Source of the DNA: Fistulifera solaris
Taxonomy: Eukaryota
DNA: 64,000 bases
NCBI GenBank assembly: GCA_030295235.1
Contig: AP026176.1
Location: 1 to 64,000, forward strand
Direction of reading: 5' to 3'
In this document: positions 1 to 64,000 of the stretch, piece after piece
Numbering within the stretch: the stretch's first letter is position 1
How the letters are laid out: each line of letters starts with the position of its first letter
Notes under the pieces: generated by a model
Databases searched by the model: none
What the model was told of the DNA's origin: nothing
Seen by the model: the letters and a program-made list of their open reading frames with translations, nothing else
Translations under genes and position numbers: made by a program

Positions 1-63
1 CCTAACCCTAACCCTAGCCCCAGCCTAGCCCTAGCCCTAGCCCTAACCCTAACCCTAACCCTA
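1..63. repeat. Telomeric repeat array (CCCTAA)n with CCCTAG variants; chromosome end
   Basis: Window opens with cctaa|ccctaa|ccctag|ccccag|cctag|ccctag|ccctag|ccctaa|ccctaa|ccctaa|cccta, the C-rich strand in left-end orientation. Confidence 0.93.
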
Positions 64-1315
64 TTCTTGATTACTCGATGCCTGCCTTTACAATGTGCCT
101 TCGGATAGTCTGCATTTGATTATCCTCGCAATATTGAGCTACTTGTTACTTTGAAATCCTCCTTTCGACCGCGTTCAGCATGCGAGCGATACACGGCTTC
201 GAGTATGCGCCTTTGTAGTGTTCTGATACTTTGACGTTGGCCGATGATTTGATGTTGATGACGCGTTCGTCATCCAAACGGTCGTTATTTGCCCCACATC
301 CACTTTCGTTCCGTTTTGTAGCTCAAATTGTGTTCTTGCGGCTGAATTTGAGTCGACGGACAGAGAAGGAACATGAATTTTGTGATAGTAACGATGGAAC
401 ATTCGCCATTCAACAGTACTTCCGCTGTCATCGGCAAGTCATTCTGGTGAAGCGTGATGACCCGATTCATGTAATGATTGCTTTGTAAGTAAAATTGTCA
501 TTAGATCGGATGTGGAGCTATGAGCAACATTATTGCGAGTAACGAACGATCGGAGCAAAAGAGCAGGCGAGGATCCTTTCGTCGGCAGGTGATGAAAATA
601 AAGCAGTGCACAAAAGTCAATTGTACTATCCCCAGCAAGTAAAGCCTTCGTTTTAGCCGGCAGAAGCAAAGCTCAAATATTCTTCGTTCTTTTCGTAGCA
701 TCGCTGCTTGGTTTCTCTGCCTCTGACATGAATTATATGGATCATTGATTGCATGATGACTTCGAGCTCGTTTGCTCTCCTTTTCGTGTGGCGGCGGGCG
801 GCGGAGGCGGTGGTGAGTGACGGTGACGAGGGTTAAGCAGTCGTTAAGAAGTACTACGTATGCGTTCTTAGGAAGTAGTTAACAAAGTACCGGTACTCTG
901 TTGTGCAGTGTATCTGGTAATGGTACGACACACTTTCTTGAGTTTGCATCCGTGGTCACGTTTTAGCGATAGGGTTGCATACCTGGTAATGGGTAATGGT
1001 AAGGCTCCAACGTTTTTCTCTTGTCGCGCGCTTCGGATAATTACACTAAGTCAGATACGTAAAATAATTAGCTCCCTATCTATAGATTAATGTGTGCGAC
1101 ATGTAAGAATGATAAACTAGCATTGAGAACCGGTCTGATTACACTAGAATAAAGAGTAGCCATTCCAATCGGCCCCTCTTTGCCGGCAACGAGCAAAACC
1201 GAAGCACTTTCTTCGCCAAAACAAAGTCGAGGCAGAAAAGAAATCAATTGTACCTTAAATCTTTCGTTGTTGTGTCGAAACTGATGAACATAAGCGAAAG
1301 AACGAAAGAGAGACC

Positions 1316-2869
1316 ATGATTTATCTGTTGTTGCTGCTTCCGGCGGTTGTTGGCCTTTGCGAACTTCTGCGTCGCTATTTGAATTACCTTTTCACTCCGC
1401 TCAATCGCATTCCGGGTGAAAAGACTTCTTTCTTATGGGGATCGTTCTGGGAACTGCGTAATGAGCGTGGTCTAGCGGCCCATTTTCGAAGATGGAAGAA
1501 GGTGGGAGTCGACACTCCACTTGTTCATTACACGTATTTGTTCGGCACTCAATCTGTGCTTGTAACAGATCCGGATATTATCAAAACAATCCTTTTAGCT
1601 CCGAGTTGAGAAAGTCGGAAAGAAAAGTCGCTTTCACAAAGAGTCTTACTTCTTGGAGCAAGCTCTTGAGCAGGTCTTGTGGCTCTAGATGGTGTTGACT
1701 ACATGCGACATCGCCGCATTTGTCAGCCTTCCTTCAACACTGGCGTCATACGAGATCAGGTGAACGAAGTCATCCCCATCTCACAAAGAAGTTCGTTGAA
1801 TATTGGGAGATTGCGGCAGACACTGGAGTTGAAATCGATATAATGATTCATCTTTCAGCGCTCTCTCGACTCGGTAGGCTTTGTTTTGTTTGGGCACGAT
1901 TTCCGTGGAATGGATTCGGTCAAGGGATGGGCTGAAAAGACGAAGGATGCTCTTATGTCTGGTCAGAAAATCTCGGACGAAATAGGCAAAGAGGCATTTC
2001 GCTTCGATGATCCATTCATTGCAGGAGTTATGGAGGCTCATCATACCAACTTAATCACCATTGCCTTGATTGTCCTTGGTCTAGCATCTCTCGATCCCTA
2101 CATTAATCCGAAACGAATTAGGACAGACCGGGTCGTGAATGAAGCGACAGACAACATGATTGAAAACGCGAGAACCAGCGACAAGTATTCTCTTTGAAAT
2201 TGCTTTTGCAGGCGGGAGATCCTGAGGACGAAAAAGTCAAGTTGACTCAGGAAGAGCTTCGCCACGAATGCAAGACTTTTCTCTTGGCTGGACACGAAAC
2301 TACGGCAACGCTTGTACAGTGGACACTACTCGCATGCTGTAAGCACCCTGATGTTCAAGAAAAGCTTGTCGAAGATATTCACGTAAGCACTGGGGATTCC
2401 ACTAGTGACTTGACCCTCGACATTGCGGAGAAAATGGAGTACATGCAGGCGGTGATTAACGAGGTTTTGCGCATGTATCCTCCAGTTGCGATGATCATTC
2501 GTGTCAACAAAGAAAAGGAGATACTCGGGGCTACGAGATACCTGCTGGAACACGCTTGGGTCTTCCGATGTTGTTAGTCCACAGGCATCCCAAATTTTGG
2601 GATAAGCCTGATGAGTTCCGTCCGAAGCGCTGGCTTTGAAAACCCAGGAGCCTTCCACATCGAGTTGCGTTTTTCCATTCTCTGCAGGATCTCGTACATG
2701 TATTGGAAATCGCTTTGCGGTTTGGGAGGCGAAGATTATGCTGGCCGGGATTCTGAATGCTTTTAAGGTTCAACTAGCACCTTCTCAACGTGAAATCGTT
2801 CACGAGTTTGCTATTGATATCAGCATGAAGGCAGAGCCATCTATCCTTGTCTTGATAAAGAAGCGTTAA
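1316..2869 (+). CDS. Cytochrome P450 (about 6 frameshifts in this assembly)
   Basis: N-terminal hydrophobic anchor followed by IPG; C-helix-like YMRHRR; I-helix AGHETT; K-helix EVLR; heme motif FSAGSRTCIG; pieced from ORFs 1316, 1886, 2194 and 2636. Confidence 0.92.
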
Positions 2870-3283
2870 AGTTTTAAGGCGCGGAAACGATACATTCTAA
2901 GTCGACATTCTAACAGAAATGGTTGGCTCTCGTTTAGTTGGTGTTTAGTCGTCCTATCGCGTATTAGTGATTGTTATTTGTTGCTTCTTGCCAAAGTGCA
3001 CATCGTGAGTTTGCCATTTAACTCTGTTCGATGGGCTTTATATGTTACTTCGTAACCTTAGCTCAGTCCAAGCCGAACATCGTTGGATATCGAACCCGGA
3101 TGTGCCCTTGAGGTGCGCGAAGGCGCGGAAGCAATACTTATTGGATGCGCGCACGAGCGAGCGCCAAGGTGACGACGATGAAGCGCAACATGCAAGCAAC
3201 AAACAAAATATAATAGAAACCCCTTGCGCAACGGGAAGAGCTTTCTTTTTTATGCATCCGGAAAACACATAAAAGACTCGGAT

Positions 3284-6200
3284 ATGATACAATCATCCCT
3301 CAAGTCGGGGCAAAAGCGCTGCAGCCACTTCCCAGCAAATCCGTCTCCGACAAGAGAAATCTCCAAAGCTATCCTGTTGCCGAGGCCTTGTTGCAGGATC
3401 GACAATCTTTAAAATCGGATGAAGAAGCTGGTATCGAGGTATTAAAAGTTACAAAGGTAAGTAAGTCATATTTGTAAAGGACAGCGCCCAGTTATGAATT
3501 GTTTCTGACGAATTATTTTAATCAGCTATTCAAGTTACAACCTCGGCGAATCGCCATATCCCTGAATCGGAAGAACTTACTGGTGACTTCAGGACGTATT
3601 AAATCACTGAAAGGCATTTTACGAACAGCTATCTCTGCCAGGAGTATTTCTCTGGATCAGATTGATCGTATTCAGCGAGGATGTGTCACTAAACGCTTCC
3701 TGTCGGCCGCTCTTGAGCCAACTGCAATGCAACAAGCACTTTCGATAATATATTATGACTCAGGAAGCTTGGAATCTCTGGATCTAATCATACCTTCGCG
3801 GCGAGAATTTAAAATTGTTGTGCAGACTTTTGGAAGACTTGGCTGCATTGGCTGCAGTAGAGCGTCGGCGCTTATCGATTTTCGATCAAATCGCGCACTT
3901 TCATTTATCGCAATGCAGTATAAAACTCTCCGAATCCAGCATCTCTTACTCGCAATGGATGACAATAACTGATACGCTACACACTTCTCTTCCAAAGACG
4001 CGCTTAACAGACATTTTTCGGCGGCATTCCGATAAAGTTGCTCTGTCGGACGTTGGCTTGTTGTTATGTTACGTCTATGAAGAGTTGAACGCTGACAAGA
4101 CAGTGACACGGATATGGGACGAAATGTTGGAGGATGACCCAGTTAAAGACAAGGACAGCATTAGCGCAGTCGAGTTCCTTTCTTTCCTTCGAAAATATCA
4201 GAAATGCTCACATTATCAATTGGAGGAAGCTTGCGATCTCATACGCCGCTTACAATCAGGTCAGGAAGATCGCCTTACCAAAGCACAATTCTTGAAGTAC
4301 TTGACAGGTGATGCGAACGACTTGGTAGATCCCGAGCGGGCAAAGGAAGGAGTGCAAAACATGCACCAACCTTTATCTCGGTATTGGATACACAGTGCAC
4401 ACAGCACGTTTCGAACTACAGCGAAGCCAGTTAGTTTCGGCCGAACGTCGAGTAAAACCCAGCAGACATCGCGGATGAGCAAATGTATATGGCGGCATTA
4501 ATGCGCGGTGTGCGATGTTTGAACTGATAGTTTGGGATGGAATCGATCCCGACTCCGTGGTAGTGTCATCACAAAATCCAGCGAATTCGTCTTCCAGTTC
4601 GGTTCCTCTCGACGTGGTGTTGCGCATGATAGCCAATTTCGTGGAACAGTTTCCTTATTCTTTCCAATCATCCTACATTTGCAAATTTGCTGTCAGCAAC
4701 GTCTGCAAGCTCTGGCCGATCAGTTGGAATCCATCCTCGGCGCCTTCTTGCTTCGTCCGTCCAGCGGAGTGGATGATCACCTCAGTCTGCCGTCACCAGA
4801 CCAAGCACGAGGAAAAGTCATTATATTCAGCAAACGCCCCGTTGCTGGTTCTTCATCTGTCGTCATGGATGATTTTGATTGGGACATTGACAGCGAAAAG
4901 CAAATACCTGTTACTCATGAAGACGCGACGGTTGGAGATCGAACGAACAAAAGCGGCCGGCTTGTCGGGTTCGATGCGCATGGTCCTCTTTATTCTGTCG
5001 ACCCGGAATTATCCAGCAGGACACCCGATCAGTTATGGAAGCAGGCTATTATCGATGCTAAAGAAGCCACAGATTCTTTGGAGAAAGCTCAAGCACATGA
5101 ACGTGAACTGAACGACAAAGCGTTGCAACAAGCGAATTTGGCCGCAGAGCTCATGTCGCGTTTGGGAATTTCGCCGCATCAAATCAAAGAGAAAACATGT
5201 TTAGACCGCCGGAAAAACCCTACCAACGACCAAGTCATCTTTCAAGAAAGTCCTTCTATGGATGAAGAAGAAGGTGTCGAGATTCACGACATTTTGCCCC
5301 ATCTTGTAAGCGGAGATCAGACCCGTTACGAAAATGCTCTTTTAGAGGCTCAAGAAGCACAAAACGCGTAGAACATTGCAAAGAACGGTTAGAATTTGCT
5401 GAAAGAGAATTGGAAAGAGCGATTCAAGTTGCGCAATCCGATAAGGGAACCGACGTAGACGTTAGAGAACAAGCACGCAAAGCTGCAAACGAAGCTCGGA
5501 TACACAACGAAGATGCGATAGCGGCCGCCCAAAGGGTAGAACGCCTCAAAGAATTAGTTGCACAAATCGAAGACAAAGCTGGAAGTGCCGGAACCGTTGT
5601 ACAAACTGCGCTCACAGAGGCAAAAATATCCGAAAAACGTGCGTTCGATGCCGAGGCCCGAGCCGAACGAGCCCGCGTCGCCGCTGAACATGAGCGCAAG
5701 CGTGCTGAGGAAGAGACAAGGAAGGAAGAAATTTTAGAGAGGATTGTAAGTGATATTCACCAAGAGTGTCAGTTGGCGCAAAGTACATATGATCAGGTTC
5801 GTGAGCGGATTGAAAAGCAACTCTGCGTTTAGAACGGGCAAAAGAACAAATCCGATCGTTAGAAAACTCTAGCAAGTACCGAGAACAGTTGCTTTTGCAA
5901 GAAACGGAGTCCCGACCACTTGTAGTGCAGCACGCAGAAAAGATAGAGGAGCGAGACAATTGTTTAGCATTGATTGATAAGGCTACGCAAGAAAGTATTT
6001 TAGTCGACAAAAATCGAAAACAGTTGCAGCTGAAACTGGAGGAAAAGGCACAAGAGTGGCGGATCCAAGCCGAGCTCGCATCTCAGACACGTCGGAATGC
6101 AGATCGCTCGGTCCACGCCGCTGAAGAATTACTTGAGCATGCTATCGAAGAAAGAGAAGCGGCTGAACTTCGACACGTTGCGTACAAGAGAGCGGAATCA

Positions 6201-7467
6201 ACTGTCAGTGACCGCGGATCTCAGAAAGAATCGTTGTTCGCGCAACTAAAAGAAGCCGAACGTGCTTCTGTCGAAGCTGCTAAGCTTGCGGCGCAATCGA
6301 AACATCGCGCCTCCTTTCTGTTGGACGAACTTGATAAGGAAGCACTCAGTCTTACACAACAATTGGTCGATGAAAAGAAGTTGCACGTAGTACGATTGCA
6401 AGGCGAGCTCGACTCGGCACAACTATTGAAACAGCACAAAGAGTTGGAAGTTGAGAAAGAGGTACAACGATTGAAAACAGATTCGGAACTCATGAAAGGG
6501 ACAATGATAAGTGACGTCGTAACAGATAACAGTCAAGTGGACACCCCACGTGAAGCGGATGCTATCAGTGCTTACCAGAGCGCTGTTAAGCTGAAAGATG
6601 ACGCCAACAAGGCTTCGCTTTACACACAAGTTTTAATGAGTGAAGCCAACATGAAGCGTGAGGTGGCGAACCGGGCAAGTGAATACAAAATTCTGATGGA
6701 GATGACACTTGAGCTTCCAGACAAACTCAGTGCAATGATCTTCCTTTACTCCTGCCGATTGAGAAATTGGGCAAGCAGTATGTGTCTTTCGAATGTCCAT
6801 GCTCACAGTTTGTCACAGAGAGTGCTTGTCAAACGACTTGAAGAGAACGCCGGTGAAGAAGTCGACTTGAGAAAATTCACAAAAGATCATCTCTGCCGCA
6901 TTTTCCCTTATGGCAAAAGAACAAATCATTTCCTATGAAAGCGTGGTCTCTGGGATGTCAGTTCGCTGGCGTCAATCTTGCATTTCCTGATGAACAAGTA
7001 TTACTCGCAGAAGGCCGATTCCGTGAGAATGGTTCGTGTGGTTATGTGTTGAAGCCACGATATCTGACGCACGATTACGTTCGCGGAGCAGAACAGCCTC
7101 AACGCTGGGCTCTTCAAGTCATCAGCGGGTTTAACATTCCTTCATGCAGTAACAATGTCAATCTACGAGTCCAGGTCAAAGTGTGGACGGCGGACGGAGA
7201 GCCCATCATTCACGAGACAGGCGAAGTCAGTCGGAATTGTTTTAATCCATCGTGGGGAACGTGTTTGATCTGAAGATATCCGATCCGAGTATGGCCATGG
7301 TCAATTTCATCGTCTACAATGGCTCGGAATATCTCGCTGGTGCCTCTTTACCAGTTAGTTGCTGGAGGGAAGGATTTCGAAGCGTTGCACTTTTCAACGC
7401 AAATCATTCTCGTTCGGGGCCTTATGAGTTCGCTTGTCTGCTGGTTCAAGCAACACGGCACAGATGA
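3284..7467 (+). CDS. Phosphoinositide phospholipase C-like protein (PH, EF-hand, X, coiled coil, Y, C2); start approximate, frameshifted
   Basis: MHQPLSRYWIHSAHSTF, ALMRGVRC.ELIVWDG and LPSPDQARGKVII (X box); WSLGCQFAGVN...FRENGSCGYVLKP (Y box); C2-like C-terminus with NPSW and EGFRSVAL; GT-AG intron near 3457. Confidence 0.88.
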
Positions 7468-7541
7468 AGTTTGTTAATTAGCTAGAGGATTTTGAAAGAT
7501 TTTAGCGTGACTATTCGATATTAAAGTCTAGAGACTACCAG

Positions 7542-7613
7542 GGAAACGGCGTTAAAAATTCTGCCTCGTCGTAGACGCTACGTAGAATCGAGGCAGAATT
7601 TTAACGTCCTTTG
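7542..7613. repeat. Dispersed hairpin element, copy 1
   Basis: GGAAACGGCGTTAAAAATTCTGCCT...AGGCAGAATTTTAACGTCCTTT; homologous to copies near 31245 and 44886. Confidence 0.85.
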
Positions 7614-7861
7614 CATGTATTCGATAGGTGTATCTTCTTGAGAAAAACACTGATACTTCCACGTGAAAGCAAACTGTGCCTTTCGTCGTCCGTCCTGTGC
7701 CAGAATTAGTGCCGGTAAGATATCTTCCCCATAATACCGCAGTAAGCTGCTTCAACAATAGCGCTTTCACCTGCTCCATCTCAGCAACAACAACAATGAA
7801 GGAGACGTCGACCATTCTTTGAGCACATCTCTCAACATCTCGTATTGATTATCACAAGATC

Positions 7862-10469
7862 ATGTGCACAACAACTACAGTGCTACTTGCTTATCTGCTT
7901 TTGCTCGTAGCGGAGCCTTCTGGCGCTTTAGTTCATTCGAGATCGAGATTCAAAGGGCCAACCTTCTCCACTAGATCTAATCTTTCCAGATTCACGACAG
8001 CACAAGCAGCAGTTGCAAATGATAGAGAGACTTACGCAGAAGAATTAAAGCGAAAAGCTGCTGAGATACGACTTGAGGCGGAAAGCATGGATATAAAATT
8101 GACTTTAGAAAAGATTGCGTCGTTAGAGCGAAAAATTGCGGCGAATAAACAACAACATGAAATTGAAGAAATGCAAAGGCAACTGGAAGCTTTAAAGGGA
8201 GGCGACTAAACGGCGAGTCAAGCGTTAAGACGATTGCGACTGAAAAGACGGTGAAAAGAGTGAAATTGATTCAACAGACACTGCTCGACCATCAACTTCG
8301 ACACCCTCATTAAATGATTATATAACTCGTTCTTCGGCCATGACGTACGAAGATATGCTGAAAGAATGTCCCATTGCTGGTTTTGACGAGGAAGATCTTG
8401 CCCTTTACATTCCCGTGTGTCAGCGACTGGAGGAACAGATGCCAAATGCGACCGACGTTACTTTAATGACGGTCTTTCGACAGGAACAATCCTTACAAAA
8501 GCATTTTCAAGAAAAGGTTACCAAAATGATTGCGGAACCACTGGAGGACTTGCAGAAAATGGAGTCATTACGCAGTCAGTATCTGCAATCGACGAGCCGG
8601 CTTGAGAAAGATCAGCTAAAGCGAGAAATGAATGCACTGGAACGAAAACAGCAATCGATGATGGCGGGTAGTGATGGTGTCTTTTGAACCTCCCTCCTCT
8701 CACTCCAGAACGACTGAAGGAACGTTTGGATGCTATAGAAGCTCTGCCACGCACACTCAGAGCCGTTTACATGAGTAGGACTGGGTCTTTGAATACAACA
8801 ATGGCGATTTACTTGGACTATTATGACGCTCAGCTACAGTTACTTGAACAAGTTCCTCAAGTTGAAGGGATTGATCCTATGGAAGTCCGCCGTACCGTCG
8901 AGACATTACCATATGCACTACAAGAATATATAGCTGAAAAGGGAGGAGTAGCGGATGGATGGAATATTGATCTGTTGGTTGAAAATTGATGGAGAAAGAT
9001 GAGGACGAGCAACAGCCAGCGAATCAGTGGGCAAGGGTCCAAAATGGCGGTTTTTCCGTGACAGTCGAGCGTGGTGATACAACGGACATTGATTATCTTG
9101 ATCGATCCCGTTACGTTTCCGAGTTGTACCCAGCTCTGGCACGGATGCCGAGCCCTTCTCAAACCGAAGTGGAAGGAATACTGCAACGATTGGCGCCACT
9201 TTTATGGTTCGGTCAAAGCCAGAGAGAGTTGTTGGTGGCTATTATTTGCGCGGGGAAAACATGATTTCGGATGACGACAATGGGCTGAAGCTCAGCGAAA
9301 AATTGCAAGAGGTGTTTCGTGACACCAACATGCAATGTTTTACATCCAAGATCCGTCGCCTGTCAGTGACGAAAACTTCGAAATGGGTTATCAATATGAA
9401 TCGGTAATATTTGTCACATCCGGGAATTCTTCCGATTTATACCGTAGCGCCGGAACCGTTGAAAAGGTTGCGCTTGCCACTCTCTGTATTCATGGTATGG
9501 GTCTTTGCAGTCGCGGGCTGTGAAATGCAGCCAATTTTGAGCGAACGGATAGACCAGACACTCAGCGAAGTGAATGTTAACACTGCTGATTTATCGTGGC
9601 TTCTCAATATTCTCAATCCGACCATCATGTCCATGTTTACCATTTATTTATCTCACGAGCTTGGTCATAAGCTCATCGGTTGGAAGGACAACGTAAGTAC
9701 AGCAATAAGATTGATTGTGGTTGGAAATTACCGACAAAACTATTATCTTAGCCATCACTACAGTTTCAGGTTGGTCTGCCATCTCCAATCCCGTCTATCC
9801 AGCTGGGTATCTTGTCTTCGATTACACCTATCAAATCGCCTCCTCCCACGCTAAGATCAATGTTCGACTTCGCTATTGCGGGCCCTTTTTGGGCTGCTGG
9901 CGTCGTTTGCGTTTTCATAACTGGACTAACGATAACATCGTCGTCCGCCGATCTTTCTTTATTTCCAGCAGTGCCGGTTTACATGCTAAAGGCCAGTGCT
10001 GTATGCGGGGTCTGACAGAATTTTATTTGGGGAATGGAATTCTCGAGGTAGGGCCAACCTTGCCTCTTCATCCATATGCCATTAGCGGCGCCGTTGGGAT
10101 TCTTGCCAATGCTTTGGCGTTGTTGCCATTAGGACGTAAGTACAACGTATTCTTTTATCAATACATAAATGAGAATGATCTCACATCTCTGGCTTGCAGA
10201 AACGGATGGTGGACGCATCGCTCTAAGCATGTTTGGTAGACGAGGGCGTTCGTTATCAAGTCGTTCGCTGCGTTGCTCATCTGCTTATCCGGACTTGTAG
10301 GACTCGACAACTCACATATCCAATTGACGTATTTGTTGTTTGCAATTATTTGGCAAAGAGAACTGGAAACTCCAGCGCGGAACGAAGTTGCCGAAATAGA
10401 TGTTGCTAGAGGGCATGCGGGATTGCGATGGCTTTGCTAGTGTCCATGATTCTGCTTCCAGCTCAGTAA
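7862..10469 (+). CDS. EGY-like site-2 (M50) membrane metalloprotease, probably plastid-targeted; introns and frameshifts
   Basis: Signal peptide; SHELGH (HExxH); FDFAIAGP; LHPYAISG; NALALLPLG-intron-TDGGR; C-terminal PARNEV. Confidence 0.85.
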
Positions 10470-10569
10470 TTCAGTGATGAAATGTACAGTCCGCTGTGGC
10501 ATCAGCATTGCTGCACGCTGCACCAAACCTTAGAATAGCTATCTGCGAATTGTTATAGTTGATTCTTTT

Positions 10570-12491
10570 CAGTATCTAGCTTGTCGATACCAAAAACCGG
10601 CTAACTGGTAGCAGCTAAAGCATGGTGGGCTCACAGGAACTATAGAAAGATTTGGATCACTCTGTTCAGGACAGCCAGATCTACCGAAGGCATCCACGAA
10701 TTCGGAATTCCAATCCCAAAAGCACAAATTCGCACTAAAAATGTCGCACTATTGAACATTCGCGTGGCATTTCTTACCGGTGTGGTGTCCCATTCACTTA
10801 TATCAACGTTAAAAGCAGTCGCTGCACGGAACATGGCGTGCATAGTCTCTGCATTCTCGACTTGCCACCGGCTAATGTCTCCATTGAAAGACGATGCCGA
10901 ACGAAAGGTGCTATCGAAATTGAACACTTGACTTAGGTCCCAGAAACGGAGAACACCATTGAATGCCGAACGAGTGAAGTGACTTGTGCTGTGTTCCATA
11001 AGCGGATGTCGCCTTGAAAACTAGAAGCACCACGTAACTCGTGCTGTACTCCAAGACGACAAACTTTGATTGAAAGATCGGGCGCGAGCAAAGCAGAAAC
11101 TCAGATCCTGCAAATTCTCAGTGTTCCAGCCTCCGATTTCCTGGTTGATATTTGTAGTTAGTTGAAACATATTGCGAAACGACCAAACACGTTCTACATT
11201 CCATTCTCCAATACTTCCGTCAAAGGGTGTTGCAGCAAACATGTTGCTCATGTCCGTGACTTGTGATGTGTCCCAACTCGAAACGTCTCCTTCGAAGGAT
11301 GAGGCATTGTAAAACAAAGTCGACATATCGGCTACACGGGAAGTGTCCCACGCTTAATCATGATTGTATGATGTGGCTTACAGGAACTTCGCCTTGAGAC
11401 TCGTCTCGCTACTTGTATTCCACGGCAATGGTTGATTGAACGATGCAGTGTTGGCAAACGCAAACTGCAAATTTAAGCGGCTATCACCATTGAAAGCAGA
11501 GGAGAAATCTTGCACTTGCAATGCATTCCAATTCTCCAATCCTATCCCAGTAAAGGACGAAGCGCCCCGAAAGGCAGCCTGTTGCGATTCTATATATCCC
11601 ACGAGCTTGAATTACTGTTGAATGCCGTAGCACCGCTGAATGCGTCTTTCAAATCTGTTAGACTGGCTGCATTCCAAGGAAGAGCTCCGTGGAACGCGGC
11701 GGCACCGAAGAAAAGGGAATTCATTTTCATGCCACTCCATGTATCCCAGTTGCTTATATCTTGATCGAAAAATTCGGCTTTCGCGTTTCGTGTGACTGAA
11801 AAGAGTTGTGTCATGTTGGTGATGGCTACAACATTCCATTGATTGATTGAGAAGTTTGCTTCGGAATTCAGATACTGACCCACGGCCTCATACAGTTGCT
11901 CCGTCGTTGTAAAAGTAACACTTTAGGATAGATCCTGTAGCTGTTGAGATAGCTGTCGGGGTAACTGATAGAAAGTACTTGCTGAATGAGGGGATTTTGT
12001 CGGCAGAAACGTCACATTCATAGGACGACTGAAAGCTTCCTATTCGTCCTCTGGCTTCAGTAACGTAATGATAGCAATCAAAAAGGCAATCAGTAGCAAT
12101 AAGGCAAATGAAATCAGCCAAACTCGTTGACTGCGACGAAGTTGTCGATCCGACATGGACGTTTGATGATTCACTATTTGTAGTGTCGTTTGTGAATTGC
12201 TGTCGTGTGATGGCAAATGCTGCTGTGCATCCTCATAGTCTTCCTCTTGACTCGTCGATACTCTCAGTAAATCATTCTTTGCTCCGGGAGATGCCACTTC
12301 ACTCGGATCATAATCATCCGTCTCATGAGAATACATAATTTCATCCGCATTTTGAAATTCATCCGAAGGAATATCCGTATCGACCGAAAAGATGGGAGAC
12401 GAATCTCCATAGTTTGGCGCTGATCTTCCGTTCCGCTTTTCTTATCACTAGTCTCTTCAATCCGTCTGCGATCTACATTTTGATCGGACAT
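10570..12491 (-). CDS. Type II membrane protein with DUF285/BspA-like ~25-aa repeats; ends approximate, frameshifted
   Basis: Acidic N-terminus, TM segment VWLISFALLLLIAFLIAIITLL, then many repeats of the type FxxDISxWDTSxVTDMSNMF. Confidence 0.85.
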
Positions 12492-12569
12492 GCTCAAAGG
12501 CTTTGAAGCGGCAATAAGGAAAAAGGGACGATCCTTTTCTGCATGAGTAATAACATTCGAAACGAAAAT

Positions 12570-13470
12570 CATCCGTATCGTCGACTGCCATTTTTCACTA
12601 TGACAGTAAAGTGTAAGTTGCACGCGATCGCGACTGAATTTCAGTCACTCGAAACGCCACACCACCGAAGCAATGAAAACACCAAAGTTGTCTTCAAACA
12701 AAAGCGCGAAGTGTAACATCAAATGCCATGGAAATACCAATAATAAATGAATTAACTATCATCTATCATCTTCATTCGAAGCGCAGCTATTTGCGTCGGA
12801 AAGCATCCGTATCGTCGACTGGTTATTTTCATTATGATGGTAAAGTGTATGTTCTACGCGATCGCGACTCAACTTCAGTCACTCGAAACGCCACCGAAGC
12901 AATGAAAACACCAAAGTTGTCTTCAAACAAAAGCGCGAAGTGTAGAATCAAATGCCATGGAAAACCAATAATAAATGAATTAACTATCATCTATCATCTT
13001 CATTCGAAGCGCAGCTATTTGCGTCGGAAAGCATCCGTATCGTCGACTGGTTATTTTCATTATGATGGTAAAGTGTATGTTCTACGCGATCGCGACTCAA
13101 CTTCAGTCACTCGAAACGCCACCGAAGCAATGAGAGCACCGAAGTTGTTCAGTCTATAATTAATCAACATTTAAATACCAATATATAAATATGAACTAAC
13201 ATTTTCTTCACTCGAAACGCAACTATTTGCGTCGAAAAGCATCCGTACCAGGTACAGTACAGTATCGTCGACTGCAATTTGCACTAGGATGGTAAAGTGT
13301 TGGTTGTACGCGATCGAGAATAAATTTCAGTCACCATTAAAAGAAGAAAACAACATTGAAACGCCACCAAAGTTGTCCTCAAACAAAAACGCGAAGTGCA
13401 TACCATGTAATCGAATGCCCTGAAAATACCAATATATGAGATATGAACTACTGTATCATCTTCATTCGAA
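12570..13470. repeat. Tandem repeat, about 4 copies of a ~208-234 bp unit
   Basis: Landmark CATCCGTA..TCGTCGACTG at 12570, 12804, 13032 and 13240; copies 2 and 3 near-identical. Confidence 0.9.
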
Positions 13471-14323
13471 ACAACTCATGCTTTATGGGTCGAAAACAAA
13501 AATGCTCAAAATACCAGCTGATTATAGGTTTACTTTGCGATTTGAATGATGACCAGACCTATGAGGTGCTATGGCGACACAATAAATTCTCAAGCCACTT
13601 AAGCGATAACAACCAATACTAATATTGTTTCAAGCAACATGATACCTCTAGCAGGACCTCAAACCAGGCTTGCATTCGGCTCGGATTGTTGAAGCTCTGA
13701 TATTCATCAAGTTTGGCATTGCTTTTCAAACCAACTACGATGATTTTGTGAAAGGAAATAAGGAACTTGGTTTTAAGAAAAACATTGAATTGATAAGGTC
13801 TGGAGAAAATATAAAAAATTACGTCGAAAAAGAGCTTATCACTCGTGACTAAATTCAGTCATGTATAATTTGAGACCACAGTTTTCGCGGTGTCAACATG
13901 GTTATGGATTTTCGAGCAAAACGAACCGAAAACGCGCTGCAGAAAAGCGCATAAGAAGCAACGCTTATATGGAACGCAGCAGAGCTGTTAACAAGTAGAA
14001 GATTCACCATAGTGGCGGACGCGTGAAGTCAAAATGATGAAACGATTGTTCTAACTCATGATTACAGTTTAGTCACGTTCATGGTCCCTACAAAAAGTAG
14101 TCTACACTTCGGGCTATACATTGAAGATTATTTTTCTTCGTCCAACCTCCAACCGTCGTACCCTGTTATACGTTCTTGCGTTAACGTGGAGAGTGCGGCG
14201 GGAGACGTCATTCGGCGTTTGCTTTTGGCTCTCTTACAACAAAGGCGAACGGAATCCATTTTGGCTGCTTTCATTAACTGGTTACTAATCCTTCATATTC
14301 ATCGAAGTCGATTCAAACAAGCA

Positions 14324-16887
14324 ATGAGGAGAGTTATTTCAGTCGCTTATTTGTTTCTATTGTTTCTGCGGTTGCGGGTCAATCACGCCTTTGTCGTGCC
14401 CGCTCAAAGATCGACTATTGCATTGACGAGTTCAACCAGTCGCTTGACACGAAGCAATCCTACGACCGAACTCTTCTTTTCGACGAATAACAATGATGAG
14501 AATATTACAATTGATGATGAAAGTGACAAAAGCGACGGAAATTTAATCGATTTAAGAGTCTATTGGGTCGATTGCTTGTCAAAGAGACGCCGTCATCATC
14601 CACGTCGTCGCTGTCGGAGGAAGATACATCACGAGATACTTCGCTACTGGTCGTAGAAAAGGCGAAATAGATAACAATACAAGCAACAAGAAAGATGAGC
14701 AAAAGATGAACCGCTAGAGCCGATGGAACAGGCGAAGCGACTGCGCAATGCGGCCGAAAAAGCTAGACTCGAAGCGGAACGAATGGATGTTGCGTTGACG
14801 CTTGAAAAATTGCCCGTCTGGAGAAAGAATTGACCAAACCCAATGCTGAAGTGGAAACGCTACAGCAACAGCTCACGGCGTTGCAACGCAAGCTCGCACA
14901 GTCCTCTTCTTTGAGTAGCACAAACGGAAGCCACGCGACTATTACGGATAGTGCCACGAGCACGGAAACACCGAAATCCGATGAAAAGTCACCCCGGTAA
15001 AGGAGGTCCGCGATTTTAGCAGCACTGAGCTATCAAAAATCGTTGAGCCGGTCGACGAAGATGATATTCAAGCGAACATTGTAATACTGGAAAAGACACC
15101 AAAGTTCATGCTTGAAACTTTAGCAGCAGGGTCAGGAGAAGTGCCCGATGAAAACGGCGCATATAATCTCACAAATGTGGCAATCAAACTCGATCAAGTC
15201 AGACGATATGATTTTTCGAACAGCCCCAAGCCTGCGCCGAGTTTTACTGCAGCGCAAATCAAGGAAAAGGAAGAAGAATTAAAGAAAGAAGCTATATGGT
15301 GGATGATGAGTCCTCTCAAAGCAAAGGCAGGTGGCAATTCTACCAGGTTCGCGCTTCTTCTGCTTGAATTTGAATACTATACAAATGATGTCATTATCGG
15401 TGAGGGAGGATGCGGGGGAGCTCTACGCCAAGCTTAAAGAAAACAACGAATGGTTGCAATTGTTCAATAAGTCACAAGTAGACTCTGGTATAGACATGCT
15501 TTACCCCGCATGTACACGGCGAAGTGAGATCCCTACCGAAGCGGTGATGGAACGGTTCATGCAGCAGGTTTTGCCTCAGACAGATTTCGTTCCGTTGGGG
15601 ACGTATCAAAAGTGGAGAGTGGGTATATCATACGCGGCAATGCTAAACGTGACAATTCGAAAGTAGTGGAGTCGATCGACCGCACGTTAGGTCCAATGGC
15701 TGAAAAATGACTGTTCTTTATACAACAGATTTCACCATTTATACTGATGATGAGATTTCAAGAGACCCGTTTTTGATCCGATTTCCGTGCCTCCTATGCT
15801 GTACATTATTGGTCCAGAAGCAACTCGCGAATCGAAACCCATTCAGCTAGGTATTACGTCCGCTCTTGGTCTAGCGACGTCGTGGTATTTGAGTATTTAT
15901 CCTTTCCTCTTTAATGCTGGAATCGCCAAACGTGTCGACGATGATTTGGCACTGGTCGATGCAGGTTTGCAGCCCGATTTGCTTTGGTTGACGGACTTGA
16001 GCGTTCCATTGTTTGCATCTTTCATGAGCATTTTATTGGCACACGAAATGGGCCATATCATTGCTGCTGGTATTCACAAAGTAAGTCGCCAGACTGTTTA
16101 AGCGTTCGTTAACGTACTCGATGTCTAATTCGAAAATCGCAGTTCAAATCTTCCGTTCCGACTTTTGTCCCATCACTGATAACGGGGTGACAAGTACCGT
16201 AACTACTTTCAAGACACTGCCTCCTACAAAGAATGCCATGTTCGACTTCGGTCTAGCTGGTCCTGCTCTGGGACTTTTCGCCAGCGTTGCAGCCCTTGCT
16301 GTAGGTAGTCAGCTGACCGTGGCCGGAGATCCAACCAATTTCCCTGCTCTCCCTCTAGATATATTGCGGCAAAGTACGTTAGGAGGGGTATTATCGATTA
16401 TTTTTTAGGGGGTGGAGCACTATATATTCCCGAAGGCGCCTTGGGTACAACTGCTGCTGCACAAATGACCATTCCTCTCCACCCAATTGCACTCGCAGGA
16501 TACATAGGACTCATTGTGAATGCCCTGAGTCTTCTCCCGATTGGCAGTGAGTCACTCTTTATTCTTGTTGTTTGAGTTGACAAAAACGATGACTAACTAA
16601 ATCCTCTTTCTTCTCATGTAGCAACGGATGGTGGCCGTATCGCCTTGGCTCTGTTTGGTCGAGCGTCAAAATTAGCTGTCGGGAACATGACCATGCTCGC
16701 CTTGCTCATCGCTGGAGTCCTGGGATCTGATCTTTTCCTTTTCTATTTTGCCTTTTGTTTGGCTTTTCAAAGCGGCAACGAGGTTCCTGCTCGCAATGAA
16801 GTGGAAAACGTAGACATGACACGTGTATTCGCGGCGACCGGAGCATACGTGATCGTCCTGCTAGCATTGATACCCTTTCAAATATAG
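14324..16887 (+). CDS. Second EGY-like M50 metalloprotease with bipartite plastid presequence; introns and frameshifts
   Basis: Signal peptide ending NHA-FVVP; AHEMGH; FDFGLAGP; LHPIALAG; NALSLLPIG-intron-TDGGR; PARNEV. Confidence 0.87.
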
Positions 16888-17877
16888 AGATAAAAAGAAA
16901 GTCTCTTTATTAAGCGTTTTCTTACCTGTCTGTGCGTAATACCTCCTGTGTATCCATGACGTTTGCTTTCGCATGTCAGACGTCTACGGTTCGGTTTGCG
17001 GACAACAGCTTCTCTGTCTGGAATAGAGTCTATTCCTTTTCCTGAAGTTTAGCATTCAGCTCTGATGCCGAGCGGTCTTCATCCATAAACCGAACAAGTA
17101 AATCAGCTTGGATGTTAGGTGGCTAAGATGATTGATGACTTGATTAATTGGTTCGCAATTTGCGATCTTCAAGGTGTTCGAATTTTAACTATCATCTACG
17201 GTGTACTGTTTATTGTTAAAAGTGAAGCTGTGATAACTTGATACGACTAATTTCTATGCAGTCATAGCAAAGAACATAAACGAAGACCGTTCCACGGAAA
17301 TGGTCTTTACTAAATACTAAGTTTTCTGTTTTCTTTAGGACTTTAGAATGAGTTTCTGAAAGAAAGAAAAAAAATATTTGTGCCAAAAGAGAAAAACCAG
17401 TGGAAAATTCAGTCAAATGTCGAAAAAGCATCCGCATTTCAGGAAAATTAGGAATAAATATGAGTTTAGCAAAAAAATCAACTCCACCTAAAATAATAAT
17501 CACAAAGTTTCTATGACTGGTGAACAATGAGCAATTATCACAAGTTGAACCTATCGGTATCCAGCTTCCAGATTTGATAGTCGAGCGTCGAGCGTGACGT
17601 GTCTGTGTTTCGTATTGTGTACGCAAGTATCCTGTGAAAAGGATTATACTCCGTGTAGTAGCTGTTCTTGACACCTAAGTGCTGACAATCACACACACTG
17701 TACTTTGTAGAATAAAAACTACCACACGTCACACGTATTATAGACGTCCACCACCCACCGGCGTTCGCCCAAACGCGAACAGCCAACTTTTCCTTCGTAA
17801 ATTGTAACAAACCCGAAGACCTTCATTGCTCTTCATTTGTCATGCATTCCATAAAACGAGTACCTTTCCAAATAATA

Positions 17878-18989
17878 ATGAGCGGAAAAGAGAATTCGAC
17901 AATCGAGACGGCGATGGTAAGAAACAGCTTGTTATTCGCGTTCGGATCGCAATGAAATAAACTCACATTGATCCTCTCTTGATCTTTCATCGTCTGCAGC
18001 AGAAAATGCTCAAGATCATTTGAAAAGGCGTGTAAGAAGTCGTCCAGAAGCCTCTCATCCTTCCAATAAAAGGGCAAAAGTGAGGCGCTACCGTCAAGCA
18101 CTGGAAAAGATGGCAAGGTAAAAGGCAAGAAGGCGAAGAATGAATCGAACGGTTTGTCCTTCCCAGAGAAACTCATGCAAATAATGGAGCACAGCGAGTA
18201 TTGGGATGCCATAAAGTGGTCCAGTGATGGATGCGCGTTCGGTATCAATCCAGAACCGTTCACTGAGAAGATAATCGATACACACTTCCAAGGCGGTCTC
18301 TTCGAAAGCATGCAGAAGCGACTCTCTAGGTGGGGTTTCCAGAGAGTTCCGATGCATCTTGAGTTCACGGGAAACTGGATTGCTTATCATCATGTGCTCT
18401 TTAAGCGAGGAAAACCAGAGCTATTTCAAAATTTGTTATCTACCGAGATGCTGAACATAATGGCAAAGAATAAAGAAGAATCAGCCTTGGTTACAGCAAG
18501 AAGGACGTCGCATCCGCAACTACCTAGAGATGCAAGCCGACCGACTGCATTGAACAGCGATGATAATGAAGCGACCTGTACATTCCCGCAAGCAGCTTCG
18601 GTTAACAATTCCTGGTCGTTGCAGCATCCCCTTTCAATGAACTTTGTTCATGCGCAAAACCTTTCACGGTTGAATGTTGGTGATATATCGTCCAACTCGA
18701 CGGGGTTGCTGCCGGTCAATAGCCATCAGGCAAACCTTCTTCCTTTGCAACAAGCGCAGTTGCTGAGATATTTGCAGCAAGTCAGAGATTTATCAATTAC
18801 CAGGAATGCTTCGTCGAATCCGCTTCTGAATTTGTCACGAGTAGGACCCTGACGCAACCATGGGTCGACAACGAAAGAATGCTGCCTTTGTTGTCTATCA
18901 TTCGTTCTAATGCTTTGGATGAGCTTCGCGTGGCTAGCCTAACGGATGAACAGCTGCTTGAGCTCTATCTTCGCTCCAGACAGCTTTAG
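17878..18989 (+). CDS. Heat-shock-factor-type DNA-binding protein; ends approximate
   Basis: FPEKLMQIM...IKWSSDG..F..NPEPF...FESMQKRLSRWGF...YHHVLFKRG; 5' intron about 17917-17999; a shifted frame continues to a stop at 18989. Confidence 0.85.
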
Positions 18990-19031
18990 TTAGTAATCAT
19001 AAATGTAAAAAGACAACCAGACACTTTTTGC

Positions 19032-21458
19032 TTATTGTAATACGGCGTAAACTTCTTTCGCGCAAGCCTTTGCGATATCTCCATGCGGCGAAGCGGCTGG
19101 TTCGACCATTGATGCCATGTAGAGACTGCTGGCTATTGATTTGGCATTCGCATGGGACAATACTAGCGTACCAAGCGTTTGAAGTGTTCGTAATAGAGCT
19201 TCTGTTTCGTATTGGCGATTGGTCAAAATGTCCTTGATGCTGGAAATAATGGTATCACAATTCACGGCCGTCGCTTCCTCTGTTTGTCTATCATGAGTGG
19301 GCTGCATGGAGTAGACTAGATTGTGCAACACGGTGGCCACCGACAATCGGACATTCTTATTATCGGACTGCACGTGTCGTGCAGCGCACGCAAGCAAAAG
19401 TTCTCGGTCGGATGTCGATAAGCAGTTTGGGTTTGAAGCTAACACGTTAGCCACCAGTCGTAAGGTCAACATCGGAATCGCTACAGCCGCCGGTCCCGAT
19501 AACGTTCCGAACGATGATTGATCCATCTCACACGCAGCTTTCACTAGAGAGGACGCATTGTATTGTATACCATCCGGGTGCCGTACTGCCATGCGCGCCA
19601 GGTCCAAGGCGGGAAAGGCCAAGGACGGCGACAGAGATTGTATGCAATGCTGAAGAAAATGCCAATGCTGCGGGGTGACATGACTTACGTGATAGCGCTG
19701 TGTGGCGCCCAACACCTCGACAAGTGATGCTAGCGTCGATCGATCCGAGTCATCGGACAAACTTTCTTCCAATTTAAATTGAATTTTCGACAGCGTCGTC
19801 GTAGCTGTGGCGGCTGTCAAATCAAACGCTTTGGCGTGAGCAATAGGAAGATGTTGATAAGATACCAAAGGTGTTCCGGTGGTCGCCCGAGGCATTGTGT
19901 TGAAGGCCGGGCCCGCTGAGCCAGCAGAGCCAATTGTCGGTGGCGCGGTACCCACACGTTGTTGAATGTAATCCGCAATTTGCGCCAGGTGATATTGTGG
20001 CAATTGATGGGCATCAAAAACGTTGTGCCGCCACGAACGTATTCTCTCAATATTGTATCCGACACGCAACTGCGCTACACCGCCGCCGGTCTGATCGACT
20101 TCGATGGGTAAAACGTGATCGTAATGGACACCATCGATCATGCCACTACCATTGCTATCAGTGCCTTGACTACCAACGACCTGTCCGACTTCAATCCAAG
20201 TGGAAGAAACCATACTCCATTGTGCCGCAATGGCGATACCATTTTTCTGAAAAACTTGCACTTGTCCTTCCGATGTACCCCGATGTTGTGCTTGATGCTT
20301 CCATTTCGGTAATTTGGCAATTTCTTCCGAGGAAGGACCCGTTTTGGTATGTGCCTGCTCCACGAGTTGTCGAAACGCTTCCTGTTCCGCGATATCAGCG
20401 ATCCGTTCTGTAGCCCGGGTGAAAATTCGCAGTTGACCATCATCACAGCACGTGGCGACATCACCATTGGGCAAGGGAACTACATTCCATACCGTTGTAG
20501 GATGCAAAATCGTTTGAGGAGGATTTTCGTCTTGCAATGACCAAAATACGACGTGCCCATCTTCGGCACTTGCAATACACGTCGTCGCGTCACCGGATGT
20601 CGTTACCGAAAGCAACATGGGCGGTTGCTGCTGTTGTCCTAGCTGTGGTACAAACACCAACGTTCCCGTCGCTTTTCCTGTTTCCACATCTCTCATAACG
20701 ACCGTTCCGTCATTTGAGCATGTCATGAGTGCCGAATCATTACAACAATGAATACTCCGAATCGGACCTTGATGATCGTTTACGACGGAATGCAACAATT
20801 GCACGAGCCCCGTCTCGACATGGACACTCCATATGCGGACTTGGTAGTCTTTTATGACATTATTGACAGCTACTCCGGCCGACCCTGTCGCAATTTTCAA
20901 TACATTTGGCTGTGACGAAGGCAAGGCAACGACACACGTTGAATTTTCGTGTCCTTCGAGTGTCGCTAAAAGCACTTTGCGTTGCCAGTCCCACACTTTG
21001 ACGGTTCCATCCCATGATCCTGATAAGAGGTAATAATTTTGTTGCGTTTGTGCCCAAGATAAAGAGGTGACAGGTTTCGTATGCCCCTCAAAGGTTCCGA
21101 GACATTCGTAGGAACTCCGTGTATCGAAATATCGAATGACACTGTCTTTGCAGGCTGTAACGAGTTGTGTGTGCAAAGACGTCACTGCCGTCACAGTATG
21201 ATTGTGTTGAAAGGTAATCGGTTGTAAAGTACCTGAAGGTACGTGAAATTCACACAAGGAACCTCCTTGTGTTCCCACGATCATGCGAATGTCATCAGTG
21301 TCTTCGTTCTCAATGACACAAGCCGTACGAATCCCTTGATCGTCTAACGAAGAAAAAAGTTTGCGATAATTCCCATTCGATTTGCATAATCTTACGTAAT
21401 TAGTCGCAGGAAGTAAAATAGAATCGGGTGATGTTTGAAAGGATAAAGAAAAAACCAA
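19032..21458 (-). CDS. PLAA: PLAA/Doa1/Ufd3-like WD40-PFU-PUL ubiquitin adaptor; start uncertain
   Basis: WD40 repeats (GH...SGSWDGTVKVWD); PFU motifs WIEVGQVV and YDHVLPIEVD; PUL-like FPALDLARMAVRHP and NKNVRLSVATVLHN. Confidence 0.9.
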   Translation of the reverse strand: MVFSLSFQTSPDSILLPATNYVRLCKSNGNYRKLFSSLDDQGIRTACVIENEDTDDIRMIVGTQGGSLCEFHVPSGTLQPITFQHNHTVTAVTSLHTQLVTACKDSVIRYFDTRSSYECLGTFEGHTKPVTSLSWAQTQQNYYLLSGSWDGTVKVWDWQRKVLLATLEGHENSTCVVALPSSQPNVLKIATGSAGVAVNNVIKDYQVRIWSVHVETGLVQLLHSVVNDHQGPIRSIHCCNDSALMTCSNDGTVVMRDVETGKATGTLVFVPQLGQQQQPPMLLSVTTSGDATTCIASAEDGHVVFWSLQDENPPQTILHPTTVWNVVPLPNGDVATCCDDGQLRIFTRATERIADIAEQEAFRQLVEQAHTKTGPSSEEIAKLPKWKHQAQHRGTSEGQVQVFQKNGIAIAAQWSMVSSTWIEVGQVVGSQGTDSNGSGMIDGVHYDHVLPIEVDQTGGGVAQLRVGYNIERIRSWRHNVFDAHQLPQYHLAQIADYIQQRVGTAPPTIGSAGSAGPAFNTMPRATTGTPLVSYQHLPIAHAKAFDLTAATATTTLSKIQFKLEESLSDDSDRSTLASLVEVLGATQRYHVSHVTPQHWHFLQHCIQSLSPSLAFPALDLARMAVRHPDGIQYNASSLVKAACEMDQSSFGTLSGPAAVAIPMLTLRLVANVLASNPNCLSTSDRELLLACAARHVQSDNKNVRLSVATVLHNLVYSMQPTHDRQTEEATAVNCDTIISSIKDILTNRQYETEALLRTLQTLGTLVLSHANAKSIASSLYMASMVEPAASPHGDIAKACAKEVYAVLQ

Positions 21459-21668
21459 TGGCTTTTAGCAACAACAAAAGTGTTATGTGAATGTAGGGAT
21501 GCGACGGGACACGCGAGAGCGACGAGCGAGCGCCAGCGAGAGATGGTTGACGAAGCATTTCGAATTAATTCGATGTCACAGCATGTTTTAACCGGTAAAG
21601 AAATCGTCTTTTTGACTAGTCGTCGGCAGTAGTAAGACTACACTCTAGAAAGTATAGTCCATTTAGCG

Positions 21669-22741
21669 ATGATTATGAAGCCAAAAGAATGTCTTCACAA
21701 GTCCTGAAACTTTGCATTTTGCGACGATCGCTACGAGGAGGAGTCGATTTCGAAAATATAAAGTTTCCACACTTATAATGGTGATGAATAGAAGATGGGA
21801 TCTAGAGGAGCTCATTGTGTGTGACCCCAAGGACCTCCGACCTCCGAGTTCTTACCGAGGTGGATCAGATGTATTTAAATTGTTGCCTCCGAATACTGCA
21901 TTTTCTTCTGTAAGCAGAGCAATTTTGTTTGGGCTTTTGGAGAGGCTGAAATATACTTGACATCGCAAGGAGGACGTAGTGTTGTTTCAAATGATTCCGA
22001 TAATGTCGCTTCTTGAAAAGCTTACGATTGCTTGTTGGAAATTCACCAGCCTTGTCATTCTTTCCAGTTTATTTCGCGAAACTCAAACATCAAAATATTT
22101 TCTTCTTGCGATTATCATTTTGGTGGGTAAATACAACCCTGCTACTTGCCCTTTACACATGCCACCTTCGGATAAGTGGGAAGCTTTGTTGGTTCATGCT
22201 CTCCGGAAAAACAAGACCTTAACCTATTTTGTTCATCAAGATTTGAATCTATCGGGTAAAACCTTGTGTAGAAGTCCGAGTGATGCTTTGTCGCTACATC
22301 CGACCATACAACCTTTGACAATTTTTTCAGGGAAACATTTCGAGGGCCTATCGCTTCTGTATTGAGAATAGTTGGCTTCGGCTAGCACGACAAAACAGAG
22401 ACATAACAGAAAGTCTCTTTGATCTTGGTCGGAAAAGGAAGAGCGAGGAGGTAGGATTCGTTGAGTGCGACCTCCGAATGAATCGGATTCATAAGAACTT
22501 GCACGATCAGAAGCACGATCGTTACCAAGAAATGGGAGTCGAAGATCTGATTACAGCAAACAAGGATCTTGGATGTTTGCATCTGTTGTTATTAGCCGAT
22601 CCTGCTCTTGGCAAATAATCAATTGAGTCACTAATGTGCTGCAATCGCCATCTTAAGACCATCCGTCGTGATCGCAAGCGGCTTCTATGGAATTACTTAT
22701 TGAAGATGGAGCTCTTCTACATGGTAGTTGAAACGAGTAAA
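21669..22741 (+). pseudogene. Possible degraded or heavily frameshifted RNI/LRR-like protein
   Basis: Fragments such as LLVHALRKNKTLTYF and DALSLHPTIQ resemble RNI-like repeats; no long ORF. Confidence 0.3.
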
Positions 22742-23056
22742 TGAAACGCTATGATTTTAGTGTATCTCCGTAGCTCAGCTATTTGTAAAGCTTGTGATCA
22801 GAACACTTGCAGTGGTGTATTGACATCCCTCCTCTATTTGGAGTTCTTCCACAATTTCATCAAACGTAAATTCTCGTTAAACGCAACATAACACAGCAAT
22901 GTTGGCTCGGAGAAAGTCAATTTCGTTTTCTGCCTTCCCTCTTTTCGACCCAAAAGGAGGCGTCTTCTGTGTTCTTATACTGATGCAAGAGAAAGAATCC
23001 CTGGCTTTTCTTGCTTCAACTTCTATGTTCAAATCCAATAATCGAAAGGCCGGTTG

Positions 23057-23765
23057 TTATCGATATGCCGATCGATCGTACTGCGGACCATAATCCATGA
23101 ACAGTTCTTCTCCTGCCACGACATTTCGCTCGAGGCGTAGCACAACTTTCCGTTCGCTCAAAACTTCTTCCGTCACGACATTAACATCTTTTCCTTTGGG
23201 CGGTTCATTGATGCGACACAATGTCGTAGCCACACCAAAGAGAAAGGGCGCGGTGGGGCTGCTGCAAAAAGTTGTCTAGCGTTCCGACGCTATTCGTCGG
23301 ATCAATTAATGCCGAATTATCGGAAAATCTCCATATATACGTTTGACATTCGGGATATTGGATCGCCTTTTGTTGCACTCGACGATCATTCATCGCAACG
23401 ACAATCCCCGGGTATGTCCCTAGAACCGTGCCAGCGCCCAAATCTTGTGTCACAAACAACCCCAAGCCCGCCACAGCGCTCGGACGAACTTCCAGCAAAG
23501 TCTCAGGGGCTAGGAGGGTTCCTCTTGGTCGATCGAGAATAGCAACTAAACTAGCGTACGTGAACAAACCCGTTCCCAAGCGCAACGACCAAGCCACAAT
23601 GGGGTCATTAAACCAATTTGTTGAAGACGGCGTCAAAGAAACAACAACTCCCGCTCGTTTCGAATAAAACGTCGATTGATGAGAAGCGGAGAAGGAATGT
23701 ACAATCGTAGGCCAGAAAAGGAGAAGGAAACAAAGAGGATGACGAGTGAAACTAAGCGTCGTCAT
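23057..23765 (-). CDS. SET-domain protein with signal/plastid presequence; one frameshift near 23265
   Basis: SET motif I AGLGLFVTQDL..GT.LG.YPG; shifted frame gives LCRINEPP and AGEELFMDYG; N-terminus IVHS-FS. Confidence 0.85.
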
Positions 23766-24759
23766 TTTCGCGATATGTTGCTAATTCGGACTGGCTAGAC
23801 GAAGGCGAGAATTGGTAGCTTCCTCTTCTTATTTTTGTCAGTGTAGTAGCAACGGTAATAAGTGCTGGGTGATGAGGAAGACCAAGTAAGCCTTTTATAA
23901 TGATAACAACAACACGAATGGTTGCGCTGCTTTTTCAAATATCGACGGAAGGCCCAGATTTTCTGGGGATGTGAAAACACCGCACGCAAAAAGGTAACTT
24001 CAGGTTTTCCGTCTGCTTCGAAATAAACTTAACAAAGCCTACTATAGGCGAAAATGTGCTATCTACTTATCCACGACTGGATTCAGTCATGAATCAACAA
24101 TCGTTCGTTCAATAAACGTTGTGGAGATCCATTTCTCTTATTTGCAACGCATTAGTCCTTAGCAGCGTTTTCATTAGTCGCTACTAGAGTTTACGTTGAG
24201 GAGCTTGCGAAATGGTGTCTTCGCTACAAATTCCTCACGCTGAGAGAGTGAGAGACTGTGCGATGGAGTCATGAAAACCCTAATCGAAAAGGTCTTTCCC
24301 GACAAGCAGCGACAGCAAGGCGGGGAATTTTTAACGCCGCGTGCCCAGCCTTATAAAGTGTTGTCTTGAGTTCTACGTCGCAGAGCAGCAGGTGCGCTCC
24401 ATCACAAAATTATTCGCCGTTCAATTTCTTTTCGTCTAATAATGAATCATTCATTTCTTTTCATTCTTTTCTCTAAATACTAGCAGCAATAAACACTGCA
24501 TCTCTCAATGGTATTCTATTTCGGAGGAGGAGCGTTGTCATCATTATTTGATAACAACAAAACGCCCTTTCTTTGGCGGCCACGCCCGCTCCCTCACAAC
24601 TAAAAATAGTATCAGCAGCAGTTCAGGAAATGAGACATTCCACCGACGCGATGATAAGCACAACTACAAGTGATTTCGGAAGTTGACGGTTCGTTAACTA
24701 CTTTTCTGAAAATTTTCCCTCGACGACGATGCAATGAGAATGGATCTGCGTCATTCAAT

Positions 24760-25818
24760 CTAAGCCTGAGCGATTTCCTGCTTGCTGCCAGCATTGTGGA
24801 TTAACCGAAAGTTGCAGTCGTGGACGTGGGCAAAGTTGGCCGATCCACTGCTCTTCAACTTCTGGCAGAGTGCCTGTTCGAAAACACCATGCAGGAACAC
24901 CAATTTCTCGTTTGAAACGGCCACCGCGAGCCCATCATCATCGTTAGGACAGAGAAGGCAGTCGGGCTGCGTAATGGGAGTGACACTATCAATGACTTGG
25001 CTTCGCCGACGGCCATGACATCGTCATCGTTGGGGCACAAGCGGCAATCCGGCTGTGCCAAATGGGACGGCATATCCATATCAGCGACGGTGTGTAAGCT
25101 TCCGAGGCCGTATCCAACCGACAAGAAAGCTTCGTTGTAAGCCGAAATTACACTTTGGTCGACCAACGTCATGTCACTTTCCGAAAGCTCGTGAAGAGTT
25201 CCGCGGAAGGCAACTTGTGCATCGGTGTTTTCGGTCAACTTATTTTGGATCGGCCAACTGACACGGGGCTGCCCGGGCATATCCAGGAACGAGAACGAAC
25301 AGACGTGCGCATGAGCAAAGTTGGTAGAGCCCGACTCGCGTAAGAAGCCGCAGAGCGTGTTTTCGAAGCTGCTGTGGAATGCCGTGAGCTTCTGGGTACT
25401 TTTGAAGGCAGCAACAATATCATCATCGTTAGGGCACAAGCGGCAATCCGGTTGCGTCCATCCGACCGGAACATAACCGAGAGAATCACCTGGCCGTTGG
25501 TGTCCTTGAGAGCCATTTTATCGTCATCGTTGGGACAGAGACGGCAGTCCGGTTGATTCAAACCGACAAAGTCGGGCACAGCAGCAGCCGATACGGCCTT
25601 GAAGCTATCCATGGTGTATCCGGTCGTGTCGTACACTTGTTGTAAGCGGACTTGATAGCCTTGCCGATGAGGATCATGTCGTTAGACGTCGCTTCGTACT
25701 TTATACCATGAACAACAACGCGGACATCGGCACTGTCGGTCTTTTGACACCGAGAACTTGGTTGGCAGCAGCGCGGAGGTTGAAAGAAAGAGGTCAAGGC
25801 GAGGAAACCGAATTTCAT
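24760..25818 (-). CDS. Secreted orphan protein with two tandem domains and four DC(R/L)LCPNDDD motifs; frameshifted
   Basis: Hydrophobic start MKFGFLAL; internal duplication (SAYN...DCRLCPNDDD...DCxLCPNDDD...FE..LC..L..SGS.NFA..H.C). Confidence 0.75.
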
Positions 25819-26744
25819 CGTTGAATGAATGAAGGAGCTGGAGATATTTCTGCTGGTATTTTTGGGAAGCAACTGCAAATTGTGAGCTCAGTTCGACGAG
25901 AGTGAAACGACTTCAAGTTTGCAACGATGTCTATTTTAGACTTTTGCACACAAATGAAAAAAGATCCCATATGCTGATGATTTGTATTGAAGTGGACAAC
26001 TGTTTTGGAAGAAAGAAATAGGAGCATTGATGCTGATAAATCATTTTCATTGGACAGGAAATTTGCGCTGCTTGCGAACGAAATCAACGTCATTTACGAC
26101 CGATACATTGTAGTTTAGTGGCCAAGGGTACCATTTACTCATGGTACCTGGTACCAGATGAATCGCTGTATTTGATTGAACAAATTCTCGCAACTTTTTT
26201 TAAAAACCGGTCTTGATTATTTACTGAGGTTAAAAAAATTCACGAGGGGATGATGATGATCCACTTCCGCCGTTTTTAGGCTGGTTCTGTTAATGTTCCT
26301 TTTCTTTGCACTGCATAAAGCAATGTTCTCAGCAAGCAACCACCGACGCTCGTTGTTATTTTAACCTTCAAAAGGTTTCTCGATGCATTGCTTCGAATGT
26401 CTACGAAGAGTTTACGTAGCCGCACTAGGGAATTTATCTATGTAGGGGATACCCGGATATTGATGGTTTTGACGACGACTACAACGTCAAATTTCACGCA
26501 ATGAACAATGGAATGATGATGGACTAATGGTAGTCTAGTTAAAAGCTAAACTCTGGGTATTGTGAACAACATTCACCATTCCCTTACATGGAAAAGGAGG
26601 AATAGAGCATGGGTTCTTTACTGCGAAAAACACGACGATTTCACTTTCGCTTTCTTGCGCTAAACAAATTGAGTCTACAAATTGTGAGGGAGAAATAACG
26701 GGCATTTTGATGGTGAATTTGCTATTTGTTTTTTAACGTTGGCT

Positions 26745-29700
26745 CTAATCGGATTTCGTTCCGTATTTCGTGTGCGCAGCTTCTATCATGCCGGCGACGA
26801 CTTCCATACCTCTCGATTCCCACTCTTGTCGGTTCTTCTCGGCGTAATTCAAGTACTCGTCGCTGGAAACACCAAAGACGCCGCAGTCTTTCAATTTCTT
26901 TGCGAGAGGGATGATGTAAAAGTCGAAGAAACCGATCTCTCCCTTGTACCAGTTCTCAGAAGGATCAGTCGCAGACCTGCCTTGGATGTAGGCTCTGTAC
27001 ATTTCTTCGAACAACCTCTGGTTCCACTTTCTGTAAATGTGCCAGTGTTGCATCGTGTGAGCGACGTCAGAGGCCTGGATCAAGTGCTCAATGACAATGG
27101 TTGCCTTGCGGTCAACAGCGTCTTTCTCCGATTCTTCGACGTTGTTGCCACTAAACGCCCTTTCCCAGCGTTTGTTTCGGAGACACTTCAAATCCTTGTC
27201 CATGATATCAGTCGCCATGACGGAGTTGACGACGAGTTGACGGAACCTGATGCGATCACTCTCATTGGGGCATATGGCAAGCCACAGGTCACTAAAGTTT
27301 TATCCTGGAGCAACTCCCACGACAAATCGACCGAGTTTTGTTCGGCAACACTCTTGTCCTTGTAAAACCTGGCAAGTTGGGGATTTTCCTCGATGAGTTG
27401 TGTGTTCGGAACACCAGGATGGTCTACGTCATGAATCAAAGCCGAAAGGACACATGCAAACTGCGTGAGAGGGTCGGATGTGATCCCGTACGTGTAATCA
27501 TGCAAAGTAGATTCAAGATCGCTGTTCACGGCTTCCACATCGGGGGCCACAATGCGAGACAGGAGTTTGACCACGGACATTGTCACATGTGAAGCGTGCT
27601 CAAAATTGTGGAATGGATTGTTGTGATACATTGAGGCGATCGCGGCAACATATTCCTTCAATTGCGCTAAAACGACATCGCTGAGTTCCTCCTCTTTCAC
27701 TTCCGTCCCTGCGCCTCGCTTGAACACTGGCATGCGGATAATTTCTTGGACTTCTTCCAATGGAGTCGTTGTCAATTTGGTGAAGCTCAGCTGTCGGACC
27801 GATTCTTGAGTAGTCAACAGATCTTTGCGTCGGGCGATCACTTTCTTTAACATAGATGCGAGGACTTCCACAATCCACTTGACGAGGCGCTCTGTTTTTC
27901 TCCCATTACCTGAGTCATCAATTCAGAGGATGCTTCAGGGGCGTGGCCTCACCTAAGCCGCCGGAAGTTTCAGTTCGCTCGATGCCGTATCACTTCGAGT
28001 CCTGTTGGAGGCTTTGGTTGTGACAAGCCAGTAGGTTTGCAGCTCACCCTTCCCTTTAGCCACAACTTTTTCTTCACGCGGAGTCACCCAGTGTTCTTTA
28101 CCCGCCGCGATCAAAAGCCGTGCAGTTTCCTGTGAAATGTGAATTTTGCCAGGGAGCCCATTTGATTCCATTCTGCTAGCCGTGTTCATCGTATCGCCAA
28201 ACAATTGGAACCGCGAACGCTCACCGCGCAGCACACCGGCTGTCACCGGGCGCTGTGCAAATAGCGCGCATTTGAAGATCTGTTGTATCTGGACCGAGAA
28301 TCACCTCCAGCTTTTTCGTCAACGCATTCATCTTCTGCACGCAATCCACAGCAAAGCGGCACATTGCGACAGCGTGGTCCTTTCGAGGATCGGGTAGACC
28401 AGTAACAGCAACATAACAATCACCCACCGTCTCGACCTTGAAAACTCGACGAGCCTTGGCAATGTCATCCATGGCCTTGTAAATGGTTTCGAGCAAGATA
28501 AACACTTGAGTCGGCTCTCGCATGGAGCTCCAAGCGGTGAACCCTGCCAGATCTGCATTATTTGGGAAATTAAGAAACGGCGTGTTAGTGTCTACGGTCA
28601 GACTGCTGCTTATCTCGGTTCGTCGCCTCTCTTGACCTTGAGTGCTTACCTGCAAATAGCACTGTGGTTTCTGGAAATAAATCGGCGATGGGTTTTGTCT
28701 TGTACATGTACTCGTCGTTTTCGTCGTCCATTTCGTTATCGTCAGTTCCGCTTGACAAAAGGTCTTCAGGCGACTCTTACCATTGAGTGCTTTCTTTTCC
28801 TCACTCTCATTTTTGGCCTGGGCGAAAATGCGGTCGCAGACATTTGATGGGAACATTGAGGAAACGATTGCGTTGGTTCGGGTCATCGCAATTAACAACT
28901 TGCGGTTTCGTCGAACGACGAAAGTGTCGAACATGAGAAATGCAGTTATCATGAATATGAAGGCAAACACAAGCATGGTAGTGGTCTGGACTGCATTTTT
29001 CGAGCTGTACCGTTCTTCAAACTCTTTACTTGGGTAAACATGAAGATAATACAGACAGTGTCCTTCAACGGATGTCAATTCTTCCTCGGTGAATTCATCT
29101 GTGACCTGATAAAAGGAATTACGGTTTCCATGTGATCGTAATGGGCATCGTGCATGTCACCGATGCCTACGTATTTTACCTAAGACAGCATAATAGACAA
29201 AGCTTACAATGTGAGAAAATCAAGCCGTTGGGGGCAGCTGCTGTTACCCAATGAACATTGCACGTACCGATCGTCCTTCCACATTGTAGGTGAAAGACTG
29301 ATTACAGCTGTTCTTCAGAATCCCCGTGATTCCGGTAATGCCCTCGGGGAGCAAATTTACTAGGTTCGCATCCCAATAGAACAAAGAAAAACCTTGCCAA
29401 CAATTTTGGCGGTTTTCGGGTCAAACAAGTTATCGTATACTGGGTGAGCAAGGGCGCCGTATGGAGGAGCGTTTGCTAGATCAGGAGGTGGATCAAGCAC
29501 TCTCGACATTAAGGGCCTTCGGAACTTTTCAATTGCCTCGTTAGTTGCATTTGCTCCGAAAACGTAGGCGTCGACGTTGATGAAGTATGAGTCGAAAGAA
29601 GGAGGAGAGCCTTGCCAACGTGGGGAATATGGGCCCGGACCAGTTGGCATTCCTGGGAACGGGTTAACAATGGAGTAGTCGGTATCTGACAGGTTGAACA

Positions 29701-30379
29701 TATCGATTGTGAAGTTGTGTCCCGGCTCATCGAGATAAAGAGCAATCGAATCGTTGTACCACCCAATATTTTCGTTAGCGTAGGTCGCAAATGCATCATA
29801 CTCCTCACCACTAACAATGGGACACCAAGTGATATCAAATATACCTGACATTTCCCTAGCTTGGCGACCCACGACTTCAAACAAGTCAACCGTCACGAAC
29901 GGGTATGTTTCGTTCTTTTCGGTCGCAGATTTCATTACTTGCCCGGCAAGCATTTCACCTGCACTGAAGATGTCGCGAACCTGAGATTCGACGGCATTCT
30001 GAATGGCTGCTGCGTAAAATACATACTGCGGGACAATAGGGAGAGTTGTTGTGAGTAAGGAGGCGCTTATTATGATGAGGTAGTAGACCATTGCCCTCTT
30101 GAGTGAAGCAACACTTACGCTATCTTCGAATTCATCGACATCTTGAGCTTCTAAGAGACGGTAAGTGATAGTCGACACCACCACTGAAACTGCAATCAAA
30201 ATAAGCAAGGTAAAAATCCTCCATACTTGGACTTGTCTTGTCTCACGTTCAGTGATTTTCGCAACAGCTTCTTCTTCAGCCTTCTCCTGTTCAATGGCGT
30301 CCGCACTCTGCCGAGTTCCTCCGTCCGACGTCGACTCGCGATCATCAACGCTCCAAGAGTGGTCGTCCTCTTTGCTCAT
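26745..30379 (-). CDS. Membrane-anchored nucleotide cyclase (GC-type)-phosphodiesterase fusion; introns and frameshifts
   Basis: TM-extracellular domain-TM; cyclase motifs ADLAGFTAWSS, FKVETVGDCY and RFQLFGDTMNTASRMES; class I PDE motifs FHNFEHASHV, IHDVDHPG, MATDI, ASDVAH and EIGFFDF. Confidence 0.93.
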
Positions 30380-31069
30380 ATTGTTGCTGGTGTTTTGTTG
30401 TTGTTCTTGACGCTGCTCGGTCTATTTTATGGTATCTTCTGAAATTGTGGTGACTGCTTCGGCTGATTTGGCTCCGCCTTCAAGGTACCTTTTATGATTT
30501 TCTCTCCAATTCTCCGCAACATTGGGCCTTGTTGGGTAGACTAAGTCCCCTGTCAACACCAGTCAAAAATAAGCGGAAAGTGTGGCAGTTTTTTGTCGTC
30601 GGGCGTCGGGCAACCTGTTGGGAGTTGGGATCCTTTTGCTGGAGTCCGATCCAGGAGAGTAGAGAACTGATGGAACGTATCTATAAGTAAAAGTAGACCA
30701 GTAGAAATGGTGGAAGGCCATAGGTTAGTCATGAAGTAAGTAGTAAGTAGCTAAAAGGTACCGGTACGTGGTACAAATGGAAAGAGTAAACAGTTAATGA
30801 TATGGAGGCAAATGACTGTTGATTACTAGTCCCTAGTCAATGACGAAAATTTTCATGTTCCATGACCCATGACAATCTTTACCGCGGATCGATGATCCTC
30901 CATCCTTCATGCCTTTTGACTAGTACTTGTACAACATTTCCTAATATTTATTCCTAATTTCCTAATGTCAGAATGTAATCTTGACATTCGACAGAATTTT
31001 CCATTTTTCGTTTCATTTTTTCACATATATTTCAATCTGGCACTTCGCTTTTGTTGTTTGCCGTTTGCC

Positions 31070-32100
31070 GCTTTTGCTCTTAGCCGCTTGTTTCTCGTGT
31101 CATCGGTTTAACGGATTGTAGGGAAGCTAGAGCGACAAACGACAAACGACAAAGCTGAAACGACATTACAGTACCAGGTATTACAGATTAGGCCCTAATG
31201 CGAGCGGCGGCGAGACATAAAAGACAAGACGATAGCCCTGGGACTGGAAACGGCGTTAAAATTCTGCGTCTTCGTAGATACGTAGAATTTGGTACTGGAG
31301 AGCAGAATTTTGAATTTTAACGTCCTTTCCTGGGATCCATTGTACAGAGTACAGAGACTTCTATCGATCTAAAAACGCTCGCGGGGCGCGGGGCGCGGGG
31401 CACACCTAAATCCTAAATCTCACATCTCACTCAAATCTTGGTCCTGTGTCCTGTTTCGCGGCGAAGTGCGGATGATTAATGACCCAAATTTTCAGGATTT
31501 CGGATTTCAGATTTCAGTGGTCGAGTGTCGAGTGTCGAGTTCCGAGTTCTGGTGTTCCGAGTTCCGAGCCTACTACCTGGGTACTCTCTACTCTCTCTAC
31601 TCTCCTGGGACTGGGACCGTATGACGTACGAGTATGACCCAAGAGAGGCTCCGTGCTCCGTGCTCTATTCTCTAGAGATGGGTCTCGGTATAGTTCGACA
31701 CTCTCTAAAATAACAAATACGGAGTAACGAATATCGATATTCACGTAATAATAGCGTGTTAAAGTCATTTTTCCTAATATCGATATTTATCAATATTTGT
31801 ACGCCTGACAGACGGATTTGAGGCGTTTTACGCGAAAATGTCTGTATTTTGCGGGCGAAGACGATAATATTGATATTCGTAAAAATCCAAATATCGATAT
31901 TTGTCGGGTCTCGGTCTCGGTTCACCGGCCCTCGTTTCTCGGTTCGCAGTTCGCAGCTGAAATCAGAAATGCTGCACAAAATTTATGTCCGCTTTTAAAT
32001 TACTTCGGAAAATACTTGTAGCTAGGGACTATAGACTATAGAAGCAACGGGCAACAAGCAACAAGCAACAAGCACCAAGCAACGAGCGATGAAGCAATAG
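31070..32100. repeat. Field of unrelated short, mostly 7-bp, tandem duplications
   Basis: Examples: GACAAAC x3, CGCGGGG x3, CCTAAAT x2, GTCCTGT x2, GTCGAGT x3, CTACTCT x3, CTCCGTG x2, TTCGCAG x2, GACTATA x2, GCAACAA x3. Confidence 0.85.
31242..31330. repeat. Dispersed hairpin element, copy 2, carrying an extra GAATTTT
   Basis: GACTGGAAACGGCGTTAAAATTCTGC...GCAGAATTTTGAATTTTAACGTCCTTTCC. Confidence 0.85.
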
Positions 32101-32494
32101 GCAAAAATAGGCGATGCAATGAGTCAGTCTTAAGTCCTAACGATCGTTGCTTATGACTGACACAGTCACGACGAAATGAATGAATCATCGGGACGTTCAG
32201 CTTCCAGACAATCAAAACATGAAGACTAACAGGTCGCACGGCCGTTTTAACAAATGCGATTTTATACATGCAAAGCTACTGTTGGACTTGTTTATGTTCT
32301 ATTTTTTATTTTTTCAAGAAAAAAGCTGATTACCTGGAAGATGTGGGAATTAAGCCCTATTTGTTGCATCATACTTATGTGTACACCCTTTTCTACACTA
32401 AAATAATTTGTCGATCCACTATATACGATAATGTGACACCAAGCTTTAAGCCCTATCCTATATAGCGCGCAAGCCGAAAATTACATAGACACTA

Positions 32495-32617
32495 ACTTTC
32501 ATCAAAATCTGATGAAAGTGTACAACTTTATCATCATGCAACGGAAACTTTCATCAAAATTTGATGAAAGTGTACAACTGTCATCAAAATATGATGAAAG
32601 TGTATAACTTGTCATCA
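32495..32617. repeat. Three short repeats, each a hairpin TCATCA-AAATN-TGATGA followed by AAGTGTAYAAC
   Basis: Copies at 32495, 32547 and 32581. Confidence 0.8.
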
Positions 32618-33525
32618 CGAATGACTATTGATCAGTCACGAAAGAAAAATTCATCACAAAAATCATTAGAGTTAAAATCGTTCGTCGCTCTAGTCATCGC
32701 ACGGATGCTGCGTTTTGACTTTACGTGGCGTCAACCTTTCTTGCTAGCTGTTTTGATGTATCCCATCTATCCTGATTGATTTTGTCGTCTTCTTGATGAA
32801 TGTGCTTTTGAACGCTTCTTGTGAAAAAGCCATCAGGGTCTTAAGTCAGCTGCAAGTCTCGAATAAGGTGGGAGTATTCAATCGGCTGACGATCCGTAAC
32901 AAGCCTTGAATCGTCGAATTTTGGTTGGGAGTTTCGTGTTTCAAACCGAAAGCAAAAAAGGCCAGCCCTCGAGATTTCTTCGGGGGGTAAGAACCGTCAC
33001 CGTACCGGTACTCGGTACCTAGTAATAGTAATAGTGCATGAAATCACTCAAACAAGTGTCGTGTGGAGCGACAGAAGGACTAACGGGCACGCGGTTGCGG
33101 ACGTTAGACGGACCGGACGAGAAAGTACACCGCGCCACGCCACAGAAATCAAAGTACATTGATGATAAGAGTAGTGGATTCTATATATGCCAAATAGTTG
33201 TCTTGTTTCGACGGACTGACACACAAAAAAACATCGCCTTCGCCATCGCATGAGCGAGGAGCGAGAAACAACCCTTTGGCGATGGATCCTCTCGTGTGAT
33301 GTTTCCATTCTTTCTCTCTTCATTCGTTTCCTTTGACAATCCTATTGTTGTGATTTAAGCAGATCAACAAATTCTCTGGCAACGCAAACGAATATACGCA
33401 TTTAATATTATCGATTTCAGCTGAATTATTGACATCTGTGGCTATCGAGTGACTCCTCCCAGACAAACGCACACCTTCACACGCATCATCTCATTCTCTT
33501 AGCGTATTGTTGACATCACAAGAGA

Positions 33526-36500
33526 ATGAAATTCACATTCTACGTCGTTGAAGCACTCTCCGTCGTTAGTGCTGTGAGTGCATTTCATTCGTCGCTTTCA
33601 GTCAATCCCCACCATGCAAGACGACAGGCTTCTATTGTTACTCAACGTCAAATGATAGGAGGAAACTCGTATCTCGATTCTTTGCAATCTCCAAAAGATA
33701 ACGATGACCAACAGGAAAGCAGCAACAGCAGGAAAGAATACAGCAATTATCAGGATCCCTCTAGAGATCCGACGATTTTGAAAATTCGTCCTGAAGAGAC
33801 TTCGCCCATGTCAGCCGATCATACTCATTCACAAGATGAGCTTGCGTCGACAAACGTTCTAGCCGAGCTGGAGCAGGAAACGGAAATGAATCTTTTCATG
33901 AAACATCGATCGAGAAATTGCGACAACAATTTAAACCAATTATGGTCGGTGCTGAGAAAGAAGGAAGGGGATGACCACGACCATGATGAGTACCCCGCCG
34001 CCGTCATTCAACAACAACAACAATAATACCAATGGACCTCGCAATCCTCGATCGTTTGGTGGGGGCAACAATGGACCTAGTCGAAATAATAATGGACCGC
34101 CGCCGAATTGGGAACCGAGAGGAAACGCCAGTCCTTCTACGAATAACAATAGCAACAACAATGGACCGCCGCCGGGTTGGGAACCACGAGGCGGACCATC
34201 GCGAAATTTGAACAATGGTCCTCCGCCCGATGCACGACGACCCGATAACGTTGGTAATAATGGTATGCAGGGTGGCTGGAATCCAGAAGCAGGGCCCAAA
34301 GAGGAAGAGGTGGATCCTATGGCAGCCTATTTAGCAGCCGTAGGGCAAATGAAGCCTCCCTCAGCACCGGATACTCGTCGCAATGAAGGACCATTAACGA
34401 ATAATAATGCAAATTCACCGCGTGCTATGCAACCGCAAGGTATGCAAACTCCTCCTCCGCCTTCAATTCGAAACAATAACAATGATGGCCCTCCTCGTTC
34501 CTTCACTTCGTCGCCGCCGAATAATATGTCGGAATCTGGTCGACGACCCATGGAAATGCCACCGGCTCGAAATGACGCGCCTCCTCGTTCCTTCTCTGCT
34601 CCACAATCCAACAATGTACAAGCACGGCCCATGGAAATGCCACCAGCTCGTAACGATGGTCCACCACGTTCCTTCTCTTCGCCTCCGCCACCCGATACGA
34701 GTCGTAGGCCGATGGAAAGGCCCCGGCACGAAATGACGGCCCGCCTCGTTCTTTCTCCGCTCCACCAACAAATAATATGCCTGAATCAGCTCGAAGACCC
34801 ATGGAAATGCCTCCAGCTCGCAACGTTTCTCCGCCTCCAACAAACAACAATATGCCACCGCCCGACGCGACTCTACGGTCGATGGAAATGCCTCAATCAC
34901 GCAATATGCCGCCAGCATCGACTGGAAGGCCCACGGAGGCACGAAATGATGTTCAACCTCGCTCGTTCCCCCAGACACCTTCGGATACAGCGACTCGACG
35001 ACCCATGGAGATGCCACCGGCTCGAAGAGAAAGCTCAGCGAATCCCCATCTACTCCAGCAAGCTTCACACCACGACCTCCGACGGACAAGCCATTCTTTG
35101 CGACGGACAAGCTCGATATGCAAATTGACAATGCGGTTTCCAATGCAATGAATGCCGCTATGGGGGCCGATGGACGAAACAATTTGGATAAAAGCAACAA
35201 CTTGATTGAGAAAAGGCATTTTCTCAGGAGAGTTTGCTACAAGAAATAAAGGAGTCGAAGGAAAAGCTGTCTGGAGAATGGAATGATTTGATGAAATCCT
35301 TCGCAGAACCGTTTACATCTATTCTGCCAGCTCCAAAGCAATTTGAGCGGCCTCCCCACAAAGTATCAGGTCAAGGGCATGACGGAACGTATTATGAAAC
35401 GCATACCGGCTGAGCGACAAGCCTCGGGTGCTGGAGGTTCTTCTTCGTGGGAGGCTTTTCAACGAGCGGAAAAATTATGGACGCAGCTGAAGGAATTTCA
35501 GCCATTCACGTATGACGCGAAGTACATGGGAAGACCGGACCGTAATGGTAATCCTCCACCGCAAATGTTTGTTTACCAAGATATTGCCATGGGAAATCCA
35601 GCTTGTTGGTTGAAATTGCGGGAGCAGTATGGAAAAGAGCTTGATTTTGATGTTGTCGTATGTGGTGGGACGCTAGGTATTTTTTTCGCTACTGCATTAC
35701 AACTTCAAGGCCACAATGTATGTGTCGTAGAAGCAGGTGAATTGCGCGGGAGAGAACAGGAGTGGAACTTGAGCTTCGACGAGCTTTATGAACTTGTAGA
35801 AATGGGTGTTTTGACGGAACAAGATATTGATGACGCTATTCAGACTGACTTCCCTGGATGCCGATCTGGATTCAAGAACAAAGAAGTTACACCTTTGGAA
35901 GGAGGCTACATGGACAATCGGGTGGGGTTTGAGTGTTTTACGGAAGATGTGCTGAACCTCGGGGTTGCTCCGACCATATTGCTGCAACGCGCAGCCAAGA
36001 CATTTGTTAATAATGGCGGTGTCATTAAGGAGCGTACCCGTATGTCTGGAGTTGCCATCTCAGAACTGATTGGTGCGGCCGTAGATATTGGGGAAGATAA
36101 GGAGCCCATTACCGCTCGGTTGATTATCGATTGTATGGGAAACGGAAGCCCCATATCCAGACAACAACGTCACGGGCAGAAGCCGGATGGCGTGTGTGTC
36201 GTTGTTGGGTCCTGCGCGTCAGGATATGATGCGAAGACGAACGTGATCGGCGATTTAATCTACACGAATCAGGTTATTGCTGATAAGGGTCAAAATGGTA
36301 GACAGCAGTACTTTTGGGAAGCCTTCCCAGTCGGTATCGGTCGTAATGGCAAACAACCTGGAACAAGCGATGTAAAGACGACGTATATGTTCACTTACTT
36401 GGATGCTGATTCAACTAGACCCTCGTTGGAGTCTATCATGGAAGATTATTGGTCGTTGCTCCCTATTTATCAACCTTCGATTCAAAATCCCGACGAAGAC

Positions 36501-37181
36501 CTCGACTTTAAGAGAGTATTATTCGCTTACTTCCCGACATATCGCGACTCGCCCCTCAAACCTCAATGGAACCGCATTCTCGCCGTTGGGGACGCGTCAG
36601 AATACAAAAGTCCACTCAGTTTCGGTGGGTTCGGTGCGCTGACAAGACATCTTTCTCGAATCACCGGGGCTGTTAGTGAAGCTCTCGAGCTGGATTTGCT
36701 TCACAAAGATGACCTAGGTGCCATTAATCCGTACACACCAAATCTAAGTGCAACGTGGATGTTTCAAAAAGCGATGTCGGTCAAGCCTGGCCAGAAGACC
36801 GACGCCGATTTTGTCAATCGCCTTTTGGCAGTCAACTTCGAAGTTATGAATCAAATGGGAAAGCGGACCATTAAACCATTCCTACAGGATGTCGTGCGAT
36901 TTGATGGTTTGGTGAGCTCTCTTGGAAGATGTTTTATTGCTGATCCGACATTTATGCCCAAAATTGTTGCACACGTAGGTCTACCACAGCTCGTTGATTG
37001 GGTCGGCCATGTTTCGATGATGGGATTGTATACTGCTCTCCACAACGTTGGAACTCCCATTGTTAAACCTGTTGTACGAAAGTACGTCAAGGATGAACGG
37101 CAGCAATATTTGTGGAGACGCCGGATGGAAGCATGGGAATATGGCAGCGGAAGTGACTACGAGTTGCCCAAGGAGAATTAG
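33526..37181 (+). CDS. cruP: CruP/CruA-family FAD-dependent protein with plastid presequence and long Pro/Asn-rich repeat N-terminus (joined across frameshifts)
   Basis: DVVVCGGTLGIFFATALQ...LRGREQEWNLS, QYFWEAFP, TYMFTYLD and SPLSFGGFG are CruP/CruA-type motifs; N-terminus VSA-F; the join to the upstream ORFs is inferred. Confidence 0.75.
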
Positions 37182-37311
37182 GATCTTTTCAGCTTTATGT
37201 TTCTTGATAATGTGCGTTAAGTGTGTCTGCGTAGAACTATCTTTTTAATAATAATGCTATGTATATCATGGAATTCGGCCGTCATTACCGATTGCTTAGT
37301 TGCTGTATGTT

Positions 37312-39293
37312 TTATTGGTAGTTGATGGTGATGTTGTCAAATCCCCGAGCTAAAGTCATTTTCCACATTCGGTCGACTTGCTCTTGGTCAATGTCGCCAA
37401 CTTCGTGTGTCTCTCGTCCTTCAACCGTATTTAACAAGCAACCAAAATGACATGGGACAATATGGTTTTCATCCGTGCTCATGCATACGTCGTAGGGTCC
37501 TTTTAAAAAGGGGTTGTTTGGTCCGGTCTTGAGCAACCCAATGCGAATGTGTTGCACGTTCTCCGGTCGCTGATTTATAGCGGCGACTGGCATAGCAGGG
37601 ACCGTGTAGTCTAGCACGTAACGCGTGCGAATCGATTCTTGCCTTTCAGGGCTTTCGAATACATTGAATTGGATAGAATCTTTCCGACCAGCACAACCTT
37701 GTAGTCTGCCATTTCACTCAAGTCGGTGGAATACGAAATGTTGGGATGCTCCAGCACCACATTGCGAGAGAAAATTCGAATCTTCAGTTTAGGATTGTCT
37801 TTCACTAACTTCTCACACACGGCCGTTCCAATCTTTCCACCCGCGCCAATGTAGTAAAACTCTTGTAGGTTAGGAATATCCATCATCTGATTGTAAACCG
37901 AAGCCACTGTCATGGTATCGCCCGTCCAGATCTTAATGTTCTTGTCTTTGAGGTACTCATCGTTCTCTACTAATTTCACCATCTCCAACCCTCCATCATT
38001 GAGTTGCTTCATTTTATTCAGATTACCGAGACCAAAATACCTCGTTCCGTGTTTTTGGTGTTCCTTGCGCATCAGCTTGATCATGTCTTGGTTGATTGCA
38101 TCATAGCTCTCCGGAGTCATGTAATCGACCGGAGTACGAAGCAGACAAATGATTCGACCTACGTATTCATTGGCGATGCAGAATCGTGAGCAGTAGTAGA
38201 ACTGACTGAACAAGCCGGTGATGTGTCGAATGGCGTGCATAATGAGGAACTCAAGTCGTAGCGGGAGATAGATTTTGTATTGGCTGTAGGCATTGTAGAT
38301 ATTGAGTTCGGGAATGGTAAGGAAGTGCCCGAGTCCACCATTGTGCCCAATAAAGACGAAATCTTGCTGATTGGCGGGCAACATGGCCGGAAGCGGCTTT
38401 TCGTAATGACGAGCGGTCCCAAAGATATAGTCCCAAATCGGCATAAAGAGCGCATAATTAGCATTGAAATAGGCATGATGCCCCAAATGAAATTCGGGCG
38501 TGTAGAAGAGATACTTCAAAGGCGAGTACTTGTGTGTGAAGATAGGATTTCTCACTCGCACATTCGTGTGTCCCCACATATTAATGACATCAAAGGACAC
38601 GAGATACACTCCAATGGCCACCCAGTGCTGTCGTCCTTGCAACAAGAAGGGTGCAAAGAACGCCGGACCGAACGTCGCGACATACACAAAGTGCTCGTGA
38701 AAGTTTTGCACCAACGACGTGGTGGGCAAGGTCCGAATCGAAAGATGATGAAAACCGTGCATCTTCTTCATGATTTCGGGGACATGCAACCACCGATGCA
38801 CAAAGTAGTACGCCGGTTCGATGAACACAACGTGCGCTAGCATCGTTTCCTTGATACAAGAAGTAATGACGGAAGCATCGGAAAAGAACATGGAAGGAAA
38901 GATGACTTGCAAAGCGACTTGCGTGTACATGTGCAAGATAAAGGCCGTCAAATACTCATCTTTCTCACGTTGTAACTGCTTTTGTGTCAACTTGTTCATG
39001 TAGTTGTCTTTATCGACGAGTTGGTAATGCAGCGACAAGACAATATGCGTCACCAAGATGCGTGTAATTGCAATCGCATAAATCGACCAAATCGGAGTGA
39101 CTTTGTAGAAGAGCAAAGGTCCCAAGAAAATCAGCCAATCCCATTCTGTGTTGCGTTTGTGATCTGAGTGCGTCGGAGCTAATGATTTTGCGGTTTCGAC
39201 GCTGACTTCTACGGAAGAAGAAGACGCCGTAGAAGACGTTGAGGCAGTCGAAGAAGTCGAACTTTTCTTTTTCACTTCAGGTCGTTGACACAT
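37312..39293 (-). CDS. CER1/CER3-type fatty-acid-hydroxylase plus WAX2-C protein; one frameshift near 37620
   Basis: YYFVHRWLH, HGFHH, YTPEFHLGHH, NYALFMPIWDYIFGT, GLGNLNK...LNDGG, GDTMTVA, GAGGKIG, PCHFG...EG..THEVGDID...VD.MW. Confidence 0.9.
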
Positions 39294-39677
39294 TTTTGCG
39301 GGGTTTTTCAAAGAATTTCAAAGAAACAAACGCTCACGGCAAGTAACAAAGGCACACAAGAGACTATTGGAAGCTATAGAGACTGCAACAAAACCTCCGA
39401 AAGCCTCTTTAATTCTTTGGATGGAGTATTTGTACTGCTATAAACGGTTGTTGGTTGTAGGACCTTCCAATAGATTGAAGAGTCGATCCAGCTTCGAACT
39501 CATTCCAACGTCATTCCATCATTGCGCGCCTCTCATCGTTTGCGTCAGTCCTTTTACTGTCAAGTATCATGTACTCTGTAGTGACTCAACTGGCTTACAT
39601 GACTCGAGTCAGCTGCGTCCAACAGTGCGAGGACTGACTCACAGCGAATGAGCTCCGTTGCGTCATCATGGAATCTA

Positions 39678-40025
39678 GTGCCTCACAGCAGAGCGTATCC
39701 CCAGGGATACATTGGATACAACAACAGTAAACGTGTATCCAAGCATACCAGTACGACACAAAATGTATCCACCTGGATACAGCATTTCTAGTAGTAATTT
39801 GAATGTGGTCGCCATGTGTAGACCAGCTTTCGCCGATGCAAAAGAGCACGATGAAAACGATGAAAAGTCACGATAATTTTATCCTTAACGGAGCTATTTT
39901 ACTCGCTCCTACAGAATAACTTTATAGTAATGGTGTATCCATTGTATCCGCACCGGTACTCAGTTTCTACAAAAACATTATACAGTTGGATACACGTGTT
40001 TTGGATACGCTCTGCTGTGAGGCAC
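39678..40025. mobile_element. 348-bp MITE (non-autonomous TIR element)
   Basis: Perfect 23-bp TIRs GTGCCTCACAGCAGAGCGTATCC (39678-39700 and 40003-40025); TCTA on both flanks; several internal GGATAC/GTATCC motifs. Confidence 0.88.
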
Positions 40026-40520
40026 TCTAGAATCCGAAGTGGAAAAACTGGAAAACATATCAAGCACCCGTGACTGTACTGCTTTAAAGTCTTGGAAAAA
40101 AGTAGCCCCGTAGTTGTAGTTTGTCAATGCGTGAGAAGAAATCATCGTAAGAATCGCAAATCCACTTTAACACAAGTATTTCTGTTTCATTAATCAACAT
40201 TTGAACGAATAAGCGAGAGCTTTGAATTAGTAAATTCTTGATGATGCCAACTTTATCCAGTTAAGTTGGATTGGCAAATTGCCTTATGACCAGTGAAATC
40301 CACAAGCGGTGTGATACATGCGTTCGAGAAACGGACTGGGGAGGCATCCTTTGAATTCATTAAAACAACACGATAGTGCTGCCGTGAAGTACGAGGAATG
40401 ACTGTTCAACTAGACTGGTGACCCGATACGTATCGGTAGCAGTTTTGCAACACTTGACCACCCGAATATACGAATGATATGCAAGGGCTGAACCTTGAAC
40501 AGGATCCGTATCCGTTTTGA

Positions 40521-42269
40521 TCATTGCAAGAATAATCGAGAAGACAAATTTTCTGGAATCCGGTTGCTGAAACGTACACAGATATCGTCGTTATCATCGG
40601 TAGTGCTCACATCGCAAAACTCGTTGAATCCGTCAAAGCACCAGTCTTGGTCGGCCAAACGGATCAATAAGATCACAAAACACCCAATAGTGGCGAACGC
40701 AATGATCGCTGCCAGAATCAGAATCAGTAAGCTAGTGCGGCCTGTTCTCTTGACATAGGCGTCAATTTTACTTTTGCCGAATAGTGCACCAGCGAGGCAC
40801 ACGAAAAAGTAAAATACTGCATAACCTGTCGGCACGATCCCCGAGATAATGTACATGACGGCTACACTACTGCTCGTCATCATAACCATGGTAGCGTTTG
40901 TGGCAGTCGAGACGCTAGGATGAACACCCTTGACCAACATGAGAGGGCCCAATATGCTGGCACCGCCAATACCAATCAAACCACCCACCGCGCCGGACAT
41001 GAACGACGAAATACCGTAAAACCAAAGTAATGATTGGTCCCATGCCGTATCGCCGTTCAGGAAAGGATACTGCACGGATTTTCGCGCTATTTGGGCGGGG
41101 ATCAGCTTCGAACCGTAGTACGCCGCGAAGCTGAAAAGCCACACAAATTGTGCTGCAATCAAGACAGAATACCACGTAGATTGACAATCGATACCTATCA
41201 CAGACTCGAATTCTCTGCCACCAATCATTAAGTTCAATACGAACAGACCGCACCAGAAGGTGCATACCGCAGCAATCTTTTCGAGAGGATATTGTCTCAT
41301 ATCGTGTTCGAGAAAAGCAATTCGATTTTCCAAGTGGGAGTCTTTTAGAACTTTTGTGTTGGTTTCAACACTTTCTGTTATAATTGTAAGCGAGCAATGA
41401 AGTGCGTCATTCTTTCCTTCGCATTCGACATTTTGCGTTTGTGTTTGTGGTGTATCATCGTCGCTTTTCTCTTGCTGTCGTCCGTTCACTGTTGCCAGTT
41501 CATTTTCTCGTGCTTTTACTTCCTTGGCTGCACTGGATTTGTATTTACCATATGTCATGTATGCCATCATGGCCAATAATACTCCTGCTGTCATCAAATA
41601 GAGCCAGTTCGGCAACAGCTTTTGTATGAGAACACCGAGAACGGCTCCAGCGACTTGCAGCGGTGACGTAAATAGGAACATGTCGTAATCAATCACAGGG
41701 CGTGTGTAAAAGACACCACCACGTTCTAAATATTCCTTTTCTTCTCGTTCACTCTTCAACTCGACTTGCATGGGTCGTACTTCTCCTACGCCTGGATCAT
41801 GACGGATCTTCTCTTGAGGATGACGACTGCGTGTGTTCAAAATGAGTCCACCGATGCAGGCGCCAAAGATACTCGCTTGCGAAAGCCCAGCCGCTGGTTT
41901 GGGTGCAAATTGCAAGATGATGATACCTAGGGGAACATAGACTCCTCCACCTCCGACACCACACGATACAGCGATCCCCGCCGTAATGAACCAAATGATG
42001 GCACCGACAATATCGTTCCACCAAAAATGATAGTGACTGTGCTCATCATCATTCCCCAAGTTGAATAGCCGTCGATCGAAACAGGTATGATGTTTCATAT
42101 CCGTTTGTAAGAAACCGTTGCATTTTAAACAGTCCTTCACTTGTATCGTTGTGGTGCCATCGCAAACAGGGCACGCGTAGGAACCGCTACTACATTGACT
42201 TGACAGGCCCAGAACGGCTGTTATTGAGATGACAAAGCAGAGAAGCCGCGTAAATTCAAGTTGTCGCAT
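40521..42269 (-). CDS. TauE/SafE (TSUP) family membrane transporter with Cys-rich N-terminal domain
   Basis: Intact 582-aa ORF; AVSCGVGGGGVYVP, PVIDYD, GLIGIGGASILGPLML and GVHPSVSTAT. Confidence 0.88.
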   Translation of the reverse strand: MRQLEFTRLLCFVISITAVLGLSSQCSSGSYACPVCDGTTTIQVKDCLKCNGFLQTDMKHHTCFDRRLFNLGNDDEHSHYHFWWNDIVGAIIWFITAGIAVSCGVGGGGVYVPLGIIILQFAPKPAAGLSQASIFGACIGGLILNTRSRHPQEKIRHDPGVGEVRPMQVELKSEREEKEYLERGGVFYTRPVIDYDMFLFTSPLQVAGAVLGVLIQKLLPNWLYLMTAGVLLAMMAYMTYGKYKSSAAKEVKARENELATVNGRQQEKSDDDTPQTQTQNVECEGKNDALHCSLTIITESVETNTKVLKDSHLENRIAFLEHDMRQYPLEKIAAVCTFWCGLFVLNLMIGGREFESVIGIDCQSTWYSVLIAAQFVWLFSFAAYYGSKLIPAQIARKSVQYPFLNGDTAWDQSLLWFYGISSFMSGAVGGLIGIGGASILGPLMLVKGVHPSVSTATNATMVMMTSSSVAVMYIISGIVPTGYAVFYFFVCLAGALFGKSKIDAYVKRTGRTSLLILILAAIIAFATIGCFVILLIRLADQDWCFDGFNEFCDVSTTDDNDDICVRFSNRIPENLSSRLFLQ

Positions 42270-42982
42270 AATGATAATTAAACTTGCAAGCGAAATGAAA
42301 ATATATGAGCTCGTTTCGCAAAAGCGGTGTCAATAAGTCAAATCGAAAATGGGATTGATTTTCTCGTTCGAGAAACTCTTTTTAAAAAAGATAATGCTTC
42401 TTTTTCGTTCAAGCAATCTGCTGCGCGCCGTCTTCGTCAACTTCATACCAAGTTACTCCAATAATGATCGCTTCAAGTTATTTATTATTATTCATTAACG
42501 GTCTTAGAAGAAATAGATTAAGACGTGAAAGAAGAATGGCAAAAGGCTTTTATTTTAGACAGTAAATGCTGGTGTCATCATGGTCGTTCAAAATATTTCC
42601 GAACACTCGTCTCCGCGCGTGATGATGAGAAGAAACTCCGACGACCTCGTTTTGTTGATGACGTGTCAATGTCGCAGAGGATGACGTCCGCCACTTATGA
42701 CTGTGGCTTTAATTGTGGGCACCACGTGGTTCAGTAACGGTTTCTCGTGATTGATTGAAACCACCGTTTTCATAACTTTGCGTGTCATCACGGAATGATA
42801 AAACGGTTTCGCAACAACGCTAAGGTGCGCCGATGTTGCAACCACTACGTACAGAGCTCGTCTCTAGAAACGGCTTAGTAAGGTTTATACTAGTTGATAA
42901 AGCAATTTCCCGGCCGCTTTCCTATTTGATCGTTCCAGAAAACAGATACGATTGCGACAGCACGACAAACATAGTATTTAAT

Positions 42983-44636
42983 TTACATGAATCGAAGTTG
43001 ATCCTCAGCAGTCGAACAATAGTCCACTTCGGCTTCTGCACTGACCGTGCAGAATGGTTTGAAACCATCGAAGCACCATTCTTGATTTGCCAAGCTGGAT
43101 AAAGCAATCGACAAGCACCCGACCGTAGAGCAAGTAATAATACCACATAAAATCAATATGAGCAAGCTCGCCCGACCTGTGCGCTTGACGTAGGCATCAA
43201 TCTTGCTCTTTCCAAACAAGGCACCCACTACGCACACGCAAAAGTAAAAGATCGCGTAACTCTTGGGGACCATTCCCGAGATCACATACATTAGTGCAAT
43301 GTTACTGCTCGTGAATACGACCATCGAAGCAGTGGTTGCCGTAGACACGCTCGGATGAATACCGGTAATCATGAGCACAGGACCCAGAACAAGCGCACCA
43401 CCAACCCCTATGAGACCACCAATGGCTCCACCAAAGAAGGCGAAGCCTCCATAAAAGTACATCCAGGAGTAACTCCACACAACATCGTCGTGTAAGAAGG
43501 GATAATTGACAGCCTTGCGCGCATTGTACGATCTCATCAACTTGAAACCATAAAATATTGCAAAGCTAAACAGCCACACAAATTGACAGGCTACGAGAAT
43601 GTTGTAGGCGGAAGACTCGCAGTCAAGTCCTATGACCGACTCCATTCCTCTTCCACCAATCATCAAATTCAAGACAATCAAGCCGGACCATAACGCAAAC
43701 GCCGCAGCGATACTTTCGAGTGGATATTGTCGCATGTCTTCTTTCAGAAACTCAATGCGGGCTTCCAAATGAGGATCGTCCTGCTGAGTAGCACTTTTCT
43801 GAACGGATTGAATGATTTCGTTGGGATCTGAATCCGGGGTAGCATCATCCTCCACCTGCTCGGCCTGTTCCATGCGTTTCGCCTTTTCTTTCGCTGCAGT
43901 ACTTCTGTATTTGCCAAACGTCAAATAACAGACCATAATCAGTAATCCTGCAGCCGTCAACAAATAAAGCCAGTTGGGCAAAAGCTTCTGAATCATCACA
44001 CCCAACACCGCTCCAGCAATTTGCAGAGGCAACATGAAAAGTCCCATGCTGTAATTGATTACTGGACGCGTATAAAAGATACCACCGCGATCTAAATATT
44101 CCTGTTCTTCTCGTTTGCTCTTTAATTCGACTTGGAGGCTGAATTTCTCCGACACCAGGATCATGACGAATTTTCGTTTCCGGATGAAAATTCTTGCAAT
44201 TCAAAATATATCCACCGACACATGCACCAAAAATACTAGCCTGTGAAAGTCCGGAGGCCGGTTTGGGAGCAAATTGCAGTACAATCATCCCCATGGGAAC
44301 GTAAACACTTCCACCTCCGACACCACAGGAAATCGCAATACCGGCTGTAATAAACCAAATTACCGCGCCTACAATATCATTCCACCAATAATGATAATGA
44401 CTATCATCTTTGCGTTTCGCTCCGATATTGAATAGACGACGATTGAAGCATTTATCGTGCATCAAATCGGATTGTAGAAAGCCATCGCACTCTAGACAAT
44501 CCTCGACTTGAATGGTGACGGTTCCGTCACACACTGGACACGCAAAAGAGTCCCCACTAGGGCATTGCCCGGTAAAGGCGTGCACCACAGATGCCAAGCC
44601 GACTAATGAAAGTGATACGAGTGATATAAAACGCAT
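42983..44636 (-). CDS. Tandem paralog TauE/SafE (TSUP) transporter; one frameshift near 44140
   Basis: High visible identity to 40521-42269 (AISCGVGGG.VYVP, QFAPKPA.GLSQASIFGA, GKSKIDAYVKRTGR). Confidence 0.88.
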
Positions 44637-44885
44637 AATAATGGTTGCAAAGGATCCACAATGACAATAATCACCCTGGTTCGAACTGCAACAATCACAA
44701 TGGCAAACACGGGACAACGCGCGTTGCGAGGTCGTTTTGATCACTCTCTTTCGTATTGTACGAGGTACGCGTCCTAAACGGAAACTCCGAAAGGCGGACG
44801 AGCTTGGCGCTGTGACGTTTTCCGTTTCTGACTTCTCTCCCAACAAAAGTGATGTCGGAACACGTCAGGCTTTTGCTGGAGGGGG

Positions 44886-44973
44886 GGAAACGACGTTAAA
44901 ATTCTGCCTCGCCGTAGACAATACGTAAAAACTCGTACTGCAAGGCAGAATTTTAATGTCCTTTCCAGTCGTG
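44886..44973. repeat. Dispersed hairpin element, copy 3 (start approximate)
   Basis: GGAAACGACGTTAAAATTCTGCCT...AGGCAGAATTTTAATGTCCTTTCCAGTCGTG. Confidence 0.85.
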
Positions 44974-45006
44974 AATGAACAGTTGTCTTCTTGACCCTTT
45001 TCAATA

Positions 45007-45790
45007 TCCAGAATTTCTGGAAGATCAGAAACGGTTTGTCAGGAAATTCCGGACCCTCAACAGAATTTCTGTATGATTAAACTTACCTGGTCCAGAACTT
45101 CTGGACCACACAGAGAACTTCTTTATGCTTAATGCCAGATACGCGTATTTATTTCAAAATTTCTGGAAAACCCACAAAATGGTTGTACTAGGTATGATGA
45201 TGTATGATCAAACAGACCGATATCAGAAATACAGATTTCAGTATGATCGAACATACCCGGTCCAGAATTTCTGGAGCATGAACAGACTTTCTGTGTGATT
45301 AATTTTACCTGGTCCAGAATTTCTGGACCACACAGAGAACTTCTTTATGCTTAATGCCAGATACGCGTATTTATTTCAAAATTTCTGGAAAACCCACAAA
45401 ATGGTTGTACTAGGTATGATGATGTATGATCAAACAGACCGATATCAGAAATACAGATTTCAGTATGATCGAACATACCCGGTCCAGAATTTTCTGGAGC
45501 ATGAACAGACTTTCTGTGTGATTAACTTTAACTGGTCCAGAATTTCTGGACCTCACACAGAACTTCTTTATGAGCAAAAAGGGTTCCATCTTTGTCAGAA
45601 TCGACATCCGAAAATCCACAGCCGCAAACCCCTGGGACGTTGGAAACCCACAAAACGTTTGTACCTTACTAGTCCTTGGTTGCACCAGGTATGATGGATG
45701 ATCAAACAGAACAGACCGGGGTTAGAAGTTTTAGACCTTATACAGAATTTCAGTATGATGAAACATATCTGGTCCAGAATGTCTGGACCA
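45007..45790. repeat. Tandem array, ~222-bp unit built around TCCAGAATTTCTGGA palindromes
   Basis: CTTTATGCTTAATGCCAGATACGCG at 45121 and 45343; many TCCAGAA(T)TTCTGGA copies. Confidence 0.9.
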
Positions 45791-46759
45791 TTGTTTTCGA
45801 AGTAAGGTTATTTGCAATGCCCCAATTTATTCTGATAAAGGCTGTAAATATGTAAAATCTTTCGACTGATAGGAATGAAGTGCTTTGCGGACAAGCAGTT
45901 TAGCTAGGTTTAAAAAAGTAAAAAATGTCTCTACTAGTTCTACTGCAGAACGGATCAAAAGTCGAAATGCCTTCATGCGTCAGGCTTCCCAACGGCCAAT
46001 AAGAGTTGTGCTTCAGTGGTTTGTCAGAAAGCTTTTTCGGCGTAAAAAAGTGCGGAGCGGGAAGCAAGGAGCAAGGGGAGGTGGGGGAGCGGGGAAGCAG
46101 AAAGTGTGCGATGGGAAGGAGGACATTATTATTGGATTATTTAGAGAGGCAACACAGTAAAGGTGGCGTCTGCGCTCTGCGCTGGCGCAAGGGGCTAGCG
46201 AAAAAGTTCCCAGTGCTTCTGCCTTTGCTTCTGGCACCAGGAAACAGGAAACAGGAAGCAGGGACACGAAGGACGAAGGACGAGAAGCAGGAAGCAGAAC
46301 GCAGAACTCGTCCGACTCCAAATTCAGAACCGCAAATACCATAAGTAATAATCGAGACAGGTACTATCGATTTCAGTGTAGGACTAAGGTGCGAAGGTGT
46401 CCCCTGCGAGGATTCGGGAACAAAATGAGTTACGAATCTGTACTCTCGACACGTGGATAATTGCTGACTTGTTACACCGTATCCGGCCATTTCAAGCCTT
46501 CCATAAAGTTTTCCCGAAACGGTATTGCGGTGATAGTCCACTGTAAGAATAGATGCAGTAATGACAGACCACGTCACAAGCACAGAACAACACTTGGTCA
46601 GAAAGATCCTCGTAGTCCTTATCGTAGTCTTCCTCCACTTCGCCGTCCATCCAAGATCAAAGGGCCCGAAGCAAAAAGACTTTTATGAAAAGGGGCAATT
46701 TCACACCATCCATAAAATCACACCTCGTCCGCCATCAATAAGGAACATTATATTCCAAC

Positions 46760-47314
46760 ATGAACAACATCAACGCAGCCATCAAACTGAATAACATGGG
46801 GGTTGCTCTCATGGAGCGCCATAACTACAATGAGGCGTTGGAGACGTTCAATCAAGGTCTCAGCGTTTTACAGCGCAAACTCACCTTGTCAAAAGCCGAG
46901 ATCGAGCACATGCTTTACCGAGCGTCGTTGCATGTCGGGGATGATTCCTCCGAAGACGATGAAGACCTGTCGTTCTATGGAGGTGACGAGGAATGCGCAC
47001 GAGCGACCTCGATTGCGATCTACAACCAATATGGACAAGATATGAACATGAGTCCCTCACAACCCGGAAAACGCCCAGATGTCTGTTTGTTTTATTACAA
47101 GCAAAGTGAAATCATGAAAGCGAGAGATATCCAGTTGCTTTCAATTTCCTTACTTCACAACCAGTCACAGGCTTGTCACTGTGTAGCAAAGACGGAAGAA
47201 GAGATTGTTAAAGCAAGCCAGTCTCAGATATGTCCGCGACCATTGATGCCGTCGTTCGCTGGAAAGCACCATGTCCCTGCTCCTTCATTTCTATGTTATA
47301 ATCCGGCGGCTTGA
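46760..47314 (+). CDS. Hypothetical protein with N-terminal TPR-like helix pair; C-terminus possibly frameshifted
   Basis: AIKLNNMGVALMERHNYNEALETFNQGL is TPR-like; 184-aa ORF with ATG start. Confidence 0.6.
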   Translation: MNNINAAIKLNNMGVALMERHNYNEALETFNQGLSVLQRKLTLSKAEIEHMLYRASLHVGDDSSEDDEDLSFYGGDEECARATSIAIYNQYGQDMNMSPSQPGKRPDVCLFYYKQSEIMKARDIQLLSISLLHNQSQACHCVAKTEEEIVKASQSQICPRPLMPSFAGKHHVPAPSFLCYNPAA

Positions 47315-47568
47315 ATATAAAGGGAACAACCTCAAAACTTTTGATAACACGAAACCACTTTCGCTATGCATGACTTGATTACAACTAATAAACACTCACT
47401 CCCTAAACAACATATAAATCACTAAAGAAACGCAAAAATAGTTAACATCTAATGATTCTTGCTATTGTATCATAAATGCTCATTATAGACTTTAATCAGG
47501 CACTCGCTGTCTGCAAAGATGCTTTATGCTGAGTTCCGTTCTTCACACGGAAGTGTCAATGGTCGACA

Positions 47569-48096
47569 TTAAAGCCGAAAGCGGGCGACAATCGCCGGTG
47601 TTTGCCGAAGTCGCTCCCACATTCCTCGCTTCAAGCTATCCATTTCGGCTTCTTCTCGTGATTGTTGAATCTCTTTGACGTGAACACCAGCACATTGAAT
47701 GGCTCTCTTCGAAGAGCCATTGAGTTTAACAATTGCTTCGCGTTGTTGAGGAGTATACGCACTGGGAAGTGAATTCCGTCGCTTTTTCGGTTGCCGGCGT
47801 CTTTCGTAATCATCGACGGAATACACTTTCGAATGACACGACTCCCAAGCCAGCGTCAATGGCACACCTCGACTGACCGCCGGGTTGTCACCAAGAACGA
47901 GAAGATGTTCATGAATGTGCACAGTCGAAAACCGGATCTTTTTGCTGCGTTTCGTTGGTTCGTAGCGGGGTGATTCAGCCGCGGTCGTGATGGTAACGTT
48001 ATCTTCGGACCCCGTACGCTTCTTGTTTTCTTTGTCGCAGTCTTCCGTGTCTCGCTTGCGCTTGCGTGAGAACAAAACAACCGCAAGTTTGGCCAT
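47569..48096 (-). CDS. Small basic protein with RVxF-type motif and LGDNP..S.G.P.TL.W block
   Basis: Intact 175-aa ORF; NLS-like RKRKR; KKIRFSTVHIHEH..VLGDNPAVSRGVPLTLAW...SVDDYE. Confidence 0.7.
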   Translation of the reverse strand: MAKLAVVLFSRKRKRDTEDCDKENKKRTGSEDNVTITTAAESPRYEPTKRSKKIRFSTVHIHEHLLVLGDNPAVSRGVPLTLAWESCHSKVYSVDDYERRRQPKKRRNSLPSAYTPQQREAIVKLNGSSKRAIQCAGVHVKEIQQSREEAEMDSLKRGMWERLRQTPAIVARFRL

Positions 48097-48695
48097 GATA
48101 TAAAGTTGAACTACTTGAGTTGTCGTCGTCAGTTTAGTGGATGTATTTCTGGAAAAGTAAGCTTCGCAATCGAATGAGATGATTTTTTATTCTTTTATGA
48201 GATGATGAAAGGAACGTTGTTTGCCGATCACGACACAAAATGCCGATGACAAAGAAAACGGATCTTGGGTTCCGTTTTTAGCGATGGCGCGAAGCTGCGC
48301 GAAAGCGATCCAAACAAAAAGAAGACTGTTGGGAAAGTTGCATCGGTCCATTTAGTACACAAAAGTATCGACGGACAAATTTATCAGTGTAATTACTGCT
48401 ATATAAAAATATCATTTGCGACATTTCAACGGAAATAACACAACATTAGACGCCATACTCAAAAGTTTGTTTAGATACGAGTCCTGGTAAAAGGTCATGC
48501 GGACTACGGACGGAGTGGGCGCACCTCTCACGCGTCACGCGTTGGTGGCATTTTTGCAAAGCGCAAATGGCTTTCGCGCGAAGGAATGTGAATGTTGCTT
48601 ATTGATAACCAAAACAACTTGCTATCATATCGTTACAAATCACAACAACCAACGACGAGCGAGAAAGTAACTACGATTTGTGCTTACAGCAGAAA

Positions 48696-50312
48696 ATGAG
48701 CCACCATCGACCGTCTTTTGCCGCTATTCAATTTGCTTTTCTGACCGCAATCTCGACAATCTCGGGCATTGAGTGTCATTCCGAGCATCATCATCATGAG
48801 CATCTTCGTCATTTGCAGTCAACAACTCGGTGTGACACGACCGATCCCGGTAAAGCCGGTGAAGATGCGATCATCACAGCTGTTGCCGCTTTTCGTGAGA
48901 CACCGAGAGCCCAACGAACGTCGTTGCCGATTGTCGTTCCGGTGTGTTTTCACACTCTGTACGCGGCCGGAGGTGCTCCATTGACAGATGAAAAGCTGCA
49001 AAGCACGCTCAATCATCTCAATCAAGCCTTTACATCGTCTTCGTGTTGTGATAGAGCGCTGGAATGGTGTACCAGCGAAATAGTCGACAAATTATGCTCT
49101 ACGGAAACGCAAATTACATTTGAATTCGCGGAACTCGTGGGCGGTGTCGTGACGGGCGATACGACCGTGGGTACATCTGTGACAGCTCTGAACGCTTGCG
49201 TCGTTCGCACGGAAAATGGCGACTGGTTCACGCATTCTAAATCCATCGATGAAGCTCCGATGAAAGATGCTTTGCATTTGGGGGATCGCCGTGTACTCAA
49301 CGCGTACTTTGTGGATTTTCCGAATGGATCTTTGGGGTACGCTACCTTTCCTTTCAATGACAATGGAAAACTAGATGGTGTCGTTGTCGGATTTGATACA
49401 CTTCCGGGAGATGGTGGGCGATTTGGAGAAGGTGATACGCTCGTGCATGAGGTACGTTCGGCTATATAGGGGCGATTTCTATTCATCGAAACGACTCTTT
49501 TCTCAACCTCAAAACATTCATTACGCACAAACGCTCAGGTGGGACATTGGCTGGGTCTACCGCATACATTTTCGGGAGGCTGTTTTGCATCCGACGGTGT
49601 TTTGGATACAGCGAAAACCAGAGATCCGTATAACGGGTGTACTCCGCAGTTGTCTCGACCCGATTCGTGTCCCACGAGCACGGGTGCAGATCCAATTTTC
49701 AATTTCATGGATTATTCGGATGATGTATGCATGTACGAATTTACAACAGGTCAAAAAGAAACCATGTTGGCCATGTGGGAATTTTACCGACTGGGAGATG
49801 GGGGCATTGCGGCCGATGAAATCATCCAACTTCAATTGGGTGTTCCGTCGAATCCCATTGACTTGTTTCCCAGGGAAAAACAGCTGTACAAGCTACCAAC
49901 GAGTACTTGCGAAGTGACCTGCACCTTGTCGGGTGATAAAGAAGGAGATGTTGATTTGTTTGTGGAATACGATCAAGTTCCGCAATACAATGACGGCGAT
50001 TCTTGCGTGAGTGAATCGGGAGGCAATACGGAATCCTGTCGATTGCAATCCAGTGGAAGGTCTTTGGTTCCTCTTGGTTGTCGGAACCGCAGTCGTAGGC
50101 AATGCAACGACCTAACCGTCGATGCCATCTATGTGGGAATTCAAGGGTACGGAATTTCCACCGCCAAAACCTTGTTGTCACTTGCTCCAGAAACGCGTGA
50201 GAAGAGCCCCAAGGTAATAACATGTCAATGGATTATGGTGCTACACAAATTATTGCAACGTTCGATCAAACCTGCACCTTTTGAACCGAGCGCCCTGTTC
50301 TTTCCCAACTAA
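48696..50312 (+). CDS. Secreted M43 (pappalysin/ulilysin-like) zinc metalloprotease with C-terminal PPC-like domain; 3' end approximate
   Basis: Signal peptide; LGYATFP and DGVVV; splicing intron 49452-49538 restores HEVGHWLGLPH; Met-turn NFMDYSDD; GDVDLFV. Confidence 0.92.
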
Positions 50313-50911
50313 GTTCGAGACTCGCTCGCATAGAACTAGAACATAGTTCTTTAACTCCTAGCAGGAAAAGGAAGATAGGCAATGAATTGTGAACTAGCGT
50401 CGTTAGCTGTAAGATTGATTTATTATCCTTAGTTTGATGTTGCTCGAATTCCCGTGGCCTGTTTCTGTATACTATGTATACGCCCTGACGTCGAACGACA
50501 ACAAAGTCTCCCTTTCTGTTTTAAATGTCAGTCCCTGGCGTCTTGTTTTGTGACTGACATACAAAGTACTACGTAGAGACAAGATTTCTAAATATTTGTT
50601 CGTTTTCAATAAATGATATCTTCGACTCGTGACTCGCGGCCAGAAACACTAAAACGCACACACCACACGCAGAAAGACGAAAAAGAAAAAGAAAAAAAGA
50701 AAAAAAAAAACAAAGAAGCGGCTGGGTGCTGGATCAAGTCGCGTCCAACTTTCGTTTGCATCTTGCATCGTGCCATTCAAGCGCATCATCTAAGATCATC
50801 CTTGATCTTCGGGGATGTCAAGAATTTAAAAGCTGAGGAGTCCTCGTCTCGTATATCTTCGAGAAAGCATCCAATTTTTCATTTGACACACAAATAAAAC
50901 ACAAAACCAGA

Positions 50912-51826
50912 ATGCTGCGCTTCATAACATTTCTTTCCCTTGTGAATAACGCATTCGCCGCAGAGACTCCCGCGTTGCGTCGAAGGCCTGCCGAATGCGT
51001 CAACACGGCTCCTCATGGCCGTATTGATCAAGGTTGCGATGAAACGCGGCCCATTTGTCTCGTCTCGTCTACCGCAAATGAACCAGCCGCGAATGTTGCC
51101 GGCAACAAATGCGGCAAATGCATCAATACCGTGGAATCGAATATCTTCACCGATCTCGGGTGTTCTTCGGAAACTCCCATCTGCAATGCACCTCTCGGAT
51201 TGGGCGGCGATACGTGTCTCCCCGCCTTGCCCCACTGTACGAATACGGCGGCCTACGGCGGCGTCGATGCCGGATGTTCACGGGAAACACCGTTATGCAT
51301 CAACAGCAAGACGAAAAAAGAGGTCGGGGCCCGTGCGCAGGGTGATGTTTGTGCGGCATGTGTGAAAGTGTATTCCAGATTGCATTATCGCTTTGGTTTT
51401 ACGGATTACGGCTGCAGTGCGCAATTGCCCCGTTGTATGACATCCGAAAATAAAGACCCGGCGAGGTCACGCGCCGGTGCGAAATGTTGTACAGCGCAAG
51501 GAGTGTGTCAAACCCAATCGTTGTGTCCTTGTAATCGACCGGAAAGTGTCTGGAGTAAAGTCGTGGCTGGAATCAATCCGTGGAATTCCAATGACTTGAC
51601 CTGCCTGTCGGATACCAATTCCTTTACGGCGAGTTTGTTCGTCACGGGAACACCCTTGGGTATCGGCGTGAGTGAAGTGGAGCTCTCGGAAAGTGATCGT
51701 TGGTGGGTTTGTTCGGATCAACCCAGAGTTTCACTGACGATTAATGAAGCGGAAGCCACCGCGTGCTATCAAGAACTTCAAGCGGCCATAAAAGTCATGG
51801 GTCTTCCCGGATGTTTGACTTATTAG
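50912..51826 (+). CDS. Secreted cysteine-rich repeat protein
   Basis: Intact 304-aa ORF with signal peptide; four C-x(9-14)-D-x-GC-x4-P-x-C units. Confidence 0.8.
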   Translation: MLRFITFLSLVNNAFAAETPALRRRPAECVNTAPHGRIDQGCDETRPICLVSSTANEPAANVAGNKCGKCINTVESNIFTDLGCSSETPICNAPLGLGGDTCLPALPHCTNTAAYGGVDAGCSRETPLCINSKTKKEVGARAQGDVCAACVKVYSRLHYRFGFTDYGCSAQLPRCMTSENKDPARSRAGAKCCTAQGVCQTQSLCPCNRPESVWSKVVAGINPWNSNDLTCLSDTNSFTASLFVTGTPLGIGVSEVELSESDRWWVCSDQPRVSLTINEAEATACYQELQAAIKVMGLPGCLTY

Positions 51827-51944
51827 ACTCTTGTAATTATGTTGTCGATGTACATCAATTAATGATTGATTAACGATTCTATTTGTGGACCTTCTTCTTG
51901 CCATTTCCCATTTCCATCCTTACTTTTCCGTAATCAGATCGTGC

Positions 51945-52315
51945 GTGACTGTTTCCAGTCGTGATTTGCTTGAACCAACACTTCGGGCTATATAGAATTA
52001 TTCCTTTGGCTCTTCTACGCCAATCGGTGAGTTAATGCATATAATATAAAATGAAATTGATGGCTTTATTTATTCCTAGGTTGATGATTCAAACCATTTC
52101 GTGCACTAATCTATTTTCAGTTGAAATTGCAGTGACTGTTTCCAGTCGTGATTTGCTTGAATCAACACTTTGGGCTATAGTGAATTATTCCTTTAGCTCT
52201 TCTACGCAAATCGGTGAGTTTAACGCCCTTAAAATGAAGTTGCTGGCTTTATTTATTCCCAGGTTGATGGTTCCAACCATTTCGTGCACTAATCTATTTT
52301 CAGTTGAAATTGCAC
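51945..52315. repeat. Tandem duplication, ~187-bp unit
   Basis: GTGACTGTTTCCAGTCGTGATTTGCTTGAA at 51945 and 52132; both copies end CTATTTTCAGTTGAAATTGCA. Confidence 0.9.
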
Positions 52316-52878
52316 TTTGACCTTTTTGTGCCGTATCCATTGTCCGTTTTTGCATCGTGACTGGAATCCAGTCGTGGTTTCGTTAAACCAATACACGGGC
52401 TAGGGTCTATACCTACCACTATTGTGAACCAAACATTCGGCTTTTCGATGCATAGATTGCACGCTTCCTCTTTACGTTTGTTGAATGAGGTTTACGACAT
52501 TCATCAGCAGTATATTCATGAAATTGTGCCAATGGTCTTGACGGACTACAATAATAAGTCAGTTTGGTAACATCAATCAAGCGCATTAATAATTATTTCA
52601 CGATGTCTCTCCTTCGACAATGTCCGAATAGTCTCAATGGATGCTGTTGCACTTGATATTATTGCGACTACAGCATTGCATAATCGCTTGATATAAGACT
52701 AATTTGCATGTTTTAGCGTCGGCATTGGTCATCCTCATTTCGTTCACACAACAAGCCACAAGACGGATGAATAAAAGTAGAAATCAATTCTCTAATGAAT
52801 GCAACATAGACTGACTTCACTTAACAGTTGTCTCTTTCGATATGTACTCTAGGGAGAAACGACGTGAAATCAAACAGC

Positions 52879-53538
52879 TTAAAGAGCCCAGTCAGGGCTG
52901 CCCATATCTTCACGGCCACCCATGGTCACATCGATGCACTTGATACCAGCACGGTCGGTATCGACCACACCGTACACCGCCGCATAGCACTTCCAGTCGC
53001 TGGAGCTTTTGCGAATGGTGGCAGTCTCTTTCGATCCGGCTTCCGTGGCTTTTCGGTCCCAGCCCGCCCAGTTCGGATCCAAGACATAATTGGGATCGTC
53101 CGTCATGAACAAATCGGTGTCAGTTCCGGCAAAGTCGGACCAAGTGTTGCAGCAGCACTCGTTGCCTTTCATGGGGATCCAGAAGACACGCCATTCGCCT
53201 TCAGCGTGGTTGTAAGGACCGTACCAGTCCCCTGTAGGATGATGAATGATAAAAGGTTAGTTCTTGCTCGAATCTTTGCAACTTCAATAAAACTTATTTC
53301 TCATTTATTGAAACGCACCTTCCCAGATCTCCAGCTCTTCTACTTCAGCCACATCGCCTCCATCGTGACCGTGATCGCCATGATCGCCATGATCACCGTG
53401 ATCGTCTCCTTTGAAGCCTTGCATCTGACGACTGAACAAGGCAGCCGAAAGATCCTGTTGTTGCGAAGAAAGCATGAAGGTGGCCATACTGCCGAGAAGC
53501 AACAACGAGGCGGCGGCGAATGTCTTGCTGGAACTCAT
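52879..53538 (-). CDS. Small secreted or signal-anchored His-rich protein, two exons
   Basis: Hydrophobic N-terminus; GDDHGDHGDHGDHGHD; GT-AG intron 53232-53318 joins in frame to an exon with ECCCNTW; about 190 aa. Confidence 0.72.
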
Positions 53539-54686
53539 TTTGTTTTGTTTTGTTGAAGCACAAGCTATCGTTCGTTGAGGCACAATGGGCGTCCAGTCGA
53601 GTGACGAGATGCGATTATTATGCGACGAGATAGGCGTGCGGCGGATCTTTTTTGGCTTCCGCCAAGTTGTCGATGACCTTGTTCCTTCAATTTTTCAATC
53701 CGTAAGGTCATAGATGTTCCGGGAATTGCCCATAAATGCGATCGGCACGAAAGTGTCTTCATGACAGCAAATTGTTAGGTGACATCGGAACTCTGGGAGA
53801 CGTGCGCGTGTTGCGCCTAAGCAGGGTTGCGCGGGAATTCAAAAAAGACCGTGGGATGGCGCCAGGCTGGCTGGAAAATTCTAACTCTGCCACAAATTGT
53901 ATTTTTCAAGATTAGGCAAGATTTGAATCTATCCGTTGAAGGATTGAAATTGATAGTAAAAATTCCAACGAAAAAGCCTTCTGCGAATAGGCATGCGATC
54001 AATCGTATCATTTCATGTGTGCTGGCGTTCGGCACTGGCGTCGAAAGTGCGACAATAACTTTGCGGAATGTTCCCCGCCGGATCTTTTCGATGAATATCC
54101 GTATACCTCTTGCGATGAATGCCGAACCAGCTATACCGTACCAGTAACATTAATGTTAGAACTATTTTATCCGTGATTGTCCGTGACTGATTAACATGCT
54201 GTAGAAAGTTCTCGACTTATTTTTATTTCAGTGGTTGTTGATCGTAAGACTTACAGTGTTCGCAACTGTTCGAAAATCTAAATGGGAATTAGCCGCTAAT
54301 GAAATGAATGCGATCCTTTGGTGATCGATTGCAAATATTACGGCGGGAGAGTTTGCCTCGTGAACGACTTACGTGCAGTCATGGCGAAAAACGGACAACA
54401 CTCTTTTGGGCTATAGTAACTTACTTGCAATCCCTCACCATATAGTCTTTAGCAATTGCAATCCCCGTTATCTAGTGACTAACCGTCGTACGACAGCGTT
54501 CTTTGTGCAGAGTCTGTCCGTCACCCGTTTCTTCGAGTAAGATCCTTGGCTTGGCGTCCTCTCGCTTCGCTTGCACCGCAACAACGGCATGCCGGTCGGG
54601 AGCAACGAGAAGGACGAAGAATAGAACCTATTATTACTCCTTGTTAATTGAATTCAAATATATAAAAAAATATAGAAACAAATAGC

Positions 54687-57049
54687 ATGCCAGGAAGAAG
54701 CAGCAACAATTCACGTTCGTCAAAGTCCGGAAAATCAGATCAAAAACAGTTATTCAACAGTGTAAGTCAAAGCGAGGAGGATATTGCCTTTTTCTGTTCT
54801 GAGGGCCTTTATTTTAGCATCGTTTCTGCGATAATCACAGCTCTGTTCTGACGCTTTTTCGTTTTTAAATACAGCTCAAAGGCGCTTGTCCCGAACATCG
54901 CGTCAAAGACTTAGAGCAACTTGTGGCCGATTTGAAAGGAGATGAAGAAAAGATTCAGCAACAATTGGATATATGGTGGTCGGAACCCGTGAAACCTGTA
55001 GAAGAGGAATGGGCGAATGTCAATCGCTCAAAAGCGGCTGCTCCCGCTCCCGCACCTGCGCGAGGACGGGGAGGCGGCCGGGGTCGTGGCGGTGGACGTG
55101 AGACGAGTAGTAATGCGACTCCTTCGGCAGGTCGAGGAAGAAGTGAAGGACGGGGAGGACGCGGAGGTCGAGGAAGATCTGCGGGACGCGAACCCGCGGC
55201 GGTTGTGAATGCAACAAAGGCTCCGGAAGCGGCGGCTGCCCCAGAAAGTACTCCTCCAGCTGATGCAAAGCCAGCGCTTCCTCCCAAGTCGAAAGAAGGA
55301 GCTTGGGGAAAACCGAAACCGAAAGCGGCGGCACATGAACCTGCTGCTGCCCCTGTCCTACCCACTCCTCCGGCGATTACTCCACCTGCACCTACTCTAC
55401 CCAAATCAGAACCCGCTCCGATATCTGTGGCGGTCGGAGGACCCCCGGAAATGTCTGGGCGACCAAGGGATCCGCACATTTGATTCGCTCTGTACAGGAA
55501 AAACCTAAGGCACCGAAACCAACACCTCCATCAAAAGCCCCGGAACCGGATCTATCGGCTTTGGAGGCCGCTACGGGAAATCTCCAAGTCGATCCGATCA
55601 TTCCTGATCCGCCGGTAATTTCGGAACCTCCCATGCCCACTTCGCTCCCCGTCCCACCCAACGCTTGGACGCAAGCTCCTACTGAACCCGCCGCTCCACC
55701 ATCTCCTGTACGCACGGCTCCTCCTCCTCCCGTTGCTCAACCGAAACAGCAGAGACCGAAGGAACGCACCAACGTACTGAATATGGGACATTGGGATACT
55801 GCCAATGATGACGATGATAACAATCTTGATTTCGGATTTGGCTCGTTTGTGGATGCCGACGTGCCGTCGTCGGCACCGAAAATGAACGCCGAGGCTGCAA
55901 CTACGTCAGGACCTTCACCCGCGCGTCCTCCACCGGGACTTTCGATTGGCGGTATGCCACCCATGCCCCCGAATGCCATGCTCGCCCACGAATTGGAAGA
56001 CAAGCTTGAAGAAGCCTCCTTGAATGCGGCAGCAGCAGCTGCCGCTGCCGCCGCAGCCAATAGTGCCTCAGCTCCGGAAGTTCATTCGCATACCGAGAGC
56101 ATCGACGCCAACGCTGCTGGCTCAATGGTTCCGGGCTCTTTGCCTCCAGGTGTCTTTCACACACAAACAGGATACAGTCCCTACCCTGCCCCCGGAATGG
56201 GAGGCATGTACGACTACAATGCTGGCAATGCTTTTGTGCAGGATGGCGGCGCACCCGGATTAGGACCTCCGAAGTCGCAGCCGCTTCCACCCAGTGGTCT
56301 CTACGGAGCCCAGCAACCGGCTCCGTCTTCTGGCAACAGTTCGACGGCAGCCAATTCGAATGGCAATGCTGGTCCGGCACCTCTCCAACCCCCAGGTATG
56401 CACAACATGTACGGCAACCCGGCCATGTACTACAATCAACACCACCAAGCTGCGTTCCATATGAATCAAGCGGCGGGTGGATTAGGTTACAACTATGGAT
56501 ACGGTGCGCAATTTGGAGGCGCTGCAGGATTTGGATACCCTCAAGCCATGGGACAGTCGGCGTCCGGATATCCCCTATATGATGAAAGCGCCGGCGGTTC
56601 TTATCCGAAGTCGGGAGGAGGCTACCGTGGAAGAAACAGTAACCAGTACGGACAAGGCCAGAATCAACAAGCATCTTTACCGAACCAACAGCAGCAACAG
56701 CAACAGCAGCAGTACAACCCGCAAGGTTACCAGCCCTACTCCATGGGATATCCTCCCAATGATCACTTTGCACGTGGTGGATACGGTGGTATGCAGGATC
56801 CGTACGCAATGCAGCAGCAACACGGTGGATATGGAGGCGGCTTTAATCCGAATAACAACAACGAAGGAAACGATCAACAGCGAGGCAAAAAGGGAGGAAA
56901 CCGCGGCTTTAGCGGTCACCACCCACCAACAGTTTGGCCAGCCCTTGGGTGGATCGACTCAACCTCCTCCCAACAATTCGGGCGGCGCATGGCCCAACAA
57001 TCAAGCATGGGGAGGTAGCGGAGCTCCGAGCTGGCAAGGTGCTAAGTAA
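54687..57049 (+). CDS. UBAP2L/Lingerer-like protein (UBA/CUE-like, RGG, Pro-rich, FG motif, Q/G/Y-rich tail); intron and frameshifts
   Basis: Intron about 54762-54874; helical N-domain then EEEWANV; RGRGGGRGRGGGR; LDFGFGSF; prion-like C-terminus. Confidence 0.6.
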
Positions 57050-58359
57050 ACGATCCAAGGTTGAAACTTACCTTGCGTTGTATCGACCATTAATACTAAG
57101 CTAGGCTAAAACAGTTTCTTTTTTATATGATGGTTCTAAGACATTACGAAGCGTTAGGTCTCGCAGGTTGCGGTACCCTTCCAGTTTTGCGCGATGATTA
57201 ATAAAAGGCGAGTGTATTCTCTGCTTTTGAAAAGTTTCACCATCTCCGTCCTATAATTTTCATGTTCGCACCGTGCTGCGTCATGAATTGAGGTTTATAG
57301 ACGACCGTAAACCGTGAAGGTTCTAGAAAGCTAAATGACAACAGTCAATCCTACGGCATCTTAGCCACAAGAGGACTCGTCAGTTGTCAATAGTCAATAG
57401 TCACTAGCGAATCCTCTAGGTTTAGGTTATTCCGGTTAATTCCGGTTTCCGGTAGGTTCCTAGTTCCTAGTTTGGGGTTCCGGTGTTGGTTCCTGATTCC
57501 TGCGATCTTGAGATTGATTTTGACTGCAGTAAGTCACTGTCTACTTATAACATCCTATATCCTAAATCCTAAATCGGTGCCGATCGTTCCACGTCGTTCC
57601 ATGGAACATTGGATAAGGAATTACCTACTTTATCTTTTTTTCATCAAAATTTCTTCAATCTGCATCAATGCATTATTTCTTCAATATTACGAGGTCATTA
57701 TTACTTAATTACTCATTGTGAATTGAAGACCTTTTCTGGACAAGAGAAAAACAGGAAAAGCACAAGCCACAGCCAATTATATTCCATGTCTACTACAAGT
57801 AGTGCTCTTATTCGGCATGCCGCGGTCAATGTTCTCTGTTCTTCATGTGACTGACGAGCAGCACGTGGCGGCCCGACTGTATATTTATTTGTACGAGGTA
57901 CAGCTGTTCTTTTTTGGTTTTCTGTCTTTTTATTCTTCTCTCCCATCCACGCAAAAATTCCTGCTTGCGGACTTTTTTGACAGCGTCTTCTGGCTTCCAA
58001 ACTTCGACATCAAGAACCAACTATTGCGAAACAGTTCAAGGAATAAGGAATATCGAAACTTTACTTAATTTCAGACTGTACGGAAGACGAAGCGCAAAGC
58101 ACCATGGCTCAACAAAGCTGAACAAAGCAACCTACTTGCGACTTGCGAAGATCATCGACTGAGTTTTGAAAACGGTCGGTAACGAAACCGAAGGGGGCTG
58201 TTCGAAATAGGAAGTGGTCGGCTACCCGTTGTTGTCCTAAGCAAGAACCTTGCTTACCTGGGAGCTTACAAAAAGTTCACATTGCAGAATTGACAATTAC
58301 AAAAATTGCGAGGGTTCCATTGGCTTCAGTGTATCGACAAACATCTAAAGCATCGGCAA

Positions 58360-59547
58360 ATGGCGACGAGAATCTCATACCATGGTAGGAATACGATAGT
58401 TGGTTTATCGAGGTTCAAGCCCGACCTCACCCGCTGTTATCCTTACAGAATCAAAGAGCACGAAAACGGGAAAGCGACAACGGAGCAATGAAGATGTAGA
58501 AGACACCAATGTAAAGAAACATCGAGGTCTGGAAGTGACGCCAGGTAACAAAGAAGAGGAAACATTCCCAGCCAAGGTGAGAAAGGGGGCTTGTATGGAA
58601 CAAGTTTGCGTAAATGAATCCTTGACTTACTTTGTACATTCAAGTTAATGAAAATATTGGACGACGATAAAAACTGCATGTCAATCCGATGGTCACAAGA
58701 TGGAACCGTTTTCGCAATCCAGCAGGAGAGGTTTGAGGCTCATATGCTGGGCAAGCATTTCCCAAATTCGAGATTTGCTAGTTTCGTACGTCGATTGAGC
58801 CGCTGGGGCTTTGAAAGATCGGTGCGAGCAGAGTTTCCGTTGGATTGGATTGTGTATCGTCATCCTCTGTTTCGACGAGGCAAGGCAAATCTCTTGAAAA
58901 ATCTCACATCGGGACAAATGTACGAGATCAATGGTTTACAAGAAGAAACAGGCGCAAACATTATAAATGAAACTGCAACGAACCCAACGAATAACCTAAT
59001 TGCCTTGGGCTCGGAGTGTCAGATTGCTTCACTTCCTCGTGATCATGTCCCACTTGCGCAAGGCGTAGCGGAGGAGTTTTGGCAGGCGAAAATGGGCCAC
59101 GTTATGGCTGCCAGAAATGCTGGTCCGAACTTCGATGATTTAGGTTTTCGGAGCGGCAATGCAAGGATCGTACCGACACAAGCTGGAATTCAGGACACGC
59201 TTTTCATTGACCATTCCAATCTGGACAACGTATTGAACGGCCCATCCGTCTCCCCGTCCTCTGTCCACGACTCCATACTGAACAGGTTATCGAATGACCA
59301 GGGCGCTCAATTGAATTTGCAAGTTGACAACAGGCGACTGCTGGCCCTTCTACAAGGTTTGGAAAGACCCCTCACTGAAAGCGTTTTCCATGCCCGGCCT
59401 CCAGTAAATCCGTTCAATCAGTCGAATCTGCTAGCCGCACTAGAACTGATTCAGCGCGGAAGACAAGCCGCCACTACATTGCCATACAGTCACCTTTCCG
59501 ATGAAGACTTGATTCGTTACCTTCTATTGGCTCAAATTCGGCGCTGA
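58360..59547 (+). CDS. Heat-shock-factor-type DNA-binding protein, 2 introns
   Basis: FPAK|LMKIL...IRWSQDG..F...HFPNSRFASFVRRLSRWGF...YRHPLFRRG; introns about 58385-58448 and 58577-58644. Confidence 0.9.
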
Positions 59548-59658
59548 AGTTCAACGCACTCCGAGAAATGCTTGAAATGTATTGTTAATTCACACTTGTA
59601 TCGATAACACACGAAATTATTAAAACCTGCCTTTGTTTTCGTTTTAACCAATTGTTGT

Positions 59659-60777
59659 TTATTTATCGTCTTTTGTGTATCCCAGTACTTGTATCAGTTT
59701 CTTGATTCGTCGAGCATATTCATTCGGGAAGTCTGACAGGGTGAGAGTAGCGTTCTGCTGATTGATCTTGTACTGCGTCGACACCATGGGTTGCTGCAAT
59801 AGTTCATTGTCACGACATTTCTGTGCGACGTGAGAATCCGTCGATGATTCCTTAACAAACCCCGCCAAGGCGGCGACTTGACATGGCGATGTTTCTTCGA
59901 CACGATACCAGTGATCAATGTCCCCTCGTTGATGCGCCAGTAACATGGCTTGACTGTATTCCAACACGTACGTTGCCACCCAATCGAGACACGTATTTCG
60001 TTCTTGTTCGGAAGGAAACAAGGCCTTTACATAGGTCACAAAAGAGGGATGCACGGATGTGTCGTTACAAAATTTGGCCGTCAATGATTCCATCGTTCGC
60101 AGTGGATGTCGGACTTGCCATAAATTCACGGCAAAGGGTGTTTCGCAGTAGTTCGGACGTTGCGTGCAACCCCATTCGCGTTGCAACACTTCGAAGCAGG
60201 ATTTCATCCAACAAGCTGACCACGTTTGCCACGACGAACACGATTGTGCGGCATACATGCGGGGATGAAATCCCATGTTGTGGGTGAAATTGACGCACAG
60301 GGGTGCCATTTGCTCAATCGAGGACGGGGGAGGCAAAAACCGGATGCCGTGAAACCACGAAACGGTTCCGTCCCGACAAAAATACGATGTCGAGTCGGAA
60401 ACTTCGTGTTGAACTTCCAATCCGAAATGAGTCGATAGTTCGTATGCGACTTGCGTCGTTCCGCTGCTCATTGTTCCGACAATTAATACTTGTCGAGGGT
60501 CGGTGATGGCGAGAGCGGGTCGGAGCCCTATGAAAGGACTGACTAATTCGGGGCGTTGCAAAAGGACGTAATGATACGCATGGTAAATTAGATACGGAAC
60601 CATGACATACGGCAGTACGACAATCAACGGATGTCCCCAGAAGATTTGCGAAAGAGTTTTCTCGTCGGTAGATTGTTGCGATGATTCTTTCCTCGATGTT
60701 GCGTCGTTCCGTTTGGAGGACGCTTCTAGCGGAGCTGCTTGTTTCTTGCCTCGTCGCTGCCGTGTTTTGTTACTCAT
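59659..60777 (-). CDS. Type II membrane protein, sulfotransferase-like P-loop fold
   Basis: Intact 372-aa ORF; single TM; VLIVGTMSSGT (5'-PSB-like) and QVRHPLRTMES (3'-PB-like). Confidence 0.6.
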   Translation of the reverse strand: MSNKTRQRRGKKQAAPLEASSKRNDATSRKESSQQSTDEKTLSQIFWGHPLIVVLPYVMVPYLIYHAYHYVLLQRPELVSPFIGLRPALAITDPRQVLIVGTMSSGTTQVAYELSTHFGLEVQHEVSDSTSYFCRDGTVSWFHGIRFLPPPSSIEQMAPLCVNFTHNMGFHPRMYAAQSCSSWQTWSACWMKSCFEVLQREWGCTQRPNYCETPFAVNLWQVRHPLRTMESLTAKFCNDTSVHPSFVTYVKALFPSEQERNTCLDWVATYVLEYSQAMLLAHQRGDIDHWYRVEETSPCQVAALAGFVKESSTDSHVAQKCRDNELLQQPMVSTQYKINQQNATLTLSDFPNEYARRIKKLIQVLGYTKDDK

Positions 60778-61271
60778 GGCTTTGTTATTTGTAATAAAGA
60801 AAGATCTACGTCAATAATAACGTGAAAGGGCAAAACAAATGATAAGAAGAAGATCGCTGTGTGACTTTCGTCGGCGTTCATCAAAAGTTTTTGCAAAAAC
60901 GGCGCGGCTTCCTCATGACTGAAACCAGTCGCGCGAAAAGCGAGCCTAATAATACAATCTACCTGGTACTTGTACGTTAGAGTCTATACGGAGTACTCCG
61001 AATAAAAAAAAGAGGAGAACTAAGAGACGCTATTTTCGGAACTCAATGAACACCAAAGACTGCAAAATGGTGAATGAAGCGCTATTTTTATTTAATTAAA
61101 GTGACTGGGACCGATTGTAACTGCAACTAGCCTCGGAACTCTGGTACAATCTCGCATTTTTAGAGTTTCACCAACGATTCAGAGCACAATCGTTGTCTTT
61201 TTCAACAATTCTTGTTTTTTTTCGCACGTCGGCCGATAATGAACCTTCCAACATTATTACCCTGAACAACT

Positions 61272-63955
61272 CTAACGGCGCCTGCCCCTGTCACCATGTG
61301 GATCCATATTTCCTCTACGTCGAGATCCATCACGCTGGGGTGGTAGCGGGGGTGGCGGACGGCGGCCCATTCCGCCAGGCATGGGCCTGCCGTAATAGCC
61401 AGGATCTTCAAAGGGAGGAGGATTTCCTATTCGGTCGTTCGGACGTACCATGCCGCGCCGGTCAGGATCGGAAGGGCCTGGGCCGTAGTGACTATCCGCA
61501 TTTCGTGGAGGATCGCGAAATCGGTTTTGGTCGTCGTCCCTTCTCGGTCGGTAAGGATCATTGTCCCGTTCGCGTTCACGTCGACCAATATCCTGGCGAT
61601 CACGTTCCTGTCGTTCTCGTTGGATATCGATCGGTCTGGCCGTTTCTCTTGTGCGATCCATGTCGTGAGGCCGGCCCATGTCTCTCGAGCGGTCCATTTC
61701 CCTAGCCCTGCCCATGTCATGGGACCTGCCTATGTCCCTTGGACGGTCCATTTCCCTTTCCCTATCGATGACATGCGGTCGATCCAGGTCTCTCAAGCGG
61801 TCCATATCCTTCGCCCTGTCCATGTCATGGGGTCGGCCCATGTCCCTTGGGCGGTCCATATCCCGCGCCCTTTCTATGTCATGGGGTCGGCCCATGTCCC
61901 TTGGGCGGTCCACATTTCGCGACCTGTCCATATCTCGGGGTCTATCCATAAAACCAGGCCGGTCAAAGTCACGTGGTCTTTCCATTTCCCTCGAGCGATC
62001 CATGTCACGTGGACGATCCATATCACGTGGTCTATTCATGTCTCGGCGATCCATATCATGAGGACGTTCCATGTCTCGTGGTCGTTCCATATCACGTGGT
62101 CTACTCATGTCTCGGCGATCCATATGATGAGGACGTTCCATGTCTCGTGACCGTTCCATATCACGACGACGATCCAAATCCCGTGGTCGGTCTATGTCCC
62201 TCAAAAGATCCACATCGCGCGGTAGGTCCATCTCTCTTGACCGATCTCCATCCCTCATTCGACCATAGTCACGATCCACTGACCGATCGCTCTTGTGGTC
62301 CCTGCGACGATCGCCTCTACTCTTTTTCTTCTTCTTGCGACTGCCACTGCGTGAACGCGACAATTCGTCTCCTTCGCGAGAGTTGCGACGACCGTCGGAG
62401 TTTTGTTTCTGCTTTTTGTAGGTGTGACTGTTTCCGTCCTCTTCCCCTTCTTCCCTATCCGAATAACGGTCATGATGACGATGTTGACTTTTCGACAATT
62501 TGTCGCGATTTCGTTTATTGTTGCTACCCCGAGACAAATCTGCGTCGGAATGGCCGCGACTTTTCCGTTCGCTGGCATCCTTGACACCAGCATTGTCATG
62601 CTTGCTTTTGGAATTACTAGAGTTAGGTTGCGCCAATTCAACTGCGGACATTGATTTTGATAATGGTGCTTTTTGTTGAAATCCTTCCTTCACCACACGT
62701 TTCATCATCGATTGATACACTTTGTCAAATTTGGCTTGCGCTTCGTCCGGAGTCCGTCCTTTCAACAACGCTTCTTCTTTGGCCTGTTCTGCGGCGGCCT
62801 TGGCTTCCTTGCGTTTCTTTTTGGTTTGAAACTCATGGAAATGCACGCCTTCATCTTCAAAGATGCGTCCTAATAGCGCTGGATCTTGTGGTGCAACTGG
62901 CTCCAACCAAAAGTACTTGTGTTGCAAGGAATTGGCGGCCGACACTCGTTTCCGCGGATCCCATTCCAGCATGCGTTCTAATAATGCCAAGGCGGATTCG
63001 GGTATTTTGCTTTCGTATTTGAGTTTGAGTCGATTTGGCAAGTGTTTTGGAACTGTCATTCCCGACGCCGTCCGTTTGGGGTCCTTTTTCAACTGATTTT
63101 GCATATAATCCCAAGTATCGTCCGCCGGCGTCCCCATCATATTCAGTATCAGTTGAAATTGATCCAGTTCTGTCTTTCCCGGAAACAGAGGTTTTCCCAA
63201 AAAGAGTTCGGCCAAAATACACCCAACCGACCAAATATCGACCGCTGGTCCATATTCTTGTGCACCGACAAGAATTTCGGGGGCCTGTACCACAGCGTGA
63301 TCACCTTGTTGGTCAATAAGAGTGCGTCATTACTGTTGGAATATTTGCCTCCGCTTGATGATGACACAGACTGATAAATGGGCGGTTCGATCGAACGCGC
63401 CAAACCAAAATCCGCCAATTTCAATCGAAAATGATTGTCCAGCAAAATGTTACTGCTTTTGATATCGCGATGAATGTACTTGTGTTGATGCAAATACGCC
63501 AAAGCCTGCAGCAATTGCTGCACGATGCATTTGATTTGTACCGGCGTGAAAGGGTGACCAATATCCAGCAGTCCCGACAAGTCGTGTGGCAAATACTCCA
63601 ACACGAGGAACAAATTTCCCTTGTACTTTTCGCGAACATCAATCACCAACGGCTTGTCCGGCTTGGAAGAAGAGGGCATGAGCGGTTCATCTTCGGGATC
63701 TAAATGCTCCACACCTTTACTGGTAACAACTTCGATGAGACGTAACAAATTCGGATGCTGCAAGCGCTTCAATATTTTGATTTCTCGTATCTGTTGCAAC
63801 GAGGTGCCCATGGTAGTTTGTGTGTGTGGATGCGGACGTAACTTTTTGAGGGCAACGACTCGTTGTGTATCTTTACAATACGCGCTATACACTTCTCCAT
63901 ATGTTCCTGATCCGATTTTGGAGGTCAGATCGTAATGTGCTAATGTACGAGTCAT
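61272..63955 (-). CDS. CDK9/CDK12 (CDKC)-like kinase with Arg/Asp-rich repeat tail; one frameshift near 63285
   Basis: IGSGTYGEV, VALKK, QQIREIKIL, HDLSGLL, HRDIKSSNILL, DFGLAR, TNKVITLWYR, DIWSVGCILAEL; FHEFQTKKKRK. Confidence 0.9.
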
Positions 63956-64000
63956 TCGATTGCGATGATTCCAGAGATTGTTGTCATCGTGAGAAGTTGT

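Follow-up and report, generated by a model that had tools for sequence, protein, structure and literature searches.

The stretch of Fistulifera solaris DNA analysed here, 64 kb in length and referred to as the window, is a chromosome end: it carries a (CCCTAA)n telomere at positions 1-63, with variant CCTAGC units at 24-45, and the same CCCTAA unit is given in the available text of the F. solaris nanopore assembly paper. The window is gene-dense, with long open reading frames (ORFs) and a G+C content of ∼45%. Seven overlapping plus-strand ORFs in shifting frames occupy positions 3478-7270, the last of them containing a PI-PLC Y domain; the frame shifts may be due to the presence of several short introns, or to small indel errors in the assembly. 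Nested 18-, 54- and 108-nt repeats of the TCCATGTC... type lie at 61591-62186, within a long minus-strand ORF with a protein kinase domain at its end, and a 222-bp tandem repeat (2.3 copies, 96% matches) is found at 45059-45572.

The features that are the subject of this report are most concentrated in a gene-free stretch of 3.1 kb, positions 30380-33525. To its left, the minus-strand ORF at 29360-30379 probably represents exon 1 of a guanylate cyclase/phosphodiesterase gene continuing to ∼26748, with PF00211 and PF00233 present in the ORFs downstream. To the right lies a plus-strand gene (33526-35128, two overlapping ORFs) that encodes an Asn/Pro-rich protein with no Pfam match. Both read away from the gene-free stretch, and the two flanking genes, one on the minus and the other on the plus strand, therefore diverge. 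A metagenome scan with the flanking protein as query returned no matches.

Contigs from three runs (X1, X2 and X3) were compared with the window. The contigs of X1, a run of 2015, sum to 51.6 million letters, close to the published 51.7-Mbp assembly, and X1 was therefore taken as a DNA run, while X2 and X3 look like RNA runs. Transcript-like contigs of X2 and X3 match the right flanking gene at 33516-34985 with only ∼86-87% identity (for example, 102 other letters in 766) and appear to derive from a diverged second copy, probably that of the other subgenome. An X1 contig of the diverged gene copy has an upstream region that is much shorter and mostly unalignable. The diverged X1 contig that is ∼86% alike over 33516-34293, and probably represents the other subgenome, meets the duplication field only as pieces of 21-45 letters. 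One such piece starts exactly at the second copy of a GTCCTGT doublet, which is suggestive; it was not counted, as short pieces at 80% likeness may be spurious. Runs X2 and X3 give no cover over most of the field and have no bearing on expression either way.

The main field, positions 31056-32087, contains 18 exact 7-bp tandem duplications or triplications together with decayed copies, among them an AAGCAAC array (32042-32087) that reaches up to 6.6 copies. The 18 exact period-7 loci that start within 31056-32100 comprise 14 doublets and four triplets (CGACAAA, CGCGGGG, GTCGAGT and GCAACAA), and together they add 154 of the 1,045 letters in this interval. All 14 of the 7-nt units named in the initial annotation of this DNA were recovered as exact tandem copies. 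Four further doublets (CGTCGGG, GTTGGGA, AGTAAGT and CCATGAC) lie in the same intergenic stretch at 30597-30873, where they are spanned by an X1 contig of equal length, and in total 24 exact period-7 loci occur in 30380-33525. The only part of the main field devoid of 7-bp doublets is 31727-31905, which carries four palindromes of the AATATCGATATT type in direct and inverted orientation (31727-31746, 31772-31791, 31861-31880 and 31886-31905). A second palindromic sequence, a 30-nt unit (ACTTTCATCAAAATCTGATGAAAGT) present in 4.4 copies at 32494-32617, is located 0.4 kb to the right of the field.

Smaller fields are found elsewhere in the window. Six exact 7-bp loci lie within 245 nt at 46063-46307, between minus- and plus-strand ORFs whose starts face each other; another six, with additional decayed ones, are at 57386-58148, upstream of the HSF-type gene 58618-59544; and three doublets at 17321-17736 surround the second copy (17372-17464) of a short multi-copy module that also occurs at 30941-31032, such that both copies of the module are embedded in doublet fields. 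A part of this module, 30944-30975, has an X1 depth of 1583 in its bin and loose contig ends at 30943 and 30975, indicating that ∼32 nt recur very often in the genome. The existence of the fields at ∼46.1, 57.4-58.1 and 17.3-17.7 kb argues against one local hotspot. Indeed, 26 of the 50 exact loci in the window are outside the 30380-33525 stretch, in other non-coding parts, and the view that the duplications arise from a localised system is thus too narrow. The densest fields face gene starts, two lying between diverging genes and two upstream of HSF-type genes, although four cases are too few to establish a rule.

The distribution of the loci relative to coding sequence is distinctly uneven. 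Stop-to-stop ORFs of at least 100 aa cover 72% of the window, yet 32 of the 50 loci are outside every such ORF. The remaining 18 are in short ORFs without a Pfam match, while none of the 50 is located in an ORF with a Pfam match, which is what selection against frame shifts would leave. No known RNA genes or tRNAs were found as targets.

The duplications are highly specific for a single length. Exact tandem loci were counted across the 64-kb window and compared with the mean of 20 order-2 Markov simulations. At period 7 there were 50 loci against 3.65 expected, whereas period 8 (2 versus 1.3) and period 5 (57 versus 52) were close to expectation, and period 4 displayed little or no excess. The loci observed at period 6 (37 versus 12.6) and period 9 (4 versus 0.05) are largely coding triplet repeats and telomere. 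Two copies are present in 46 of the 50 period-7 loci and three in the other four. Within 31070-32100 the letter identity reaches 0.41 at lag 7; it is 0.32 at lag 14, while lags 1-6 and 8-13 give 0.24-0.30. Runs of at least seven identical letters were also counted for every lag from 1 to 60, with the telomere and long arrays masked, and here lag 7 gave 48 runs against 8, 15 and 5 at lags 5, 6 and 8, respectively, on a background of 2-8 except at multiples of three. The initial annotation had staked its interpretation on an excess at lag 7 over lags 5-9, and within the window that excess is present. When one mismatch was allowed, 136 loci were found at lag 7 (57.9 expected) and 27 at lag 8 (18.2 expected). 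The one-mismatch excess at lag 7 reflects a spread of ages, young and decayed copies both being present. Microsatellite slippage is associated with a smooth spectrum of unit sizes and with growth from existing repeats into multi-copy arrays; here the excess in non-coding DNA is limited to period 7.

A palindromic module provides an internal control for the direction of change. The module, 80-85 nt in length with consensus arms GGAAACGRCGTTAAAATTC and GAATTTTAACGTCCTTTCC, occurs three times in the window, at 7542-7612 (copy 1), 31246-31330 (copy 2, within the main field) and 44886-44964 (copy 3). Copy 2 has 19-nt arms that are 89% complementary, and its right arm contains GAATTTT twice (31305-31318), while the letters in the left arm that pair with GAATTTT occur once. 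Alignment of the copies (alignment A1) shows a single GAATTTT in copies 1 and 3, as had been noticed in the first inspection of the sequence. The absence of the second unit from copies 1 and 3 shows that the 7-bp duplications are derived, having been added to DNA that was already there. Three contigs that align to the hairpin, two from X1 and one from X2, omit 1 + 2 + 4 = 7 letters at 31299-31311, and these shorter contigs appear to be other genomic copies with a single GAATTTT unit. Depth in X1 is 742 in the bin of copy 2, compared with ∼15-25 for single-copy contigs, and the module thus probably has dozens of copies in the genome. No clear target duplication and no Rfam match were found for the module, and a metagenome scan with the hairpin arm pattern gave no matches. 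Inspection by eye showed TGGGA on either side of copy 2, a match at 5 of 7 letters, compared with 0-2 of 7 for copies 1 and 3, and a 7-bp target duplication around the module was therefore dismissed as chance.

Comparison with the X1 contigs bears on whether the doublets are real. The contig covering 31248-31743 has 495 letters against 496 in the window with no other letters, that covering 31896-32476 has 581 against 581 with one other letter, and that covering 30299-30974 has 676 against 676 with none. In total, 21 of the 24 loci in the intergenic stretch recur in X1 contigs at equal length, plus or minus one letter; X1 may come from the same sample as the window's assembly, which makes its independence uncertain. 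An origin of the doublets as assembly or sequencing artefacts of a long-read consensus has to be considered, since the published chromosome-scale F. solaris assembly relied, according to the available text, on nanopore reads processed with Canu and nanopolish, and the window and the X1 contigs differ by about one small gap per 250-300 letters. The reproduction of the loci in the 2015 contigs, with 0-1 other letters, speaks against such an origin, as do the presence of decayed copies, the avoidance of Pfam-matched ORFs and the biased ends of the units (see below). In addition, a CTATCAT doublet is present in both units (at 12756 and 12984) of a 228-bp tandem repeat, which would not be expected of an artefact and shows that the doublet is older than the larger duplication. 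The repeat itself spans 12566-13148 in 2.5 copies with 93% matches. The artefact explanation is thus largely refuted, and we regard it as exceedingly improbable.

The anatomy of the units provides information on how the duplications arise. The number of extra matching letters beyond the 14 of each doublet was 0, 1, 2, 3, 4, 5 and 6 in 18, 16, 6, 2, 3, 0 and 1 of the 46 doublets, respectively, compared with chance expectations of 25.8, 13.0, 4.9, 1.6, 0.5, 0.2 and 0.0. The mean is 1.13 extra letters against 0.67 by chance, and this slight excess derives partly from decayed third copies. As 18 of the 46 doublets have no extra letter at all, flanking microhomology is not required for their formation. 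Together with the preference for one length, this bears out the earlier view that the doublets are not the product of ordinary microsatellite slippage.

These data also weigh on a replication-based origin, in which a polymerase or flap error would re-copy ∼7 nt, the length being a structural property of the enzyme. The routes that may be envisaged are realignment of the primer, failure to remove an Okazaki flap (the situation in yeast rad27/FEN1 mutants) and templated insertion of the polymerase-theta type. In many genomes small insertions most commonly take the form of tandem duplications, the triplets and the array of up to 6.6 copies at 32042-32087 show that slippage acts on existing repeats, and the slight excess of extra letters points in the same direction. 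Known replication-based duplications, however, have broad length spectra, while a single length dominates here, and they usually need the flanking microhomology that 18 of 46 doublets lack. The flap-type duplications of yeast rad27/FEN1 mutants are of variable length, the duplicated segment being bounded by short direct repeats; the loci described here have a single length, and their extra matching letters are close to chance. Nor do replication errors give a reason for the symmetric preference at the ends of the units that is described below. Replication models account for later expansion to three or more copies, but leave the symmetric ends, the fixed length and the independence from microhomology unexplained, and such an origin, by whichever of these routes, is considered unlikely.

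Apart from their end letters the units share no sequence. At the 18 loci where the register is unambiguous, the unit begins with G in nine and ends with C in nine. Expressed as the 5′ letter on either strand, G occupies 18 of 36 ends, compared with an expected 23% (p = 4e-4), and 15 of the 18 loci are G-first and/or C-last against 41% expected (p = 3e-4). The two preferences are independent, with both present at three loci, one alone at six and the other alone at six, and neither at three. When all 50 loci are considered, 42 are G-first or C-last in some allowed register, while random positions give 30.7 (s.d. 3.2); the equivalent counts for A, C and T are 29, 34 and 30. The letters flanking the doublet are A/T at 29 of 36 ends versus 21.3 expected when the built-in constraint is allowed for (p about 0.006). 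The units therefore lie in a weak two-fold symmetric site, A/T·G-N5-C·A/T (dots mark the unit boundaries), centred on unit position 4. Thus, of the earlier description of the duplications as fixed in length and arbitrary in sequence, the first part holds and the second does not. The symmetry of the bias about position 4 fits an exact 7-nt stagger rather than an 8-bp duplication minus one letter. The end bias, which comes from only 18-50 loci, could instead reflect better joining of blunt ends terminated by G:C pairs.

The loci are also tightly clustered. Successive loci are separated by gaps of at most 30 nt in 14 of 49 cases, as expected for an enzyme that prefers certain sites. Some loci overlap at offsets that are not multiples of 7, for example 31495/31503 and 31520/31536, indicating repeated hits at one spot.

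The lack of a common sequence is informative with respect to a regulatory explanation, in which tandem 7-mers would be kept by selection as doubled protein-binding sites that tune two diverging promoters. The fields are intergenic, face gene starts and adjoin conserved multi-copy modules, a location in harmony with such a function. The units, however, have nothing in common beyond their end letters, and selection cannot explain why only length 7 arises. As selection acts on variants and creates none, a regulatory role may add to a mutational origin and cannot replace one; as the explanation of the doublets it is judged very unlikely.

On the evidence of this one 64-kb window, the 7-bp doublets are probably the scars of recurrent 7-nt staggered cuts that were filled in and rejoined. 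In the proposed mechanism the two strands would be cut 7 nt apart, leaving 5′ overhangs; both overhangs would be filled in and the ends ligated, such that the seven letters between the cuts are present twice. Cuts would prefer A/T·G on each strand, generating the A/T·G-N5-C·A/T site. Triplets may result from a second hit on a copy, or from later slippage. Selection would purge frame-shifting events from coding DNA, with the consequence that scars pile up in non-coding DNA and are densest in some intergenic stretches facing gene starts. A pair of staggered nicks followed by fill-in is the simplest process that accounts for a single length and a two-fold symmetric site without any need for homology, and it is from these properties that we infer the cut and the agent responsible. 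The initial annotation had proposed 7-nt staggered cuts with fill-in by a transposase or another nuclease. The cutting part of this proposal fits the data, including the weak symmetric end preference, while the window contains no transposon with 7-bp target site duplications and no transposase.

If staggered cuts are indeed the source, two types of agent may be considered, with the balance tipped slightly towards an enzyme of the DDE transposase type, the scars then being 'empty' target-site duplications. In such a scheme an element would insert with a 7-nt stagger and later exit leaving blunt, intact flanks, or integration would abort, and rejoining of the blunt flanks would produce a clean doublet. 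The bunching of the loci would follow from local hopping together with a preference for open DNA, while a doubled target would offer the preferred site twice, leading to triplets. The slight lean towards a transposase is because the shape of the site resembles that of Tn5, whose target duplication has G first and C last with A and T flanks. The fixed length of the scars and, in a small sample, their two-fold symmetric target preference are features of empty target-site duplications; resident elements and a transposase gene, which would also be anticipated, were absent from the 64-kb window. A scan of the window for elements with inverted ends and 7-bp target duplications, as recommended in the initial annotation, gave one chance-level match only, and Pfam searches identified no transposase family among the 78 ORFs of at least 130 aa. 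Excision footprints of most known families are ragged, while those here are 50 clean scars (with 2 loci at period 8), which counts against transposon excision. The nearly equal alternative, again if the cuts are staggered, is a nuclease or recombinase, cellular or selfish, that has a 7-nt stagger and acts without an inserted element; a nuclease, or a tyrosine-type recombinase, would cut and insert nothing. With respect to elements already known in diatoms, the available text on the Phaeodactylum tricornutum MULE, a cut-and-paste element, gives target duplications of 9 bp, and a range of 8-11 bp is reported for the MULE superfamily in the accessible part of the MULE review. Within the available text of the literature on target site duplications of diatom DNA transposons, no 7-bp family was found.

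It is possible, although we advance this only tentatively and think it less likely than not to hold in full, that an undescribed DNA-cutting activity operates in this raphid diatom. This would be either a new class of clean-excision transposase or a stand-alone nuclease or recombinase, which makes 7-nt 5′-staggered breaks at A/T·G-N5-C·A/T, mostly in intergenic DNA facing gene starts, and fill-in repair of these breaks would be the chief origin of small insertions. The type of event itself, whether a staggered break duplicated through fill-in or a target-site duplication left empty, is known. In the accessible literature that was searched, no diatom was described as having a natural and dense 7-bp signature of a single length with a readable site, and the available titles and abstracts on Fistulifera tandem repeats and transposable elements yielded nothing relevant.

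A rough estimate of the rate can be made on the assumption that perfect 14-mers last ∼1/(14 × 4.8e-10) generations. The base-substitution rate used, 4.8e-10, is from another diatom, for which an indel rate of 0.00041 per haploid genome is also given in the available text (PMC6604790); the accessible part of the P. tricornutum mutation-accumulation paper contains too few indels for a spectrum. Fifty loci per 64 kb correspond to roughly 40,000 scars per ∼50-Mb genome, which by rough inference would need a neutral input whose order of magnitude is 3e-4 per genome and generation, close to the total indel rate given for that diatom. If this rate holds, 7-bp duplication would be a leading class of small insertion in the genome.

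The proposed activity, if real, would be of interest in several respects. A steady supply of new tandem 7-mers would be raw material for promoter evolution, and the scars would allow the mutational signature of one enzyme to be read in a wild eukaryote; to our knowledge, single-enzyme signatures are rare outside cancer genomes and laboratory mutants. A signature that has a single length and a cut-site motif and is free of microhomology would allow the enzyme to be identified in an ecologically important alga. It would also let the activity be dated and mapped, and perhaps open chromatin or transposon traffic with it. Such a process would help to account for the de novo formation of short tandem repeats out of unique sequence, the mechanism of which is called unknown in the available text of a study of topA (PMC6954433). 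For annotation, 7-bp doublets would be a major class of difference between the two subgenomes and between strains.

Comparison with known systems places the duplications described here close to, and apart from, several processes. Target duplications of 7 bp are reportedly generated by Galileo/1360 of the P superfamily, and Dada is said to make duplications of 6-7 bp. Scars of cut-and-paste transposons resemble the present loci in their enzyme-set fixed length, weak two-fold symmetric target, clustering near gene starts and persistence after excision; they differ in that the window contains no such element or transposase, and in the cleanness and very high density of the present scars. Excision of P-type elements leaves behind fragments of their termini, while the targets of Dada are small-RNA genes, of which there are none here. 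The loci also do not have the appearance of hairpin (P-nucleotide) footprints of the hAT type, in which a short duplicated anchor is separated by palindromic filler. Units that fit a TNA triplet plus a 4-nt palindrome number 1 of 50, against 1.4 for random 7-mers, units holding any 4-nt palindrome number 15 of 50, against 16.8 at random, and the letters added in the hairpin control are a plain copy of those adjacent.

Among topoisomerases, the Escherichia coli topoisomerase I mutator R168C produces head-to-tail duplications of 2-19 bp for which, in the available text, the authors found no end motif (PMC6954433). These events, like those in F. solaris, are short, independent of existing repeats and located in hotspots, whereas the duplications here have one length and an end motif, and the topA product is a bacterial type IA enzyme. 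A parallel in mechanism is trapped Top2 in yeast, where, according to the accessible text, de novo duplications are most often of 4 bp, matching the 4-nt stagger of the enzyme, and are dependent on NHEJ (bioRxiv 10.1101/2020.05.03.075358). In both cases no pre-existing repeat is needed and hotspots occur; with Top2 the length of the duplication is the spacing of the nicks, the 5′ overhangs being filled and ligated, and the same is proposed here for a stagger that we infer. The Top2 events, at 2-4 bp, are shorter than the 7 bp observed in this genome, a length that excludes Top2 itself, and they are described in yeast mutants or upon overexpression, whereas the doublets are a standing feature of a wild genome. 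The human TOP2A mutator, from what is available of the report, is a related case (PMC8795545). Target-site duplications of transposons share the staggered geometry of Top2 fill-in. Engineered paired nicks on opposite strands reportedly lead to tandem duplication of the stretch between them; in those experiments the distance is chosen by the experimenter, while in F. solaris it is a natural constant of 7.

Follow-up and report, generated by a model that had tools for sequence, protein, structure and literature searches.

A gene on the minus strand of Fistulifera solaris contig AP026176.1 probably codes for an intact enzyme of the CER1/CER3 kind (CER1/3 in algae) that has two domains, is bound to the membrane and would convert an acyl thioester through an aldehyde into a hydrocarbon; its activity, substrate, product, electron donor and endoplasmic reticulum location are predicted. 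The gene was followed within a window of 64,000 nucleotides (the whole stretch of DNA that was analysed), where a single frame break interrupts it. The diatom proteins of this type form a conserved family that combines the CER1/CER3 architecture and all the catalytic signatures with a deep separation from the canonical sequences compared.

Coding sequence and features of the gene

Once one missing base is allowed for, the product is 660 amino acids long. We located the following features.

39293..37312, minus strand: complete coding region for the CER1/3-type protein, recovered as two collinear tblastn pieces (P0003, P0004) in frames -3 and -2
39291-39293, minus strand: start codon ATG
39144..39293, minus strand: N-terminus, rich in Ser/Thr and hydrophilic, residues 1-50 (hydropathy averaging -0.93 over this part)
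38415..38840, minus strand: residues 152-293, domain of the fatty acid hydroxylase type (di-iron membrane oxygenase), matched by PF04116 at E 6e-19 over positions 2-132 of the 132 in the profile
38784..38798, minus strand: His box 1, HRWLH, residues 166-170
38745..38759, minus strand: His box 2, HGFHH, residues 179-183
38475..38489, minus strand: His box 3, HLGHH, residues 269-273
37315..38363, minus strand: AAR-like (WAX2 / CER1-like_C) thioester reductase domain, residues 311-660, spanning the frame break (fold match to 6jzq_A)
37827..37847, minus strand: nucleotide-binding motif GAGGKIG, residues 483-489
37636..37637, minus strand: frame break, with two bases in the place of a codon in relatives
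37450..37452, minus strand: Cys615 (numbering of the intact protein), the candidate for the catalytic residue, placed by alignment inside PCHFG (37441-37455)
37387..37410, minus strand: THEVGDID motif
37312-37314, minus strand: stop codon TAA

The motifs that had been claimed from the letters alone, namely the three His boxes, GAGGKIG, PCHFG and THEVGDID, are thus all present in one minus-strand gene, each at a definite position. No intron was found in the gene, and the contigs aligned over the locus had no joints. The N-terminus opens with MC, which is common to the whole family (M64 is invariant and C65 nearly so, in P0003 numbering), and it has no hydrophobic start resembling a signal peptide. 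Judged from this sequence, the protein is probably not plastid-targeted.

The earlier note had taken the DNA for that of a probable diatom, and every organism name attached to a close relative was indeed that of a diatom. The flanking open reading frames of the window (an FAD-oxidoreductase-like frame at 35295-37181, TauE genes and one other) had no match in the 85 relative loci that were fetched, and nothing points to a conserved gene cluster around the gene in diatoms.

The frame break is almost certainly a sequence error

A frameshift had been proposed near 37620. It is real in the window, but its position is 37636-37637: the window reads aag-aa-tcg against K-K-S in P0003, a 98%-identical protein, so that one A is missing from aag-aaa-tcg. 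In the unrepaired frame a stop follows downstream of the break at 37611-37613. The proposed repair needs only one added base to restore the frame, and that base was present in all four contigs that cross the site, from two public runs (X1 and X2); none of the four reproduced the frame break of the window. The contigs of run X1, which covers 0.87 of the sampled words of the stretch, carry the extra base behind 37635 (depth 48.2/48.2), and both contigs of run X2 carry it behind 37635 or 37641. An intact gene would read AAGAAATCG at 37636-37637. Because all of the crossing contigs from two runs carry the extra base, we concluded that the gene is most likely intact and that the break is almost certainly a sequence error.

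An intron in place of the frameshift was ruled out: no more than 2 bases separate the tblastn pieces, the relatives show just a single codon at this point, and there are no joints.

Two other readings of the break were weighed against an intact gene. Were the one-base deletion real in this strain, the gene would be a pseudogene whose protein ends before the catalytic Cys. The break in the window sequence itself and the stop that follows it are what this reading explains; however, besides the extra base in the independent contigs, the 660 codons contain no further stops or indels, the frame downstream of the break is 95% identical to P0003, and the break lies inside a short run of A, which would be a typical spot for assembly or sequencing errors. 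We regard a pseudogene as very improbable. Even less credible, to the point of being nearly negligible, is the idea that the two frames are two separate genes or that the C-terminal frame lies outside the transcript. The frame break alone speaks for it, whereas each of the 120 relatives listed is a single protein of 592-723 amino acids that matches 90-100% of the 560-residue first frame and is long enough for the C-terminal part too, several of them coming from transcriptome assemblies. All six relatives fetched in full run on through the PCH[FA]G Cys motif, and the closeness of the tblastn pieces argues in the same direction. The assignment of the C-terminal segment to the same protein was thus borne out by full-length two-domain orthologues from transcriptomes (MMETSP, eukprot) and by the absence of the frame break from independent contigs.

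The N-terminal di-iron domain

On the first frame, the Pfam model PF04116 (FA_hydroxylase) scored 69.2 bits against a cut-off of 31. The three His boxes fit the patterns HX3H, HX2HH and HX2HH, and line up with the corresponding motifs in plant rows of the CER1 and CER3 types. Each box was kept in 21/21 diatom-type rows, a count in which the paralogue P0124 was treated separately. Across 52 sequences, conservation reaches at least 90% at each of H229, H233, H242, H245, H246, H332, H335 and H336, numbered as in P0003. The AlphaFold model is of middling confidence in this domain. Foldseek and the structural search listed no solved-structure match for it; as one domain fills the match lists, this absence is uninformative about the N-terminal fold.

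The C-terminal AAR-like reductase domain

In the AlphaFold model, the final 350 residues (374-723), where pLDDT is mostly 80-95, superposed on AAR structure 6jzq_A with Z 25.5 and rmsd 3.4 over 303/340 aligned residues, while the next unrelated structures score Z about 10. Foldseek gave E 4.6e-10 and TM 0.69 (target-normalised) for AAR. At the sequence level, a search of solved structures with the single protein or with a diatom-only profile found no match even at E 10, and AAR was reached only by the wider profile of 52 family members, at E 2e-13. PF12076 (CER1-like_C) matched the 112-residue second frame alone at E 5e-6 and 26.7 bits, just under its cut-off of 28.3 bits, and is annotated in only 17 of the 120 relatives listed. 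NCBIfam gave no family at E 0.1, and hence the protein does not belong to the cyanobacterial AAR equivalog.

The nucleotide-binding motif GAGGKIG aligns with GATSKLG in plant CER3-type rows and with GATGDIG in AAR; among the 52 sequences G546 is invariant and G552 is at least 90% conserved (P0003 numbering). The Cys of PCHFG is invariant in 52/52 sequences (alignment A2). With AtCER3 C587 and AAR C294 as the reference Cys residues, it aligned with AAR C294 (S in the C294S entry 6jzz) and with the ACHAG Cys of CER3-type rows. AAR C294 and the equivalent Cys of CER3 are named as catalytic in the passages available from Kojima 2024 (PMC11020225). The Glu of THEVGDID is also invariant across the family (E694, P0003 numbering).

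A diatom family apart from the canonical CER1/3-like proteins

Diatom orthologues, both pennate and centric and some of them from transcriptomes, are 56-98% identical among the 120 listed matches. Homology to canonical members extends over both domains by profile matches, to which the shared AAR fold is added: nearly the whole of the diatom profile matched canonical two-domain proteins, as with P0144 at E 7.8e-61, where positions 139-654 of the profile were covered. The nearest clusters in the ESM Atlas are named 'aldehyde oxygenase (deformylating)' and 'ECERIFERUM 1-like' (0.96).

In a 73-row tree, which covered diatom-type, plant, dinoflagellate and other canonical sequences but no named Ostreococcus, Klebsormidium or Proteomonas protein, the diatom-type sequences grouped with their AT-rich relatives in a single clade (SH-aLRT 100), distinct from every other sequence. 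The branch to the plant, dinoflagellate and other canonical sequences measures 0.88 substitutions per column (SH-aLRT 100), and identity between the diatom family and the CER1/3-like proteins compared, from plants, dinoflagellates and others, is only 21-27%. When homologues were sought with P0144 and P0287, the named matches came from dinoflagellates, plants and one diatom transcriptome, and none came from Ostreococcus. The diatom family is a separate deep clade, outside the canonical sequences compared; because of this, we transfer function to it by inference. The earlier assignment to the CER1/CER3 type stands for the two-domain architecture and both signature sets.

Comparison with known hydrocarbon-forming systems

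One of the closest parallels is algal CER1/3, represented by OtCER1/3 from Ostreococcus tauri together with four further algal proteins. Such algal proteins made hydrocarbons in yeast (Baca-Porcel et al., New Phytol 2026, as excerpted in PMC13326499), and that study showed single CER1/3 proteins from green algae to be bifunctional. According to the same excerpts, mutants of OtCER1/3 in the His motifs, the Cys or the NADPH site were inactive, and an Ostreococcus knockout had no C21:6. The diatom protein shares with these enzymes the three His-rich motifs, the putative NADPH site and the putative catalytic Cys, all of them needed there for hydrocarbon formation; and C21:6, the compound lost in the knockout, is typical of diatoms too. 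Two-domain proteins also occur in diatoms according to part of a 2026 review (PMC13510223). A single-chain bifunctional CER1/3 is therefore not new as a concept, and the diatom gene would add to a known kind of enzyme. The diatom family differs in its conserved MC start and a PTHS...RNT stretch, in its NADPH motif (GAGGKIG or GANGKIG, against GATSK[IL]G on the canonical side), and in standing deep apart at the low identity given above, a figure for the canonical-side sequences obtained.

In land plants, CER1 and CER3 form a heterodimeric alkane-forming complex, and both partners have the two-domain fold. The His boxes of CER1 align with the diatom HRWLH, HGFHH and HLGHH, and the ACHAG Cys and GATSKLG of CER3 with the diatom PCHFG and GAGGKIG. 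The plant activities, however, are split between paralogues, whereas a single chain carries both sets in the diatom protein; in 3/3 plant rows of the CER1 type the Cys is missing (MSAW in P0177 and P0268, MSTS in P0244), and the CER3 His motifs are described as dispensable in the excerpts of PMC13326499. The land-plant products are C25-C35 surface wax alkanes.

With cyanobacterial AAR (PDB 6JZQ, 6JZU; partner ADO), residues 311-660 share the whole fold, the Cys294 position and the nucleotide-binding loop, and AAR/ADO follows the same logic from thioester to aldehyde to Cn-1 hydrocarbon. AAR differs in being a soluble stand-alone protein that acts on acyl-ACP. ADO is a soluble ferritin-like di-iron enzyme and is unrelated to the membrane His-box domain. 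The AAR-like reductase fold was also found in TAD of the carmabin pathway (PDB 9E4S, 9E4U) and in the AAR-like part of the aminotransferase 4PPM (Foldseek E 3.5e-10, Z 23.5); the title of entry 9E56 describes a Cys bound to dephospho-CoA. Unlike the diatom protein, TAD is part of a cyanobacterial assembly line and lacks an oxygenase domain with His boxes. Fatty acid photodecarboxylase (FAP) likewise makes Cn-1 hydrocarbons from fatty acids in algae, but it is an unrelated, light-requiring flavoenzyme that acts on free fatty acids in the plastid. In green algae, FAP and CER1/3 are reported to be mutually exclusive in their presence (PMC13326499, in part).

Proposed function and alternatives

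In the proposed mechanism, the AAR-like domain would load a fatty acyl thioester, probably acyl-CoA, on Cys615 and would reduce it with NAD(P)H bound at GAGGKIG to a fatty aldehyde. The N-terminal di-iron domain would then remove the carbonyl carbon by means of the three His boxes, yielding a hydrocarbon one carbon shorter. Electrons for the di-iron domain would probably arrive through cytochrome b5, and the presumed location is the endoplasmic reticulum. The neighbourhood of related copies on two virus-like contigs, described below, also counts in favour of this reading. The likeliest product in diatoms may be the C21:6 alkene formed from docosahexaenoyl-CoA, a suggestion that we put just short of an even call. 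The earlier note had mentioned this alkene in many diatoms, and C21:6 is described as a main hydrocarbon of theirs in the accessible part of PMC4483651.

The same architecture might do another job. It might release the aldehyde or feed an alcohol pathway, its di-iron domain might hydroxylate or desaturate a lipid, or it might use C16-C18 chains instead of DHA. The FA_hydroxylase superfamily contains hydroxylases, desaturases and decarbonylases, which counts in favour of such a role. So does the position of the family in a deep separate clade; on account of the long branch and the 21-27% identity to canonical members, its substrate or chemistry may differ. Algal CER1/3 proteins differ in substrate specificity in yeast (PMC13326499, same excerpts), and brown algae produce an isomer of C21:6 while lacking any CER1/3, according to passages of PMC13521276, which means that another stramenopile route exists. 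On the other hand, the His boxes, NADPH site and Cys are all kept, which amounts to every residue class needed in OtCER1/3 and in the AtCER1/AtCER3 pair; a fused reductase domain would be sensible only if the aldehyde is handed on; and the architecture has no other known function. We thus consider a different job unlikely. A broader scheme appears to us somewhat less doubtful, although still improbable: the diatom-type proteins could be a distinct old clade of single-chain hydrocarbon synthases common to diatoms, a flagellate lineage and giant viruses, and not simple orthologues of green-algal CER1/3. They would make diatom C21:6 from DHA, and during infection the copies in viruses would divert polyunsaturated fatty acids of the host into hydrocarbons. 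Hydrocarbon formation by an intact two-domain enzyme of the CER1/CER3 kind remains our preferred reading.

The C21:6 alkene has been known in diatoms since about 1970 (Blumer et al. 1970; Lee & Loeblich 1971; both as cited in the available parts of PMC4483651 and PMC13326499). A full-text literature search found no paper that assigns an enzyme to diatom C21:6. Diatoms are major marine producers, and their CER1/3-type family offers a direct, testable candidate for C21:6 synthesis. If the assignment is true, the single-chain CER1/3 mechanism extends beyond the green lineage and cryptophytes, there is a light-independent enzyme for polyunsaturated hydrocarbons, and the finding bears on the mutual replacement of CER1/3 and FAP outside green algae. 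Because of the 2026 Ostreococcus work, it would hold little surprise for specialists.

Relatives on viral and virus-like contigs

The closest relatives from outside the diatoms include copies carried by a giant-virus contig and by virus-like contigs. Scans for viral contigs with the single AT-rich proteins P0126, P0125, P0128 and P0131 gave no match, and L001 was found by the alignment query alone. On two related virus-like contigs, L020 and L072, the copy lies downstream of an FAD-binding oxidoreductase gene. Where L020 continues, the next gene on the same strand encodes a cytochrome-b5-fused fatty acid desaturase.

The gene and its reading frame

The gene lies on the minus strand (39293..37312) and is read as a diatom CER1/CER3-type two-domain protein in two frames offset by one base.

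Open frames and motifs of the gene, by window position
39291-39293 (ATG) to 37611-37613 (stop), minus strand: first open frame, 560 codons
~37650 to 37312-37314 (TAA), minus strand: second frame, offset by one base
38784-38798, minus strand: His box HRWLH
38745-38759, minus strand: His box HGFHH
38475-38489, minus strand: His box HLGHH
37827-37847, minus strand: nucleotide-binding motif GAGGKIG
37441-37455, minus strand: PCHFG, with the candidate catalytic Cys
37387-37410, minus strand: THEVGDID

In Pfam searches the first frame matched the fatty acid hydroxylase domain over its full length (PF04116, E 6e-19), and the second matched the end of a CER1-like C-terminal domain (PF12076, E 5e-6; 26.7 bits, cut-off 28.3). 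No NCBIfam family matched the gene product.

The closest database protein, P0003 (723 aa, 98% identical), reads KALKGK-K-SIRTRYVLDYTVP across the site of the frame break; its first 63 residues are unsupported in the window due to stops in that upstream frame. By tblastn, the two pieces of the window lie end to end with only 37636-37637 (bases aa) between them, compared to one codon in the relatives, which indicates that one A is missing from aag-aaa-tcg. We compared Logan contigs of four public sequencing runs with this stretch. Run X1 (0.87 of sampled words) has one extra base behind 37635 at a depth of 48.2/48.2, both gene forms included, and in the metagenome run X2 both contigs carry it, behind 37635 or 37641. 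None of the four contigs crossing the site shared the window's break, which we read as an assembly error at a short A run. Allowing for the missing base, the intact protein has 660 residues. As the run contigs showed no joints, the gene has no intron. The earlier note had listed all these motifs for a CER1/CER3-type gene and had asked for its frameshift to be fixed; every motif was located, and the missing A at 37636-37637 accounts for the shift.

In run X1, two gene forms were present at similar depth over 37743-38423, one identical to the window and the other with 65 differences in 681 bases. Divergent alleles, homeologues and strains are possible sources of the two forms.

A family of two-domain proteins in diatoms

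Searching with the first frame gave 242 protein matches at E <= 0.001. The 120 matches listed were single proteins of 592-723 aa (56-98% identical), and every organism name attached to them was that of a diatom (Mayamaea, Seminavis, Epithemia, Fistulifera, Chaetoceros tenuissimus, Trieres and Ditylum; the MMETSP record of taxid 265537 among them is Entomoneis paludosa). The Seminavis match is annotated 'WAX2 C-terminal domain'. Several matches are transcriptome records, so other diatoms express the two-domain protein as a single unit. Across 24 aligned diatom sequences the His boxes do not vary, conservation of the Cys is 90% or higher, and G546, G549, K550 and G552 of the GxGxxG-like motif (P0003 numbering) are invariant.

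One representative inside the pennate diatom clade, P0124 (715 aa), has degenerate His boxes 1 and 2 (NRLLC, KESHQ) and retains GAGGKVG and PCHFG. It may have specialised in a CER3-like direction through loss, in parallel with land plants, or it may be decaying.

Relation to CER1, CER3 and CER1/3 proteins

The 24-sequence diatom profile, searched against 1.84 billion representatives, gave 637 matches at E <= 0.001 in three tiers: the diatom type; six AT-rich proteins of 552-647 aa (P0125, P0126 and P0128-P0131; 430-570 bits); and many proteins of 600-800 aa that reach at most 222 bits with nearly the whole profile covered. Among the names in the third tier are 'Very-long-chain aldehyde decarbonylase CER3' (Sesamum), 'Aldehyde oxygenase (deformylating)' (Sphagnum), Selaginella, Alexandrium, Symbiodinium and one Cylindrotheca closterium transcriptome record. 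No named Ostreococcus protein was among the results of a further homologue search. ESM Atlas neighbours of the diatom protein are 'aldehyde oxygenase (deformylating)' and 'ECERIFERUM 1-like' clusters (0.96).

Motifs were tabled for 104 aligned sequences, made up of 20 sampled from the 120 diatom matches listed, every representative with 540 aa or more, and all second-search matches of at least 560 aa. The His boxes were present in 21/21 diatom-type rows and the Cys in 20/21, the single exception being a gap at that position; all six AT-rich relatives kept all motifs. CER3-type rows share the diatom Cys, as ACHAG, and the three plant CER1-type rows lack it, with MSAW or MSTS in its place. In a 52-sequence alignment, from which CER1-type rows were left out, the Cys is invariant, and the diatom protein is 21-27% identical to members not of the diatom type.

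A phylogeny with CER1 and CER3, also asked for in the earlier note, was computed with IQ-TREE (quick, LG+G4, SH-aLRT support only) after reducing the 104 sequences to 73: 11 partial or aberrant rows were dropped (P0192, P0220, P0200, P0242, P0175, P0286, P0291, P0331, P0332, P0075, P0245), diatom rows were thinned to 10, and 9 near-duplicates of the dinoflagellate-type group were removed. The diatom-type rows group with the six AT-rich rows in a single clade (support 100, branch 0.88), with plant, dinoflagellate and all other sequences on the opposite side of that branch; there, the plant rows of CER1 type and those of CER3 type make up one clade each. Since there is no known root and several rows have odd composition, we claim from these sequences a separate deep clade, and not that either side is older.

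On the canonical side, the two-domain proteins P0149, P0188 and P0316 group in a single clade. Precomputed annotation gives P0188 and P0316 a cytochrome b5 domain (PF00173) at the C-terminus, and P0149 has a b5-like tail by eye (HPGGE motif); such tails agree with b5 donating electrons to the His-box domain. P0312 (MMETSP0017, taxid 2856, Cylindrotheca closterium), labelled a diatom transcriptome record, is a canonical-type CER1/3 protein (ACHAG, GATSKLG) that falls close to the CER1 and CER3 clades of plants. Either some diatoms have a second gene, of the green type, or the record is a contaminant.

Structural likeness to acyl-ACP reductase

An AlphaFold model made from the 24-sequence alignment headed by P0003 had a mean pLDDT of 69 (mostly 80-95 in the C-terminal 350 residues, 40-90 in the membrane domain). 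Residues 374-723 of the model matched the cyanobacterial acyl-ACP reductase (AAR) 6jzq with Z 25.5 and rmsd 3.4 (303/340 residues aligned), compared to Z ~10 for unrelated Rossmann proteins. Foldseek returned AAR and carmabin TAD entries at E ~1e-10, and the 52-member profile matched AAR by sequence (E 2e-13). The Cys of FACFAEA in AAR, which is S in the C294S entry 6jzz, aligns with the family Cys, and GATGDIG of AAR aligns with the family consensus GATSKIG. C294 of AAR is reported to be catalytic, and the CER3 Cys superposed on it to be likely catalytic (Kojima et al. 2024, PMC11020225).

Predicted function and alternatives

Of 99 green algal genomes, 20 carry single CER1/3 genes, as do two cryptophytes (Baca-Porcel et al. 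2026, PMC13326499). According to that paper, their presence in green algae is exclusive with fatty acid photodecarboxylase (FAP), Ostreococcus knockouts lose the C21:6 alkene, and hydrocarbon formation in yeast requires the His motifs, the NADPH site and the Cys; diatoms appear in it only for the early C21:6 record. A 2026 review (PMC13510223, citing Chaudhary et al.) states that two-domain proteins occur in diatoms. All-Z-heneicosa-3,6,9,12,15,18-hexaene is given as a main diatom hydrocarbon, derived from DHA (review PMC4483651). No FAP was found in Thalassiosira pseudonana (Moulin et al., preprint 10.1101/2020.06.23.166330), and in brown algae no CER1/3 was found and the route to their C21:6 isomer is not known (Cabanel et al. 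2026, PMC13521276). Our literature search found no paper testing a diatom member of the family.

Judged by homology, the gene probably encodes an intact single-chain hydrocarbon synthase. The acyl thioester would be transferred to Cys615, NAD(P)H bound at GAGGKIG would give a hydride to release the aldehyde, and the aldehyde would be decarbonylated at the His-box di-iron site. The electrons would probably come through cytochrome b5, as in Arabidopsis. The N-terminus is hydrophilic, without a signal-peptide-like start, and suggests the endoplasmic reticulum rather than the plastid. The leading candidate for the product, put forward tentatively, is C21:6 from DHA-CoA. The kind of enzyme proposed in the earlier note is upheld by homology inference; the single-chain concept itself had already been published for green algae in 2026, and the diatom gene adds a member.

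The same scaffold might instead serve a different chemistry or substrate, which we regard as unlikely but worth keeping in mind. A real pseudogene, made by a strain-specific mutation as the window's broken frame taken at face value would imply, is highly improbable, as none of the crossing contigs from X1 and X2 has the break. That the two frames are two separate genes is hardly credible given the single two-domain proteins in transcriptome records of other diatoms.

Copies outside diatoms

Relatives of the gene were located among the 85 loci fetched.

Loci carrying relatives of the diatom-type gene, by locus position
L001 7953-9707 (L038 is the same contig): P0129 gene, full-length relative of the diatom-type protein
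L020 6751-13421, same strand: FAD_binding_6 oxidoreductase, CER1/3-like gene, cytochrome-b5-fused fatty acid desaturase
L072 6741-8978: ORF order of L020, judged by size and position, as far as the CER1/3-like gene at the contig end
L009 157-4196: AT-rich copy between PCNA and ABC1 kinase genes
L006 737-8360: AT-rich copy (encodes P0131) near a patatin-like ORF, a DOT1-like gene and an acyltransferase gene
L019 7926-9716, also L029: P0125-type gene in a compact cellular eukaryotic context

A 98-kb contig with the name of a giant-virus MAG (GC fraction 0.25) encodes exactly the P0129 sequence, with all catalytic motifs kept; nearby are an intein-carrying Pox_A32-type ATPase, an AAA ATPase and a ubiquitin-conjugating enzyme. 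L020, a stretch of a 54-kb contig (GC fraction 0.20), and its relative L072 (about 0.20) are densely coded and very AT-rich, both with PhoH and MutS genes. In the L020 run the desaturase is followed by two small ORFs and then an ABC1 kinase, and the whole resembles a lipid module that has an electron supply of its own. The patatin-like ORF of L006 is a weak Pfam match (24.0 bits, cut-off 27.7). The His boxes, GGTGKIG and the Cys are kept in all these AT-rich copies. From their composition, gene density and gene content, we infer that L020, L072 and L009 are viral contigs. A literature search for such copies outside diatoms, in a giant virus or virus-like contigs, found no paper.

P0125 is the sister of the diatom clade and its nearest non-diatom relative in the 73-row tree. 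The neighbours of the P0125-type gene are DNAAF5 (a flagellar assembly factor), DnaJ, RNA 3'-phosphate cyclase and class IV aminotransferase, which suggests that the gene comes from a flagellated relative of diatoms.

Neighbouring genes in the window

The surroundings of the gene are eukaryotic, with WD40/PUL, protein kinase, adenylate cyclase and TauE genes in long open frames. A 628-aa ORF (35295-37181, plus strand) lies tail to tail with the gene across a gap of 131 bases and has a weak, below-cut-off match to FAD-dependent oxidoreductase (DAO; E 5.6e-5); as a gene neighbour it was absent from all 85 loci. Two minus-strand ORFs, 40521-42329 and 42983-44200, match the TauE/SafE sulfite exporter family, one covering the profile's second half, the other its first, and could be either tandem genes or a single gene in two exons.
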